Source: Negaprion brevirostris (lineage: Eukaryota). From it: a stretch of DNA of 64,000 bases. Below the pieces are notes generated by a model. That model worked only from the letters and a program-made list of their open reading frames with translations. It was not told the DNA's origin and did no database searches. The DNA is taken from contig JARDVH010000169.1 of the NCBI GenBank assembly GCA_030324005.1, positions 13,298,574-13,362,573 of the forward strand, written 5' to 3'. A program made the position numbers and the translations under genes. The stretch's first letter is position 1. Every line of letters begins with the position of its first letter. Positions 1 through 64,000 of this stretch are shown here, in pieces.

Positions 1-1461
1 GGCACAAATGTTACTTGCCACTTGTCAGCCCGACCCTGGACACTGTTCAGATCATGCTGCATCTAGACACATTTAGACATGCTTCCATAGCTGCCTAAAA
101 ACATCAAGCAAATGTTAAAAATCACCAACGGAAAACATAAAGAAAACACAATGCAAGAAAAACTATTGTCATTTTACATCAATCATTCTGCGAAATATCA
201 TGATATACTGAGCAGCAGCAGCATGTGTTTCATAACCAGATGGTCATAAATTCAAGACCCAAGGCTGCCTGTCACATGAATCCATAGGCCACATTTGTGA
301 TGAGTGTTGTCTGTTCTCTGCTGGGCCTCTAGCCTGAGCGCCTCAGGCAGGTGGAGAAGTCAACACTGCCTCATTATATGCGCCTCTGTTCTACCTAATG
401 ATGAGAATACACTTTTTTGCAAAGAACGTTAGGTGCTTTCTTTACATTGCTCGAGACAACATAGGAATGCCTTGCATTATTGCTCATTCTTCCAAGTTCT
501 CGACTTACAGAAAAAATACAGTGTTTTTAAGACCATCATGCTGAAAAGAGTAGCCCTCTTTTGGAGGGGTCTCTAAAGCAAAGTAACCATTGGGCCGGAC
601 TTGCTGCAAAAAAAAAAAATGGGCTGCTCTGCCATTACTGGAAAGTCCTTTTGTATATATTTGGCTGTAGACAGGTTCAGCTGCACTCTTTCCATTTTCT
701 TCTGTTCCCTCGGCATTGGGAATGAAAAATTGGGAGTGCTTTTTGTAATCTGAACTAATACACACTCTGCACTCAGACCATCAACAACAGCATTACTAAT
801 GAGCTTTAAAAAATAGCGTGTGGCAAGGATTAACATCTTATAAACACGGACAAATCCCCACCCCGCCCCCCAATGTTAAATACATTATATAAGAAGATAG
901 ACCGTCCAATGAGCTTTACCATTTTATCTTCAAAATACCAGCCAAACAAAGCTGACTCTGACTCACCTAAACTATAATTTTGCTCACCTTCAAGGTCTAT
1001 TATAGCAATGAAATATTTATGAGACAGCTACAGCAGAAATGAATCGGCAATGATAAAAAAAATTAAAACAAGGTTTGGCTGTACACCAGCTTGACAAACA
1101 ATGTGCTGTCTGGTGTCAGTTGTGAGGATGAGCTCTACATGATTAAGAGATATTTAAAGAAGATATAGGGCAGTCTCTGGCAGGTGAAATGCTCATACCG
1201 TGGACGCAGGTCACATCTCCCTCAACAGGCTGCACCACAACCATTAGTAGCTGGATTGCTCCCAGAGCTACTTTCAAATTCAAACAGCATCCTCAGAATG
1301 CAAAATGTGAATTAATGTTCACTACTAATCTAATCAGAACACATAAGAGGCATATGCTAACTAAAATGTATTATCGCTTTTGTAATGAAAATAGTCGTCA
1401 CTACTAGTTATATAACTTTCCTTGCGTCGGCTAAACTTCATGGAAAACATTGCCAATTTTC

Positions 1462-1786
1462 GGGCGGCAGAATGACGCAATGGTTAGCACTGCTGCCTCA
1501 GAGCGCCAAGGACCCGGGTTCAATTCCAGCCTCAGGTCACTGTCCATGTGGAGTTTGCACATACTCCCTGTATCTGCATGGGTTTCCTCCGGGTGCTCCA
1601 GTTTCCTCCCACTGTCCAAAGATGTACGGGTTAGGTTAATTGGCCATGCTAAATTAACCGTAGTGTCAGGGAGATTAGCAGAGCAAATGAGGGTTATGGG
1701 TATAGGGCCTGGGTGGGATTGTGGTCGGTGCAGACTCGATGGGCTGAATGGCCTCCTTCTGTATTGTAGGAATTCTATGTTTCTAT
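1462..1786 (+). mobile_element. HE1-type V-SINE, full length, CR1-type tail (tail A)
   Basis: tRNA head (TGGTTAGCACTGCTGCCTCA...GGGTTCAATTCC), V-domain GTGGAGTTTGCAC...GGGTTTCCTCCGGGTGCTCC, tail ...AATGGCCTCCTTCTG...ATTCTATG. Confidence 0.9.
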
Positions 1787-2199
1787 ATTAATCAAACCCA
1801 TCACAGAACAGGATGGAATTTGTCCCCCTCCCATCCTCTGAATATTTTCACAATTAATACGACAGTCAGAAAGGTAGTTCGGTGATTCTTGTAAGGGATA
1901 ACAAAATACGACATCATGGTATGGTGTGGTACAGTATTACTGAACACGTCTACTGCAGTTCAGGATCAGTCATGTTCTTATTGAATGGTGATGCAGGATT
2001 AAGGGGCCAAATGGCCTAATACTGTTCCAAATTCTTATGAAACAAAGACCTCATTGACAGCAGAACTTGTTTGAATGAGATATACTTCAGTTTCAGCAAA
2101 GTGCCATGCAAGCGATAACTTTGTAACATAGCATTGTGTGGACAGGGAAGTAAACCTCCGAGATGAATGAGAAAGTAATGAAACCAGAGAAATCAAAGA

Positions 2200-2960
2200 T
2201 TAGTGGTCAATAGCATTCTCTCGTTATGGCGTGGAATCACTAACAAGGGGCCAGTAATGATCAATGTTGGAGTCACTGCTGTATACACATACGAATTGGA
2301 TCTGGCCACAGGAACAACTTTAAACTTGTAGATGATACCAATTTAGGAGTGGGGATTTCAAACAACAGGGAAGAGAAGCAGCAAATATAGAAGGATCCCG
2401 AGAACTTTGGAAGATTGGGGTGTTAATGGGAAATAGCTTTCGTTGAGAGAAAATGCAAGTCATTAGACAATAGCAGGGAAAAAAACATATAGAAATATGA
2501 ATTTAGTGCTCTTGCCTCGAGAAGACAACACAACAAAGAGATCCAAAGGCATGGCTACATGGTTGATTGAAACCAACAGGGCAGTGTGTGTAAGCAGTGT
2601 GGAAANNNNNNNNNNNNNNNNNNNNNNNNNNNNNNNNNNNNNNNNNNNNNNNNNNNNNNNNNNNNNNNNNNNNNNNNNNNNNNNNNNNNNNNNNNNNNNN
2701 NNNNNAAAACAAATCAATTTTGCTAAGTATAGCCAGAGGAATAAAACACCAGTAGCATGAGTTAAGTATTTGTACAATGTAATGGGACAAACATACCTGG
2801 AGCACTGTGGATAATTCTGATTGACATACAACAAGGATATCCAGGAATTCAAGTCAAGGCATATAAAGGTCAGACAGACTATACATAACTGCAGTTATCT
2901 GATTTAAAAACATCTGAATTAAGAACAAAGGAACTGTTTACTCTGAGCCAAATAAGGCTC
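2200..2960 (+). mobile_element. Highly decayed CR1 LINE RT fragment (spans a gap)
   Basis: Remnants such as AAACTTGTAGATGATACCAA (KFADDTK-like) and CCTGGAGCACTGTG (HLEYC-like). Confidence 0.6.
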
Positions 2961-2967
2961 AGGAGAG

Positions 2968-3285
2968 ATTTTTTAAAAAATTCATTTAGGGGCATCAGTG
3001 GCTAGGCCAGCATTTATTATCCATCTATAGTTGCCCTCGCAAAGGTAGAGGTGAGGGACTTTCTTGAATTGCTACAATCCCCGAGGTGTAAATGCAATCA
3101 CAGTGCTGTTAGGGAGGGAATTCCAGGATTTTGATCCAGGGAACAGCGAAGGCATAGCAAGTCAAGATGGTGAGACTTGGAGGTGAATGTCCAGGTGGTG
3201 GGGTTCATGGGCATCTACTACCTCTGTCCTTCCTGACGGTGTAATTGTGGCTTTGGAAGGTGCTGCCTAAGGAATCTTGGTGATA
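2968..3285 (-). mobile_element. 3' end of a CR1/L2-superfamily LINE whose tail is shared with SINE family C
   Basis: Minus strand reads SWNSLPNSTV-like, then GGGCAACTATAGATGGATAATAAATGCTGGCCTAGCCACTGATGCCC. Confidence 0.75.
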
Positions 3286-3435
3286 CACGACTCAAAGGTA
3301 TATAACTGTTCAGAATTCTTAAGAGAATGGGTACATTGACCACTGTAATACGGCGGTTACACAATACCTCAAAAGCTAGAATCTGGTGACACAGACTGTT
3401 TAGATTTAACTGTTTTATAGAAAAGGGCAGCAAAC

Positions 3436-4150
3436 AGAGTCATAGAGGTTTACAGCATGGAAACAAGCCCTTCGGCCCAACTTGTCCATGCCGCCCTTCT
3501 TTTAAAACCCCTACGCTAGTCCCAACTGCCCGCTTTCGGCCCATACCCCGCTATACCATCTTACCCATGTAACCGTCTAAATGCTGTTTAAAACACAAAA
3601 CTGTACCCTCCTCTACTACCACCTCTGGCAGCTTGTTTCAGACACTCACCTCCCTCTTTGTGAAAAAATTGCCCCTCTGTATACTTTTGTATCTCTCCCC
3701 TCTCATCTTAAACCGATGCCCTCTAGTTTTAGTCTGTGCTACCTTTGGGAAAAGATATTGACTATCTACCTTGTCTATGCCCCTCATTATTTTATAGACC
3801 TCTATAAGATTATCCCTCAGGCTCCTACGCTCCAGAGGAAAAAAGTCCCAGTCTATTCAACCTCTCCTTATAAATCAATTCATCAAGTCCCAGTAGCATC
3901 CTAGTAAATCTTTTCTACACTCTTGCTAGTTCAATAATATCCTTTCTATAATAGGGTGACCAGAATTGCACACAGCATTCCAAGTGTGGCCTTACCAATG
4001 TCNNNNNNNNNNNNNNNNNNNNNNNNNNNNNNNNNNNNNNNNNNNNNNNNNNNNNNNNNNNNNNNNNNNNNNNACTTTCAAGGAGCTATGAACATGTACC
4101 CCTCGATCTCTTTGTTCTGTAACTCTCCCCAACACCCTACCATTAACTGA
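3436..4150 (-). mobile_element. CR1 LINE 3' fragment (spans a gap)
   Basis: Tail AGAGTCATAGAGGTTTACAGCATGGAAACAAGCCCTTCGGCCC; minus-strand GRVLGRVTEQRDRGVHVHSSLK (CR1 ORF2 EQRDLGV motif). Confidence 0.85.
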
Positions 4151-4906
4151 GTAACATGTGGAACAATCTATCCATGTAGCCAAATTAAAAATTGGACAGG
4201 TATGAGAAGTAGAAAATTGAGAGGCATTTGTCCATGAGACTGGACAAATGGAATGCAGATTCCTTACCAGTTCTCTGCCATATATTCCAATCTTATCCCT
4301 ATTTTTAAAAATAATGAATTCAAAATTCGCAAATGACAAGAAACTTGCAAGGAGGATGTGAACTGTAAGGGGGGTAGTGTACAAATCAAATTGACAAAGA
4401 CAGGTTAAAACTTTTAAAGTAAAAATGAATTTATGTAAGTGAGTGATAACAAGAATAGGATGTACAAACGGTACTTGGTGCAAGTTAGGAGTCCCATTTC
4501 ATCCGTAAACATTTTGCCATGAGCGCTCATCAATTTGCAGATATGGTGAAAAATAATAGAATATATCGTCATCACAATATAAAGAAGCAGCATCATCTCA
4601 CTTGAGGGAGTGGAAGGTTCTGGATAAACAACAAATCATTTTCATCACAGCATCATAAAGTACAAATGGTCCCATGACGCATTTCAGTATGATTTGCATC
4701 ATTACACAGAATCAAACATGCTATTGTGAGAGTAGTGTCATTTGAGGAAAGAACAAAATGCAAGAGATTAAAACATTTTATCACAACAGCAAAGTGCATG
4801 GAAAACCAGAGATCTTATTATCATTCAAGCCTGTATGTTAGCACCTTGCTGTTGTTAAGGTGCTTAGTGGTTGTTTGCATTGTATACCTGCTATTAATTT
4901 AACCTT

Positions 4907-5076
4907 AGTAAGAAGTTTCACCACCCCAGGTTAAAGTCCAACAGGTTTATTTGGTATCACAAGCTTTCAGAGAGTACTGCTCCTTCATCAGGTGAGTTGG
5001 ACTTGTTGGACTTTAACCTGGTGTTGTGAGACTTCTTACTGCGCCCACCCGAGTCCCTTGTCGGCATTTCCACATC
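4907..5076. mobile_element. Penelope-like (PLE) non-autonomous fold-back element
   Basis: 37-bp inverted arms 4907-4943 / 5004-5040 (3 mismatches); degraded 13-bp target duplication ttaatttaacctt / tcaacttaatctt; same family as 30377-30596. Confidence 0.75.
4957..4995 (-). ncRNA. Minimal type I hammerhead ribozyme motif (PLE-type)
   Basis: Minus strand TCAC-CTGATGA-AGGAGCAGTACTCTCT-GAAA-GCTT-GTGA: stem I TCAC/GTGA, intact CUGAUGA and GAAA cores, stem II with one bulge, palindromic AGCT stem III, CUU triplet. Confidence 0.65.
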
Positions 5077-5125
5077 TCAACTTAATCTTGTAACATTTCC
5101 TTTCTTGCCACCTTTCTTAAATGTT

Positions 5126-5946
5126 GGGGATGATTTTAAGTGTTGAATTCGCATGAAAACTGGAATAAATCACAATTGATTTTTCAGTGGGGGTTTAAAA
5201 TGAATCTCCCATACTGTGCACTGCAGAGTGCGCTAGTGTAAATCACATTGAAAATCAGCGGCAGGGCCTATCCCCGCTGGAGAGGCCAGCAGCATAGCGC
5301 TGAGTGGGCCACTGTGCACGCACTGATCTGTCAGCACCGAGATCGGCACATGCACAGTGGTCCCTGTCTGCTGGCCTCCCTCCCTCTCCCACTGATCCAG
5401 ACTGCAGAGTGGCAGCAGAACCCACCACTGATGACCCCCCAGTCAGGCCCCACCCCCTTGGCGATGCCCCATGCCTGGTGGGCAGTGCTAAGATGCCCCC
5501 AGGCATTGACAATTTGCCCCTTGGGCAGTGCCAGGGAGTCCAGGTTGGCACTGCCAAGGTGCCCATACCCAGGGGACACCCCTGCCCTGCCCTCTGGGGG
5601 GCCTCAGCACTCAAACAGGGTCAGGCCACCAGCTCCCTGACAGTGGGGAGCTACTGTAAATCCCACTGGAGTGAGGCACTCCCGGCAGGAGAGAGATGTT
5701 AGTGGGCCAGGTGACTTCAGTCCCAGGCCTGCTAATTATATTTAAGTAACACCAAAATGGCTTTCTGAATATCTAATACAGCTCTACACCTATTTCTGGC
5801 ACAGAACTGGCAGCGCCAGAAATTCGGCACTGGGAAAGGCATTTGGGGCTGGACATCTAGCACGGATCGCACTTATCTGGACCCACTGGAATCTTCCATC
5901 CCACTGCACTCAACAAAATTGCACAGCGGGATGGAAGAACTACCCC
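5126..5946. mobile_element. GC-rich non-autonomous DNA transposon (Harbinger/MITE-like)
   Basis: Degenerate termini GGGGATGATTTT / AAGAACTACCCC; GC-rich interior with repeated GGCAGTGCCA/TGGCACTGCC motifs. Confidence 0.55.
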
Positions 5947-6721
5947 TTTATGTTTCATCCTCCAATTTAAATTGTTTAATTCATATCCTTGTTCCAAGAT
6001 TAAAATTAATTGCAAGAAAAAGAATTACAATTTGCAGAAAGTAAACTCTAATTTTGATATGTTTGTCAACAGCTACAAATAATTGGCCCACATTTGTCAG
6101 TTAGAAGTTTGTATCAGGGGCTATTATGAATCTAGCCTGAACCGTCAGTCTAAGATTCAGTCCTCTTTTTTTGTCATTTTTGCTATTTATATGCTCGTCA
6201 ACACATTGTCAGTCACTCACTAAACATATAAATACATTGCCTTACGCACACCGTCTTCTCTCTGCAATTTCAGTATTCATTTACAACCTGTGAGAACTCA
6301 TTTTCATCTCCTTACTGCGTTAAAATTTGCAGAATGCCTTCTGCCATCTCATTCTTCATTTCCGAAAGGCTTTCAAAATCACTCAAGCGCAGCCTTACCT
6401 AATTACTAAACCTTCATTTACTGTGCTTACCCTTAAACCAAGATGGGAGGTCTTGGCTCCTCACCCGTGGCTCCTCAGCTGTAAAATTAGTCACCAAATT
6501 GCATGTTTGAAAAGTGCCAGAGGAGAGCCTGTGTCAGGAGGTTCTAGTCATTGCGAAGGAACATTCTGGCAAAGTTTTCGGATCCATCTGTTCTGTGCTC
6601 AGAACAAACTAAGTTTTGACAGAATTCGCAGAACAGGATCCAATGGATGAAAACTGATGGGATCACGTCCCTATTAGAAATCTCAGCACCAACTTATAAG
6701 GCCCTCACATTTGGAAACTAT

Positions 6722-7136
6722 GGCCGTGATTCTCCCATCATGACCCGCAACATTTCTGTCGGGTCGCAGTGGGAGATGCACGTCACCCGTCTTGTTCTGG
6801 GATTTACACATGTGCATCTCCCAGAGCTGGCGAACAGTCACTGGTCAGACCATGCTGGAAACCGGCAGGAAGACAGGTAAGTCAATTAAATTTGTTTTAA
6901 ATGCATTTTAAATATGTTTTCAATCTAATTATAGGGAACTTTCCAGTCCCGATTAAATCTCCCCCCCCACCAGGAGTACTTCATTCTGGCAGGGTTTAGA
7001 CTAGCTCCCCACGTTCGGAGAACTAATGGGAAACTCCATATCCAGAGTGCAGAGATTCAGGTGAGAAGCTGAACTGGCCAATCAGGATCTAGAACAGTTT
7101 TCCCACCAAATCAGCTCTTTTGGGAGAATTGCAGCC
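6722..7136. mobile_element. MITE with terminal inverted repeats and 3-bp TSD (Harbinger-like)
   Basis: TIR GGCCGTGATTCTCCC / GGGAGAATTGCAGCC, flanked by TAT on both sides. Confidence 0.75.
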
Positions 7137-9284
7137 TATTTTTGATTTTGGGGAATAATTCCACTGTACTTTAGTACAGCATTAAAAAAGGCCACACTGA
7201 TTTCTATCCTTGTTTTGAAGTGCAGGATAAAAGTCATTAAAGTTAAAATATTCTGGCAAAAACAAATCTCCACAATGTTGAAAATTCAGCCAGCTAGACA
7301 AAAATTGTCAAGTAGAAAAAGATCTGCAGTACAGTTCTGCAGTAAGAAGTTCAAAAATGAGACTTTAGTCCCACAACCATCAGTTTTTGCTTTCTCATGA
7401 GTTATGTGTTCCTTTTCACAGTGTGCAATGGGTGCCTGGAATAATGTAAGACAAAGAGTATCAGACAGCCCAATAGCAGAGGATTTTCATCAGCAGACTG
7501 CAACAGCGCTGTGACACTTGTTTGATTTATGTCTAGCTTACACTCTGTAGAAAATAGGTAAGTTGACACGTTCTATATTTACTTTGCATGGTACAATTTG
7601 CTGCCGAAGTGCTACGGGCTTGCAGGCCAAACAGCAGATGCAAAAATTCTCAGATCAAAATATAAGATCACTGGTTGCAACTATTTGTTTGTCCAAAGTT
7701 GATGCCTATCTCACAAGGCTGTCAGGGAGAGGCACAAGTGGCAAATGGGAGAGGGGGAATAATCAGTACTTTTATCACGCTATACTGTACCTCCCAGATA
7801 ACACTAGCACTGGCCTGAATAAGAAATCTATTGGCAGCCATTTTAGCATTCAAAAGGACATAAAGAAAGCAAATAAAACAACAGAAAATGCTGCAAATAC
7901 TCAATAGGTCTGACCCTTCATTGCATTTGTTGTGAAGATAAGCTAAAAGAACCCGGAACTATTTCTCATTTCATAGATGCTACTTGAACTGAGTATTGCT
8001 TTTTAGGTACTTTGGTTTTAATTTTGAATTCTGACATTTTAAAAATGAATTATTCCAAACTTTCCAGTGACCCAGCATGTCTAACCAGTGATGAGCTGAG
8101 CCATGCAAAACAAGTTGATGCCACCAGGCTAAATGATTGCATGAGCTAATATTAGCTGCTACCAGCCAAAGTTGCAGCAAGGGGCCTATAACCCTCTGCT
8201 GGAAGTAGTTAGTACGTGGACATTAGCTGAATACAGTCATGCCCAGCTAAGTGACCCTTCCCCTATACTCCCCAACACAAGACCATTAATTAGCCTATTG
8301 ACATATGAGGGTTTGAACGTGGACAGGCCACTGAGCAGGGTCCAGAGAAAATCTGCATCTGGATACTACAGCAACTCAGGGAATAGAGGAAGAAAAGCTG
8401 ATGAAAAAATAAATAAATTCAGTATAAAATAGAAATGCACGAGTATAATAATCAACAGAATCAAAAGGTTCCCATGACATTATAATTATTGCCTGAAAGG
8501 AACTGAGATTTAGCCCATTTTCCTCCTCTTTTTGTTAATCTTAATGGCAGCATTCCAACATCTAGTACCTGCTGCAGTCCCAGGAGGGAACTAAACATGT
8601 CTGTCACTCCACTATTGTGAAATAAGTGTCTTATTCCAACTGGGATTAAAAGCAAACTATATGTACCATCTGTATTTCAAAATCTTTTTAAAAATTTGTA
8701 TTTCTAATGAAATGAACACCCAACATTTTAAAGTAACAATCTTTTCCAACTGCATCCACCTCACAAATAAGCAAGCCTATACCTATTGAACATTGTTAAG
8801 ATTAGGTGGGAGTTCAGGTATGTGTCGGTGCGGATTCGATGGGCTGATGAGTCTCTTCTGCGCTGTATGATCCAATGATTTTTGCAACCCATAATTTATG
8901 AATGTCAATTTTAAATTCATTATAATGGCCTTGAAAGAGTGATCAAATATTTGGACATGTTAACATCCAGCCTCTGGTCAGCAGACAATAATAATGGTTC
9001 ATCACACACAGGAATCTATTACCTGGCTATGACTCAACACTCATGCCCCAATGTTGAGTTGAGCGCCTTTACTTTACTTTTAACTGCAGTCCTATATTAT
9101 ATTAAGGTTCATGTCACATCCCATTGGTCAGTGATATTTTTCATTAGGTCATTTGCAAATTGCTAGCTAAAAATACAAGACAGAAGTAACAGAGACTTGA
9201 ACTATTTCTGTTCAGCAGTGAGATAGAATTATGTGGTATAAGATGAACTTCGTCTGATACCATCATTTTGAGTATTTATTTGAA

Positions 9285-11620
9285 GTCAGAAAGAGGAGCT
9301 GGAGTAGGCCAAATGACTCCTCCACTCCATTCTACCATTAAATATCATAGCTGATAACCTACCTCAATGCTACATTCCTGTCCAATCCACATATCCCTTG
9401 ATTTTAAGAGTCCAACCATCTACTGATCCGCTGGTAGAAAATGTCAAAGATTCACAATCCTTGGAGTAAAGACACTTCTCCTCATCCCTCATGCTTAGAC
9501 TATGCCCCTGTTCCAGTTCCAGACCTTCCATTCACGGAGCCACACTGTTTGCCTACCTAATTGCCTGCATGTTAAATTTGTGTTTCAGACACAAGGACAT
9601 CAAAATCCCTCTGAACACCAACATTTAAAACAATGTTTTTTTCTATTCTTCCAAAGTGAATAACCTCACCTTTCCCCATACTGTACACCATCTGCCATCT
9701 TACAGCTCAATTAACCTACCTACATCCTTTTACAGACCGTGTCCTCCTCTAAGCTACGTTCCCACTTGGCTTTACATTCTTTTCAAATTTAGAGACATTA
9801 CACTTGGACCCTTCAACGTTCTCAACATACATGATAAATAATTGAGGCCCCAGCACTGATCCTGTGGCACCCCCTGAGAATATAAAAATGACCCCTTTAT
9901 TCCTACTCTGATTTTTTTCTTGCCTTTAAACAATCCTCCATTTATGCTAATACAATAACCTATTTCCATTAACATTTATATCATATGGCATCTTCTCAAA
10001 TACCTTTTGAAAATCCAAATATACTATATCTAATGATTTCCCTTTATCTAGCCCATTACATCTTCAAAAAGATCTTTGCCAAGCATAAATTTCCTTTCAT
10101 AAAACTAAGATAACTCTGCTTAGTCATATTATGATTTTCTCAGAGCCCTGTTATCACTTCTTTAATAGGATTACCAACTCATCAGAATTGGCCCGGAATG
10201 TCCAGGAACTGAAAATTAATCTCCAGGACACTGCTGTGTGCAACTCTGGAAAAAGGTCACTGGGACTTTAAAAAAGGGTGCGTGTTTTTAACATTTTCTT
10301 TGAATATTTGTCTTTACCCAGTATAAAAATATAGAAAATGAGGGGTGGAGAAAGGTTGTTTGACTGACAGTCAAGGATTGCATAATTGAGAATGAGTTTT
10401 TTGGTTTTCTAACCAGCATCGGAAGGCAGTATGCCGCAAATATTAATGAGTTGGCTGACTAATGGCAAGTCATGTAATGAACCCTACAGGAATACATTTA
10501 ATCACAAATGTTGTGATTATTACTCCTTAGTAATAGTATTTCACATTAAAGAAAAATCTCTTGAAATTGAATCCACTTTTTCAACAAAGTTGCTAACATT
10601 CTAGGATTTTTCCAAAGTCCCCAGGGAGGAGATTTTTCTCGCAACAAATAGTAATGTCCTAGAACTCGCAAACTACAAGGGTGAAGGTCAATGATTTCTA
10701 AATGAAATTGATGGCCACTTGAGAGAACTGTGCAAAGCAATGGGATACAGTGAAGGAGATAGGATTGGTTGGATTGCTCTTGTGAGCCTTGCAGGATTCG
10801 ACAGGCTGAATGGCCTCCTTCTGTGTCCTTATGATTCTATCATCCCAAGGATTCCAGCATTTTCCCCAACAACTGACCTGCAGCTAACTGGCCTGAAGTT
10901 CCCATTATTCTGTCCCTCCTTTCCTGAATAGAGGTGTTATATCTGCTATCTTTCAATTCACTGGGATCACTACTGTATCTAGAGAATTTTGGTAGGTGAC
11001 AACAAGTCCATCCAAAATCTCTGCAGCCAACTCTTCTAGAGCCCTGGGATACAAGGCTCTGAAATTTGTTGGTTTTTAGACCTGTTAATTTCCTTAGTAC
11101 TTTCTCTTTACAAATATTATTTGCCTCAAGTTTCACATTCTCATCAGATCTTTGGTTGCACATTATCTTTTTCTGCCTTCTGCTGTGAAAACAACCATTC
11201 CTTTTTCCATTTCCTAATTCTTCAACATAATTTCTTCTGTCTCAGTTCCTAAGGGACAACATTTACTTTGCTACTTGATTCCTTTTTAACATACTTGTAG
11301 AAGCTCCGACAGCTTATTTATATATTTCTTACTAGTGTATGCAGCCTTTTTTCTCCCCCTATCAATTTTTTGGCTATCCTTTACCAGCTTCTTTTGCTCC
11401 CTCAATCTTCAGGTTTACTATACTTCTTTGCAATATTAAAAGCTTTCTCTTTTAATCTAATTCTATTTAATCTCTTTATATGGTTATGCATGATTCACTT
11501 TTCTTGTGAATTTCTTACTTGTTGTGAACTATGAAAAATGTCTTTAAATATTTGCTATTGCTCATTTACTGCCATACTTGTAATCTAATTTCCCAATCTG
11601 CTTCAGTCAACCACAATGAG
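9285..11620 (-). mobile_element. Fragmented CR1 LINE, interrupted at about 10167-10840
   Basis: Tail GGAGTAGGCC..., minus-strand SQGVPQDQCWG (GVPQGSVLG-like) and KVLRKLTGLKTNK ORF2 remnants. Confidence 0.75.
10167..10520. mobile_element. Possible old hAT-like DNA transposon fragment
   Basis: Starts TAGGATTACCAAC (TAGGGTTGCCAAC-like terminus) followed by TCCAGGA repeats; inserted in the CR1. Confidence 0.4.
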
Positions 11621-12622
11621 AGCTGGAGATGATTGAACCCCAAAGTTTTTGTGCTCAACCTCGGAAACATTTTGTGTAGATCTGGCCACGAGGGGACAAA
11701 GAATAATCCACTGTGCCCGAAATCAAGTTTGTAGAAGGAAATCTGTGTAGAAAACCTACTGTATTGCACAGGATTTATGCCTGACATCTTGCTGGTCTAT
11801 ATACGTCAACGAATCATTGCCGTAACCTTAGCTATCACAAAGCATCTAGGTAAGTTTTTAAAGTGGGAAGGGACCACAAACATTGTACATGGGGGCTTAA
11901 TAGAAGGTGTGGGGAGGGGGGCAAAAATAAACTTATGTGTAAAGAAACTTTAAAAGGAAAGAGTCAGTGGATGATTGAAATTGTTTGACTAATGGGACAT
12001 ACATGCATGGAATCGTTCCCACCAACGAGATCTATTAAACAAAAGAAATGGTTAACTAGTTAACTACAGGACTGAAGAGTTTAAGCATAGACTGAGTTTA
12101 TCAAATGCTCCCTATAACGTTTAGGATCCAGTCCAGCCAAGATCACAATCATGTCATCTGTGGAATGCAAGTAGTCAGTGTGGAATAACATGGGATGTAA
12201 TGTTAGACTGGCATCCTAGAGTTTCAGTGGTTTACTTTATGGAGTCAGGAAATAGTTTCAAAGAGCTCTATCGGTAATAACCTTTATGGATGATCCTTGA
12301 TAAAANNNNNNNNNNNNNNNNNNNNNNNNNNNNNNNNNNNNNNNNNNNNNNNNNNNNNNNNNNNNNNNNNNNNNNNNNNNNNNNNNNNNNNNNNNNNNNN
12401 NNNNNNNNNNNNNNNNNNNNNNNNNNNNNNNNNNNNNNNNNNNNNNNNNNNNNNNNNNNNNNNNNNNNNNNNNNNNNNNNNNNNNNNNNNNNNNNNNNNN
12501 NNNNNNNNNNNNNNNNNNNNNNNNNNNNNNNNNNNNNNNNNNNNNNNNNNNNNNNNNNNNNNNNNNNNNNNNNNNNNNNNNNNNNNNNNNNNNNNNNNNN
12601 NNNNNNNNNNNNNNNNNNNNNN

Positions 12623-12842
12623 CCCCCCACTGCGAAGGGGGATCAATTTACCAGGGCCAATTCACCTAGTCCACGCATTTTTGGGCTGTGAGGGGAAACT
12701 GGGAGCATTTGAAGGAAACCAAAGCAGACATGGGCTGAACATGCAAACGCCAAGAAGTCGGTCAGTCAAGGCTGGAATTGAACCTGGGTCCCTAATGCTG
12801 TGAGGCAGCAGCACTAACCACTATGCCACTGTGTGCTGCCCC
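12623..12842 (-). mobile_element. HE1-type SINE, partly in a gap
   Basis: Reverse complement of the tRNA head and V-domain. Confidence 0.8.
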
Positions 12843-12937
12843 AGAAGTAAAAGTAGGGCATGCTGTCTACAGTGTCTTGACCAATATTAATCCCTCAACC
12901 AACATCGCCTGAAACAGATTGTTTGGTAATAATCACA

Positions 12938-13180
12938 TGGGAAAACAATGGCCTAGTGTTATTATCACTATACTATCACATCACTACTAGCCATCCAAAA
13001 AGGCAGGCACACAATCATCTTCTCCCAGAAACAGTGGGTGGGAAATGAGCGTAGGACTTGTCAGCCATCTTCGCATCCAATTGTGGGAAAAACCATCTGG
13101 TTCACTAATGTCCTTTAGAGAAAGAAATCTGACACCCTTACCTGGCTTGACCTATATGTGACTCCAGAGCCATAGCAACA
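12938..13180 (+). mobile_element. tRNA-derived SINE family C, partial
   Basis: CCATCTGGTTCACTAATGTCCTTTAG...GAAATCTG...GTGACTCCAGA core shared with the 27016 and 40712 copies. Confidence 0.7.
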
Positions 13181-13183
13181 TTT

Positions 13184-13474
13184 ATTTAAAGTTTACTTAT
13201 TGTCACAAGTAGGCTTACATTAACACTGCAATGAAGTTACTATGAAAAAACCCCAGTTGCCACACTCCGATGCCTGTTCGGGTACACTGAGGATGAATTT
13301 TGTATGGCCAATGCACCTAACCGACACATCTTTCAGCCTGTGGGAGGAAACCAGAGCACCCAGAGGAAACCTATGCAGACACGGGGAGAATGTGCAGACT
13401 CTGCACAGACAGTGAACCAAGCTGGGAATGGAACCCAGACCTTTGGCACTGTGAGCCACTAACCACTGTGCCCA
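13184..13474 (-). mobile_element. HE1-type SINE with alternative tail B
   Basis: HE1 head and V-domain; tail ...AACTTCATTGCAGTGTTAATGTAAGCCTACTTGTGACAATAA. Confidence 0.88.
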
Positions 13475-14599
13475 TAAGGGGATTACATATGAATAAAACG
13501 CCTCTCTCTGAAATCGTTTAATTTCTTTTTAAAAACCATGAACTAGAATGTCACGAAAGGGGGATGTTGTCAAGTTCCTTTTCATTTGCAAACTAATCAC
13601 AATATAGCTCATATTGATTCAAGTTTTGTGAAACAACAGCTTAATCTTAAATTCATAGGGGCTGATGACTATGCACTGGTATCAGTCAATTCTAAACGAT
13701 TTGCAGAGAGATCTGCAAATCTCACTAGATTGGTCATCTGCTAACAGCAAGCCAGTTTCCAAAATCAGGTGATGTACATAATGATTTGGAGCTCCAAAGT
13801 TCACAGCAGAACCGATGCAGAAAGGAGCTGAGTGTTGGTGCCCACACATTTGGTTTCAGCTGTACGCAACAGCAGGGATCATTAAGATATTTATTGCCTC
13901 GAAGGCTGCATGGATACTGATTTCTGCACAGTAATTGCGGCTGCTTTTTCAGCGCTCTCTTATTTTCTGCATCAGTGAACGAGGGTACGGTGGCCTGGAT
14001 TGGTCAAGGCTCTGTTTAATGCCAGTCATCTGTCAGCATGGAGGCCTCACAGGTTACTGCCTCGGGAATGTAACAAGACTGTGAAAACAATGTAATTAAT
14101 TTAATGGAAAACAGGCTTAAGCGTCTCTCCAACTATATGCAAAAATCTGTCCCATGCTAAGACTAGTTAAACGATTGTGTCCGGCTTCTATACTCATCAA
14201 GAGTTGTTGGATAATCGATGAATTCCCATGAAGCTATGGCAGGCTCCTATTTGCTCTGAGCCAAGACAATTCAGGACTTTCAAAATACTAATTACAATAA
14301 GTAGATGCTTGCTTGTGCAAGCTAAATACATGAAAGTGGAGAGGTAACATTTATGCAAACCAATAAGCTTCAGAAATGATGCTAATCAGCTTCAAAAGAT
14401 GACAATGCAACCTCCTCACCCCCCAATGCCAAAAGCTTGAGAAAATAATATATCAATGAGAAACCGTTCAAAATAAAAAAACATCTGAACACCAAATTCT
14501 TCTTGTTTATTGTTTTGTTGTGTGTTGGGATCACATACCACAATTCAGGTTATTTGTGAAAACTGAAACATTCACATGAAAATTTCTACAATCCGTAAC

Positions 14600-14845
14600 G
14601 AGGTAAATGACCAGACAATCTGATTGTTTTAATAAATTGAGGAATAAATATTGCCAGGACACTGGAAGACATCTCCAGCCCTGCTCTGAATACTGCCCAG
14701 TTACCCATTACGTCCACCTCAGACAACAAACAAGGCGTCAGCTTTACACCACAGTAACTCTGACACTCTGTCAGTACTCAAACCTCTGGTGCAGGGCATG
14801 AACCCTTGACCATCTGACTCAAGACAAGAGGGTTGCGACCAGAGT
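14600..14845 (-). mobile_element. Decayed DeuSINE (SacSINE1/AmnSINE-like)
   Basis: GAATAAATATTGCCAGGACAC...TTACGTCCACCT, the reverse of the Deu domain. Confidence 0.6.
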
Positions 14846-15699
14846 CTGGGAGAGGGTGTGCAGACAGTGTGAATCACCGACCTGAGCACAGTTCGCAGCT
14901 TTGTTACTGGCTTCACAGTCCCTCTTGCAGACAGCAGACAGTCATTATCCACAGACAGCACTGAACACCCTGACTCTGAAACCTGGCTGTTGTTCTCCCT
15001 GATTCAATGGAACTCCTGGATATGGCTTCCTAACAGGCCACATCCAATGGAGATCTAACAGGCACACCAGTGACAGTGCACCTTCCTCTCCTTGGCCTTG
15101 CTTAGGATTCCTGATTCCCTTGCCCCTTCTGAATGCTCAAACATGGTTGCAACTCCCTGCAGCAATGGCCACATAGTGTCACTGATGGTTTTTACTCTGC
15201 TCCTTCAGGGTATGAACACAGGTTTTCTTGTTCCATGGAGTCAGTCATGATCTTAATAAGAGTTGGCGGTGTATCTCCATTCTGTTTGAATGTTTCTCAT
15301 CCACGAGTTCATGAGCATGAGCAGTTTAGCTTTCATTGTCACACTGTGTTGTTGCCTGTACCCTTGTGCGTCACTGAGGTGTGCTCTGAGTTGGTGGTCG
15401 CTATTCTCCTCCTTCTGTATTGCCTTACTGTTGCTGTGTGCTTCTGGTGGAAACTGCAGTTTACTTGCCACGATGTTCCCAGGTTGTGTCACAGCAGCCA
15501 TTGGAGCTCATTGTTCTGTTGCATGTCTTCCACTTAAAGAATGGTGCCATATGTCTGAATGTTTGGCTGGACTGACCAAAGAGGAGTTTCTGCCCTCTGC
15601 AAGGGAGTTGAACAAACCAACTCTGCAAAGAAAGAAGACAAGAGTTGGAGTCCCAGTCAAAATATTCTTCTCTGGTAGACCTCTTGGGAACTTGAAGTC

Positions 15700-16101
15700 C
15701 TCTGTAGTTGATGACAAAGGTTGTTTTGGCGTCCTGCTATTTTGAGAAGGTTAAGGGTAACAAGGCATCCCTACTAGAGAGAGCAAAAGATTGGCTTTGG
15801 ACAACATATAAGATTTTGAATATTTGCTTGCTGCCTCCCCAGAATAGATCTAGGATCATGCCTATATCTGAACATCAGATTCCTGCAGAGCCTTAAGAGC
15901 AGTGCGTCCATCGTTTATAGGAAAAGGTTTTTGCAGCCGTGGTTTCTTATTCGAGAGGATCAATACACTGGCTCTGGTGCCTAATTTGATATTAGTGATC
16001 TGACAATTTCTAGAGAAGTCAACTTTCACCAAGTAGAATCTAGGATCCTTGATCTCACCCGATAAGCACTGTTGGACTTCTTCCTAGTCTGGTTTCAATC
16101 T
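15700..16101 (-). pseudogene. Gypsy LTR retrotransposon protease remnant (continuation of the gag at 19452-20208)
   Basis: Minus-strand ITNIKLGTRASVLILSNKKPRL, a decayed FKLDTGASV aspartic protease motif. Confidence 0.65.
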
Positions 16102-16102
16102 T

Positions 16103-16294
16103 AAAAACATAGAAACAAGGAGGAGTAGGCCATTCAGCCCTTCAAGCCTACTCGGCCATTCATTTTGATCACGGTTTTTCATCAAATTCAATATCCTGAT
16201 CCCCCTTCCCCCCCAATCCTTTGATCCCTTTCACCCCAAGAGCTATATCTAATTTCTTCTTGAAATCAAACAATGTTTTGGCCTCAACTACTTT
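16103..16294 (-). mobile_element. CR1 LINE 3' end, running into a gap
   Basis: KVVEAKTLFDFKKKLDIALG on the minus strand plus CR1 tail. Confidence 0.85.
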
Positions 16295-16694
16295 NNNNNN
16301 NNNNNNNNNNNNNNNNNNNNNNNNNNNNNNNNNNNNNNNNNNNNNNNNNNNNNNNNNNNNNNNNNNNNNNNNNNNNNNNNNNNNNNNNNNNNNNCAAACT
16401 GACACATAAGGAGGTAATAATAATAAATAATAATTAATAATAAGCCATTACAGAGTGACAGTAAAATATTAGAATGGGAATTACAGAGCTTTGATCCTAG
16501 AAAGCAGGAGGCATGGTCACAATTATTGGGGAAAAGGAAATCAGGAATAAATCCTTTGGGAAAGGTTCCCTGACATATTGTGAAATGTAAGTTATAGAAT
16601 GCTATATGGCCTCCAAAGCAGTGTGATATTAGCTTCACTACATTTTTTGCACAGTAATTTTTAGCTCTCTCAATCTCTTCCAATTATTATATTC

Positions 16695-16886
16695 ATGGAA
16701 TCATTGAATCCGTACAATGCAGAAGGAGGCCATTCAGCCCATCAAGTCTGCACCAACTCTCTGGCAGGGCATTTTACCCAGGCCCAATCCATCCCCATAT
16801 CCCTGCTAATCCCTCTAATTTACACACCTTTGGACACTCAGAATCAATTTAGCATGACCAACCCACCTAACTTGGACATCTTTGGA
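16695..16886 (-). mobile_element. HE1 SINE 3' fragment (tail A)
   Basis: ACAATGCAGAAGGAGGCCATTCAGCCCATC...ACATCTTTGGAC. Confidence 0.75.
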
Positions 16887-16904
16887 CATTACTGCGACTT
16901 CCAT

Positions 16905-19451
16905 GTCTGATCATCAAATTCAATATCCTGGTCCTGCCTTGTCCCCATATCCTTTGTTCCCTTTAGCCCCATGGGCAGTACAGTGGCACAGTGGTTAGCA
17001 CTGCTACCTCACAGCACTGGACACATGTGTTCAATTCCTGACTTGGGAATGTTCATAACTTTCTGGCCACAGATTTTAATTAGGCAAGGGTATTAACAGT
17101 TACATAAACAAGGTGGCGTAAAACTTACTTTCATTGTGGGGCATGGTGGCACATGGTTAGCACTGCTGCCTCACAATGCCAGGGACCTGGGTTCAGTTCC
17201 TAGCTTGGGTCACTGCCTGTATGGAGTCTGCACGTTCTCCCTGTGGCTGCATGGGCTTTCTCCGGGTGCTCCAGTTTCCTCCCACGGTCCAAAAGACATA
17301 TTGATTGGGTGCATTGGCATGGCAAATTCTCCCTCAGTGTACCCAAACAGGCACCGCAGTTTGGCAACTAGGGGATTTTAACAGTAACTTCACTGCAGTG
17401 TTAATGTAGGACTAGATGTGACACTAATAAATAAACTTAAACTAGAACTGTATCTAATTTCTTCTTGAAATCAAACAATGTTTTGGCCTCAACTACTTTC
17501 TGTGGTAGTGAATTCCACACATTCACCACTCTCCGGGTGAAGAGGTTTCTCCTCACCTCAGTTCTAAAAGGTTTACCCCCTATCCTCAAACTATGGCCCC
17601 AAGTTCTGGACTCCTCCAACATTGGGAACATTCTATCTGAATCTACCTTGCCCAACCCTGTAAGAGTTTTATAAATTTCTATGAGATCTTCTCTTACTCT
17701 TCTAAACTCTAGTGAATATAATCCTAACTCTCCTCATATGACAGACTTGCCATCCCAAGAATCAGCAAGGTAAACCTTTGCTGTATTCCCTCTACAGCAA
17801 GGGCATCCTTCCTCAGATAAGGACACCAAAACTGCACATAATACTCAGGTGTGGCCTCACCAACACCCTATACAATTACAGCAAAACAACTTTATCCCTA
17901 TACTCAAATCCTCTTGCTATGAAAGGTCAACATACCATTTGCCTTTTTTACTGCCTGCTGTACCTATGTGCTTACTTTCAGCAACTGTTGTATGAAGACT
18001 CCCAACATCTCATTGAGTATCCACCCCTCTCAGTTTACACACATTCAAGTAATAATGTCTTCCTATTATTCTACCAAGGTGGATAGCCTCACATTTATCC
18101 ACATTATACTGCATGTGCTACACACACACCCACACCCTCAACCTGTCCAAATCATGCTGAAGTATCTCCGCACCCTCCCACTCAACTTTGTCTCATCTGC
18201 AAATCTAGCAGCAATACATTCAGTTCCTTCTTCCAAATCATTAATATATAACGTAAACAGTTATCAGGAGATTATCTGGACCTGGAGATTTATCCCCCTT
18301 CAATCCCATCAATTTCCCCAAAACCATTTATCTACGAATGTTGATTTCCTTCAGCTCCTCACTAAAATGTGTTTCTCTCGGCACTTCTGATACTTTGCTT
18401 CAGTCTTCACAAAGGAATTTAATTCCTTAGCCATTTCTTGATTCCTGTTGTAAATTGTCTTGTTTCTAACTGTAAGGGTAAAAACATTTGTTTTTGTCAA
18501 TTTTTTTCTCTTTACATACGTATAGAAACTTTTACAGTCAGTTTTTATGTTCCCTGCCAGCTTACTTTCATACTCTATTTTTCCCTTCTTAATCAATCCC
18601 TTGGTCCTCCTTTGCTGAATTTTAAACTGCTCCTAACACTCAGCCCTATTGCTTTTTCTTGCCAATTTGTATGCTTCTTCCTTGAATCCGATATTATCTC
18701 TAATTTCCTTTGTAAGCCATGGTTTGGCCACAATTTCCTTACCTTTCCTGCACCAAACAGGAAAACTGAACAACTTCTGGTGTTCACCTATTCGTTCTTT
18801 AAATGCTTACCCTTGCCTATCCACTGTCTTTCCTTTCAATAATGTTTCTCAATCCATCATGGTTAATTCATGCTTCTTATCAGTATAGTTACCTTGATTG
18901 AGATTCAGGACCCTAGTCTCAGAATCAACTACATCACTGTCCACCTTGACAAAGGATTCTACCACATTATGGTCAGTCATCCCCAAGGGTTCTCTCAGCT
19001 AAACTGCTAACAAATTCTTTCTCATTTTACAACACCAAGTCCAAGATGGCCTGCTCCCTCAATGGTTCCTCAACGTATTGCTCTAGAAAACCATCCCATG
19101 TGCACTCCAGAAATACCTCCTCCATGGTACTGTAACTAATTTGATTCTCTCAATCTATATGCAGATTAAAGCCACCCATAATCACACACGTTCCTTTAGC
19201 ACTTGCATTTCTAATTCCTGGTCTAATGCTTTTCCCAACATTACCACTATAGTTTGATAGTCTGTATATCATCCCCCATCAATGTTTTTTGCCCCTTGTT
19301 GTTTCTTAACTCCACCCATACAGATTCCACATCATCTTTGCCAATATCGTTCCTCAATATCATATCAATTGTCATCTTTAATCAACAATGCAATTGCACC
19401 ACATTTTCCATTCTGCCCATCCTTCCTAAACACCGAATTGCCCTCAATGTT
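16905..19451 (-). mobile_element. Long CR1 LINE remnant (ORF2 with internal deletions), interrupted by SINEs at 16972-17441
   Basis: ORF2 peptides TWGHSLRIGGKPFRTEVRRNLFTRRVVNVWNSLPQ, KIEYESKLAGNIKTDCKSFYTYVKRK and NIEGNSVFRKDGQNGKCGAIALLIKD (endonuclease region). Confidence 0.92.
17138..17441 (+). mobile_element. HE1-type SINE with tail B (a head-only copy lies at about 16972-17048)
   Basis: Head and V-domain; tail CTTCACTGCAGTGTTAATGTAGGACTAGATGTGACACTAATAAATAAACT. Confidence 0.88.
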
Positions 19452-20208
19452 TACTTCTTGTGGTCGAGTTTTGGGATTGTCTTCACATCTGAATGTCTTA
19501 GACTTACACAGCTTTCCAAGTATACCGGTAAGTTGAAGTTGAAACATTGCGCAGAGATTGTGTACATTGCTCTCACTTATGAGGTCGTTTGACTCCACAG
19601 CATTGACTTGATCTCCCACCATCTTGTGGTCTGTTTGGCTATTGTCTTCTTTAGCTTGGAGTCTCTCTACCCTTTTGTTGCATTATGAACCAGATTGCTA
19701 GGGTTGCTTTATGCCATGGTTTAACTTCGCCACGAAAAACACACCAGCTTTATTGATGAACTTCAGATTGCCAAACTACTTAGATGGCCTTTTCTAGAAT
19801 CAAATCTTCTTTTGCTAGTTGTAACTCCGAAGGGCATCATCAGCCACTCCTACTACTATTCAGTTTTGTACAAGTTCTGACTTAAGGTCTCAGTAGTCAC
19901 AACCTGCATATTTGGCTTACGAAAAAGAGTCAATGGGTCCTCCAAGCTGCTGGACTCACTTATTGAACCTTACTCACTTTAAAATGTTATTATTTCTTAA
20001 ATTAAAGTAGGTATCAAAGAATTTCACAACACCTTTAAACTTCTTGCTTCACAATCATGTTATTGGCTACAGTACCATATTCATTTATCTTACCTAATCC
20101 TGAATCTACCATGTATCTTGAAAATATTTTTTGCCAAAATCCCCAATCCTGCACTAGCCTGACCTTGTATCAGCCCAAACTGATCTGATAAGGTGATTAA
20201 TTATCCAT
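19452..20208 (-). pseudogene. Gypsy LTR retrotransposon gag remnant
   Basis: Minus strand: ATG at 20208, QDWGFWQKIFSRY, FFDTYFNLRNNNILK*VRFNK*VQQ, DLKSELVQN*IVVGVADDAL (RDRIVVG motif), and a frameshifted CCHC knuckle ending GKLCKSK. Confidence 0.8.
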
Positions 20209-20462
20209 GGTTGCTTTTCAGCTCAGGGGAGTACAGCTTTAAATGCTGCTTCACTTTTAAAGGTGGTGCTCTAGTAAGCTTTTTGTCAATGCTTTTTCCC
20301 ACTTGTCGAGTTTTGACAGGCTTCATGGGCCCAACCTGAAAAGGGATTGATTTCACACAGTAAATTTTTTAATCAAAGATTTGAACCCTTTTGAATGTTT
20401 TCAGACTATGTTAGGGTGATTAAAAGGTGATTCCCAGCTTTGGTTAAGTTTTTTAAAACGTT

Positions 20463-20598
20463 GATTGGAATTCTCCGGCCGTTCATGCTCGGCCGCCGCT
20501 GCAAGCGAGGACAGAGAATTTGGCGCTCAGCCAAATCTCCGTTCACTGCAGTAGGACCGAAGAATCCCGCTGGCGTGAATGACCAGAGAATTCCGCCC
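20463..20598. mobile_element. 136-bp hairpin MITE
   Basis: TIR GGAATTCTC / GAGAATTCC; central GAGAATTTGGC-GCTCA-GCCAAATCTC hairpin; three more copies in the window. Confidence 0.85.
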
Positions 20599-20987
20599 AT
20601 CGCCTTTTCCTTTCTCTGTAGAGCTTGGCCATTGAGCGGTACAGCACCAAATCTGAACCCTGACTGGCTGTGGTGATTAACAAAATGGAAAACTCTGATT
20701 GTTTAATGGCCTGAAGACATTTAAAGGCTAATTCAGTCTGAGAAATGAATTTTCACTCACCTTTACTAGATAGTGACTACCATCTGCCACGTGCTCTGGT
20801 GCTGTCTAGTAGCTGTGGTGGAGTTTTCTTCTGCTCTGGCCTCTAGATCTATACTGGAGCTTCTATTTAGACAATCCCCAGCTATATCTTCAGATCAGGT
20901 GCACTGGTCAGGTCAGGATGCTGCTTCTTTCGTTTTTCAGATTCCGAGGCCTTTCACCAGCTTCTTCTGTTCAGGGTTTGATTATGA

Positions 20988-21158
20988 GCTGTCACCATGT
21001 TGTAAGCATTTGTTCAACAGGTCTCACAAAGAGGTTCAGAGGCTTGTACAGTTGCATAGTCATGTTAATAGGTAACACATAACTATATCCATATGTACAA
21101 AGTTTAGCCCAAACTAGGAGCTAACTTCATGTTGACTTCTTTTAACTCTCTCCAGACA
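20988..21158 (-). mobile_element. Gypsy 5' LTR and primer-binding site
   Basis: Minus strand ...TACAACA|TGGTGACAGC (LTR end at 20998 followed by a TGG-starting PBS), upstream of gag; the far LTR boundary is uncertain. Confidence 0.6.
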
Positions 21159-21299
21159 AGTGTTCCTGGTCCTCTCTGCATCATATTGTGGGTGGTACAG
21201 TTCTCCTGTCCCATATCAACCCTTGCTAAGCTGAATACCTTCACACATTTGTGAATTGGTTGGTGATATTTTACTAAAAGATTTTGCTATTTTTACATT

Positions 21300-21583
21300 T
21301 AGGATTGCACAGTGGTTAGCACTGCTGCCTCACAGCGCCAGAGACCTGGGTTGGATTCCTGACTGGGGTCACTGTCTGTGTGGGCTCTACACGTTCTTCC
21401 CGTGTCTGGCAGGGTTTCTTCCAGGTGCTCTGGTTTCCTCTCACTGTCCGAAAGACATGCTGGTTAGGTGAATTAGCGATGCTAAATTCTCCCTCAGTGA
21501 GCCAAAACAGGTGCCGGAGTGTGGCGACTGGGGTATTTTCACAGTAACTTCATTGCAGCCTATTTGTGACACAAATAAATAAC
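21300..21583 (+). mobile_element. HE1-type SINE with tail B
   Basis: Head and V-domain; tail ...CAGTAACTTCATTGCAGCCTATTTGTGACACAAATAAATAA. Confidence 0.88.
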
Positions 21584-21860
21584 CGTTCTTAAACTGGAAG
21601 TGAAACCAGGAGTCATGTGCTAATAAAATATGTCACTGTTTGTTCAAAATATTTTCATTTGCACATGGGATTGACTTTTGTACACTACTTGAGATCCGCG
21701 TCTTTTGCTGTTGGACACTGCATAGCGCCAGGTTCAAAGAAGAAGAGCTGTTGCATAATATGAACATCCAAGTTGTATGTAATGGTCCGACAAAGTAGTG
21801 GTTGTAAAGTATACTATACTGAAGCCGATGCTTTTAATGGGCTTTATAAATAGAGGCATT

Positions 21861-22330
21861 GGCCGCGATTTAGCAGCTGTGTCAGCCATGGGCGCAAATC
21901 CCAGAATAGCCATTAAATCTCACGAGAGGTCAAAAATGGGATTCATATTAACTGGATTTCAGTTCAGGATCTTATCTGCCCTCCTCTGCTGACACGATCA
22001 GGTTCACATCCAGGAAGGGTCCGAGCCTGATTAGCATATACTATAATGTAATTAGTTGACGTGACACCGCTGCTTCCACCCTCAGCGTATCTTCCCAGCC
22101 AGCCTGGTATCATGCTGGCATGAATTCTGTGTGCGTGCATGTGGGCCCCCCACCCCCTGCTTGTGGTGTGGGGGGGTATGCACCTCAATGCTTGTGACAA
22201 TTTTTGAAACACCAAGACATGATTTCTCTCCCTGGCCATGGCTACAACTGAGTAAGGCTAGTGCCACATGTTTAACCTCTACATTTTATTAACTCACGCA
22301 GAGTTGCTGTTTTAAAAATCAATGCAGGAA
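21861..22330. mobile_element. MITE-like DNA transposon fragment
   Basis: Starts GGCCGCGATTT like the 6722 element; GC-rich interior; right terminus not clear. Confidence 0.45.
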
Positions 22331-22659
22331 GTAATCAGAATTCTAATGTGGTCCAAACTAGGCCAGAATCAGATGTCCACACTTGATGTGACAAACAGCT
22401 GCCTATTATTTAATGAGTCCACTGTACATAAAGGACAATTTCTTTCTTCTCATCATATGTGTCCTTTGAATTTATCCCCTAAACTTTCAGCATTACTTAT
22501 GCTACAATGGGAAGCTGCAACATTAACTTTGCCTGCGTGTTAGAGGCTCCACTAAGAGAGCAATTCCTACATTCACACTGGGTAATCCGCCATCCAACAA
22601 ACTTATACCTTGCATCCTCGACAGACCAGATAAAAAAGCTCTATATCAAGCTTATCCAC

Positions 22660-22900
22660 TAAAGATTATCTGCCACATAAAGGCTCATTAGTCTAATTTG
22701 TCTAAATCAGCCAGTAACCTATATATTTGCTCCAAATTCCTTACTCCTGTGCATATTTTTGTATGATCCACTAATGTGTGGCTGGTTCCATTAATACTTT
22801 GACCCAAATCATTACTGATAATGATGAACCTCAATGGTCCCAAGAGAAAAGGCTGCAAAACATCAGTCATAGCCTGGCCACGTGCGTACATTGAAACAAC
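22660..22900 (-). mobile_element. Ancient CR1-like RT fragment
   Basis: LGPLRFIIISNDL...LVDHTKI...LLADLDKL (LGPLLFLIYINDL/FADDTK/LQxDLD motifs). Confidence 0.75.
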
Positions 22901-23397
22901 AACCTATATCTGAGCTTGAAACTAGTTTCCTGCTGGATATCGTATAAAACTGTAAATCCCAGATGTACAGATTTCTTTCAAGCCAAAGTTGGCAGTGTAC
23001 CACTCCTCTGGCTGGTAGCTCAGGTCGCACAGATACCCATCTGAATCTCCAGTGGATTCAGATTTTTTTTGGGTGGGATAAAGTGCAGGTGTTTTGATAG
23101 GGCCATGACCAATCTTCTATGAACTCCCAGGACTTTTTCCGAGAATAATCCAAAGGACACTGTTGTTGACAACCCAGGATAAGAAAATCCTAGGGAATGA
23201 CATTCATGACTTTGGTTAATGATGTTTGTGTGTTCTGGGAGAGGCCTGGTTGGAAGGATTGAAACATCAAGTTGTTGAATAAGGATCTGACAGATGACAA
23301 CAAATACTGCTATATCCGTATTGTGATTGGTACATTCATCTTATTTGCAATTTCAGTTTGATCTATTGCACTAAAGACATATTTCCAACTCCATTTT

Positions 23398-23522
23398 GGG
23401 GAGGTGGTGGTGGTGTAGTGGTAATAATCCAGAGGCTAATAATCCGGAGGCCCAGACTAATATTCTGGGGACATGGGTTCAAAAGCTGGTTTTGCCAACG
23501 ATGCCCACATCCCATGAAAAAC
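23398..23522 (+). mobile_element. SINE family C, head fused directly to tail
   Basis: GGTGTAGTGGTAAT...CATGGGTTCAAA joined to GCTGGTTTTGCCAACGATGCCCACATCCCATGAA. Confidence 0.7.
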
Positions 23523-23799
23523 CATCCCGCTTTTAGCTGCTATTTCTTGTTGCAGTGATGGAAGTGGGCAGAAAGCAGAGTTCCTTATGGCTCTTTAGAT
23601 GAGAAAGGACAGTTCTAGGCTGTAATTCCCTCACATATGTGCACACCTGTCCTGATCTGAGGTGTGTTTATCGACTCTGTCTCTGTTGGATATGTCAGAA
23701 CTAACCTGTTGGTCATTGTCACACAGCCAAGCCATCACCAGACCAGTTAAAAGCACAAAATCCACCTAAATATTTATTTCAGTTTTGTCAATGGTGATG

Positions 23800-24310
23800 G
23801 CAAGAACACTTCTTCACATAAAAAGGTAGTGGAAATCTAAAACCCTTTCCTGAAAAAAAGTTATTGACACGACTTTGATTAAAAATATCAAAATGGAGAT
23901 GGACATACTTTTATTGGCCAATGTATTCTGTCTTAAAAAAGTCTGATGGGTTATCTAATTAGGATCTTTAAAATTATGAAAAGTTTTGGTAGTGGATACA
24001 GTTCTTCTTCTGGGAAATACCCTAACCAGAGGCCATCAATATAGAATAGTCACCAAGAAACGCTGTGGGGAATTCAGAAGAAATTTCTTCACCCAAAGAG
24101 TGATAAGAATGTGGAACTTGTGACCACAAGGAGTGGTTGAGTATCATAGGTGCATTCAAGGAAAATTAGTCACATATTTGAGCGTGAATGAAAATAGATG
24201 GTGACGCTGGAAGATTTAGGAGGAGGAAGCCCGAGTGGAACATAAATGCCAGCATACTCTGGATGAACAGGATGGTTTTTTTTTTGCTGCATATCCAATG
24301 TGATTTCATG
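23800..24310 (+). mobile_element. Two tandem CR1 3' fragments
   Basis: AGAAATTTCTTCACCCAAAGAGTGATAAGAATGTGGAAC (RNFFTQRVxRMWN). Confidence 0.75.
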
Positions 24311-27015
24311 AAATCTCTATTAAGGACTATGCAATAAGGGGGCTTTAAGATAAGACCATAAGATATAGGAGCAGAATGTTCTTCCCATGTCCCTATTCCA
24401 TTTAACCTATCCAAGCCATCACCAGTGATATCAAGTTGGACAGCAGACTGTCTGCAGTGACAAAAAGATCTATTGGCATTGCATCTTAGCTCTGTATTGG
24501 TAACCTCTTGTGTCATCTTGCTTTCTTTTGCTTCTGATTGCCACATATCTATTCTGTTTTGCTTGCCCTAAGCATCTTTGTACCTAATGCAGCCTCGTAA
24601 CTGCTCAGCAAAGCTTGCAGGGAAAACTTTGTCACTTTTACTGTGGGAAGCAGACATTACTCAATAAAATCACAAGTGGTCAGGTTCCCAAGAATACAGG
24701 CTGGAATAAATACACTTCCACACATGTGCATATGCCATCTCTTCACAGACAAGGTGTAAATGTTGGCTTGCCCTCCTCAAACCCGCACTGAGCAACGGAT
24801 TGCCCATTTATTCAGCTTTCAGCAGGTGGACCAGCTGCTATACTTTTCCACAAGCTTCACTTTGCATCTCCACATTGGTTTTTTATTCCATTTTTGCTTC
24901 AATGTTCTTCCCACTCCTCAGCTTTAGCAAAATCAGACAGATATTTAAATTTGAATTTGAAGCGTCATAAGAGCTTTTGCAATAACATCTCCCCATATGC
25001 AACAACTAATTTTAAGTGTACAGTTCTATTTAAGTATCAGCTGCTGGACCAATTGCATTTTTGCCCTATTAAGCTGTCAACTCAAGGCCAAAGCTACATT
25101 CGGAGTTTATTTAAATAAACTGAATCCAAAAGTCTTGGGTGCACTTATCTCTGCATGCAGTGGGCCAGCATGTGTCACACAGAAAACATTCCCAGGATGG
25201 ATTTTGCTAGTCTTGCAAATTTGCGGCAGTTAGCTACATGGTTCAAAGTGATTGAAAGCCATGAGTAAAATATTCTTTATATTTTAGTGACAGACAGAGA
25301 TCAATACAGTAATGGATTGAAGGGAATGACACAACAGTTGTTCTAGTTATCTTGAGTGGCTCATTATTTTTATCCTCGTTATCAAGAATTATCTTTAACA
25401 AAGCTTTAACCCCCAGTTATGTAAAAATAACATGCAAAAGTGGAAGCAGAAATTATGGATTTTAGTCACATTTTATTAGCCCATCACCGTTGTGACACAG
25501 ATTGGAAAATGACAGAAGGGAGAGTTCATCTGATCGTCTCAGCAATTTAATTGTGGCGGATTTAAAGGCGGCCAGGTTTTTTATTTCTTTTCCAAACTAT
25601 CTCTGCATGACTGCACCTCATATTACTTCAAGTCAGCCCTGCACTTGTCACAGGAGTCGGGCTTTACACAGCAAATCTGTCTTGAACAGACAGATGTTGA
25701 TCTATGTGAACGTGGTTATAAAATGGTTACCGAGCAATGAGAAACAGACTGAAGGCTAGACCCATAGAGATACAGCCATCTATACTATGGGCGACACACA
25801 ATGATTGACTTTTGGTCGAAGCTTGTAATCACATTTTACAATTTACAACTTCTTATATTTAAGACCTATTCCAAATGTTTTTATGTTAGCGTGTTTATAC
25901 ATATTATGGAGTTAAAGTATTACTGTAATCGGTACATCAGGCATAATGCACATAGTGGTTGCATCATATCAACATTACACTTTTCATTTTTATTTAATCT
26001 TTTAACTGGAATCCGATTCAGGACTTTTATATGTTAATTTTTTTCCAGCCTGAAGGATAGTTAACATTTGGGAGTGCGTCTGGAAACACATGGAGCATGA
26101 GACGTTGAACACCATCTGCCTCTTGATCTGTATGTTATCCATGTGAAGCAACAACTGGGACTATACAGCTCCAGGGCAGGTCAGAAAAGCTCACAATAAT
26201 ATTGTGATTAGCCAGACGGAGTCGAGCAGTTTTTTCTAAAAAAATTGCACGATGGAACCCTGTGAGCTTTGGCTTCTACCAGCATGAAATCATTTCTCTA
26301 AAAGCATTTAACAGCAACAAGAACTAGAAGCAGATTCATTGGCTTATTCCTGTATGATTTTTATAACCCTGGTCTCATCCCCATTTTTACCCTTTCACTT
26401 TAAGTATCTCTCCTTTCTGCTGTCCTTCTAGGTTAGACATGTAATCAGCTTTACTGAGCAGTTACAGGGCTGCACCATGATTAACTTTCTTGAAAAATGC
26501 TTAGGGCAAGCAAAACAGTAGATGTGCAGCAATCAGAATCAAAAGAAATCAGGATAGCAGATGAGGTTACCAATATAGAGCTCAGATGCAATGCCAAACA
26601 ACAAAATGATGGCACTCACTGTTGACCTCAAAGATCAAGTGATCTCTGTGGTGTAGACTTCACCTTTCCTGACATTAATTTGATTTTGGCACCAGTTCAA
26701 GGGGATTGCTGCTGTCCTGTAACAGTGATGGCATAAAGCAGGCTAAACCAGCCAATCACACTGATAGATTCTCACAGACAGCAAATTGAAGTAAAAGCAC
26801 TGAATATCATTCACTTTTTAATGTTACAGCAAGCAAAACAAATATTCAGATATTCAGAGGATTGACACACAAGCTGAAATTTCATTAAACTTTAAAATTA
26901 TAAAATCCAAGAACTTTAAAAAAACATAATGGAGAAATATGACGCGTCATAAATGAAAAATTAGTTTTCAGAGTCAGAGAGGTTGTTCAGCAATAATTGT
27001 GAACTTGACACATCA

Positions 27016-27292
27016 CATTAGTACTCCAGGGACCCAGGGTAATACTCTGGGGACCAGGTTTGAATTGCAGCAGAGCAGATGGTGAAATTTGAACTGAATT
27101 TTAAAAAATGGAATTAAAAGTCGAATGTCCTTTAGGGAAGGAAATCTGCTGTCCTTACCTGATCTGGCCTACTTGTAAGTCCAGATCCACAGCAACGTGG
27201 TTGACTCTTAAATGCACTACAAGGACGAATAGGGAAGGACAATAAACACTGTCCCAGCCAGCGACACCGACGTCCCATGAAATAATTTTTTT
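27016..27292 (+). mobile_element. tRNA-derived SINE family C
   Basis: Core AATGTCCTTTAGGGAAGGAAATCTGCTGTCCTTACC...GTGGTTGACTCTTAAATGC; tail AATAAACACTGTCCCAGCCAGCGAC. Confidence 0.8.
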
Positions 27293-28106
27293 AAAAAGCA
27301 CAGAATCACTGACAGAAATTTCTGGATTTCGGCATTTAATTGCAAATGTGTATATGCCAGATGCTGCTGTCAGTTCATAGTTGTAATGACAGTGAACAGT
27401 GGCAATTTCACTATTATTACAACCAAAAAATGCAGGTCATTTTTTTTAACCTAACTGGCAAGCTTAAATGATTTATGAAGTTACCCTTCACAATTGACCA
27501 GAAAGACTCCAGAAATTTAAGACTAAGCTCAAGATGCCACTGTGGAAAAATAAGCTTTCTGACTGACAGCCAAGAATTATCCAACACGATAACAAAGAGC
27601 ATAATTTAATCTCCAGTTGGTGTGGGAAGGCTGTGTATCCTGTGGATGGATGGTTAATAATGCAAGTGTGCAGGGAAGGGCATTCAACTTAAGCTGGCAA
27701 CTCTTTGGTTGGTTAATATCTAAACTCCAATAGGATGAGATGGCTCATTTTACTACTCCCCTTCCCAAATACTTTCCATTCTAGGACACTTGGTTTATTT
27801 TACGTCTTGCAAATATCACCATGGTTGTAGGTTCTGCAGAAATTTTATCAGGGCAGATAAAGGCCACTTCAAGTTAACAGAAGCTGGATTTTTCTGTGGA
27901 ACCATGAATAAATGCATTAGTGGAGTATTACTCCAAAGAATAAGTGTTTATGTTGAGTTGGCTAATCATCACAAAGATGTTTTGTTTAGTAACCCCAGGG
28001 TAAGAAAGGGGAAAAAAAATGAACAGCCAAAATTTTTGCGCTTGATTGTTATCTGTAAAGAGTCTTACCTAATTTCTTATTCCAGTAGAATTTTGCAATC
28101 ATGCTA

Positions 28107-28272
28107 GTGCAGCTCCATGGTTACTGACACATACAAGGGAGCTCAATTGTCAATGATACTCATTATGGAACTCCATAGTTACTAACACGCATCATGGTGC
28201 AGCTCCACAGATTCTATCATTTTACAAGGCTGTACAGTTACTGGTGTTCATCTTGAATGGAACTCTACACCA
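28107..28272. repeat. Decayed minisatellite, unit about 29 bp
   Basis: Recurring G(C/A)(A/G)CTCCATAGTTACT-like units. Confidence 0.5.
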
Positions 28273-29849
28273 AGAACCCTGCAACCACATTCTCCCAAGA
28301 AGCTAAGTTTGCATAATCTCAATCGTAAAAATATGAACCATCCGCCTGTGTGCTATTTTAACAGAGATGTGAAACAAAACACCAGAATAAAAATCATACA
28401 AAACCGTTAACCCTCTTGGCGGTTAATGCCACCTTACTAGAGTTTTATGATTGGAGAAAAAACAATTAAATTGAAAATCACATTTAATTTACTGGTTGCG
28501 ATTTTTAACAAAACGTAAAGCAAGATATATATTGTTTCCTAAACAGTGAACAATTAGCAAAGTACAACAAGAGAACAGTTGGAAGGGTAATGTAATTTTT
28601 AAGACAAAAGAGAACATTTATTGTCTTGGTTCAAGCAATACGATCTTCTCCCACCTTCCATTCCCTTTGATACAGAACATTGCTTGTTGAGAAACAGCAA
28701 GAAAGTCTCAATGGTAAATTAAACTAATGTGTACTGATTGCCATTTTCCCATCTTTCAAATTAAAACACCACATGCTGTTTTGTATATTTTTCATCTAGA
28801 TAATTAGTAGATACGTCGCTTTGCCAAAATATGCAGGTTCAGGGCTGCTTTGCACTTCTTATACCCCATAACGTGTTTGCCTTTCAATGGCATTAGAGAT
28901 GGGCATTCCAGCATTTTCCAGAGTGCGGTTTTATTCTTAATAATCTCAGGGTCAGGAGCACAAACTCAGCTTCAGCTCCCACAATAAGAATTACAAGAGA
29001 TCAAACTGATCTGAATCAAGCTGGAATTTGAAGCACCTCACAAGAAATATTCTGAAATAAATGTGAACAAATAATGTTAGCATATCGTTTGTAATATGCT
29101 GAGATAAGAGTTGGCATGCATATTTGATCTTTAATCAGCTTGGTTTTTAAACGAAGATTGATCAAATTTGCGTGCTTGCATTTCAGAAAAACTTGGCATT
29201 GAGTATTGGCACTTGGACATTAGCTGCAGAGCAATTTTGCTATTAATAATTTCTTAGTCAGGAGATCAGTCTCAGCTACCAACTCTGAGTGGAGGAAATT
29301 ACTTGTACACAGGTTGGCTCCTGGTCAGGCAAGAATTAGGAGCAAATTATGCAATGTTCCAAAATTATTACTTTTAAATGTCTCACTCCATAGATTGGAA
29401 GATTCCAAGGTCATAGTTCATGTATCCAGCTAATATATGACGCAAGATTATTTTCAAAAAGTTTGATTTAATTAATATTCTTTCAACAACCTTTTTTTGA
29501 TTCAGGAAATAAATAATGTTGAGAATATTCAGCTTATTTGCCAGTGTCGGTGGCAAGAAAACAGAGATAACTTTCAAGTCAATGCCCCTTTCCAACCTAC
29601 AATACTTCTATTTCACTTTGGTGATGCAGTTCTTGGTGCATTAATCAACCCAGGAATGTCCAGGTCCACTTCTGTTGCTGTCTCCTATTTTTAAGCTCCA
29701 GATCTGGTTTAACTTATTGATGGGGAAACAGGAAGGCAAGAAAAGTGTGAAAGTGAGTCACTTTTTCCCACCGTCACTGATCTGTAACCACAGGTTTGGG
29801 GTGGTGGTTGCTTGTCATTCAGCAACCTTCTCATCCACATTGGGTCTTT

Positions 29850-30297
29850 CATAGAATCTACAGCAAAAGGTGGCCACTTGGCCCATCAAGCCAACTGCGA
29901 ACAGTCTCACCCAGGTCCTATTACTGTAACCCTCCTAATCCCCCGACACACTAAGGGACAATATAGCATGGCGATTCAACCTAACCCGCACATCTTTGGA
30001 CTGTGGGAGGAAACCACAGCACTGGAGGAAACTCACGCAGACACGGGGAGAATGTGCAAACTCCACATAGACAGTCACCTCAGGCTGGAATTGAATCCAG
30101 GTCCCTGGCGCTGTGAGGNNNNNNNNNNNNNNNNNNNNNNNNNNNNNNNNNNNNNNNNNNNNNNNNNNNNNNNNNNNNNNNNNNNNNNNNNNNNNNNNNN
30201 NNNNNNNNNNNNNNNNNNGTCACCTCAGGCTGGAATTGAATCCAGGTCCCTGGCGCTGTGAGGCAGCAGCGCTAACTACTGTGTCATTGTGCCACCT
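29850..30297 (-). mobile_element. HE1-type SINE (tail A) split by a 100-N gap
   Basis: Tail, V-domain and head in reverse; about 45 bp is repeated on both sides of the gap. Confidence 0.85.
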
Positions 30298-30376
30298 CTT
30301 CACTGCCCCATTTAGTTAACAGGTGTAAGGGTAATTCACTGGTCTAGATTTGATCAACTGCCAGGAGAGTAAACAT

Positions 30377-30596
30377 GATAAAGAGATGCCGGCGTTGAAC
30401 TGGGGTAAACAAAGTAAGGAGTCTCACAACACCAGGTTAGAGTCCAACCAGTTTATCTGATTGTAATCTTACAAGCTTTCGAAAACGGTGTTCCTTTGTC
30501 AGGTTTGTGGAAGGCAATAGGTGGTGTTGAACCTTCCACACACCTGACAAAGAAACACCGTTTCCGAAAGCTTGTAAGATTACTATCAAATAAACT
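30377..30596. mobile_element. Penelope-like fold-back element with 13-bp TSD and two mutated hammerhead motifs
   Basis: 67-bp inverted arms 30448-30514 / 30532-30598 (5 mismatches, 17-nt loop); exact GGAGAGTAAACAT at 30364-30376 and 30597-30609; CTGACAA...GAAAGCTT on both strands. Confidence 0.8.
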
Positions 30597-31751
30597 GGAG
30601 AGTAAACATACAGGAATCATTTCTCTGTACCATAAGACCAGAGATAGAGCCACGGCAACACAATGGTAAGCCACCATGTTCTTTTTAAGCAAAGCTTCCC
30701 ATTGAAATCATCCAACTGAACATATATACGTGCAAGTGCTGCAGGTTTTTAAATAAGAGGTGCAAAATAAGACTGAAGATTTAAAAATGCCATCTGAACC
30801 TTGGGTGCAACTGGGATCAAGCAGCATTATGTAGGACAGAAGCTATTATACAACGATTGCGACACCAATCCTCGAGGGTAACAGCTTCGATCAAAAATTA
30901 CTTCTTGACACAGAACAGTGGGTACAATTACATGTCAAATTATTCTTAATAAGATAATTAAAGATCTTTTGAAGATAACACTTCAAGAGCAAATATCAAG
31001 CAGGTTATAACTATCTCCTGAAACCAAAAACATTATTGTTGAAATTTGTTGCTTTCTTCAATAATACGTGGTCTTAACTTCATATGAAGGGCTTGTTAAA
31101 TCTTGGGTGTGTATTTGTGCTGGCTATCTCTCAGTAGAGCTACCAAATGTCGAAGGGCTCAGTCATTAATAAATCACATCTGACAACCACTGGTGGTGAG
31201 AGTATTTCCACATATTCACTCTAAGAATCTGAAGCTAATTATACAGAAACTCTTCACATAATACATATTATGAAGATTAACATGTGGAAATTTACATATT
31301 GCAGAATGAATAACTACACTATCATTCATAAGAAAAAGCAACTAATAAAACATGGAATAATAATCATCTGAATCTCAAAAATTGAACAGTTGATTACTAA
31401 ACATCATTGGACTGTGGGTGGCATGAACTTCAGATGAACTTACTTGGATTTTGGCCAATCATGGGTGGGACTCGGGCATCACGTCTTCATGCTGGTGGTT
31501 AAAGGCCTAAAACCAGGTTTAGCCAATTTTTACCTCAAACTGAAAGCAACTCAACACAATGCCTTGAGATTATGTGACACTAAGTCAATACTTCTTTTGT
31601 TGAAAGAGAGAGATCAGTTGCCAATATTTGTTTCACAGCAGCTTCTGATTATTGATAAGTCAGTAACACTTCAGCCTAGTTTCACAAGATAAAAAGAAGG
31701 AATTCGTCGCATTCGGAATGGAACGAAAGAAATTTGAAATAAAAGCATATC

Positions 31752-31887
31752 GGCTGGGATTCTTTGTTGTCATACACCCTGCCACTGCTGTCAGCCAGAA
31801 CGGGGAATTTGGCGCTCAGCCAAATCTCCGTTCACAGCGGCAGGATTGGAGAATCCCAGCCATGGGTGAGGTTGGAGAATTCCAGCC
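31752..31887. mobile_element. 136-bp hairpin MITE
   Basis: Same family as 20463; ends GGAGAATTCCAGCC. Confidence 0.85.
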
Positions 31888-31981
31888 TTGGTGTTAATGA
31901 TCTATCATAAAAACTCAAAAACAATTGTGCTGCTATTTTGAGTAAAGCACAAATTCAGGACATTTCTACCTCTCAGAGACA

Positions 31982-32706
31982 GGCTTAGAAATTCAATGAA
32001 ACATGGCATATTTTACAGGTGTGGAATGGGCACCAAAATATTCTATTAGAAAAGCACCACCTGCCATATTGTTACATAGCATCAAGAGAGGCATCCAGGA
32101 ACCATGCCTAAAATAGCATTATTAGGCCACTTACTTGAATATGCAACATACAATGCCTGTTTGATGCCTCCTTCACTAAATCATCTTGCCCTTAACACAG
32201 TTGCTATCTGTCACCTAAAGTGTCAGTTTATGAAAAAGATAGATCCTTGAGTGTGATACTGAGAGATACAGGATTGCTCCTCCAGATCCATATGAAAATC
32301 ACAGGCTGCTGCTAGTCTCCAACTGCCATCCATACCATTCAACTTTCTCCTCAATTATCTCCCACTCTCCTAATTGCCCCCTGGATCATTCTCATCCTCT
32401 CCCAATCTGAATCAGCCACCTTGTGTCACCCACTTCGCTTGATGGCTCCAATTGCACCTTCCCAATCATTAACAAACCCCACCTCTCTCAGTCAACATCT
32501 CCCCAACCTGCTCTTTCTCCTCCAGTAACCTCTCCCCATTACACGCTCCCCTATCACGACCATCTCTCACCCTCCCAACCCCACTACCTGACTGATCTCA
32601 ATCGAATATAAATGCAGACTAACATCAGCAGGGTCTTGGGCCTACCCATTCTGGTGCAGGGTTCAACCCCTGCATCCAGCCTCTGTTGACCTGCAAATTT
32701 CTAGCC
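31982..32706. mobile_element. Old MITE-like element
   Basis: Termini GGCTTAGAAATT / AATTTCTAGCC; C/T-rich interior. Confidence 0.45.
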
Positions 32707-33265
32707 TATTAAATGCAGATAAATTTGCTGCTGTGTAGCTGACCATCTCCAGGGTAAAAACAGGAATCACTATAAATGCAAACTGAGGATTGTTCAAACC
32801 AACCCTGCAAAAGCATCATGCATTTTGACTTTAAATTTCCCAATTACTCCAAGCCAAATTTGCCTTGATCTTACATCTGCTTTATTACATAAGCAACGTA
32901 CAATTGCTTTTGGTATTAACTTTGTAAACATTGGTAAGAACTGCTTGAGATAGATTTATCAGGATCCTGGTCAGGAATCTTCAATAAGAAGGTACAAAAC
33001 AATGCATTCTTTCCTCCTTTTATGATCTCTGTTTTTGAGTGCTGCATTAAAAGTACAGAATGATATCCAAATAACTCTGCAGTTACTGAACTCCTTTTGT
33101 TTGGCTTTCATTTCTCTATATGATCGTACATTTTACCACCAACCAATTTAATAAATTTTAGCTCCAATCGGAGATAGCACAGGCAGTATCCGGTGTCAAC
33201 ACAACAAACACGGTCGAATCACATACACTGCAACTATGAAGAGTGAAGGTAAAGTTATGACTCAC

Positions 33266-33430
33266 AAGAACTCGGCCAGTCAGAGTTTGGGCAGATATCA
33301 TGACCCCTGCCCAGTCTTTCACAGAAGTCATCCAGCCCACTTCCCCTTGTGGTATTTCTTCCTTTTCGTCCAGCTCTTGGAGAACATCATCTGGCTGGTT
33401 AGCTGAGCCAACACCGATTTTCTGTGCATC
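33266..33430 (-). CDS. KCNMA1: Internal coding exon of the large-conductance Ca2+-activated K+ channel alpha subunit (Slo1/BK), S0-S1 linker and start of S1; equivalent to mammalian exon 2
   Basis: Minus-strand translation [55 protein letters not shown] (55 aa). [26 protein letters not shown] is the invariant Slo1 motif. Pyrimidine-rich acceptor tttctgtttgcttttttcag and donor GTGAGT; phase 0/0; 165 nt. Confidence 0.97.
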
Positions 33431-33480
33431 CTGAAAAAAGCAAACAGAAAAATACAGTTTTAGTTTCCACCAGTAAGGCA

Positions 33481-33730
33481 GCCATAGAGATATACAGCAT
33501 GGAAACAGGCCCTTCAGCCCAATTCGTCTATGCTGATCAGGTTTCTTAAATTGAACTAGCCCCATTTGCCTGCATTTAGTTTTGACCTCTAGTTTTGGAC
33601 TCCCCTATACTGGGGAAAAGACGTTGGCTATTCACATTATTTATACTCCTCGTGATTTTATAAACCTCATCCTCCTACGCTCCAGGGAAAGTCGTCCCAT
33701 CCTCTCTTTATAATTCAAACCACTAACATC
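33481..33730 (-). mobile_element. CR1 3' fragment ending 50 bp upstream of the KCNMA1 acceptor
   Basis: CATAGAGATATACAGCATGGAAACAGGCCCTTCAGCCC tail; SGLNYKERMGRLSLERRRM. Confidence 0.8.
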
Positions 33731-34116
33731 TTTGTAAAAGATGACAGGATGGAGGATACATTTCCAAAGAATGTCACATTGTTCTTGTTGTAATGCTCGT
33801 AATAATGGCAACCAGAAGGGAACATAACTAAAAGTCAAGAGAGATCTGCATCTCAGACACTGTTTTGTTAAAGCTTAGTCCTGCCTTCATATATCTCAGC
33901 GAGCCACAAAACAACAGCAAGGGCAGCATTCTGCAGCACAGACAAACAGTGCTTTGGGTGGCAGAATTCATGCTGTTGCCCAGTTTCAAGACCTCATCAA
34001 TAGTGTCAGCAAACAGAACAGAAATCAGGTTATTTCCTCACAACTAGTGCACGTTTCACATCAGTACTCCGTCTGCAAGCCCAGCCATTACCATACATGG
34101 GAAACCCCAAGTCACA

Positions 34117-34622
34117 GGGAATAATTTTAACCTACTTGGCAGAAGGTGGACAGTTAGGCAACAACAATTGCCCAGATTACATACCAGCCTGCTTTCCGAG
34201 ATGGAAGGAAGGGAACGTGTGCAATTCCAGTGGGGTCTTATTTGTATGCATGATGGATATAAATGGCCACCTTACTGCCGAGTTAAACTGGGTTAGGTGA
34301 GGATTATGCCTGAAAACGGTTGAGAAAGGCGAAGTTTTTCTGCATTCTTTTGAGGGGCCAGATAATTAGACCTTTTCTTGAAAACAAACAGTCCAACCAT
34401 GTGATGCCCCTTCCATCCAATCCCACCAGCCATGCGCCCAGTCTCTGGTCATCATAATTTTCTGCCATTTCCCAATAACTTCCAGATTGTTCCATGTCAG
34501 AAATGGGCCAACAGGTTTTAAATGAGCTGGAAGTTAAAATAACCCAGCCCACATTTCTGCAGGAAGGATTGAGTTTCCAAACTCGCCTTGCTACTCATAC
34601 AACCAAGGTTAAAATTGAGGCC
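34117..34622. mobile_element. MITE with TIRs
   Basis: GGGAATAATTTTAACCT / AGGTTAAAATTGAGGCC; flanks ACA and ATA. Confidence 0.65.
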
Positions 34623-34843
34623 ATAGTTTCTAAGTCAAAAGAAGTGATGAGGTCCAGAGTCATGACCTAAAAAGCATTCAATCCCTGGTATTCAGTTAAT
34701 ACCAGTGAACCACTGCATTAAACACTCAAAATACATCAAAAATACCTGCATGCTGTGTGCTTACACTTGCACATGAACAGATTTATTTCGGCACCTATAT
34801 GGAGTTAGACAGGTGAGGAGATAGAATAAACTGGGGACAGCAG

Positions 34844-35210
34844 TTTTTTGATTTGATTGGATTTATTATTGTCACATGCATTAACAAACAGTGAAAAGTA
34901 TTATTACTTGCGTGCTATACAGACAAAACATACTGTTCATTGAGAAGGAAACGAGAGAGTGCAGAATATAGTGTTACAGTCACAGCTGGGGTGTAGAGAA
35001 AGATCAACTTAATGCAAGGTAAGTCCATTCAAAAGTCAAACAGCAGCAGGTTCTTGAGTCGGTTGGTATGTGACCTCAGACTTTCGTATCTTTTTCCCGA
35101 AGGAAGAAGGTGGAAGACAGAATGGCCGGGGTGCATGGGGTCCTTAACTATGATGGCTGATTTGCCGAGGCAGCGGGAAGTACAGACAGAGTCAATGGAT
35201 AGGAGGCTGG
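34844..35210 (-). mobile_element. Rex1/Babar-type LINE 3' end
   Basis: Minus-strand IVKDPMHPGHSVFHLLPSGKRYESLRSHTNRLKN (Rex1 C-terminal HPxHxLFxLLPSGRRY motif); 3' end TTTTCACTG...ATGTGACAATAATAAA followed by a TCAAA-type repeat. Confidence 0.85.
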
Positions 35211-35623
35211 TACTCATCAGTGTGCAAGGATTCTGATGGTCAGCAAGCCTATACTGCAGACATAGGCTTGTGTCATGTGATATATCCCTGGATTGTTGTG
35301 ATTAGCAACTTAGAAAGTTAATGCTGCAAAATAGAAGATGGATTCTGGAATGAATTCAAACCTACGTCACAATGAACAGCATGGAAAGGTTTCCTAAACT
35401 TTTGTTTTGTTAGTTTCAGTCTGTGTTTCTTCAGCCAGCCAAATATAGACTATCTGCAGAATTGCTTCATTGACAACATAACAATCTTCTTCTAGTTGAT
35501 TGTCTTTAATTCTTCTTCCTGATATATGGCGCCTTTTGGATATAAAAACCCCATGAATTCCTCGATGCTCGCTCATCCTGCTTAGCAAATAAGTCTACTT
35601 ATTAGAAGTTACTACTTAGAATG

Positions 35624-35759
35624 TATGTGGATTTGCCAATCTTGTTAGCCCCATCACGGCTGCCAGCGGGAACGGAGAATTTGGCACTCAGCCAAAACTC
35701 CATTCACTGCAGCGGGACCAGAGAGTTCCAGCCATGGGCAAGGTCGGAGAATTCCAGTC
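35624..35759. mobile_element. 136-bp hairpin MITE
   Basis: Same family as 20463. Confidence 0.8.
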
Positions 35760-37009
35760 TATAGTTCGGACATCTGGCTGGGAATTGGCCCTTAATGTTT
35801 CGGTTTAAGGATCAGTGTTGGAATTATTTCCGTTTCTAGTGTCTCAGTGACTTGAACGACAGTTCAATTTAATAATAACTAAAAGCAGAAGGAGAAGGCA
35901 GAGGATGGGCGGACACAAGGGGAGAGAAAGTTGGGACGTGGAAAGATAAAGAGTCACAGCACTGCAAGCTTGAAACTCTATGATGTTAGTTATTAACAGA
36001 TTGCAATCTTATAATGAATATACTTCAAATGTATTTCATTGTATATGAAGTGCTGTGGGAATCTTGAGGATATGAAAGGTACTATAGAATTGTCATCACC
36101 CTTTTGGTAGATGTCCAAACTGTCAGTTGTTCACCACATCAACATTGTCCTTAGCCATTCTTTTATCCACCATACTGATTTGAAAACCATGTATTTCATT
36201 TTGTCATATAAGCCTGCAGAAAGTCTGACCCACCTAAAGCTCTTAACAGTCCTCAATGCCGATTTCTTGACATATTAAGACTCTAATTTTGCTGGAGTAA
36301 CACATTCTAAATCAGCATAGCGGTGGATCACTGCTGACGAGTCACATAACCTCAGCCAATATTAATGGAAACACGCATATAGCCTAAGGCTGATGTTTCC
36401 ATATCTTATACGACCAAGGAACATGATCTTGGTGAAACCTGAGAGGCACAGGTAGCTCAGTGATGAGTAAATATGCTACAAATAAGAAACAAACAGGGTG
36501 TCTCTGGGGAGCCCCACAGAAATCTCATTTACTCTTGAGGAATGGAGCACTGCACCCTTCCCGTAAATAAATCTAAATTTTACCCAATGGCTTTCTCCCA
36601 AACAGTTAGCCTCATGGGAGCCTGTTATTCAATTGCTCACAGCAATGAGAACAACAGATTATACTTTCAGTGTGAAGATTGTCCCCCATCCCACCCAGTA
36701 ATTTTCCGACTCATACCTAACTGGTCTTCAGAATATACAATGTGTCCAAAACTGCCCCCAAATCACTTCCATGAATGAACAAATGTACACTGGTTAAACA
36801 GCCAGCTGCTCATTGTGAGCTGCCCCAGAAATGCTTTTGATTAATCAGAATGCAAAAACTGTTGCACTATTAAAACCCAGTCAGTCATTCATTGAGAATT
36901 TTGAGCTGACAATATTCGATCACTTTAACAGAGCAAAGACTTATCTATGAAAATAATTTAGGTGCAGAAATGCAAATACAGGAGGAGGATTACTGAAGGT
37001 TTCCAGCAT

Positions 37010-37326
37010 GGGTGGCACGGTGGCACAGTGGTTAGCACTGATGCCTCACAGTGCCAGGGACCCAGGCTCAATTCCTGGCTCCACAAACTGTCTGTGTGGA
37101 GTTTGCACATTCTCCCCTTCTCTGCGTGGGGATGCTCCAGTTTCGTCCTAAAGTCCAAAGATCTGCAGGTTAGTTTGATTGGCCATGTTAAATTGCCCTG
37201 AGTGTCGGGGGATTAGTGGCATAAATATGTAGGGTTATGGGAATAGGGCCTGTGTCTGATTGTGGTCAGTGCAGACTTGATGGGCTGAATAGTCTCATTC
37301 TGCACTGTCGGGATCCTAGGGATTCT
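37010..37326 (+). mobile_element. HE1-type SINE, tail A
   Basis: Complete head, V-domain and CR1-type tail. Confidence 0.9.
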
Positions 37327-38424
37327 GTGTGATCTAAAGATTCATTTTATTTTCTAAAGGATCTTTCCATCATAACCAATTCCCAAATTATTGCTGCACC
37401 TTCAACCTCCCAACTGGGGCAATTCACTTGCATCTGAAATCTGCAATGGTTGATGTGCTCAAACAAACAGTCTTTCTTATCCATCTTTTATCCCCCTGTC
37501 CACCATCAAACTTTCACTCTCACCCATATTCCCATGGTGCGGCCCATCTCTTCGCTCCCTGAAATCCAGTGGTGGCTGAAAATTTTAAAACATCGGGTGC
37601 ACAACTGGTTTGACCATCAGTCCGTAGACCACATCTAGCTCCACTGGGCTCACTCGCGTCCGCCAAATCACTCACTACTCTAAGATGGTGTTTATTATGG
37701 TCTGAGTTTCAATGCTGGGGGATGGGATATTGTTCCACCTGAAGTCAGTGTTGAGCAGTCATTGATAAGATATAAAAGGATGAAATACAAACCAAAGCCC
37801 CCTTTCATAATGTTTAATAAATACACTGGAACAAATTTCACATCGTACTTCACATTCCACATGAGAAACGTTGCTAACAAAAGATACTTTTTCTCTTAAT
37901 GAAAGATTCTTCAGTAAGTACTTGCTTCTTAACTAATGTACAGTCTATCCAGCTAATTTTTGCGTCAGGCTCCTTAAGACACTGAACAACTATTGAGAAT
38001 ATTGTGCTCTGGAGGTCTGAGTATAAAAAGTATAGGAGAGTTATAGCATGTAATGCTCAATATCTTATTTGCTGTTCAGGTATCACTAAGTCACAAGGCT
38101 TGCAGAGGTCTATTAGAGGTCATTCCCTCCTGGCCCCCTCCTCAGCTTAATTGGAGCATGAAGAACAATTATCTGTGAAGATCAGCAATAGAAGGAAATG
38201 ACCAGCATTTTCTTTAAAGATGGTTTTGCAGCTCTAACAACGTGCGACAGACTCAATTAACAGTCTGCACAAACACTGGCAAACGCACATCTCCTGTGGC
38301 CTGTAAGGCAGTGGTCATGTTATTGAAAAAGAGGAAACCGATAGAGGGTATGGCAACATGGAAGGTCTACACAACTCCACTGGAAGAATTTAGAAAGATG
38401 TTCTGGGTTGATCGTCTGTTGTAG

Positions 38425-38551
38425 GTAAAATGTTAGAATCCGTCATCAAGGAGGAAATAACGAGGCATCTTGAAGGGAATGGCTTGATAGAGCAGACGCA
38501 GCACGGTTTCGTTAAGGGGAAGTCGTGTCTGACAAATTTATTGGAGTTCTA
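38425..38551 (+). mobile_element. CR1 RT fragment running into a gap
   Basis: MLESVIKEEITRHLEGNGLIEQTQHGFVKGKSCLTNLLEF. Confidence 0.9.
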
Positions 38552-38810
38552 NNNNNNNNNNNNNNNNNNNNNNNNNNNNNNNNNNNNNNNNNNNNNNNNN
38601 NNNNNNNNNNNNNNNNNNNNNNNNNNNNNNNNNNNNNNNNNNNNNNNNNNNNNNNNNNNNNNNNNNNNNNNNNNNNNNNNNNNNNNNNNNNNNNNNNNNN
38701 NNNNNNNNNNNNNNNNNNNNNNNNNNNNNNNNNNNNNNNNNNNNNNNNNNNNNNNNNNNNNNNNNNNNNNNNNNNNNNNNNNNNNNNNNNNNNNNNNNNN
38801 NNNNNNNNNT

Positions 38811-38993
38811 AGAAAGGGAGTGGGGGAGAGGGAGGGAGGGAGGATATAGAGAGAGAGAGAGGGATAGTGGGAGGGAGGAGGGGGATGGAGAGGGATAGGG
38901 AGGGTAGGACAGATAGAGAGGGGGAGTGGAATAGAAAGAGATGGAGGGATAGAGAGGGGAGGGTGGGACAGAGAGAGTAGAGGAACTGAGAGA
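38811..38993. repeat. Polypurine (GA/GGGA) low-complexity tract
   Basis: Nearly all G/A on the plus strand, with many GGG runs. Confidence 0.9.
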
Positions 38994-39499
38994 GTTGTCA
39001 TTCTGCTGAATGATCTCAGGAATAAATCCATTTTAGTGAGACAATCTTTAAACTCATTCTTCCACAACATACAAATCCAGGAGTTGACAGCTTGAAATAG
39101 ATAAATCTGTTTATGTCTCACAAGTGAATGATTCTCTATTGAAAGATATCAATCAGGCATTCTGTAATGCAGTTAGAGCACAGGTTTTGATAGCCAAGAA
39201 ACATTAAATTTAAAGAGATCAAATCAATGTGCTTTTTTTTAAATCAATTATTTCTGCTGTGGTACTGACTGTTACTAAAGGTGCTGCTTCAACGATCTAA
39301 ATTCACAACTCTGATTTCAGTATTTTCTAAGATTATGGTCACCTGTTCTATGGTTTACAACTGGTTCACAACTGGTTCTCTTTTGTTTTATATTGCTCTT
39401 GTGAAATGTCTTTGGACATTTTATGTAAAGATTTATACTTGAAATTAGCGACTACATGAATACAAGTTGCTAATTTCAACTATAAATCTGAAATGCAGC

Positions 39500-39976
39500 T
39501 TAAGGAAGGATATGACAGCTTGGCGAGCGTATAGACAGATATAGTAAAATCTTTCCAGGGAATGAGGGATGTGTTGCATGGACAGGCTGGAGAAACTGGG
39601 AAAGCAATGCTTTCCTTAGCTTTCAATGCACCGAGGAGTTTTGGTAAAGATATTTAGAAACAGAAATAGTGTAAAAAGGATAAATAAAATTTTTCGGTGA
39701 CTGAAGGGTCAATAACCAGTGATCCCCAATTAGCTAAGGGAAGGCAGATTGAGGAAAAGCTTTTTAACCTGTAAAGAGGGATTGAATTGGAATGCACTTC
39801 CTGATGGGATGGTGGGAACACATTCAATACATCAAAAGGGGAACGGAGTAAATACCTGAAGGAGAAAAAATCTACAGGAATGTGGAGCAAAGAGCCTGGG
39901 GAGACGGATTAACTGGATTGCTGTTTGAAAACGTCAGTGCAGATTCAACGGGCCAAATGGCCTCCTTCTGCCCTGT
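39500..39976 (+). mobile_element. Decayed CR1 3' fragment
   Basis: TGGAATGCACTTCCTG; tail GGGCCAAATGGCCTCCTTCTG. Confidence 0.75.
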
Positions 39977-40711
39977 CAATAATACCAGAACATAGCTCCA
40001 AGATTCTCAATCTACATCCCAATGACATTTAGGATTTCAATTAATTGGATAAAATGTTGCAGGATACTGCAATACCTCATAGGTGGCATGTAACTGAATT
40101 GATAAAAAAACAAGAACTAATTCAGTTGCCCTTTTCAGTGATTTAAAACATTTCTGGGCAAACTTTTATTGAGTAATCATAATATTTAAATACCCTTGTA
40201 TTCCACAATCATATTTGCATTGGAAACTCAGTTTTAACAGGCAGCACCAATATGGAACTTTGCTCGATCTGTATAAACAGCAACATACTGCATGCGGGCA
40301 GCTTATTCTTCTGTTTGTTCAACTTCTCAGAAATATGGATGTTTAAACCAGAGTTTGAGGCCATTCAGCCCATCCTATCTTCACTGGTTCTGTGCTAGAA
40401 CAACCTAAAATTAATGTCATTGCCTTGCTCTGGCCATTAATAAATACTTCAATGCCAGTTGCTGGAGGATGATGCCAATGCTAGTCTTTACTCAATCTAA
40501 CATTTATTTTGAGTCAAACATTCACCTTCTAACTCTACCACGTCACAGTTTCAGTAAATGTGCTTTAAATCTGCTGAAGTGAAACATCAATTCATGCCTT
40601 CCACCTGGATATAATTAAGCACTCTACCTTCATTTACTTTCAATATTTAGCCACTTTCCTTCACAAGATGTAACTATTCCTTGTGACAAAGCATTCATTT
40701 TCCAACAACCC

Positions 40712-41072
40712 TTTTATTATTCATTTTACAGGATGTGAATGATGCTGGCTAGGCCAGCATTTATTGCTCTAACTGCCCAACACTTCAGAAGACATTTGAG
40801 AATCAACCGGGTTGCTGTGGGTCTGGAGTCCCATGTAGGCCAGACCAGGTAAGGACAGCAGATTTCCTTCCTTAAAGAGAACTAGTGAACCAGATGGGTT
40901 TTTATGACAATTGCAAATGGTTTCATGGTCATCAGCAGACTTTTAATTCCAGATTTTCACTGAATTCAAATTTCACCTTCTGCCTTGGTAGGATTTGAAC
41001 TCAGTCCCCAGATTTTATGCTGGGCCTCTGGTTTACTAGTTCAGTGACAATACCACTATGCCATTTCCACCC
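40712..41072 (-). mobile_element. tRNA-derived SINE family C, near full length
   Basis: Reverse core GGTCTGGAGTCCCATGTAGGCCAGACCAGGTAAGGACAGCAGATTTCCTTCC; tail GCTGGCTAGGCCAGCATTTATTG. Confidence 0.85.
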
Positions 41073-41074
41073 CT

Positions 41075-41383
41075 ATAGAATCCCTACAGTGCAGGAGGCA
41101 GCCATTCGGCCCATTGAGTCTGTACCAACCACAATCCCATCCAGGCCCTATTCCTGTAATCCCACATACTTATCCTGCTAATCCCCTAAACTAGGGTCAA
41201 CTGAGTATGGCCAATCAACCTTACCCATACATCTTTGGACTGTGGGAGGCAACCAGAGGAAACCCACGCAGACATGGGGACAATGCACAAACTCCACACA
41301 GACAGTGACCTGAGGCTGGAATTGAACTGTGATTCCTGGCGCTCTGAGGCAGCAGTGCTAACCACTGTGCCACTGCACCACCC
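41075..41383 (-). mobile_element. HE1-type SINE, tail A
   Basis: Complete reverse copy. Confidence 0.9.
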
Positions 41384-41959
41384 CTCCATAAAAAGGAAGA
41401 AATTTCTCCTAATTCTACTCCTTGGGATTTTAATGGTAGTCTAAAGTGGATGGCTTTGCCATAGACTCCCCAACCAGAAGAAACAAGTTTGTCTCCAGTC
41501 AACCTCACAAAAACTTCCAAAATCTGAAATGCTTCTAGTAATCAGCTTTGAACCCTCTTTACTGTAGCAAAGGTATTCTTTCGTCTGCCCTGCAAAATGT
41601 TAAAACTGCTGGGAAGATGATGTAGAATCCAGACTAGAGAAGCAATGGGCATCAGGTCTTCTGTAATTTAATTTATGAATATCCTCTTCAAAGATCAGCT
41701 TGTTCTTTGACAACACCAATGTGCTGACATGCCCGATCAGTTTTAAGTCCAGTTCATTTGTTCGTCAGAAGTGAAGTGGAATTGTGACAGCATGCACATA
41801 AATGGATTCATTTGCACTTGTGTTCCAGATTTAATTCCTTTAAATTTATTCTCGCACAATTACATCTGATCAATAAGTGACCTATCAATTTCAAATGCCC
41901 CAAGCGTTCCGTTTTAATCAGACAGCAATTAACAAGTATATTACGCTAATAGTTTATGA

Positions 41960-42200
41960 GTACAGTTTCCCCATGCACTGACGAGATCAAACACAGTGGG
42001 AGTGACTGCTTTGCTGAATCTATCCACAAGTATGATTCTCGGCATCCTGCAGCTCATCACTTTAGATCCTCTTCCTACTCTGACTTTTCCACCTTTTACC
42101 TCTTAAGTGTTCCAACCAAGCTCAATGAAAACTGCAGGATCAGTGATTCATCTTTCTATGGTGGCATTCCAAAGCCTCCAATCTGTGCTTTCACTTTTAC
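41960..42200 (+). pseudogene. Decayed Penelope GIY-YIG endonuclease fragment
   Basis: TDEIKHSGSDCFAE...HPAAHHF...SD resembles the IGETKRRLGDRFAEH...PVAxHFN...SD motif. Confidence 0.55.
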
Positions 42201-43056
42201 TGTTTCTTGATTGTCTATCCAAGTCATCTTCCAGTTTTGCGCATTTAAAAAGAAATCAAATCCTACCACTGCCTTCTTCAGCTATTTTCAGTAGTAAGTA
42301 AGCCACATCAGTGTTTGCTGTCCTAATGGATTTTTAAAAAGGCGGGATACAATGTGTTTGTGTCACAAAAATTGTTAAATACAATTTCTTAACTCATCTG
42401 GAGCTATCCAAGCCCTTACCATCAGCCGCGGAGAATCACCTTCTTTCTCATCTATCAGAATGTAGACTGTGCAGTGTGCATTCTAGGAAATACTTTGCAA
42501 AACTGTCCCCAGATTCACACCTTTCCAAGCAGAAGTATAATCCCCGGACAGAACTATAATTCTACTCAGCTGGCCTGCACTCCGACCTAGCAAACCCCAC
42601 ACTAGAGGCAAAATCACCCAGTATCTAGGTGGTTATGCTCAACCAGCTTTGACCCAAAGTTACACTGGTCATATTAAATTTGGCACAGAAATGTTTCAAG
42701 ATGATAAGATCTGAGTATCAGAAATGCTTAAAAAATCTTCTATATTATCCACCAACATAGTCATCTGTCTCAACCTCTTAAGACATTTTAAAATAGCCTT
42801 CAATCTGAGGCTGGACAATGCATAAGTTTACCTTTAATTGAGATATCCTTCTCCCAGCACTTCCACTTAAACATTCAGAGACCCACACTCTTGAAATAAT
42901 GTACTTTATATTTGTATAATGCCTTTAAAGTAGAAAAAACCAACATGTTTCTACATAACTGAGAAACTGAGTAGCCCCCTTTGCTTTTAGTAAACATGAA
43001 CAAACTCTACCCATTAATATTTCAGATTTCCAGCATCCACAGAATTTTGCTTTTGT

Positions 43057-43198
43057 CTTAGAGCCATAGAGGTTTACAGCATGGAAACAGGCCCTTCAGC
43101 CCAAGTTGTCAACGGTCCCCTTTTTCTGAAACCACAAAGTTAGCCCCAATTGCCCGCATTTGGCCCATATCCCTCGATACCCATCTTGCCCATGTAAT
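43057..43198 (-). mobile_element. CR1 3' tail
   Basis: Closely similar to 3436-3575. Confidence 0.8.
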
Positions 43199-44233
43199 TG
43201 GTCTTCTGCTAGTGGGTTTACTAAATTCCTCTCAGGAGATTCCAAGAAGTTGCAGAGTATATTCTGAACCTGTGTTGACACCACACAGGAATTTTACTCC
43301 ATTTGGCACTGAACCCAACCACTATTTTTACCAGGGACGTCTTCATCAAGACTCTGGAATCAACCAACACTCGGACGCTGAAGCTATACTGCAAGTGAAA
43401 AATCAAATTGCTGCAAGTACTGGAAATCTGAGCTAAAAAAAGAGAGAAAATGCTAGCACCAAAAGGAAAGATCTGTGGAAGGCAGAAGCTATCAACTAAC
43501 TAAAGGTATAATAAGAAGATAAAAGATGATAGTCATGGGACAAGAAACACAAAAAAGAAGTTTATGGGAATAAGGTAAACATGACTAACAAATAGTGTGA
43601 AAAATGTTTGAACTTATTGATATATTTGTACGTGCAATACATGTTATAGTAATCTGTAAATCAGAAAAAAGGAACAAAATGATTGTAAAAGCGAATTTTT
43701 ACTTCAGGTTATAATTTGCTTTCTTGTAAACTTGTAGTTGGTGTAATAAATATGACCTTTAAACAGATGTGTATCTTGGTCTTCAGATTACTATTACTGG
43801 CTCTTAAATCACACTTTTGAAATGGCATCACTGTGATAATTGGGTATTCACAGCACATGTTCACATATGGGATATATTTCCAAGAATAACGTGCATGATC
43901 CAGATGAAAATTGGATTCATGCAGCGACTGTGCATTTTCACTGTGTAAAAGAAAATTTAAATTGATTCGTGTCAGAAATGTCATTATTAGCGTTGTTTTT
44001 CTTTAAAATAAACGGGTCATGCAAGGAGACATAGGCTGTGGGAGCAGAAGGAGGTCTGAAATTAACTCAGCAAGTCCATCAATGGGAGCCAACGAGATAA
44101 CAACATATCCCATCAGTGCAAGGCTGTTACCCCACAAGCTAAATAACAAAATATTTCCTTAAGTTCCATATTGGAGTGAATTAAAAAATGGAGTTGATTT
44201 CTATAGGATACCATGACCACAAAGCCACACACT

Positions 44234-44619
44234 GGGGGGAGTCTTACCAAAAAATGGCAGCATTATTTCCGGTAGGAAAAGTGGCACGTTTATCCCTAGA
44301 GAAACTGGTCAGTTTTCTCTCCAGCCCTGACGATACTTAGTCAAAAAAATTCAAGTGGGCCTGTTTTATGTTGTCGTACAAGGAAGTGGGGCCTAAACAC
44401 GCCAACAAAACTGAGATTGAAGGGCCATCTTTAAACGGTACCCCAATCAGAACCTGAGAAAAACATCCTTCCAGCCCACCATGGAGTTCTCAGGGACCCC
44501 CACCCACTGATCATTGGCATATTCCCCCCCAATCATTGGCCTGAACACAGTCAGAGCCGCCGCCAATCCTCACCATTCCCTTCCCCAATGGGTGTGTTTC
44601 ATGCCACTCCACTGTCTAG

Positions 44620-44669
<50 letters not shown>

Positions 44670-44760
44670 TGGCGGTGGTATTCAGACCATGCTCTCCAGA
44701 TTTTGATGACCACACACCGCCATTCCTGCAGATGGAGAGTACAGGGTCAAAATTACACCC
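44234..44760. mobile_element. MITE with 3-bp TSD, containing a (GT)n microsatellite
   Basis: ACT flanks on both sides; degenerate TIR GGGGGGAGTCTTACC / GGTCAAAATTACACCC. Confidence 0.6.
44622..44668. repeat. (GT)n microsatellite
   Basis: About 23 perfect GT units. Confidence 0.98.
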
Positions 44761-45095
44761 ACTGTATCTATTAAAAAGAACTAAACAAAATGTCTCAACT
44801 AATTATGCCCAACTTCTTTGGCATCAATATGCAATCTTTATGAAGACTTATGTAATTAGGTAGAGTCCATCAACTTAGTAAAGTGGTTCAAATAACAGAT
44901 GTTATTCCTGCTCCTAAATACCTGCAGGAATGGCTTAGAAAAAGCAGCTTTGTGCATTAAAGCAATTTCCTTCATCTTTCATTGGTTTAATTACAAGCCA
45001 ATGGATACCTATTCCATTATTACTATAACATCTCAGTCCAAGACTATGAAGGTAGAATAATGTTACGTCACTGCACTCTCAATCCCAAGCTACAA

Positions 45096-45348
45096 TGTGA
45101 AAGTATATAGGGAAGCAGAGGGAGAGAGTGTGTGATGACTTTAATCAGGCAATTGAGGTTGGCCTCCTGACTATGAACTCTAATTCATAGCCCAATCAGG
45201 GAGTCCCATGTCCTGTATTTAAACAGGAGTGTCAGTCTCTCTGCACTCCAGATGTAGACGGCACATTGTGAGCACCCTGTGTGGTATAGTGACATCTTGT
45301 AAATAAAAGAACTTTGGTGATGGGACCTTCGTCCCTGTGGACTTATAT
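45096..45348 (+). mobile_element. Possible solo LTR
   Basis: TG start, CCAAT, TATTTAAA and AATAAA in LTR order; no TSD confirmed. Confidence 0.35.
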
Positions 45349-45535
45349 AGAGACCGAGAAAGACAGCGAGTCATACCTCAGGCAACTGCACAAATATTTC
45401 AGAATATTCAACCATACACTTTTTTCTAGTTGGTATGGCTGGGGAAAGAAGGGATGCTCAACATCAAGTCCAGAAAGGATCTTAAGTATATCAATAGAGA
45501 AGTATGCAACATCACTTAGAATAAAATCTCATCAT

Positions 45536-45890
45536 TTTCACATTGTTCTTTATGGGATCTTGCTGTATACAAAGTTACTGCTGCATTTAGAATCCATACA
45601 GTGCAGAAGGAGGCCATTAAGCCCATCGAGTCTGCACCGACCACAATCCCACCCAACCCATTTCGTTTATGCTAGCTAGCCCTCCCTGACACTAATGGGT
45701 GCTTTAGCACAGCCAATCCACCTAACCTGCAGTTCTTTGGACACGAATGGGCAATTTAGCATGGCCAATCCATCCATTTCCTGTATTACAACAGTGACCA
45801 CACTTCAAAAATACATAATTGGCCACAAACCACCGAGATATCCTGGGGGTTGTGAAAGGTGCTGTACAAAGTTCAGGCTTTCTTTCTTTA
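45536..45890 (+). mobile_element. DeuSINE 3' half with an inverted HE1 tail fragment (about 45589-45773) inserted
   Basis: GGGATCTTGCTGT...GCTGCATTT | HE1 tail | CATTTCCTGTATTAACAACAGTGACCACACTTCAAAA...GTGAAAGGTGCT. Confidence 0.75.
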
Positions 45891-47534
45891 CAAGGCCACT
45901 TACTGTAACCCATGATTAAACGTAAAACTATTTAAGAAAAATTGCTTAACCAGTTTTGTTGTTTCCTTCAAAAAAAAATCTGAAATCACATAAGCATATG
46001 CGATTTCACTGTCTTCAAATAAAATGTGACATGGATGCCACTGAAAATCTTTAACGCTAAACCTTTTATTGATTTAGGAAAATAAAACTACCAGTACACC
46101 TCTGTGCCAGACAGTGCACTGCAGATCTGTCAGTGAAGTAATTTAATAAATCATCGACCCAAGCAGCTAAACAACAGGCAACCTGCAGTCACCATTTTGA
46201 GCAAGTTTGTGGATTGCACTGTGCAATGCCATGTGTCACAATATTGCCAAAGATAAACATTCAAAAAATGAACTGCCTGGTCACCTGGAGAGCTCACTGA
46301 ATTACAGGAAGCCACCTTCAGAGTCAGGTTTTGGTCCTCAGCCTGGCCCAGCTCACTGTGACAGCACAGCACATCCCCTTCAAATAGAAATACCTGATCA
46401 CACAAAGTAACTCTCACAATTAGCCTGAACCATGAGAATTGCAGTTATCGAAAGAAACAGGCAAGTTGCATTTATATGGAACACAGGATTTAAATCTGGT
46501 GAATATTACTTTATATCCCCATAAAGAATACAATATTTCCAAAGAAAAATTCTCTAATATGAAATATCACTCATTCACATTGAAAAATGTTTACTTGTCA
46601 AGACACTTTTTTTAAGATCACGCAAGCTTCATCTCTCTAATGTCAATCTGCCCAGCTATGCATTCTTTACTGTCGGAAACTTTCTTTAGGGAGGCTTTTG
46701 TTCTGCCTAGAATGGTGTGGGCATTGCTGCTCACATGTAAGAGCTTGGGCTCTGCACAATCACAGATACCTTCGTTTTTACTTTGTAACATGGAGGCAAT
46801 GGTCATGATAATACAGAAGTTCAAATGACATTTGGGGGCAAGAAGCATCATGATCTTTATATTTATAAACATTTTGGGCAGGACTTTGCAGTCAGCTGCT
46901 AACCAACAGTAGTCAGCATTCACCTTCATAAAGCTTCCTAGGATGCTCTGGCAATTTACATGGAGCAGATTTCCTTTTTCTTCAATAGCAATTTAAATCT
47001 GGTGCCAAGTCAAGGGAGTCTCCAGACATCCAGAAGTAGTAATATCCATTAGCAGGGTAAGCAACCACTCACACTGAAGGATTCTCATAGCTAGCAACCC
47101 AGGAAGTTCAAAGCACTGATTATCCTTCATTTGTAATGTAAATTTTCAGAGAGCCAAATAAATAATGATTCGATTAAGTTAAAAGCTAAAAAGTAACAAC
47201 CTTGTTTAAAGAGTGTTCTTTTTATATTTGTATTTTAAATGTTATAATTTGACATTCAACAAATACAAAAATATTCTCTAATCATCAGTATTAATTAGTA
47301 ATAATTACAAATAATAACAAGGTGAAATTTTTTCAATGGTTTTTTTTACTGAGAACACAAAAATGGAAGATGTTGTCACTTCTGATTGCTTTGTACTTGG
47401 GACTGTATTCTGAGGAAAACTTCAACAGCACACCTTCTGTAGAAGTGCAGAATCATCACTTGCAACTTTTGGATTTCTGCATTATACTCCCTAAGTTGAT
47501 GTCAGTTGCATTGGTGAAACAATGGCAATACCAA

Positions 47535-47650
47535 TTCTGGTCATAGCTTCAGCTGCCCGGCTCCTAAAGCTCCAGAAATTTCCTTCTTAAACCTCAACTC
47601 TCCTACTTCTTTTAAGTCTAAAGCTCTATATAAATGCAAGTTGTTGTTTT
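47535..47650 (+). mobile_element. L2-type LINE 3' end
   Basis: CTTCAGCTGCC...AAGCTC...TAAACCTC and the tail CTATATAAATGCAAGTTGTTGT. Confidence 0.6.
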
Positions 47651-47811
47651 GCAGTTGAAAACCAGAGTTCTTCTAATAATAAATCTCATTGTTCTGGCAA
47701 GTAAAGAAACTACATACTCTTTAGATGCTAAATTCTGCTGTGTGTGCACGTGCGTGCGGCGGCGGCGGCGGGGNNNNNNNNNNNNNNNNNNNNNNNNNNN
47801 NNNNNNNNNNN

Positions 47812-48046
47812 CAGGGACCCAGGTTCAATTCCCACTTTGGGTCACTGTCTAAGTGGCATTTGCATGTTCTCCCTGTGTCTGCGTGGGTTTCTTATGGGTG
47901 CTCCGGTTTCCTCCCACAGTCTGAAAGACATGCTGGTTAGGTGCATTGACCTGAACAGGCACTGGATTGCGGCGACTAGGGGAATTTCACAGTAACTTCA
48001 TTGCAGTGTTAATGTAAGTCTTACTTGTGACTAATAAATAACTTTA
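47812..48046 (+). mobile_element. HE1-type SINE with tail B (head partly in a gap)
   Basis: V-domain; tail CTTCATTGCAGTGTTAATGTAAGTCTTACTTGTGACTAATAAATAACTTT. Confidence 0.88.
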
Positions 48047-48996
48047 AAACTTAATACTTTTTACTTCAGTTGCTCATAGAACACAGCAAATATACAGTAA
48101 ATCTCAAATTAGTGAGGAAGAAATTTGACTGAAGATTTCAAAAGACTTTAGAAATCATGGGGGCTGCTACAAGCATGTCCATGCTTCAAGCAAATGCTTT
48201 GAAATAAATGCGGACAATATCTGAGTGGTAGCTCAGACAGGGCAAAAAACATCCAGCATCAGAGATAATCCTAAACAGCCCACCTCACAGTATCCAGTGA
48301 GGAATAAGTAAAAGAAAAGTAAAATCTTGCCTTCTCTCCACTCCAATGAAGCCTCAATAAAATCGGCATGGGCTTGACAAGAAACAAATACGCTCAATCC
48401 GAAATTTGAAGCCATTTGTTTCCCCTTGGTATCATGAACAGAGCAACATGAAAAAAAACAAGCGATCAGTGTATACCGATCACATCAGCTCACTGAAGGG
48501 GAAAAAATCATTGCCATGTTTAACAACAGCTTCAGCTGGGGGGACTAAATTGAGAACGTATCAGCAACATGGAGCATTCAGCACTTTACAAGAGAGAGAC
48601 CCATGCAGCAACACAAACATATCATGTTACACAAAGTCATTTGATGTCTATTGTGCTTCTAACATAGAGTTCGCTACCTCTACCTTTCAAGAACAGGAGT
48701 GAATCAATGACAGACAGCATGACTGCCACTGTGACAGAATCTATGCAGCATTTTGTGAGTCAGTCAATAATTCAGACCTAAATCAGCGCAGTGCTTTATT
48801 CCCTCGGCCTGAGACATAAATACAATCACACAAAGGATTTGACAACCATGTATAGAGTTACAATGGAATCTTGTGGTATAATTTACATAATTAATTACTG
48901 CTGGTCCCATGCACTGAGCAGATACAGTCCAGTGTTCGACCAGACATCAAACCATACTCTGTTAACTTGCCGTGTTGTTACAAGGTGCTGCAGATA

Positions 48997-49400
48997 GCTG
49001 GCAGCACTGATCTTTGGATCTAGGTTGTGGGTTCAACAGACAATCCAAAGACTCCAAAGAGGCAGTGCTGAGGAACTACTGCATTGTTGTAGGTGCCGAT
49101 TTTCAGACGACACATTTAGCAAAGATAACATCTGCCCGCCCAGGTGAATATGAAAGATCATGTGAAACTAACAGAAGTGGGTCAGGAAAATATTTACTTA
49201 GCCAAAATGTATTCCTTAACAGGCATCAGTGTAATAGATTAACCGGTCATTTATCTCATGTCGTTTGCAAGACTATGTTGTGCACAAAGTGGCTGCAATA
49301 TTTCCCTACATTACCGGAGTGATTATAAAAGTACTTCACTGTATTCAATATCACTTGATAGCCAATGGCAAATGCTAACCAAAGGCATGTTTGTTTTTTT
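48997..49400 (+). mobile_element. DeuSINE (SacSINE1-like), near full length, decayed
   Basis: GGTTGTGGGTTCAA head; CTGCATTGTTGTAGGTGCCGATTTTCAGA...CAGGTG...AAAGATC...GTGCACAAAGTGGCTGC...CCTACATTAC Deu domain. Confidence 0.7.
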
Positions 49401-52400
49401 TCTTTTAAAACCTAAGCCCTCTCTTCGAAAGAGCACTATCTTTCTGAAAAGATATTGGTCAAAACCACCTTTGTAAAAAAGTGTATAACACAAAGTATGA
49501 ATTATGCTGAAAAGTGTCCTTATGGTATTTCTCCCAGTCTCTTCTCAAAAAAAAAGACTTCCGAACAGCACAGATATCAAGACAGTATGCAAACATTTGA
49601 CCTACAACCAGCTTTAAGATAATGACCATTTCTTTCCCCACAGTCCTACCAACAATTGAAATGGACAATCATTCAATGGTATGTGATGACTTCTGTGACG
49701 ATGGGGGTCTTGAAAATAACATCTGTGGAAAGCAACCGGCTGTTGCTGAATGTGGAGGTCAAAGGGTAAGTGAACTCTCAAAGTCCACCATTGGCTCTGA
49801 AGATTAACTACAGACTTCACAGAACTTTTTGCCATGGCGTGAAAACTTTGGACAGAGTGCTTAACAAGGTCAAAGGTTTTGTGTTTCAAAAGTGGAATTC
49901 CAATAGAACCAGATTTTGGCCATTTTTAAATAATATGAATTAAATTTTCCTCCCCTGGTAAAAAGGTTGCCAAAAAAAAGTACTTCAATCAACTTATTAA
50001 TGAAATACTATCGACACACAGCAAAACATCTGGGAATATATTATCTTTCTTCTCCCTTTCAACCACTACATTTGCCCCAGCATACATCAAAATCAAGATC
50101 AACTTTGCAATCAAGGAGTAAATGGTCAAAAATATATCATTCACCCTTTCCCTTTCAACGTTCTGCATTACTGTATCATGGAAAAAAAAATCCCCACATC
50201 AGGGTTCTTACTTTATCCAAGATCAATTCAACTACAGCTGCATGGTAGAACACCTCTGCCTGTCAAGGTTTCACATCAGACATCAATCTATGCAAACAAG
50301 GCTCTTACACTGAGCAGTGTGAACTGAGCTGTAATCTTTTTGTGTACTATAACTGGGAGCTTGCAGTCCTTGAGAAAGACAGCAGGTGAATTCCCTTCTA
50401 TAGCATTCTCACAATCAATCAAAAAGAGCTACGGCGAATTTCAGCGTCTGTTACAATTTTATATAAATCACTATGGGAGCTTTAAAACATTAATGTTCAA
50501 TGGCTGTCATGACTGACAGAGCTTTGGAGTAGTAATGCTAAGGAACTGGTTACCACAAACTGACTGGTGGACCAGTCTACCAGCATGCAGTTATTCACTA
50601 AAGAGGAAACTGGAAAAGGCAAAGATCATAAAATAGAAAGTACAGCTACTGTGTCCACATATATTCAGTTAACCATTAATAAGCTGCAGTAACAGTTTGA
50701 TAACGAGAGTATAACAGCATTAATACATAGAACGTCATGAAGGACACCCTTAATTTCTTGTGATGGGAGAGATTTTGCACCAGATATATCTACCTGCAAG
50801 GAAAATTCTCTCAGGCATTGCCAAGAGAAACAGAAACGACTGCCTACGGCTATTGTGATAGATCCTTCTGGAATATCAACCCCAACATATCCTATTGTAA
50901 CTTTATTTCACATTCATCTAAACAAGCAGAGAGGAGTCCATTTAACATCTTCTCCAAAAGAAGATATCTTTAACAATGCAGCACTCTCCAGGTACTGAAC
51001 TGAATAACCAGCCACAATTTTGCATTCAAGTTGGGATAAAAAAGCTTGAATATCAAGATGAATTAGGAGTCTTAAAAAATTAGCAATAAACATTTTGGAG
51101 AAAGTTTGGAAATTGGATGGAGCAGAAACAGAAATGCAGTAAAAGAGGAAAAGAAAATCAAGGGATTGAACGCAATAAAGTTCAGATGAGGCGTTCTATA
51201 CTTTTAGGTCAATAGTGTTTCCGCCTCATTTTCAAAATATGATCAGTAAGGCAGGTTTCTCTCTGAAATCTGGTTTGCTCAGTGTAACATCCACTGTAGT
51301 CACAACAGGAACCAAAACAAACAAAAAACATCTGTTGTATAAACTTTTAAACTGGTCAGTATACTGTGCATTTAAAGCAATACTATTTAAGTTGCATCTG
51401 AAAATAATTTCTGTGCCCAGGTGCCCAAGATAATACAGTTCGCTAACATTCCCAGTATACATTTTTGGGGCAGATATCAAGCAAAGACAAAGAAGTGGAG
51501 GGAAATCATTACATTGTTAATTGCATGAGAAATTCTGTCAAGCTTTGCAACTCTCGAATCACACAAACTTTGCTGGTCCACAACGGGCATTAAGGATCAG
51601 TGAGATGTTAGAAGTAAAACAACGTCCACCTAAAAAAAAAAAATAGGCCTAATGTGAAAGGAGGACTTTGATCTCTGATGTGACAAGTCCAGTGTCATTG
51701 CCTTGCAGCCCCCTTGCTTTAGCCACTTATTTTGACACCTTACAGTTGTGACTGGAACAATATGTCCATTATTGGGTCCTTAAAGGCTCATTTTAAAGAA
51801 AGGAACTTCAAGAAATACTATTTTCACTATAAATGCAAGTATTGTTTAAGTCAAGGACTTGACTTTCTGTTTATCTTATTTGGAGAGTCAATTACAAACC
51901 TGGAAAATAAATCTGATTATTATTTTTAGCTTGAATAATAAATTGTGACAGCAAGACGGCCTCTGCCTTTTGGAGTGGCTAGTAGTGAATTGAGGTCCAT
52001 CCATTCAAATCCTGCAGCAGACATTATGGAAAAAGTCATTGTTTGCCCTGGTATGCCACTCGCAGTCATGGCATGCTTGAGGGCATGAGTCTTAGAACTT
52101 AGGAGGCATGGGTCTGAACATTTTCTTGCACTCATGTATAAAATAATTGGTAGCGTCTAAATTGTTACAGGCAGCCAGTGAAAAAACAACTGTTTAATTA
52201 TGGAGAAAAGGTGGGCCATGATTGAACGATGGAGCAGACTTGATGGGCCAAATGGCTTACTTCTGCTCCTATAACTTATGATCTAACTCGAAGGTAAGAC
52301 AGCGACGAATGAAAAATATGAATATTTACAGAGCACATGGAGCAATCTCACACATGTCTCAAAGCACACCATACACAAGAAATTACTTTGAGGTGCAGTG

Positions 52401-54704
52401 ACTGTAGTTAATAGAACAAAATATAGTGAGACCAAACATGAAACAATGTAAATGTCTTCAGGCCTGCGCTGGAATACTTATGACTGTTTAAAAATTATCA
52501 TAGAATTAATTTAGATTAACCAAACATCCAACTGGAACTCCCCACACTGTCTTATGATTCACTTATTACATGATTCACTCCTTACTTTCTTTCTGCAGTA
52601 GTTTTATTTCTTACCATTTCTCTCCACCCTAGCTTAATACCATCCCATAATTAAAAATTAACATAGATATTAGAAAACCAACAGCGAACAATACTATGAA
52701 GTCCTTTGATCATGGACACGTTGAGCAGTAATAGATACGGTTATTGGAAATTTTTCCAATGCAGAAAATGGTCCCACACATATACAACAAAAACAGTTAA
52801 TGCTCCCATTCCAAATTCCCAAAGGGTGCCTGTGTAGAATTGAACACATTGGTAGAGCAGAATCAACATGCAACAAAATAACACACATCTTGCCTAATGC
52901 TAATCATATTGTCCTGAGCCAATGAAAGCAGCTCTCTAAAATTGACTTATTTGCTCTGAAGCAGCACCCAGAGGGAAGGACACCTGGCAGGTACACAGCT
53001 GCTATGCTTGGTGTAATGTAAGACACCACATACGTACACAGGAGGCAACAACAAGCTGATCTGCAGTACAAACATGTTGACTGTTATATCTGACACTAGA
53101 GCTTACATGAGTTTTGGGAAATATGTTTAAGGACAAATGGCAAGAATGCAAATGCAATAAACTTTTCATAGAAATTTAAACAAAGTTTACCAAAAAGATG
53201 TAGGACTGTAGTAGGATTTACAGAAATGTCAAGTGCTCAAGATCAAGACAAGTAACTTCAATCACCAAGTTACTCATTCGTAACCTTCAATGCAAATAGT
53301 GGGAAACAAAACTTTCCACTTGGAAAGTCATGGCTGGTCAGGAAGCAGTTCAAATGAAACAATAACTCAAGCATGTACTGCCCAGACATGTTAGACATGC
53401 AACTACACACAAAGTCAATAAACAAAAGAGCAAGTCGAGCCAACACTTATTTCCCTTCCACTATTTCTTTAAGTGCTTTTCTTCCAAATTTGGGAAAGTA
53501 ATGTGTTGTTCATCAGCAAAGATGAAGATCTTCAGTACTTTTCTCGTTCTCTCCTGATGTTCAGTCTATGGGATATAATTCTTTTCATGCTTAGTGCACT
53601 CCTGTAACTGAGCCCACCAATCCTTCTGAACTGAACTGCGATCATCTACACACAATGTCTAGCGTTGTACTGTTGNNNNNNNNNNNNNNNNNNNNNNNNN
53701 TGGAATCATTACAAAACCACTCAGAATAAAACCTAGTCTTTGTACAATGGCTTAACAATCATCCTTGTGTATTGCATGACTTAAGCAAGAATCTACGGAT
53801 CAAGTCAGTAAAAACAGGAGCAAAGTTGGAACTATAGCAATTAACTTACAACATTTGGATCTCAAAATAAAGCTACAAAACTTCACCAACTCTCCAAATA
53901 TAAATGAGTATTAACTAGCACTGACAGTGAGAAAGTTATACATGAGGTTCAGTCCAACTGTTATACTTGTACATTTCTACATTAGCTGCTGAAGGATTCC
54001 CCCAGACATCAAACATATTTGTCTGGACGTGGGATGTTAATACCTACATCCCTCATTCTCCAGAAACAACTATAGGACATTCTCCACTGCAAGAAGCTGG
54101 TTTAAGTTCAGGTTTCACTGGCACTGATCATTCTTCAATTAAAAGAGACAATGGCACACAGCTGACTTTTTTTCCCAGAAGAATCCTAGTTCCAACAGTC
54201 CAGCTATTAGGAATGAACATGCACGTTAGTTGTATCCTGGCCTGGTAACATGCAGCCATAGACCTACAGTAATTGAATAAATAATCAAAACAGTGGAAAA
54301 GAAAGCTTGCGGGCACCTACCCTAATAAAACGTGGACTGGACTTAAATGGCAGACCACATATATGAATGTGGATTCCTTCAATACAGAGAATACAAGTCT
54401 GGAGTTAACATGACATCTGAAGAAGTTTCAAATAGCTACAAATATAGCAAAGATTTTGTTCAAACATTTGAAAAAGTAATTGATCTCTATCTGGCACCTT
54501 TTCCCGATACCTTGGCTTGGATCAATGGCTCACCACATGGGGCTCACAGTTCAAGCTCAATCGCCTCGAGTCAATCAAATAAATGTAGAAGCTTTAGGGG
54601 TATCTTCAGCATACTGAATATTTTCATTATGGTTTAGGGCAGAAACTCCACAATGTTTTATGATGGATCATAAGTTTTGAACTTTGAATTTGACTAGATA
54701 AGCA

Positions 54705-55260
54705 TGATATGGGGATCACCTCAAGTATAATTCAAACAGCCCACTAGGCAGCTTTTATCAAACAAAGCTTATTTAAGAATATAGTTAACATGTTTGGAAA
54801 CAAAATTAGCAATAGTTTTTATCAATTATAAACAAAAACAAAACAACCACAATAATGTATAACCCTTGACAAATATATCTAAGATTTTCTAATCAAAACC
54901 AAAACTTCCTTTAGACAAAAGCCCTTTCCACAGGTTTAACATGGCAAAGGCTAATGCTCACGCGATACTGGAACTGAGACCTTTGGATGAATGCTGTAGT
55001 TCTGTTGATATACTCAGAACAGCTTCCCAGAACACCAGAGAGACTCTCTAGTCAAGCCACCAACAGCAGATTTTCTACTCTAGAAAGGCTTTCATCTAAA
55101 TAGCAGAATTTTCCAAAACCAGAGAGAGAAACATACTGTTTTCAGTCTGATGTCCACTCCCTTCTAAAACTAAAACCTGCTGCTCACAACTGAAAATTAA
55201 AAAGCTCCTGTCACCTGACCTGCAAACATTTTTCCTCCTGACAATGCAGGGTCATAAAAC
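54705..55260 (-). mobile_element. Possible solo LTR remnant
   Basis: Composition and motifs resemble a reversed LTR; termini and TSD not confirmed. Confidence 0.3.
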
Positions 55261-55722
55261 TAATATTCCCAAAGTAAAAATAAACAACCCCCATTTAAAA
55301 CTACTTAAGGAGGAATAAAAGGGCTCCTAGTAGACAACCCAGTGCCACAATGAGAGCTAAGAGCTACAGAGAACATTTTTTTAAATTCTGACAGGTACAC
55401 TAACATCAAATCACTGCATTTGAAGCAAGGTCCTTTGCTTAAACGAAATAATTGCTTCACTGACCCTTTCCCAATCCAATTATATTGGATTTTTGGCAAC
55501 CAAGGAGTGGCATTAATAATCTCTCTTTGTCCAACAGTTAACAAGGTGAACAGTGTAGATATGAGACTGGAGGAATTTGAGTGAAAAAAACATTTAGCGA
55601 ACTTAAATACCCTGTGGCAAAATCAATAGCAATACTGCGGTTTAGATAAATAACTATCATTTGTGTTTCTTAATAGGAGCAATTCAAAAAAAAATACAAT
55701 AGGTGCATATCCTCATCAATCA

Positions 55723-55906
55723 GGCCAATCTCTTAGCTATATAATTATTACTTCTCCAATACAATTACACCAAATTGATTTCTAAACTTATTTTAGTTTG
55801 ATTCAAAGCAAATCCTTATCCAGTCGGGTGCTATTGGTTAAATTAGAACACATCATTTCAGCCTTCAGGCACGATAGTTTTATTCCAGAAGTTCTGATTT
55901 AAGCAA
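55723..55906 (+). repeat. 184-bp direct repeat, copy 1
   Basis: Colinear with 56768-56951, with scattered substitutions. Confidence 0.95.
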
Positions 55907-56624
55907 CAGATCATTGTGTTATTGTCTATATATTGAGCTTATACAGTAATGTGGAATGTATCTCTACATCCTGTATTTGTTGTACATTTTAATAAATTCT
56001 CAATACAAAATGCTAATTAATTTATTTGAGCAAAGTTTGAAGTAGAATTTTCCAGATGCCAGAATCAATACTGTTTAACATTCCAGTGTGATTACCTGAT
56101 CTCTGCTTGATAAAGCCATCCTACATTTAGTATCCAAATGTAAATTAGTGTAACTGTGATATTAGACCATCAGGTACAAATGCACAATATTACAAGGATA
56201 CGATTGAGACATCAGGATTGGCTCAGTTGCGGCAATACCAACCACACACACTGACACCTTACACAAATCAAAGCAATTGGACGAGCATTACTTTTGATCA
56301 GTTTCATTTGCCTGGTTTTAGCTTTCTGGAGCAAACTTCTGTCCCAGATTTCTCTTCCTGTGTCTCCAACTGGAGGAAAAGCTAAAGCAATTCCCTTGCT
56401 CTCGTCAGCACTTAAAATTGCAGTCTAGTCTGAAAGACATCACCCAGATTTGGTACGTTTGTGTAAGAAGGACCCTGCTGGCTTTGGTTAGGTATCCTCC
56501 TCATCTGCTCAGGACAAACTAGTTAAAATTCAGAACGGCATGTTGTGGGACAAATGCCGCTCGGAATTAGAGTGCAGGGGAAAGATTGAAGCTGCAGACC
56601 CTCACCAAATAGCAGTTACAATAA

Positions 56625-58830
56625 CATACAAGTAATTAGCAAAGCTAATAGAATGTTACTTTTATTGCAAGGAAGAGTAGAGAAGTTGTGCTTCAGTTCA
56701 GGAAGGGCATTGGTGAGACCACATCTGCAATACGGTGTTGTTCAACTCATTTAGACCCTAAGATCTAGGGCAACCTCTTGGCCAGATAATTATCACTTCT
56801 CTAATATAACTACACCAAATTGATTTCTAAACTTATTTTAGCTTGATTCAAAGCAATTCCCTGTCCAGTAGGGTGCTATTGGTTAAATTAGAACACATCT
56901 TTGTAGCTTTCAGGCACGATAGTTTTATTCCAAAAGTTCTGATTAAAGCAAATTCAGCCCATCAAATCTACTTCATCGTTCAATGAGATTGTGACTAATT
57001 TAATGTGATAATACTTCACTCCACTTTCCCACCTTTACCCATAACCCTTCATTCCTTTACTGATTAAAACTGTTTATCTCAGCCCTGAACATACTTGATG
57101 ACCCAGCCTCTACAATCCTCTGTTGTAATCCCACAGATTCACTACCCTCAGGAGGAGGCTATGGGGCTTATGCTATGCTGCCTGGTCCTAAACTCTTCAA
57201 CAAGGGGAAATAACTGAGCCTGTCAAGCCCCTTGAGAATCTTATACATCTCAATATGGTTGCTTCTTATTCTTCTAAACTCCAAATGATTACAGGTCCAA
57301 TCAACTCAACTACTTCTCATCAGAAAGTCCCTTCATTCCTGGGTTAAACCTAGGGAACCTTCTCTGGACTGTCTCCAATGTTAGTATATGTTTCTTTACA
57401 TAAGGGGATCAAAACTGTTCACAGTATTCCAAGTGTAGTCTAACGAGTGCCTGTATAGTTTTAGCAAAAATTCCCTATTTTTACACTCTATTCCCTTTGA
57501 AATAAAGCCAAACATTCCATTTGCCTTCCCTGTCATCTCCTGAACTTGCATGCTAGCTTTTTGTGATTTATGCACAACAACCCCTCAAAGCCGTCTGAGC
57601 TGCAGCTTTATCCATTTAAATAAAATTCAGCTTCTTTGCTCTTCCCACCAAAGTGCACAGCTTTACATTTTCCTATATAATATTCCATCTGCCAAGTTTT
57701 TGTCCTCGCACATAACCTGCCCATATCCCTCCAGAGACTGCACCATCCTCACCACTTGCTTTCTAACCTATTTTTGTGTTATCTGCAAACTTGGCAATAG
57801 TGTGTTCACTTCCCTCATCCAAGTCATTAATATATATTGTAAACAAATGTGGCCTTAGCACTGATCCCTGTGACACTCCACTTGTTACAAGTTGACTTCC
57901 AGATATTCCCCCCTAACTCTTTGACTTCTATCTGTTAGCCAATGTTCTATCCATGCTAATGTACCGACCCCTACTCCATTGGCTCTTATTAACTAGCCTT
58001 TTGTGTGGTACCTTGTCGATGATGTTTTTGGAAATTCAAGTGTATTATATCTACTGCTTCCCCTTTATCTACCCTGCTTGGTACCACCGCACAGATTTTG
58101 AATAAATCTGTCAGGTATGATTTCCCCTTCATGAAGCCATGCTGACTCACTCAATTATATTATGTATTTCTAAATGCTCTATTACATTCTTTATAATGGA
58201 CCCTAACATTTACCCAGTGACAGATGTTAAGCTAAGTGGCCTACAGTTATCTTTGTTTTTTGGCTCCCTCCCTCCTTGAATAAGAGTTGGCATTGGCAGT
58301 TTTCCAGAATTTAAGGATTCTTGAAAGATTACTACCAATGCATCTATGAAGGAATGAAGTAAATGCATTGGAAACAGTTCAGAGATTTACTGGAATAATA
58401 CCTGGAATGGGTGGTTAGTCTTATGAGGAAAGGCTGGACAGCTAGGATAGAGTTTAGAAGAATAAGAGGCAACTTGATTGAAATATGAGATTTTGACACA
58501 ACTTGACAGGGTGAATCTGGAAAGGACGTTTCCTCTTGTAGGAGGACATAGACTAAGGGGTTACTGCTTAAAAATAGGCAGAAATAGATGAGAAAAGAAC
58601 GTTCTCAGAAGCATGATATTTTGGAATTTTGTTCCTCAAAAGGCGGTCCAGGCAGTCTTTGTATATCTTTCAGGCAGAAGTAGATGGATTCTTGATCAGC
58701 AAATGGGTGTAATATTATCGGAGGTTGGCAGGATTGAGAAGTCAAGGTTAAAATTAGATCAGCCATGATCATGAATGGCAGAACAGGTTTGAGGGCCTGA
58801 ATGGCCGACCCCTGCTCCTATTTCATTCGC
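56625..58830. mobile_element. Nested CR1 LINEs: plus-strand copy (about 56625-56740 and 58350-58830) interrupted by a minus-strand copy (about 56750-58346)
   Basis: Plus-strand GCATTGGTGAGACCACATCTG resumes at GCATTGGAAACAGTTCAGAGA...TATGAGGAAAGG; the inner copy has the reversed GVPQGSV motif (AGCACTGATCCCTGTGACACTCC). Confidence 0.85.
56768..56951 (+). repeat. 184-bp direct repeat, copy 2, lying inside a CR1 tail
   Basis: Flanked by AGACCCTAAGATCTAG and ATTCAGCCCATC, which are adjacent parts of a CR1 3' tail. Confidence 0.95.
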
Positions 58831-60602
58831 ACATATGTACATTTATACACAGTACGGCTTCAGTTGGCTCCATGCCCGAGTGTGTTTTGTCTATTCATGG
58901 CTTTATATTTCCCTTATAAACACATACTATCATATTCTTGCAGACAAACAGGCTAGTAGCAAAATATAAAATGTAAGGAAAACAGAAAACAGGTCCAGTT
59001 CATCAGCTACAGTAATCTAATCTCCATACACCTATGGGAAAACATGAGATGCGTAGGCCAAGGGTTATGGTGGAAAGATACAGCGAGAGAGGCAGCTTTC
59101 ATGAACATAACTCACTTTCTAACTCATTATCGGCGCATCCCTGGCAGTCTTCCAGCAGTCAAGCAGCCCAAGTAATTTTAACCATCAACCTTTCCAGTTA
59201 GCATTAGGTCAACAGGATTTAAATCAGCTCCTCCTCTCCTTTCAAACTGTCTACCTTCCTTTCCTCTGCTAAACAGCCATTCATTTTCTGAACATTGTCA
59301 ACAGCCACTCATCAACTAATCAGTCTTCTGATTGTTTGTAGGGAAAAAAAACAATGAAACCAATCTTCAATCAATCAGGAGAAGGATTATTTAAGCTTGA
59401 TCAGAGCAATCTGTCATGCTATTACTATTCTTCCAACCCACACAAATTACAGCCAGAGAAAGTAATGCTATGGAGATCCTGGTGAATGCTGGTAAATTAT
59501 ATTTGTTAGGAATGGGTTAACAGACTTTCCAATTAAGTGTCAATTATTTAATAGAAGTCACTGATATCTAAAAGAGGCTACAGGTGGCATTGGGTGGTGG
59601 TGGAGAATTGTATGTGGAGTTGGATCGAATAAGTAAAGATAATTTACAAAGAAATAGAACTTGTGTCTCCTTCGGTGAACTGCAACCAAGAGGCTCAAAC
59701 AGTATTTTCCATTAGATGATAATAATACTAGCCTATTTTATAACCGATCTACCCGACCTGCAGCATGTAATGTCTCACCATTGATAGATCACGACATGGG
59801 GCCGCCTTCATCAGAACCTTGAGCCATTTTGATTTTAGTTGTCCAAAATACAACTCTGCTTTCTTGTTACATCATCCAGGACTAGGATGGTATCATTATT
59901 TCTCACTTCCATAGTCTTACTTTTAAAAGTGTGAAAAGATATCTTGCCTGATCACAGCTTCAATTTGTAGCTGGTTATCTATTTGGGTTGAACTCTAATG
60001 GTGCACTTTCAAGCCAAAGATGAGACGCCAAATTCATTTCACCTGCTTCACATTTGGAAAGTAACCTGCATTTCTATCGTGTTGTTAAAGCATTAACTAC
60101 TTTGAAGCAGAGTAACCAGTGTTACATGGCCAAAGCATAGCATCCTTTATGAACACAGATCCAGATATGATTAATTTGTTCTCAAGGTCTTGGATGGGAA
60201 AGAATCTTTGCAGGATACCNNNNNNNNNNNNNNNNNNNNNNNNNNNNNNNNNNNNNNNNNNNNNNNNNNNNNNNNNNNNNNNNNNNNNNNNNNNNNNNNN
60301 NNNNNNNNNNNNNNNNNNNNNNNNNNNNNNNNNNNNNNNNNNNNNNNNNNNNNNNNNNNNNNNNNNNNNNNNNNNNNNNNNNNNNNNNNNNNNNNNNNNN
60401 NNNNNNNNNNNNNNNNNNNNNNNNNNNNNNNNNNNNNNNNNNNNNNNNNNNNNNNNNNNNNNNNNNNNNNNNNNNNNNNNNNNNNNNNNNNNNNNNNNNN
60501 NNNNNNNNNNNNNNNNNNNNNNNNNNNNNNNNNNNNNNNNNNNNNNNNNNNNNNNNNNNNNNNNNNNNNNNNNNNNNNNNNNNNNNNNNNNNNNNNNNNN
60601 NN

Positions 60603-60716
60603 ATGATCTTATTGAATGGCGGGGCAGGCTCAAGGGGCTAGATGGCCTACTCCTGCTCCTATTTCTTATGTTCTTATGTGAGGCAGCTGTGCTAACCACT
60701 GTGCCACCATGCCACC
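60603..60716. mobile_element. Plus-strand CR1 tail abutting a minus-strand HE1 head
   Basis: ATGGCCTACTCCTGCTCCTATTTCTTATGTTCTTATG then TGAGGCAGCTGTGCTAACCACTGTGCCACC. Confidence 0.75.
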
Positions 60717-60719
60717 CTT

Positions 60720-61190
60720 TACATAGCCATAAAGCACTTCACAACTATATCTGTACCTCCAAAAGGTGGGTGTGTTGCAGAAACTTGGCAGTCAGCAAAA
60801 TTCTATAAATAACAAAGAGATAAATTGCCAGATAATCTATTTAAATGATGTTGATTGGAGGATAAATATTGTCCAGAACTCCCCTGATGTTCCTTGAAAA
60901 TAAAGTCGCATGATAATTAGAGTCAATCTGCCTTTGTGAAGTTGATTGAGGGATAAATATTGTCCAGGAAACTGGGGATAACTTTCCTACTCATCTTTGA
61001 AGTCATGCTTTAAGGTATTTCACATCCACTCAAGCAGGCGGACATTTAATCTGAAAGATGGTGCCTCTAGCAGTGCAGCATTCCTGCAGTACTGCATTGG
61101 AGTATTTTATAATCCTGTAATCTTTTACGTCTACCTGAAAAAGCCGATTAGAGCTCAACTCAGTGTGTCCTGTGAGACAGCAGGCTGGAG
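60720..61190 (-). mobile_element. DeuSINE with an internal tandem duplication
   Basis: GTTGATTG..GGATAAATATTGTCCAG occurs twice (about 60850 and 60941); reverse Deu domain GAAAGATGGTGCCTC...CAGTGCAGCA. Confidence 0.65.
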
Positions 61191-62012
61191 ATTAGTCTTT
61201 GTCGGTGGTGCAAAATGTGCAATATTAGATCACTCGTTGTTCAGCGCAGACTGTGGAAGTACATTTCTCTTGAGGGTTCCTGGAAAGCAATTGGATAGGC
61301 AAACCAGGATTTGAATTTGCTTGTGATGCCTTTGAGACTGCACCCCTGGCTACAACCATCAGTGCAGATTGCATGAAAACCTTGTTGGTATGACACATAG
61401 CATAAACCCACTGAGGCACAAGAGAATAACCGCACACAGCTCCTTGTGCAGTAATTTTGGTCACGTTGTGTTTAAAGAAAGATATCTAATTAAGAAGTCC
61501 AGCTCACTGATACAAAGCAGGCACCTTGGTGTAAAATTCTGAGATTCATGGGTCTGAGAATGGCAAAATTAATTGGATTTCCTCTAAATACGGCACCTGT
61601 ATTTGTGCATCTGTGCTATGGGCCTGGCTCCAAGCCTTTTTATTAATCAACTCCATTACATGAGTTATTTATGTACTATTTTAAAACGACACTGAAATGA
61701 AATGAGATGAAATGCATTTCCAATCTTAATGCCTAACGTACAGAACTGGTGTCAGGCTGAATTGCACCAAATTCATTCGAATTCGAAGGTGGGAGGTGGG
61801 GTGGCTAACAATGAGAAGCTGCTTTTCTCAACTGGATAAGGCAGTCTCAGCTTCATTACTGGGCAAGGCTCCTATTGCAAAGTGCTTTCGTTCATACTTG
61901 TGATAATCATTTTGATTTTCCTGCATGCAACAGAAGTTGTGAATTTTGTTCTGATGTCAGTCATGAAGCAAAAGAGTGGTGATTCAGGTTAGCAAAATGG
62001 ATTGTAATCAAC

Positions 62013-62148
62013 GGGCAGGATCCTCTGACAATACACGCCAGCAGGATTCTCCTGTCCTGCTGTAGTGAACGGAGATTTAGCTGAGCACCACATTCTCTGT
62101 ACTCCTTGGCGGTAGTGGTGGGCTGTAAACAGCTGGATAATTCTGGCC
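62013..62148. mobile_element. 136-bp hairpin MITE (orientation opposite to the other three)
   Basis: GTGAACGGAGATTTAGCTGAGCACCACATTCTC is the reverse of the family core. Confidence 0.8.
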
Positions 62149-62309
62149 TGTACCTCTCGTTTTCCGAATAACTGAAGAGCATGCAGGAAAATGATTAGAA
62201 GCAGAAGATCAGCCATGATCATATTGAATGGCACAGTAGGCATGAGGGTCAAATGACCTTCTCCTGCTCTTTTTTTTTTAAAATGCTGCCAAGTTTTATT
62301 ATTTAAAAC

Positions 62310-63960
62310 TTAAGAATAAAAAAATTGGAGAAGTAGACCATACAAGACCCCACAACTCTGCTCTGCTCTTCAATATGGTCTGCCTCAACTCCACTTTCTT
62401 TTCCACTCCCCATATTCTGAGTCTAAAATTCACTGCCTGGGTTGGTAGTGGAGGCAGAGACACTAAACTGTTCAGGTATCTGAATCTGTGCTATAAGCTG
62501 CAGGGTTATGGGTGGTGTGCAGCAAGATAGGATTAGCAATGACACCTGGGTGTTTGTGGATCAGCATGGACAAGATGAACTGAGTGGCCCTTTCTGTGTT
62601 GTATCATTTCTAACGTTCTATATCCCTTGACGTCTAAGATACCAAAAATCTGTTGGTGATGTATTCACAATCCTCTTAGGTAGACGATTTCAAAGATTCG
62701 CAATCCTCTGGTGAAGAAAGTTCTCATCACAGCTCTAAATGATCACAGACCCCTTATCCTGAGGCTGTGCCCGTGTGTTCTAGATTCCCCAGAGAGGGGG
62801 AGGAGGGATTAGACCCCTCTATCTATGTTGTTAAACCCCTTCAGAGTCTTGTATGTTTCAACAAAATCACCTTTTATTCTTCTAAATTCCAGAGGCCCAA
62901 TTTGCTCAGTCTCTCACAATGGGGCAGCACAGCGGCACGGGGTTAGCACTGCTGCCTCACAGTGCCAGCGACCTGGGTTCAATTCTGGCCTCAGGTCACT
63001 GTCTGTGTGGAGTTTGCATATTCTCCCCATGTCTATGTTGGTTTCTTCCAGGAGCTCCAGTTTCCTGCCACAGTCCAAAGATCTGTGGACTAGGTTGATT
63101 GGTCATGGTAAAAATTGACCTTAGTGTCAGGGGGATTAGCAGGGTAAATATGTGGGGTTACGGGAATAGAACCTGGGTGGGATTGTGGTCAGTGCAGACT
63201 CGATGGGCTGAATGGTTCCTTCTGCACTGTAGGGATTCCCATCCTGGAACTAACTAAGTTATCCTTCACTGTCACTGTTCCAATTTAAGCACTGTCTTCC
63301 TTAAATATGGAAATCAATATTTTGCATAGTCCTCCATAGTTGGTGATCTCATCAAAGCCTTATACAACTGTAGGGAAACTTTGTTAATCCAATCTCCTTG
63401 TGAAATCGGCCAACATTTCAGCTGTCTTTCTAATTGCTTGCTGTATCTGCATGTTGACTTCAGGCTTTTTGTACAAGTAAACCAAGTCCAAACATCAACA
63501 TTTTAAAAATTTTGTACTTTTAAAATTATTCTGCTTTTCTGCAACCTTGTTGCTCAGTTAAACTGTACATATCTCTTTGCGCTCTGTGTCCTCTTCACAG
63601 CTGACTCACACAACACACTACAGTCTATATTAATGATTTAAATAAAAAGGCTGAGTGTAAATAACAGACTCCAATGCTGCTCCTTGCAGCATTCCACTAC
63701 ATACAGCCTAAGTTGACAATGCCTCCTTTATCTCTACTCTTTGCATTCTGTCCATTAACCTAATCTGCAGTGATTTTAATCTATTATCCCCAACCCTTAT
63801 CTTTTGTGTGGCATTCCTCACATGCTTTTCAGAAATTTAAGAACTCTACATCTACTGATTCCCCTTTATCTACCCTTCTTGTTCCATTCTCAAAATAAAT
63901 TAATATCTATGTCAAATACAATTTAATATTCATAAAACTATGTTGGCTCCATCTGATCTT
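62310..63960 (-). mobile_element. Fragmented CR1 LINE with nested insertions
   Basis: CR1 tail at about 62315-62420, TTCTTCTAAATTCCAG, CATCTACTGATTCCCCTTTATC and TTCATAAAACTATGTTG remnants. Confidence 0.7.
62921..63238 (+). mobile_element. HE1-type SINE, tail A
   Basis: Complete head, V-domain and CR1-type tail, inserted in the CR1. Confidence 0.9.
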
Positions 63961-64000
63961 ATGGAGTACTGAAACTCAGACAGGTTTCGCTGTTCACTGG

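Follow-up and report, generated by a model that had tools for sequence, protein, structure and literature searches.

The element at 4907–5076 of the window, that is, of the whole 64,000-nt stretch of DNA analysed here, is very probably an old insertion in which two short pLTR ends of a Neptune-type Penelope-like element (PLE) stand head to head and the hammerhead, a passenger in decay, probably leaves KCNMA1 pre-mRNA uncut. We read it as a PLE stub because its arms match the ends of copies bearing reverse transcriptase (RT) and GIY-YIG sequence, its tail is one that abuts the ORF start, only one arm carries that tail and target-site duplications (TSDs) flank the whole.

Structure and setting of the insertion

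The features of the insertion and its surroundings, in window coordinates, are these:

4894..4906, TSD copy 1, 10/13 identical to copy 2
4907..4997, minus strand, direct arm: tail-less 3' portion of the PLE pLTR, 92% identical to the terminus of L055, a copy with GIY-YIG
4946..4951, minus strand, pLTR hexamer AAUAAA, a feature the family shares, sense to KCNMA1
4957..4995, minus strand, hammerhead motif: minimal type I, core letters intact, A9.1 bulge, palindromic AGCU
4998..5000, head-to-head junction of the two arms, placed by the letters and by breakpoint analysis
5001..5040, plus strand, inverted arm: final 40 nt of the pLTR, lacking the hammerhead
5041..5076, plus strand, PLE tail of 36 nt, which in longer copies ends just before the ORF start codon
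5077..5089, TSD copy 2, 10/13 identical to copy 1
30364..30609, minus strand, another head-to-head insertion from this family (subfamily GGAAC); its 13-bp TSD is perfect
33266..33430, minus strand, KCNMA1 coding exon, matching the BK alpha subunit (E 5e-17)

On the minus strand, the hammerhead reads TCAC (4995–4992), CUGAUGA (4991–4985), A (4984), GGAG (4983–4980) and CAGUA, followed by CUCUCU (4974–4969), GAAA (4968–4965), GCU, U17 at 4961 and GUGA (4960–4957); the predicted cut site lies after the U at 4961. All core positions (C3-U4-G5-A6-N7-G8-A9 / G12-A13-A14-A15.1 / U16.1-H17) are present, together with the unpaired base between 9 and 10.1 (A at 4984), a 4-bp stem I with 4/4 pairs retained and the palindrome 15.2–16.2 (AGCU, 4965–4962), and the monomer has no stem III. 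The core CUGAUGA/GAAA, the AGCU palindrome and the 4-bp stem I had been read in this way in a preliminary description of the stretch, and these letters are confirmed; the core letters and the PLE relatives of the motif also support its assignment to the minimal type I hammerheads of PLEs with palindromic stem III. The stem II register proposed there (AGGAG/CUC(U)CU) has to be replaced. Because the family register is GGAG/CUCC with A9.1 bulged, stem II of this copy contains a 2-nt insertion and has U in place of C11.1, and its 10.1–11.1 pair is G·U in the family register or A-U in the earlier one, not G-C.

The motif lies, as described, in the loop of a hairpin, the arms of which (4907–4946 and 5001–5040, 90% complementary, 54-nt loop) are each 40 nt long rather than the 37 bp first given. 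The fold of 4900–5085 has a z-score of −3.65, and 0/200 shuffles were equally stable. The direct arm begins 6 nt before the hammerhead core (breakpoint −6), the commonest 5' end in the family. A degraded 13-bp TSD had been noticed before, and its two copies indeed sit flush with both ends of the element; its score of 7 was reached by 18/420 control pairs, and taken alone it is borderline. Across the family, 17 of the 21 scorable copies (of 30 loci) scored at least 7, as against those 18/420 control pairs. Beside the element, window positions 5130–5600 hold a GC-rich repeat with several inverted repeats that is high-copy in sequencing runs.

The exon at 33266–33430 encodes residues 62–115 of the solved BK chain and lies upstream of the intron that carries the element. 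The next KCNMA1 exon motif is ~200 kb further on the minus strand, with later exon motifs on the same strand; the hammerhead is therefore sense and intronic, and the minus-strand exons on either side bear out what had been proposed on this point. Across 474 kb of KCNMA1 (44 kb of it N), we found 25 family arms, 13 sense and 12 antisense, and four intact cores, of which three are sense. From the 4907–5076 copy it is 58 kb to the closest intact core on its strand; neither the 58 kb downstream nor the remainder of the window contained a same-strand intact partner. Two sense intact-core copies in the same intron, L265 (G000:C169 near 13236476) and L264 (near 13245771), lie 9.3 kb apart, and L265, which retains G10.1–C11.1, is the stronger candidate for cleavage compared with the window copy. 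The insertion at 30364–30609 has a sense hammerhead with G8>A and a broken stem I; both of its arms begin at −8, and the usual pLTR end is missing from the inverted arm. The AAUAAA at 4946–4951, shared by most copies, is a putative cryptic intronic poly(A) signal for KCNMA1.

The 4907–5076 insertion junction was also present in contigs of runs X2, X3 and X12, which come from three other organisms, with 12–14 differences in 352 letters. These contigs end before the hammerhead core, and the X11 contig stops before the junction. The insertion is common to the three other organisms and has therefore been kept for some time.

The parent family and its 5' ends

Searching the genome with a 181-nt stretch gave 3,899 first-look candidates, of which 40 were scored. 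Exact copies numbered 5,890 for a 39-mer at the pLTR end and 790 for one intact form of the hammerhead motif (controls, 0 in both cases). The exact 39-mer occurred in 2/22 copies chosen by their endonuclease region, a rate from which we therefore arrive, by arithmetic, at an estimate of roughly 65,000–130,000 arms in the genome; the 25 arms in 474 kb of KCNMA1 point to a similar order. Copies extending upstream of the pLTR reach a GIY-YIG frame, a CX4CxxC linker, RT motifs and a DKG motif, and the linker stands before GIY-YIG in L078, L079 and L076. All three RT fragments matched RVT_1 at E 7e-6 to 1e-4, each under the curated cut-off. One endonuclease (EN) fragment grouped with GIY-YIG clusters in the Atlas at 0.96–0.97, and Pfam returned no GIY-YIG match for either of two EN fragments. 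RT, a CX2-5CxxC linker and GIY-YIG at the C terminus are shared with Neptune, and that linker marks Neptune or Nematis (PMC8557442), so that the label Neptune-type should be taken as provisional, resting on a motif shared with Nematis and not on a tree.

In L110 and L105, the tail sequence continues directly into the ORF start (ATG). The same two copies (L110, 1–900; L105, 501–1400) show an inverted internal ORF piece joined to tail and ORF start, with the tail inside the insertion. The head-to-head layout recurs in 4/4 long copies (L095–L097, and L098 via inverted internal matches). No whole full-length copy with two direct pLTRs was found among four long stretches and 30 N-terminal loci, where the assembly is gapped.

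An inverted pLTR, a 30–40-bp tail on one end and a TSD are the pattern of EN+ PLEs, and 4907–5076 matches it. As in the EN+ PLE insertions described in PMC8557442 and PMC3846280, the arms are head to head, one end bears a tail that reaches the ORF start, the TSD falls within 9–13 bp and the pLTR has TATA and Inr-like motifs, the last two of which are reported for the rotifer pLTR (PMC3846280); unlike those insertions, 4907–5076 measures only 170 bp and carries no coding DNA. Its sequence, then, makes it a head-to-head pLTR stub from an abundant Neptune-type PLE, not a member of a separate retrozyme-like family. Literature listings returned nothing on this PLE family, which the supplements of PMC4209133 and bioRxiv 10.64898/2026.07.22.740005 may list.

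To locate 5' ends, we used the first 100 of the listed matches to the 39-mer, which lies 3' of the hammerhead; 79 ends were resolved, 16 ran into gaps and five lay beyond the stretch. Of the 64 ends lying within −60 to +40 of C3, 23 fell at −9 to −4, and 0/20,000 uniform simulations filled any 6-nt window to this extent. Partner arms behaved similarly, with 9/27 ends at −9 to −4 (23/20,000 simulations). At the cut site, the position of which moves by as much as about 4 nt in variants with a long loop, lay 3/64 ends and 0/27 partner-arm ends, and a pile-up of 5' ends there, an idea prompted by L013 and L018, was rejected on these counts. In those two loci, the inverted arm stops precisely at the predicted cut site, and the stem I letters make up its overlap with the direct arm, an arrangement that is rare in the unbiased sample. 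A TATA-like box occupies −38 to −34 in 11/15 long copies, and the pile-up follows about 30 nt downstream; a spacing of ~30 nt from the TATA box is that of a polymerase II start. Among non-reference bases at −7, 9/19 were G against 0.27 expected (p 0.048, post hoc and from loci partly picked by similarity), a hint of a cap-derived extra G just before a start at −6. The ends in this sample speak against a template whose 5' end is set by cleavage and in favour of a start at the front edge of the ribozyme.

We tentatively consider that the short stubs may be run-off copies of a capped 5' leader, which would start at the front edge of the hammerhead with the TATA box ~30 nt back and be copied by twin priming around the tail from an uncut RNA template; this has something short of an even chance. 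The main alternative concerns the origin of the stubs and leaves their identity as PLE stubs as it is. It holds that the short arms are ordinary 5' truncations copied from the RNA's 3' end, with the pile-up marking where the polymerase fell off at the folded hammerhead, and it strikes us as rather doubtful. The pLTR is alike at both ends of the element, so that the origin of an arm is not readable from its letters; shorter arms also end all along the motif, the extra-G signal is weak, and the promoter of the D. virilis element is TATA-less with starts further upstream (PMC2377424). Against truncation, a stalling polymerase would be expected to stop on the 3' side of the structure and not after passing it, and the pile-up stands about 30 nt behind a TATA-like box in 11/15 long copies. 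Literature listings returned nothing about a pile-up at the start site or about PLE twin priming, and a 5'-end pile-up before the hammerhead, as seen here, is not described in the available portions of the EN+ PLE accounts PMC8557442 and PMC3846280.

A further comparison is with PAc, a Poseidon element of Anolis (Frangieh et al. 2024; PMC11167929), in which, as here, two insertion ends bracket the tail, the hammerhead lies near the pLTR–ORF junction and there is no sign of ends at the cut site. Unlike PAc, whose ORF starts inside the hammerhead, the present family places its ATG beyond the tail, some 120 nt downstream from the core. PAc primes in vitro at two internal sites bracketing the tail (PMC11167929). 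For 4907–5076, the element's protein would have cut both target strands about 13 nt apart, and both cut ends would have primed reverse transcription at two internal start sites bracketing the tail. One cDNA would have reached the RNA's likely 5' end, just ahead of the hammerhead, and the other would have stopped after about 76 nt before the two were joined. The copy would then have drifted, with CpG decay at C11.1 and the 2-nt insertion.

Probably separate insertions rather than a retrozyme-like unit

The hairpin had been described as a short, non-coding, retrozyme-like derivative, that is, a discrete non-autonomous mini-element transcribed and copied as a unit. We regard this as very improbable, and it is already largely refuted. 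The short two-armed layout is repeated in many copies, a junction close to that of 4907–5076 occurs in 3/30 similarity-picked loci (L002, L006 and L011), and PLE pLTRs are indeed the source of retrozymes, which turned up in the sole chondrichthyan sampled by Li et al. (bioRxiv 10.64898/2026.07.22.740005). Like the non-LTR retrozymes of that report, 4907–5076 is non-coding, derived from a pLTR and equipped with a type I hammerhead. Those retrozymes, however, are tandem units with a hammerhead in each, and 4907–5076 is single, inverted and TSD-flanked; in place of the two or more tandem hammerhead units that define a retrozyme, it has one sense motif. A second same-strand hammerhead arm within 1.5 kb was seen in 4/30 intact-core loci, and regular arrays in none. 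Nor does a discrete unit appear to have been amplified whole: arm lengths, junctions and tail side vary between copies, even among the three look-alike junctions, and copy lengths grade continuously into RT- and GIY-YIG-coding copies. In L148, two same-strand hammerhead pieces about 65 nt apart (1498–1693) form a natural local tandem.

Among 37 two-armed insertions, 29 could be scored for the tail, which was on exactly one arm in 28, on the anchored arm in 12 and on the partner arm in 16. Given the variable arms and junctions, the one-arm tails and the TSDs, each insertion looks separately built.

Decay of the ribozyme and KCNMA1 pre-mRNA

Assessed against the min-HHRs of metazoan PLE pLTRs (PMC4209133), the family shares the core, the bulge between 9 and 10.1, the palindromic 15.2–16.2 and a 4-bp stem I. 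It also resembles them in occurring as thousands of single copies from truncated PLEs, with pairs on opposite strands (PMC4209133, Cervera and De la Pena 2014). Its stem II of 4–5 bp is unlike that of the Schistosoma min-HHRs (7–8 bp), and sharks are not named in the consulted text of that survey. The conserved traits of min-HHRs include G10.1–C11.1 (PMC4209133), which the 4907–5076 copy lacks; the family itself is a member, and this copy has decayed.

Pairing in the family was followed in 39 equal-length copies out of 48 parsed in the anchored set. With kinship ignored, 87.8% of cells were paired and two-sided changes affected 4/4 stem II pairs and 0/4 stem I pairs; the stem II changes amounted to 11 cells, and 0/500 shuffles gave as many. 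Rfam hammerhead models, proposed in the preliminary description as a check, gave no match at E ≤ 10 for the 4907–5076 copy and missed an intact family copy as well; this null result is uninformative. The canonical monomer fold that marks RECK-type hammerheads, as seen by these models, likewise drew no match at E ≤ 10.

We sampled decay in 78 copies picked regardless of motif, 69 of which were parsed. The core was kept in 33/69, core and palindrome in 27/69, these plus G10.1–C11.1 in 14/69 and all of these plus both stems in 9/69; 13/69 were in the same state as the 4907–5076 copy. The base between 9 and 10.1 was A in 65/69, and the 10.1–11.1 pair was G-C in 48/69. At the CpG formed by C11.1 and G12, C11.1>T was found in 20/69 copies and G12>A in 17/69, symmetrically on both strands; because this CpG decays alike on both, the catalytic G appears not to be protected after insertion, and inserted copies would seem not to be kept functional. 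Losing G10.1–C11.1 costs cleavage rate. Stem II of the 4907–5076 copy was computed at −2.2 kcal/mol, compared with −6.0 kcal/mol in the intact L146, and pair probabilities were about 0.2 for stem II and about 0.4 for stem I. The "intact core" first attributed to this copy thus holds for its letters and not for the ribozyme as a whole, given the lost G10.1–C11.1 and the poorly formed stem II.

Cleavage of KCNMA1 pre-mRNA by this hammerhead, raised as possible in principle in the preliminary description, is accordingly weakened: any same-strand intact partner is at least 58 kb off, G10.1–C11.1 is lost and single min-HHRs were inactive when assayed (PMC4209133). Judged from its letters, such cleavage appears unlikely. 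That the copy nevertheless cuts the pre-mRNA, by way of a long-range or trans dimer, or aided by chaperones or PLE protein, and thereby influences BK channel expression, is extremely improbable. Its core, palindrome and stem I are intact, where core and palindrome survive in only 27/69 parsed copies; it is on the sense strand, as one of three sense intact cores in one intron, one of the others with G-C; the PAc hammerhead cut when protein was added (PMC11167929), and intronic hammerheads exist in amniotes (PMC6155905). Set against this are the loss of G10.1–C11.1, a stem II probability of about 0.2, a nearest sense intact partner 58 kb away, the absence of strand bias among arms in the gene (13 versus 12) and the neutral decay of G12 across the family. 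Of the cleavable bases U17 is the weakest, which also counts against cleavage of this copy. In published assays, single min-HHRs showed no cleavage and dimers little (PMC4209133), and 8/9 Xenopus dimers did not cleave (bioRxiv 10.64898/2026.07.22.740005). Cleavage by the anole PLE hammerhead requires the element's protein, and insertion can do without the hammerhead (PMC11167929). The hammerhead of the parent element would act in tandem transcripts together with the element's protein, and the lone 4907–5076 copy would have neither.

The insertion at 4907–5076 is a known kind of PLE stub, one of very many; as a locus it is repeat debris of the ordinary sort and offers no grounds for supposing that a ribozyme controls BK channel expression. 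What is useful is the 5'-end pattern of its family. The role of PLE hammerheads in vivo and the origin of inverted arms and tails are left open in the PLE papers cited here, and this genome offers many thousand insertion ends. If the run-off reading is true, roughly 10^5 arms would map the PLE start site, and the copied RNA would not owe its 5' end to hammerhead cleavage.
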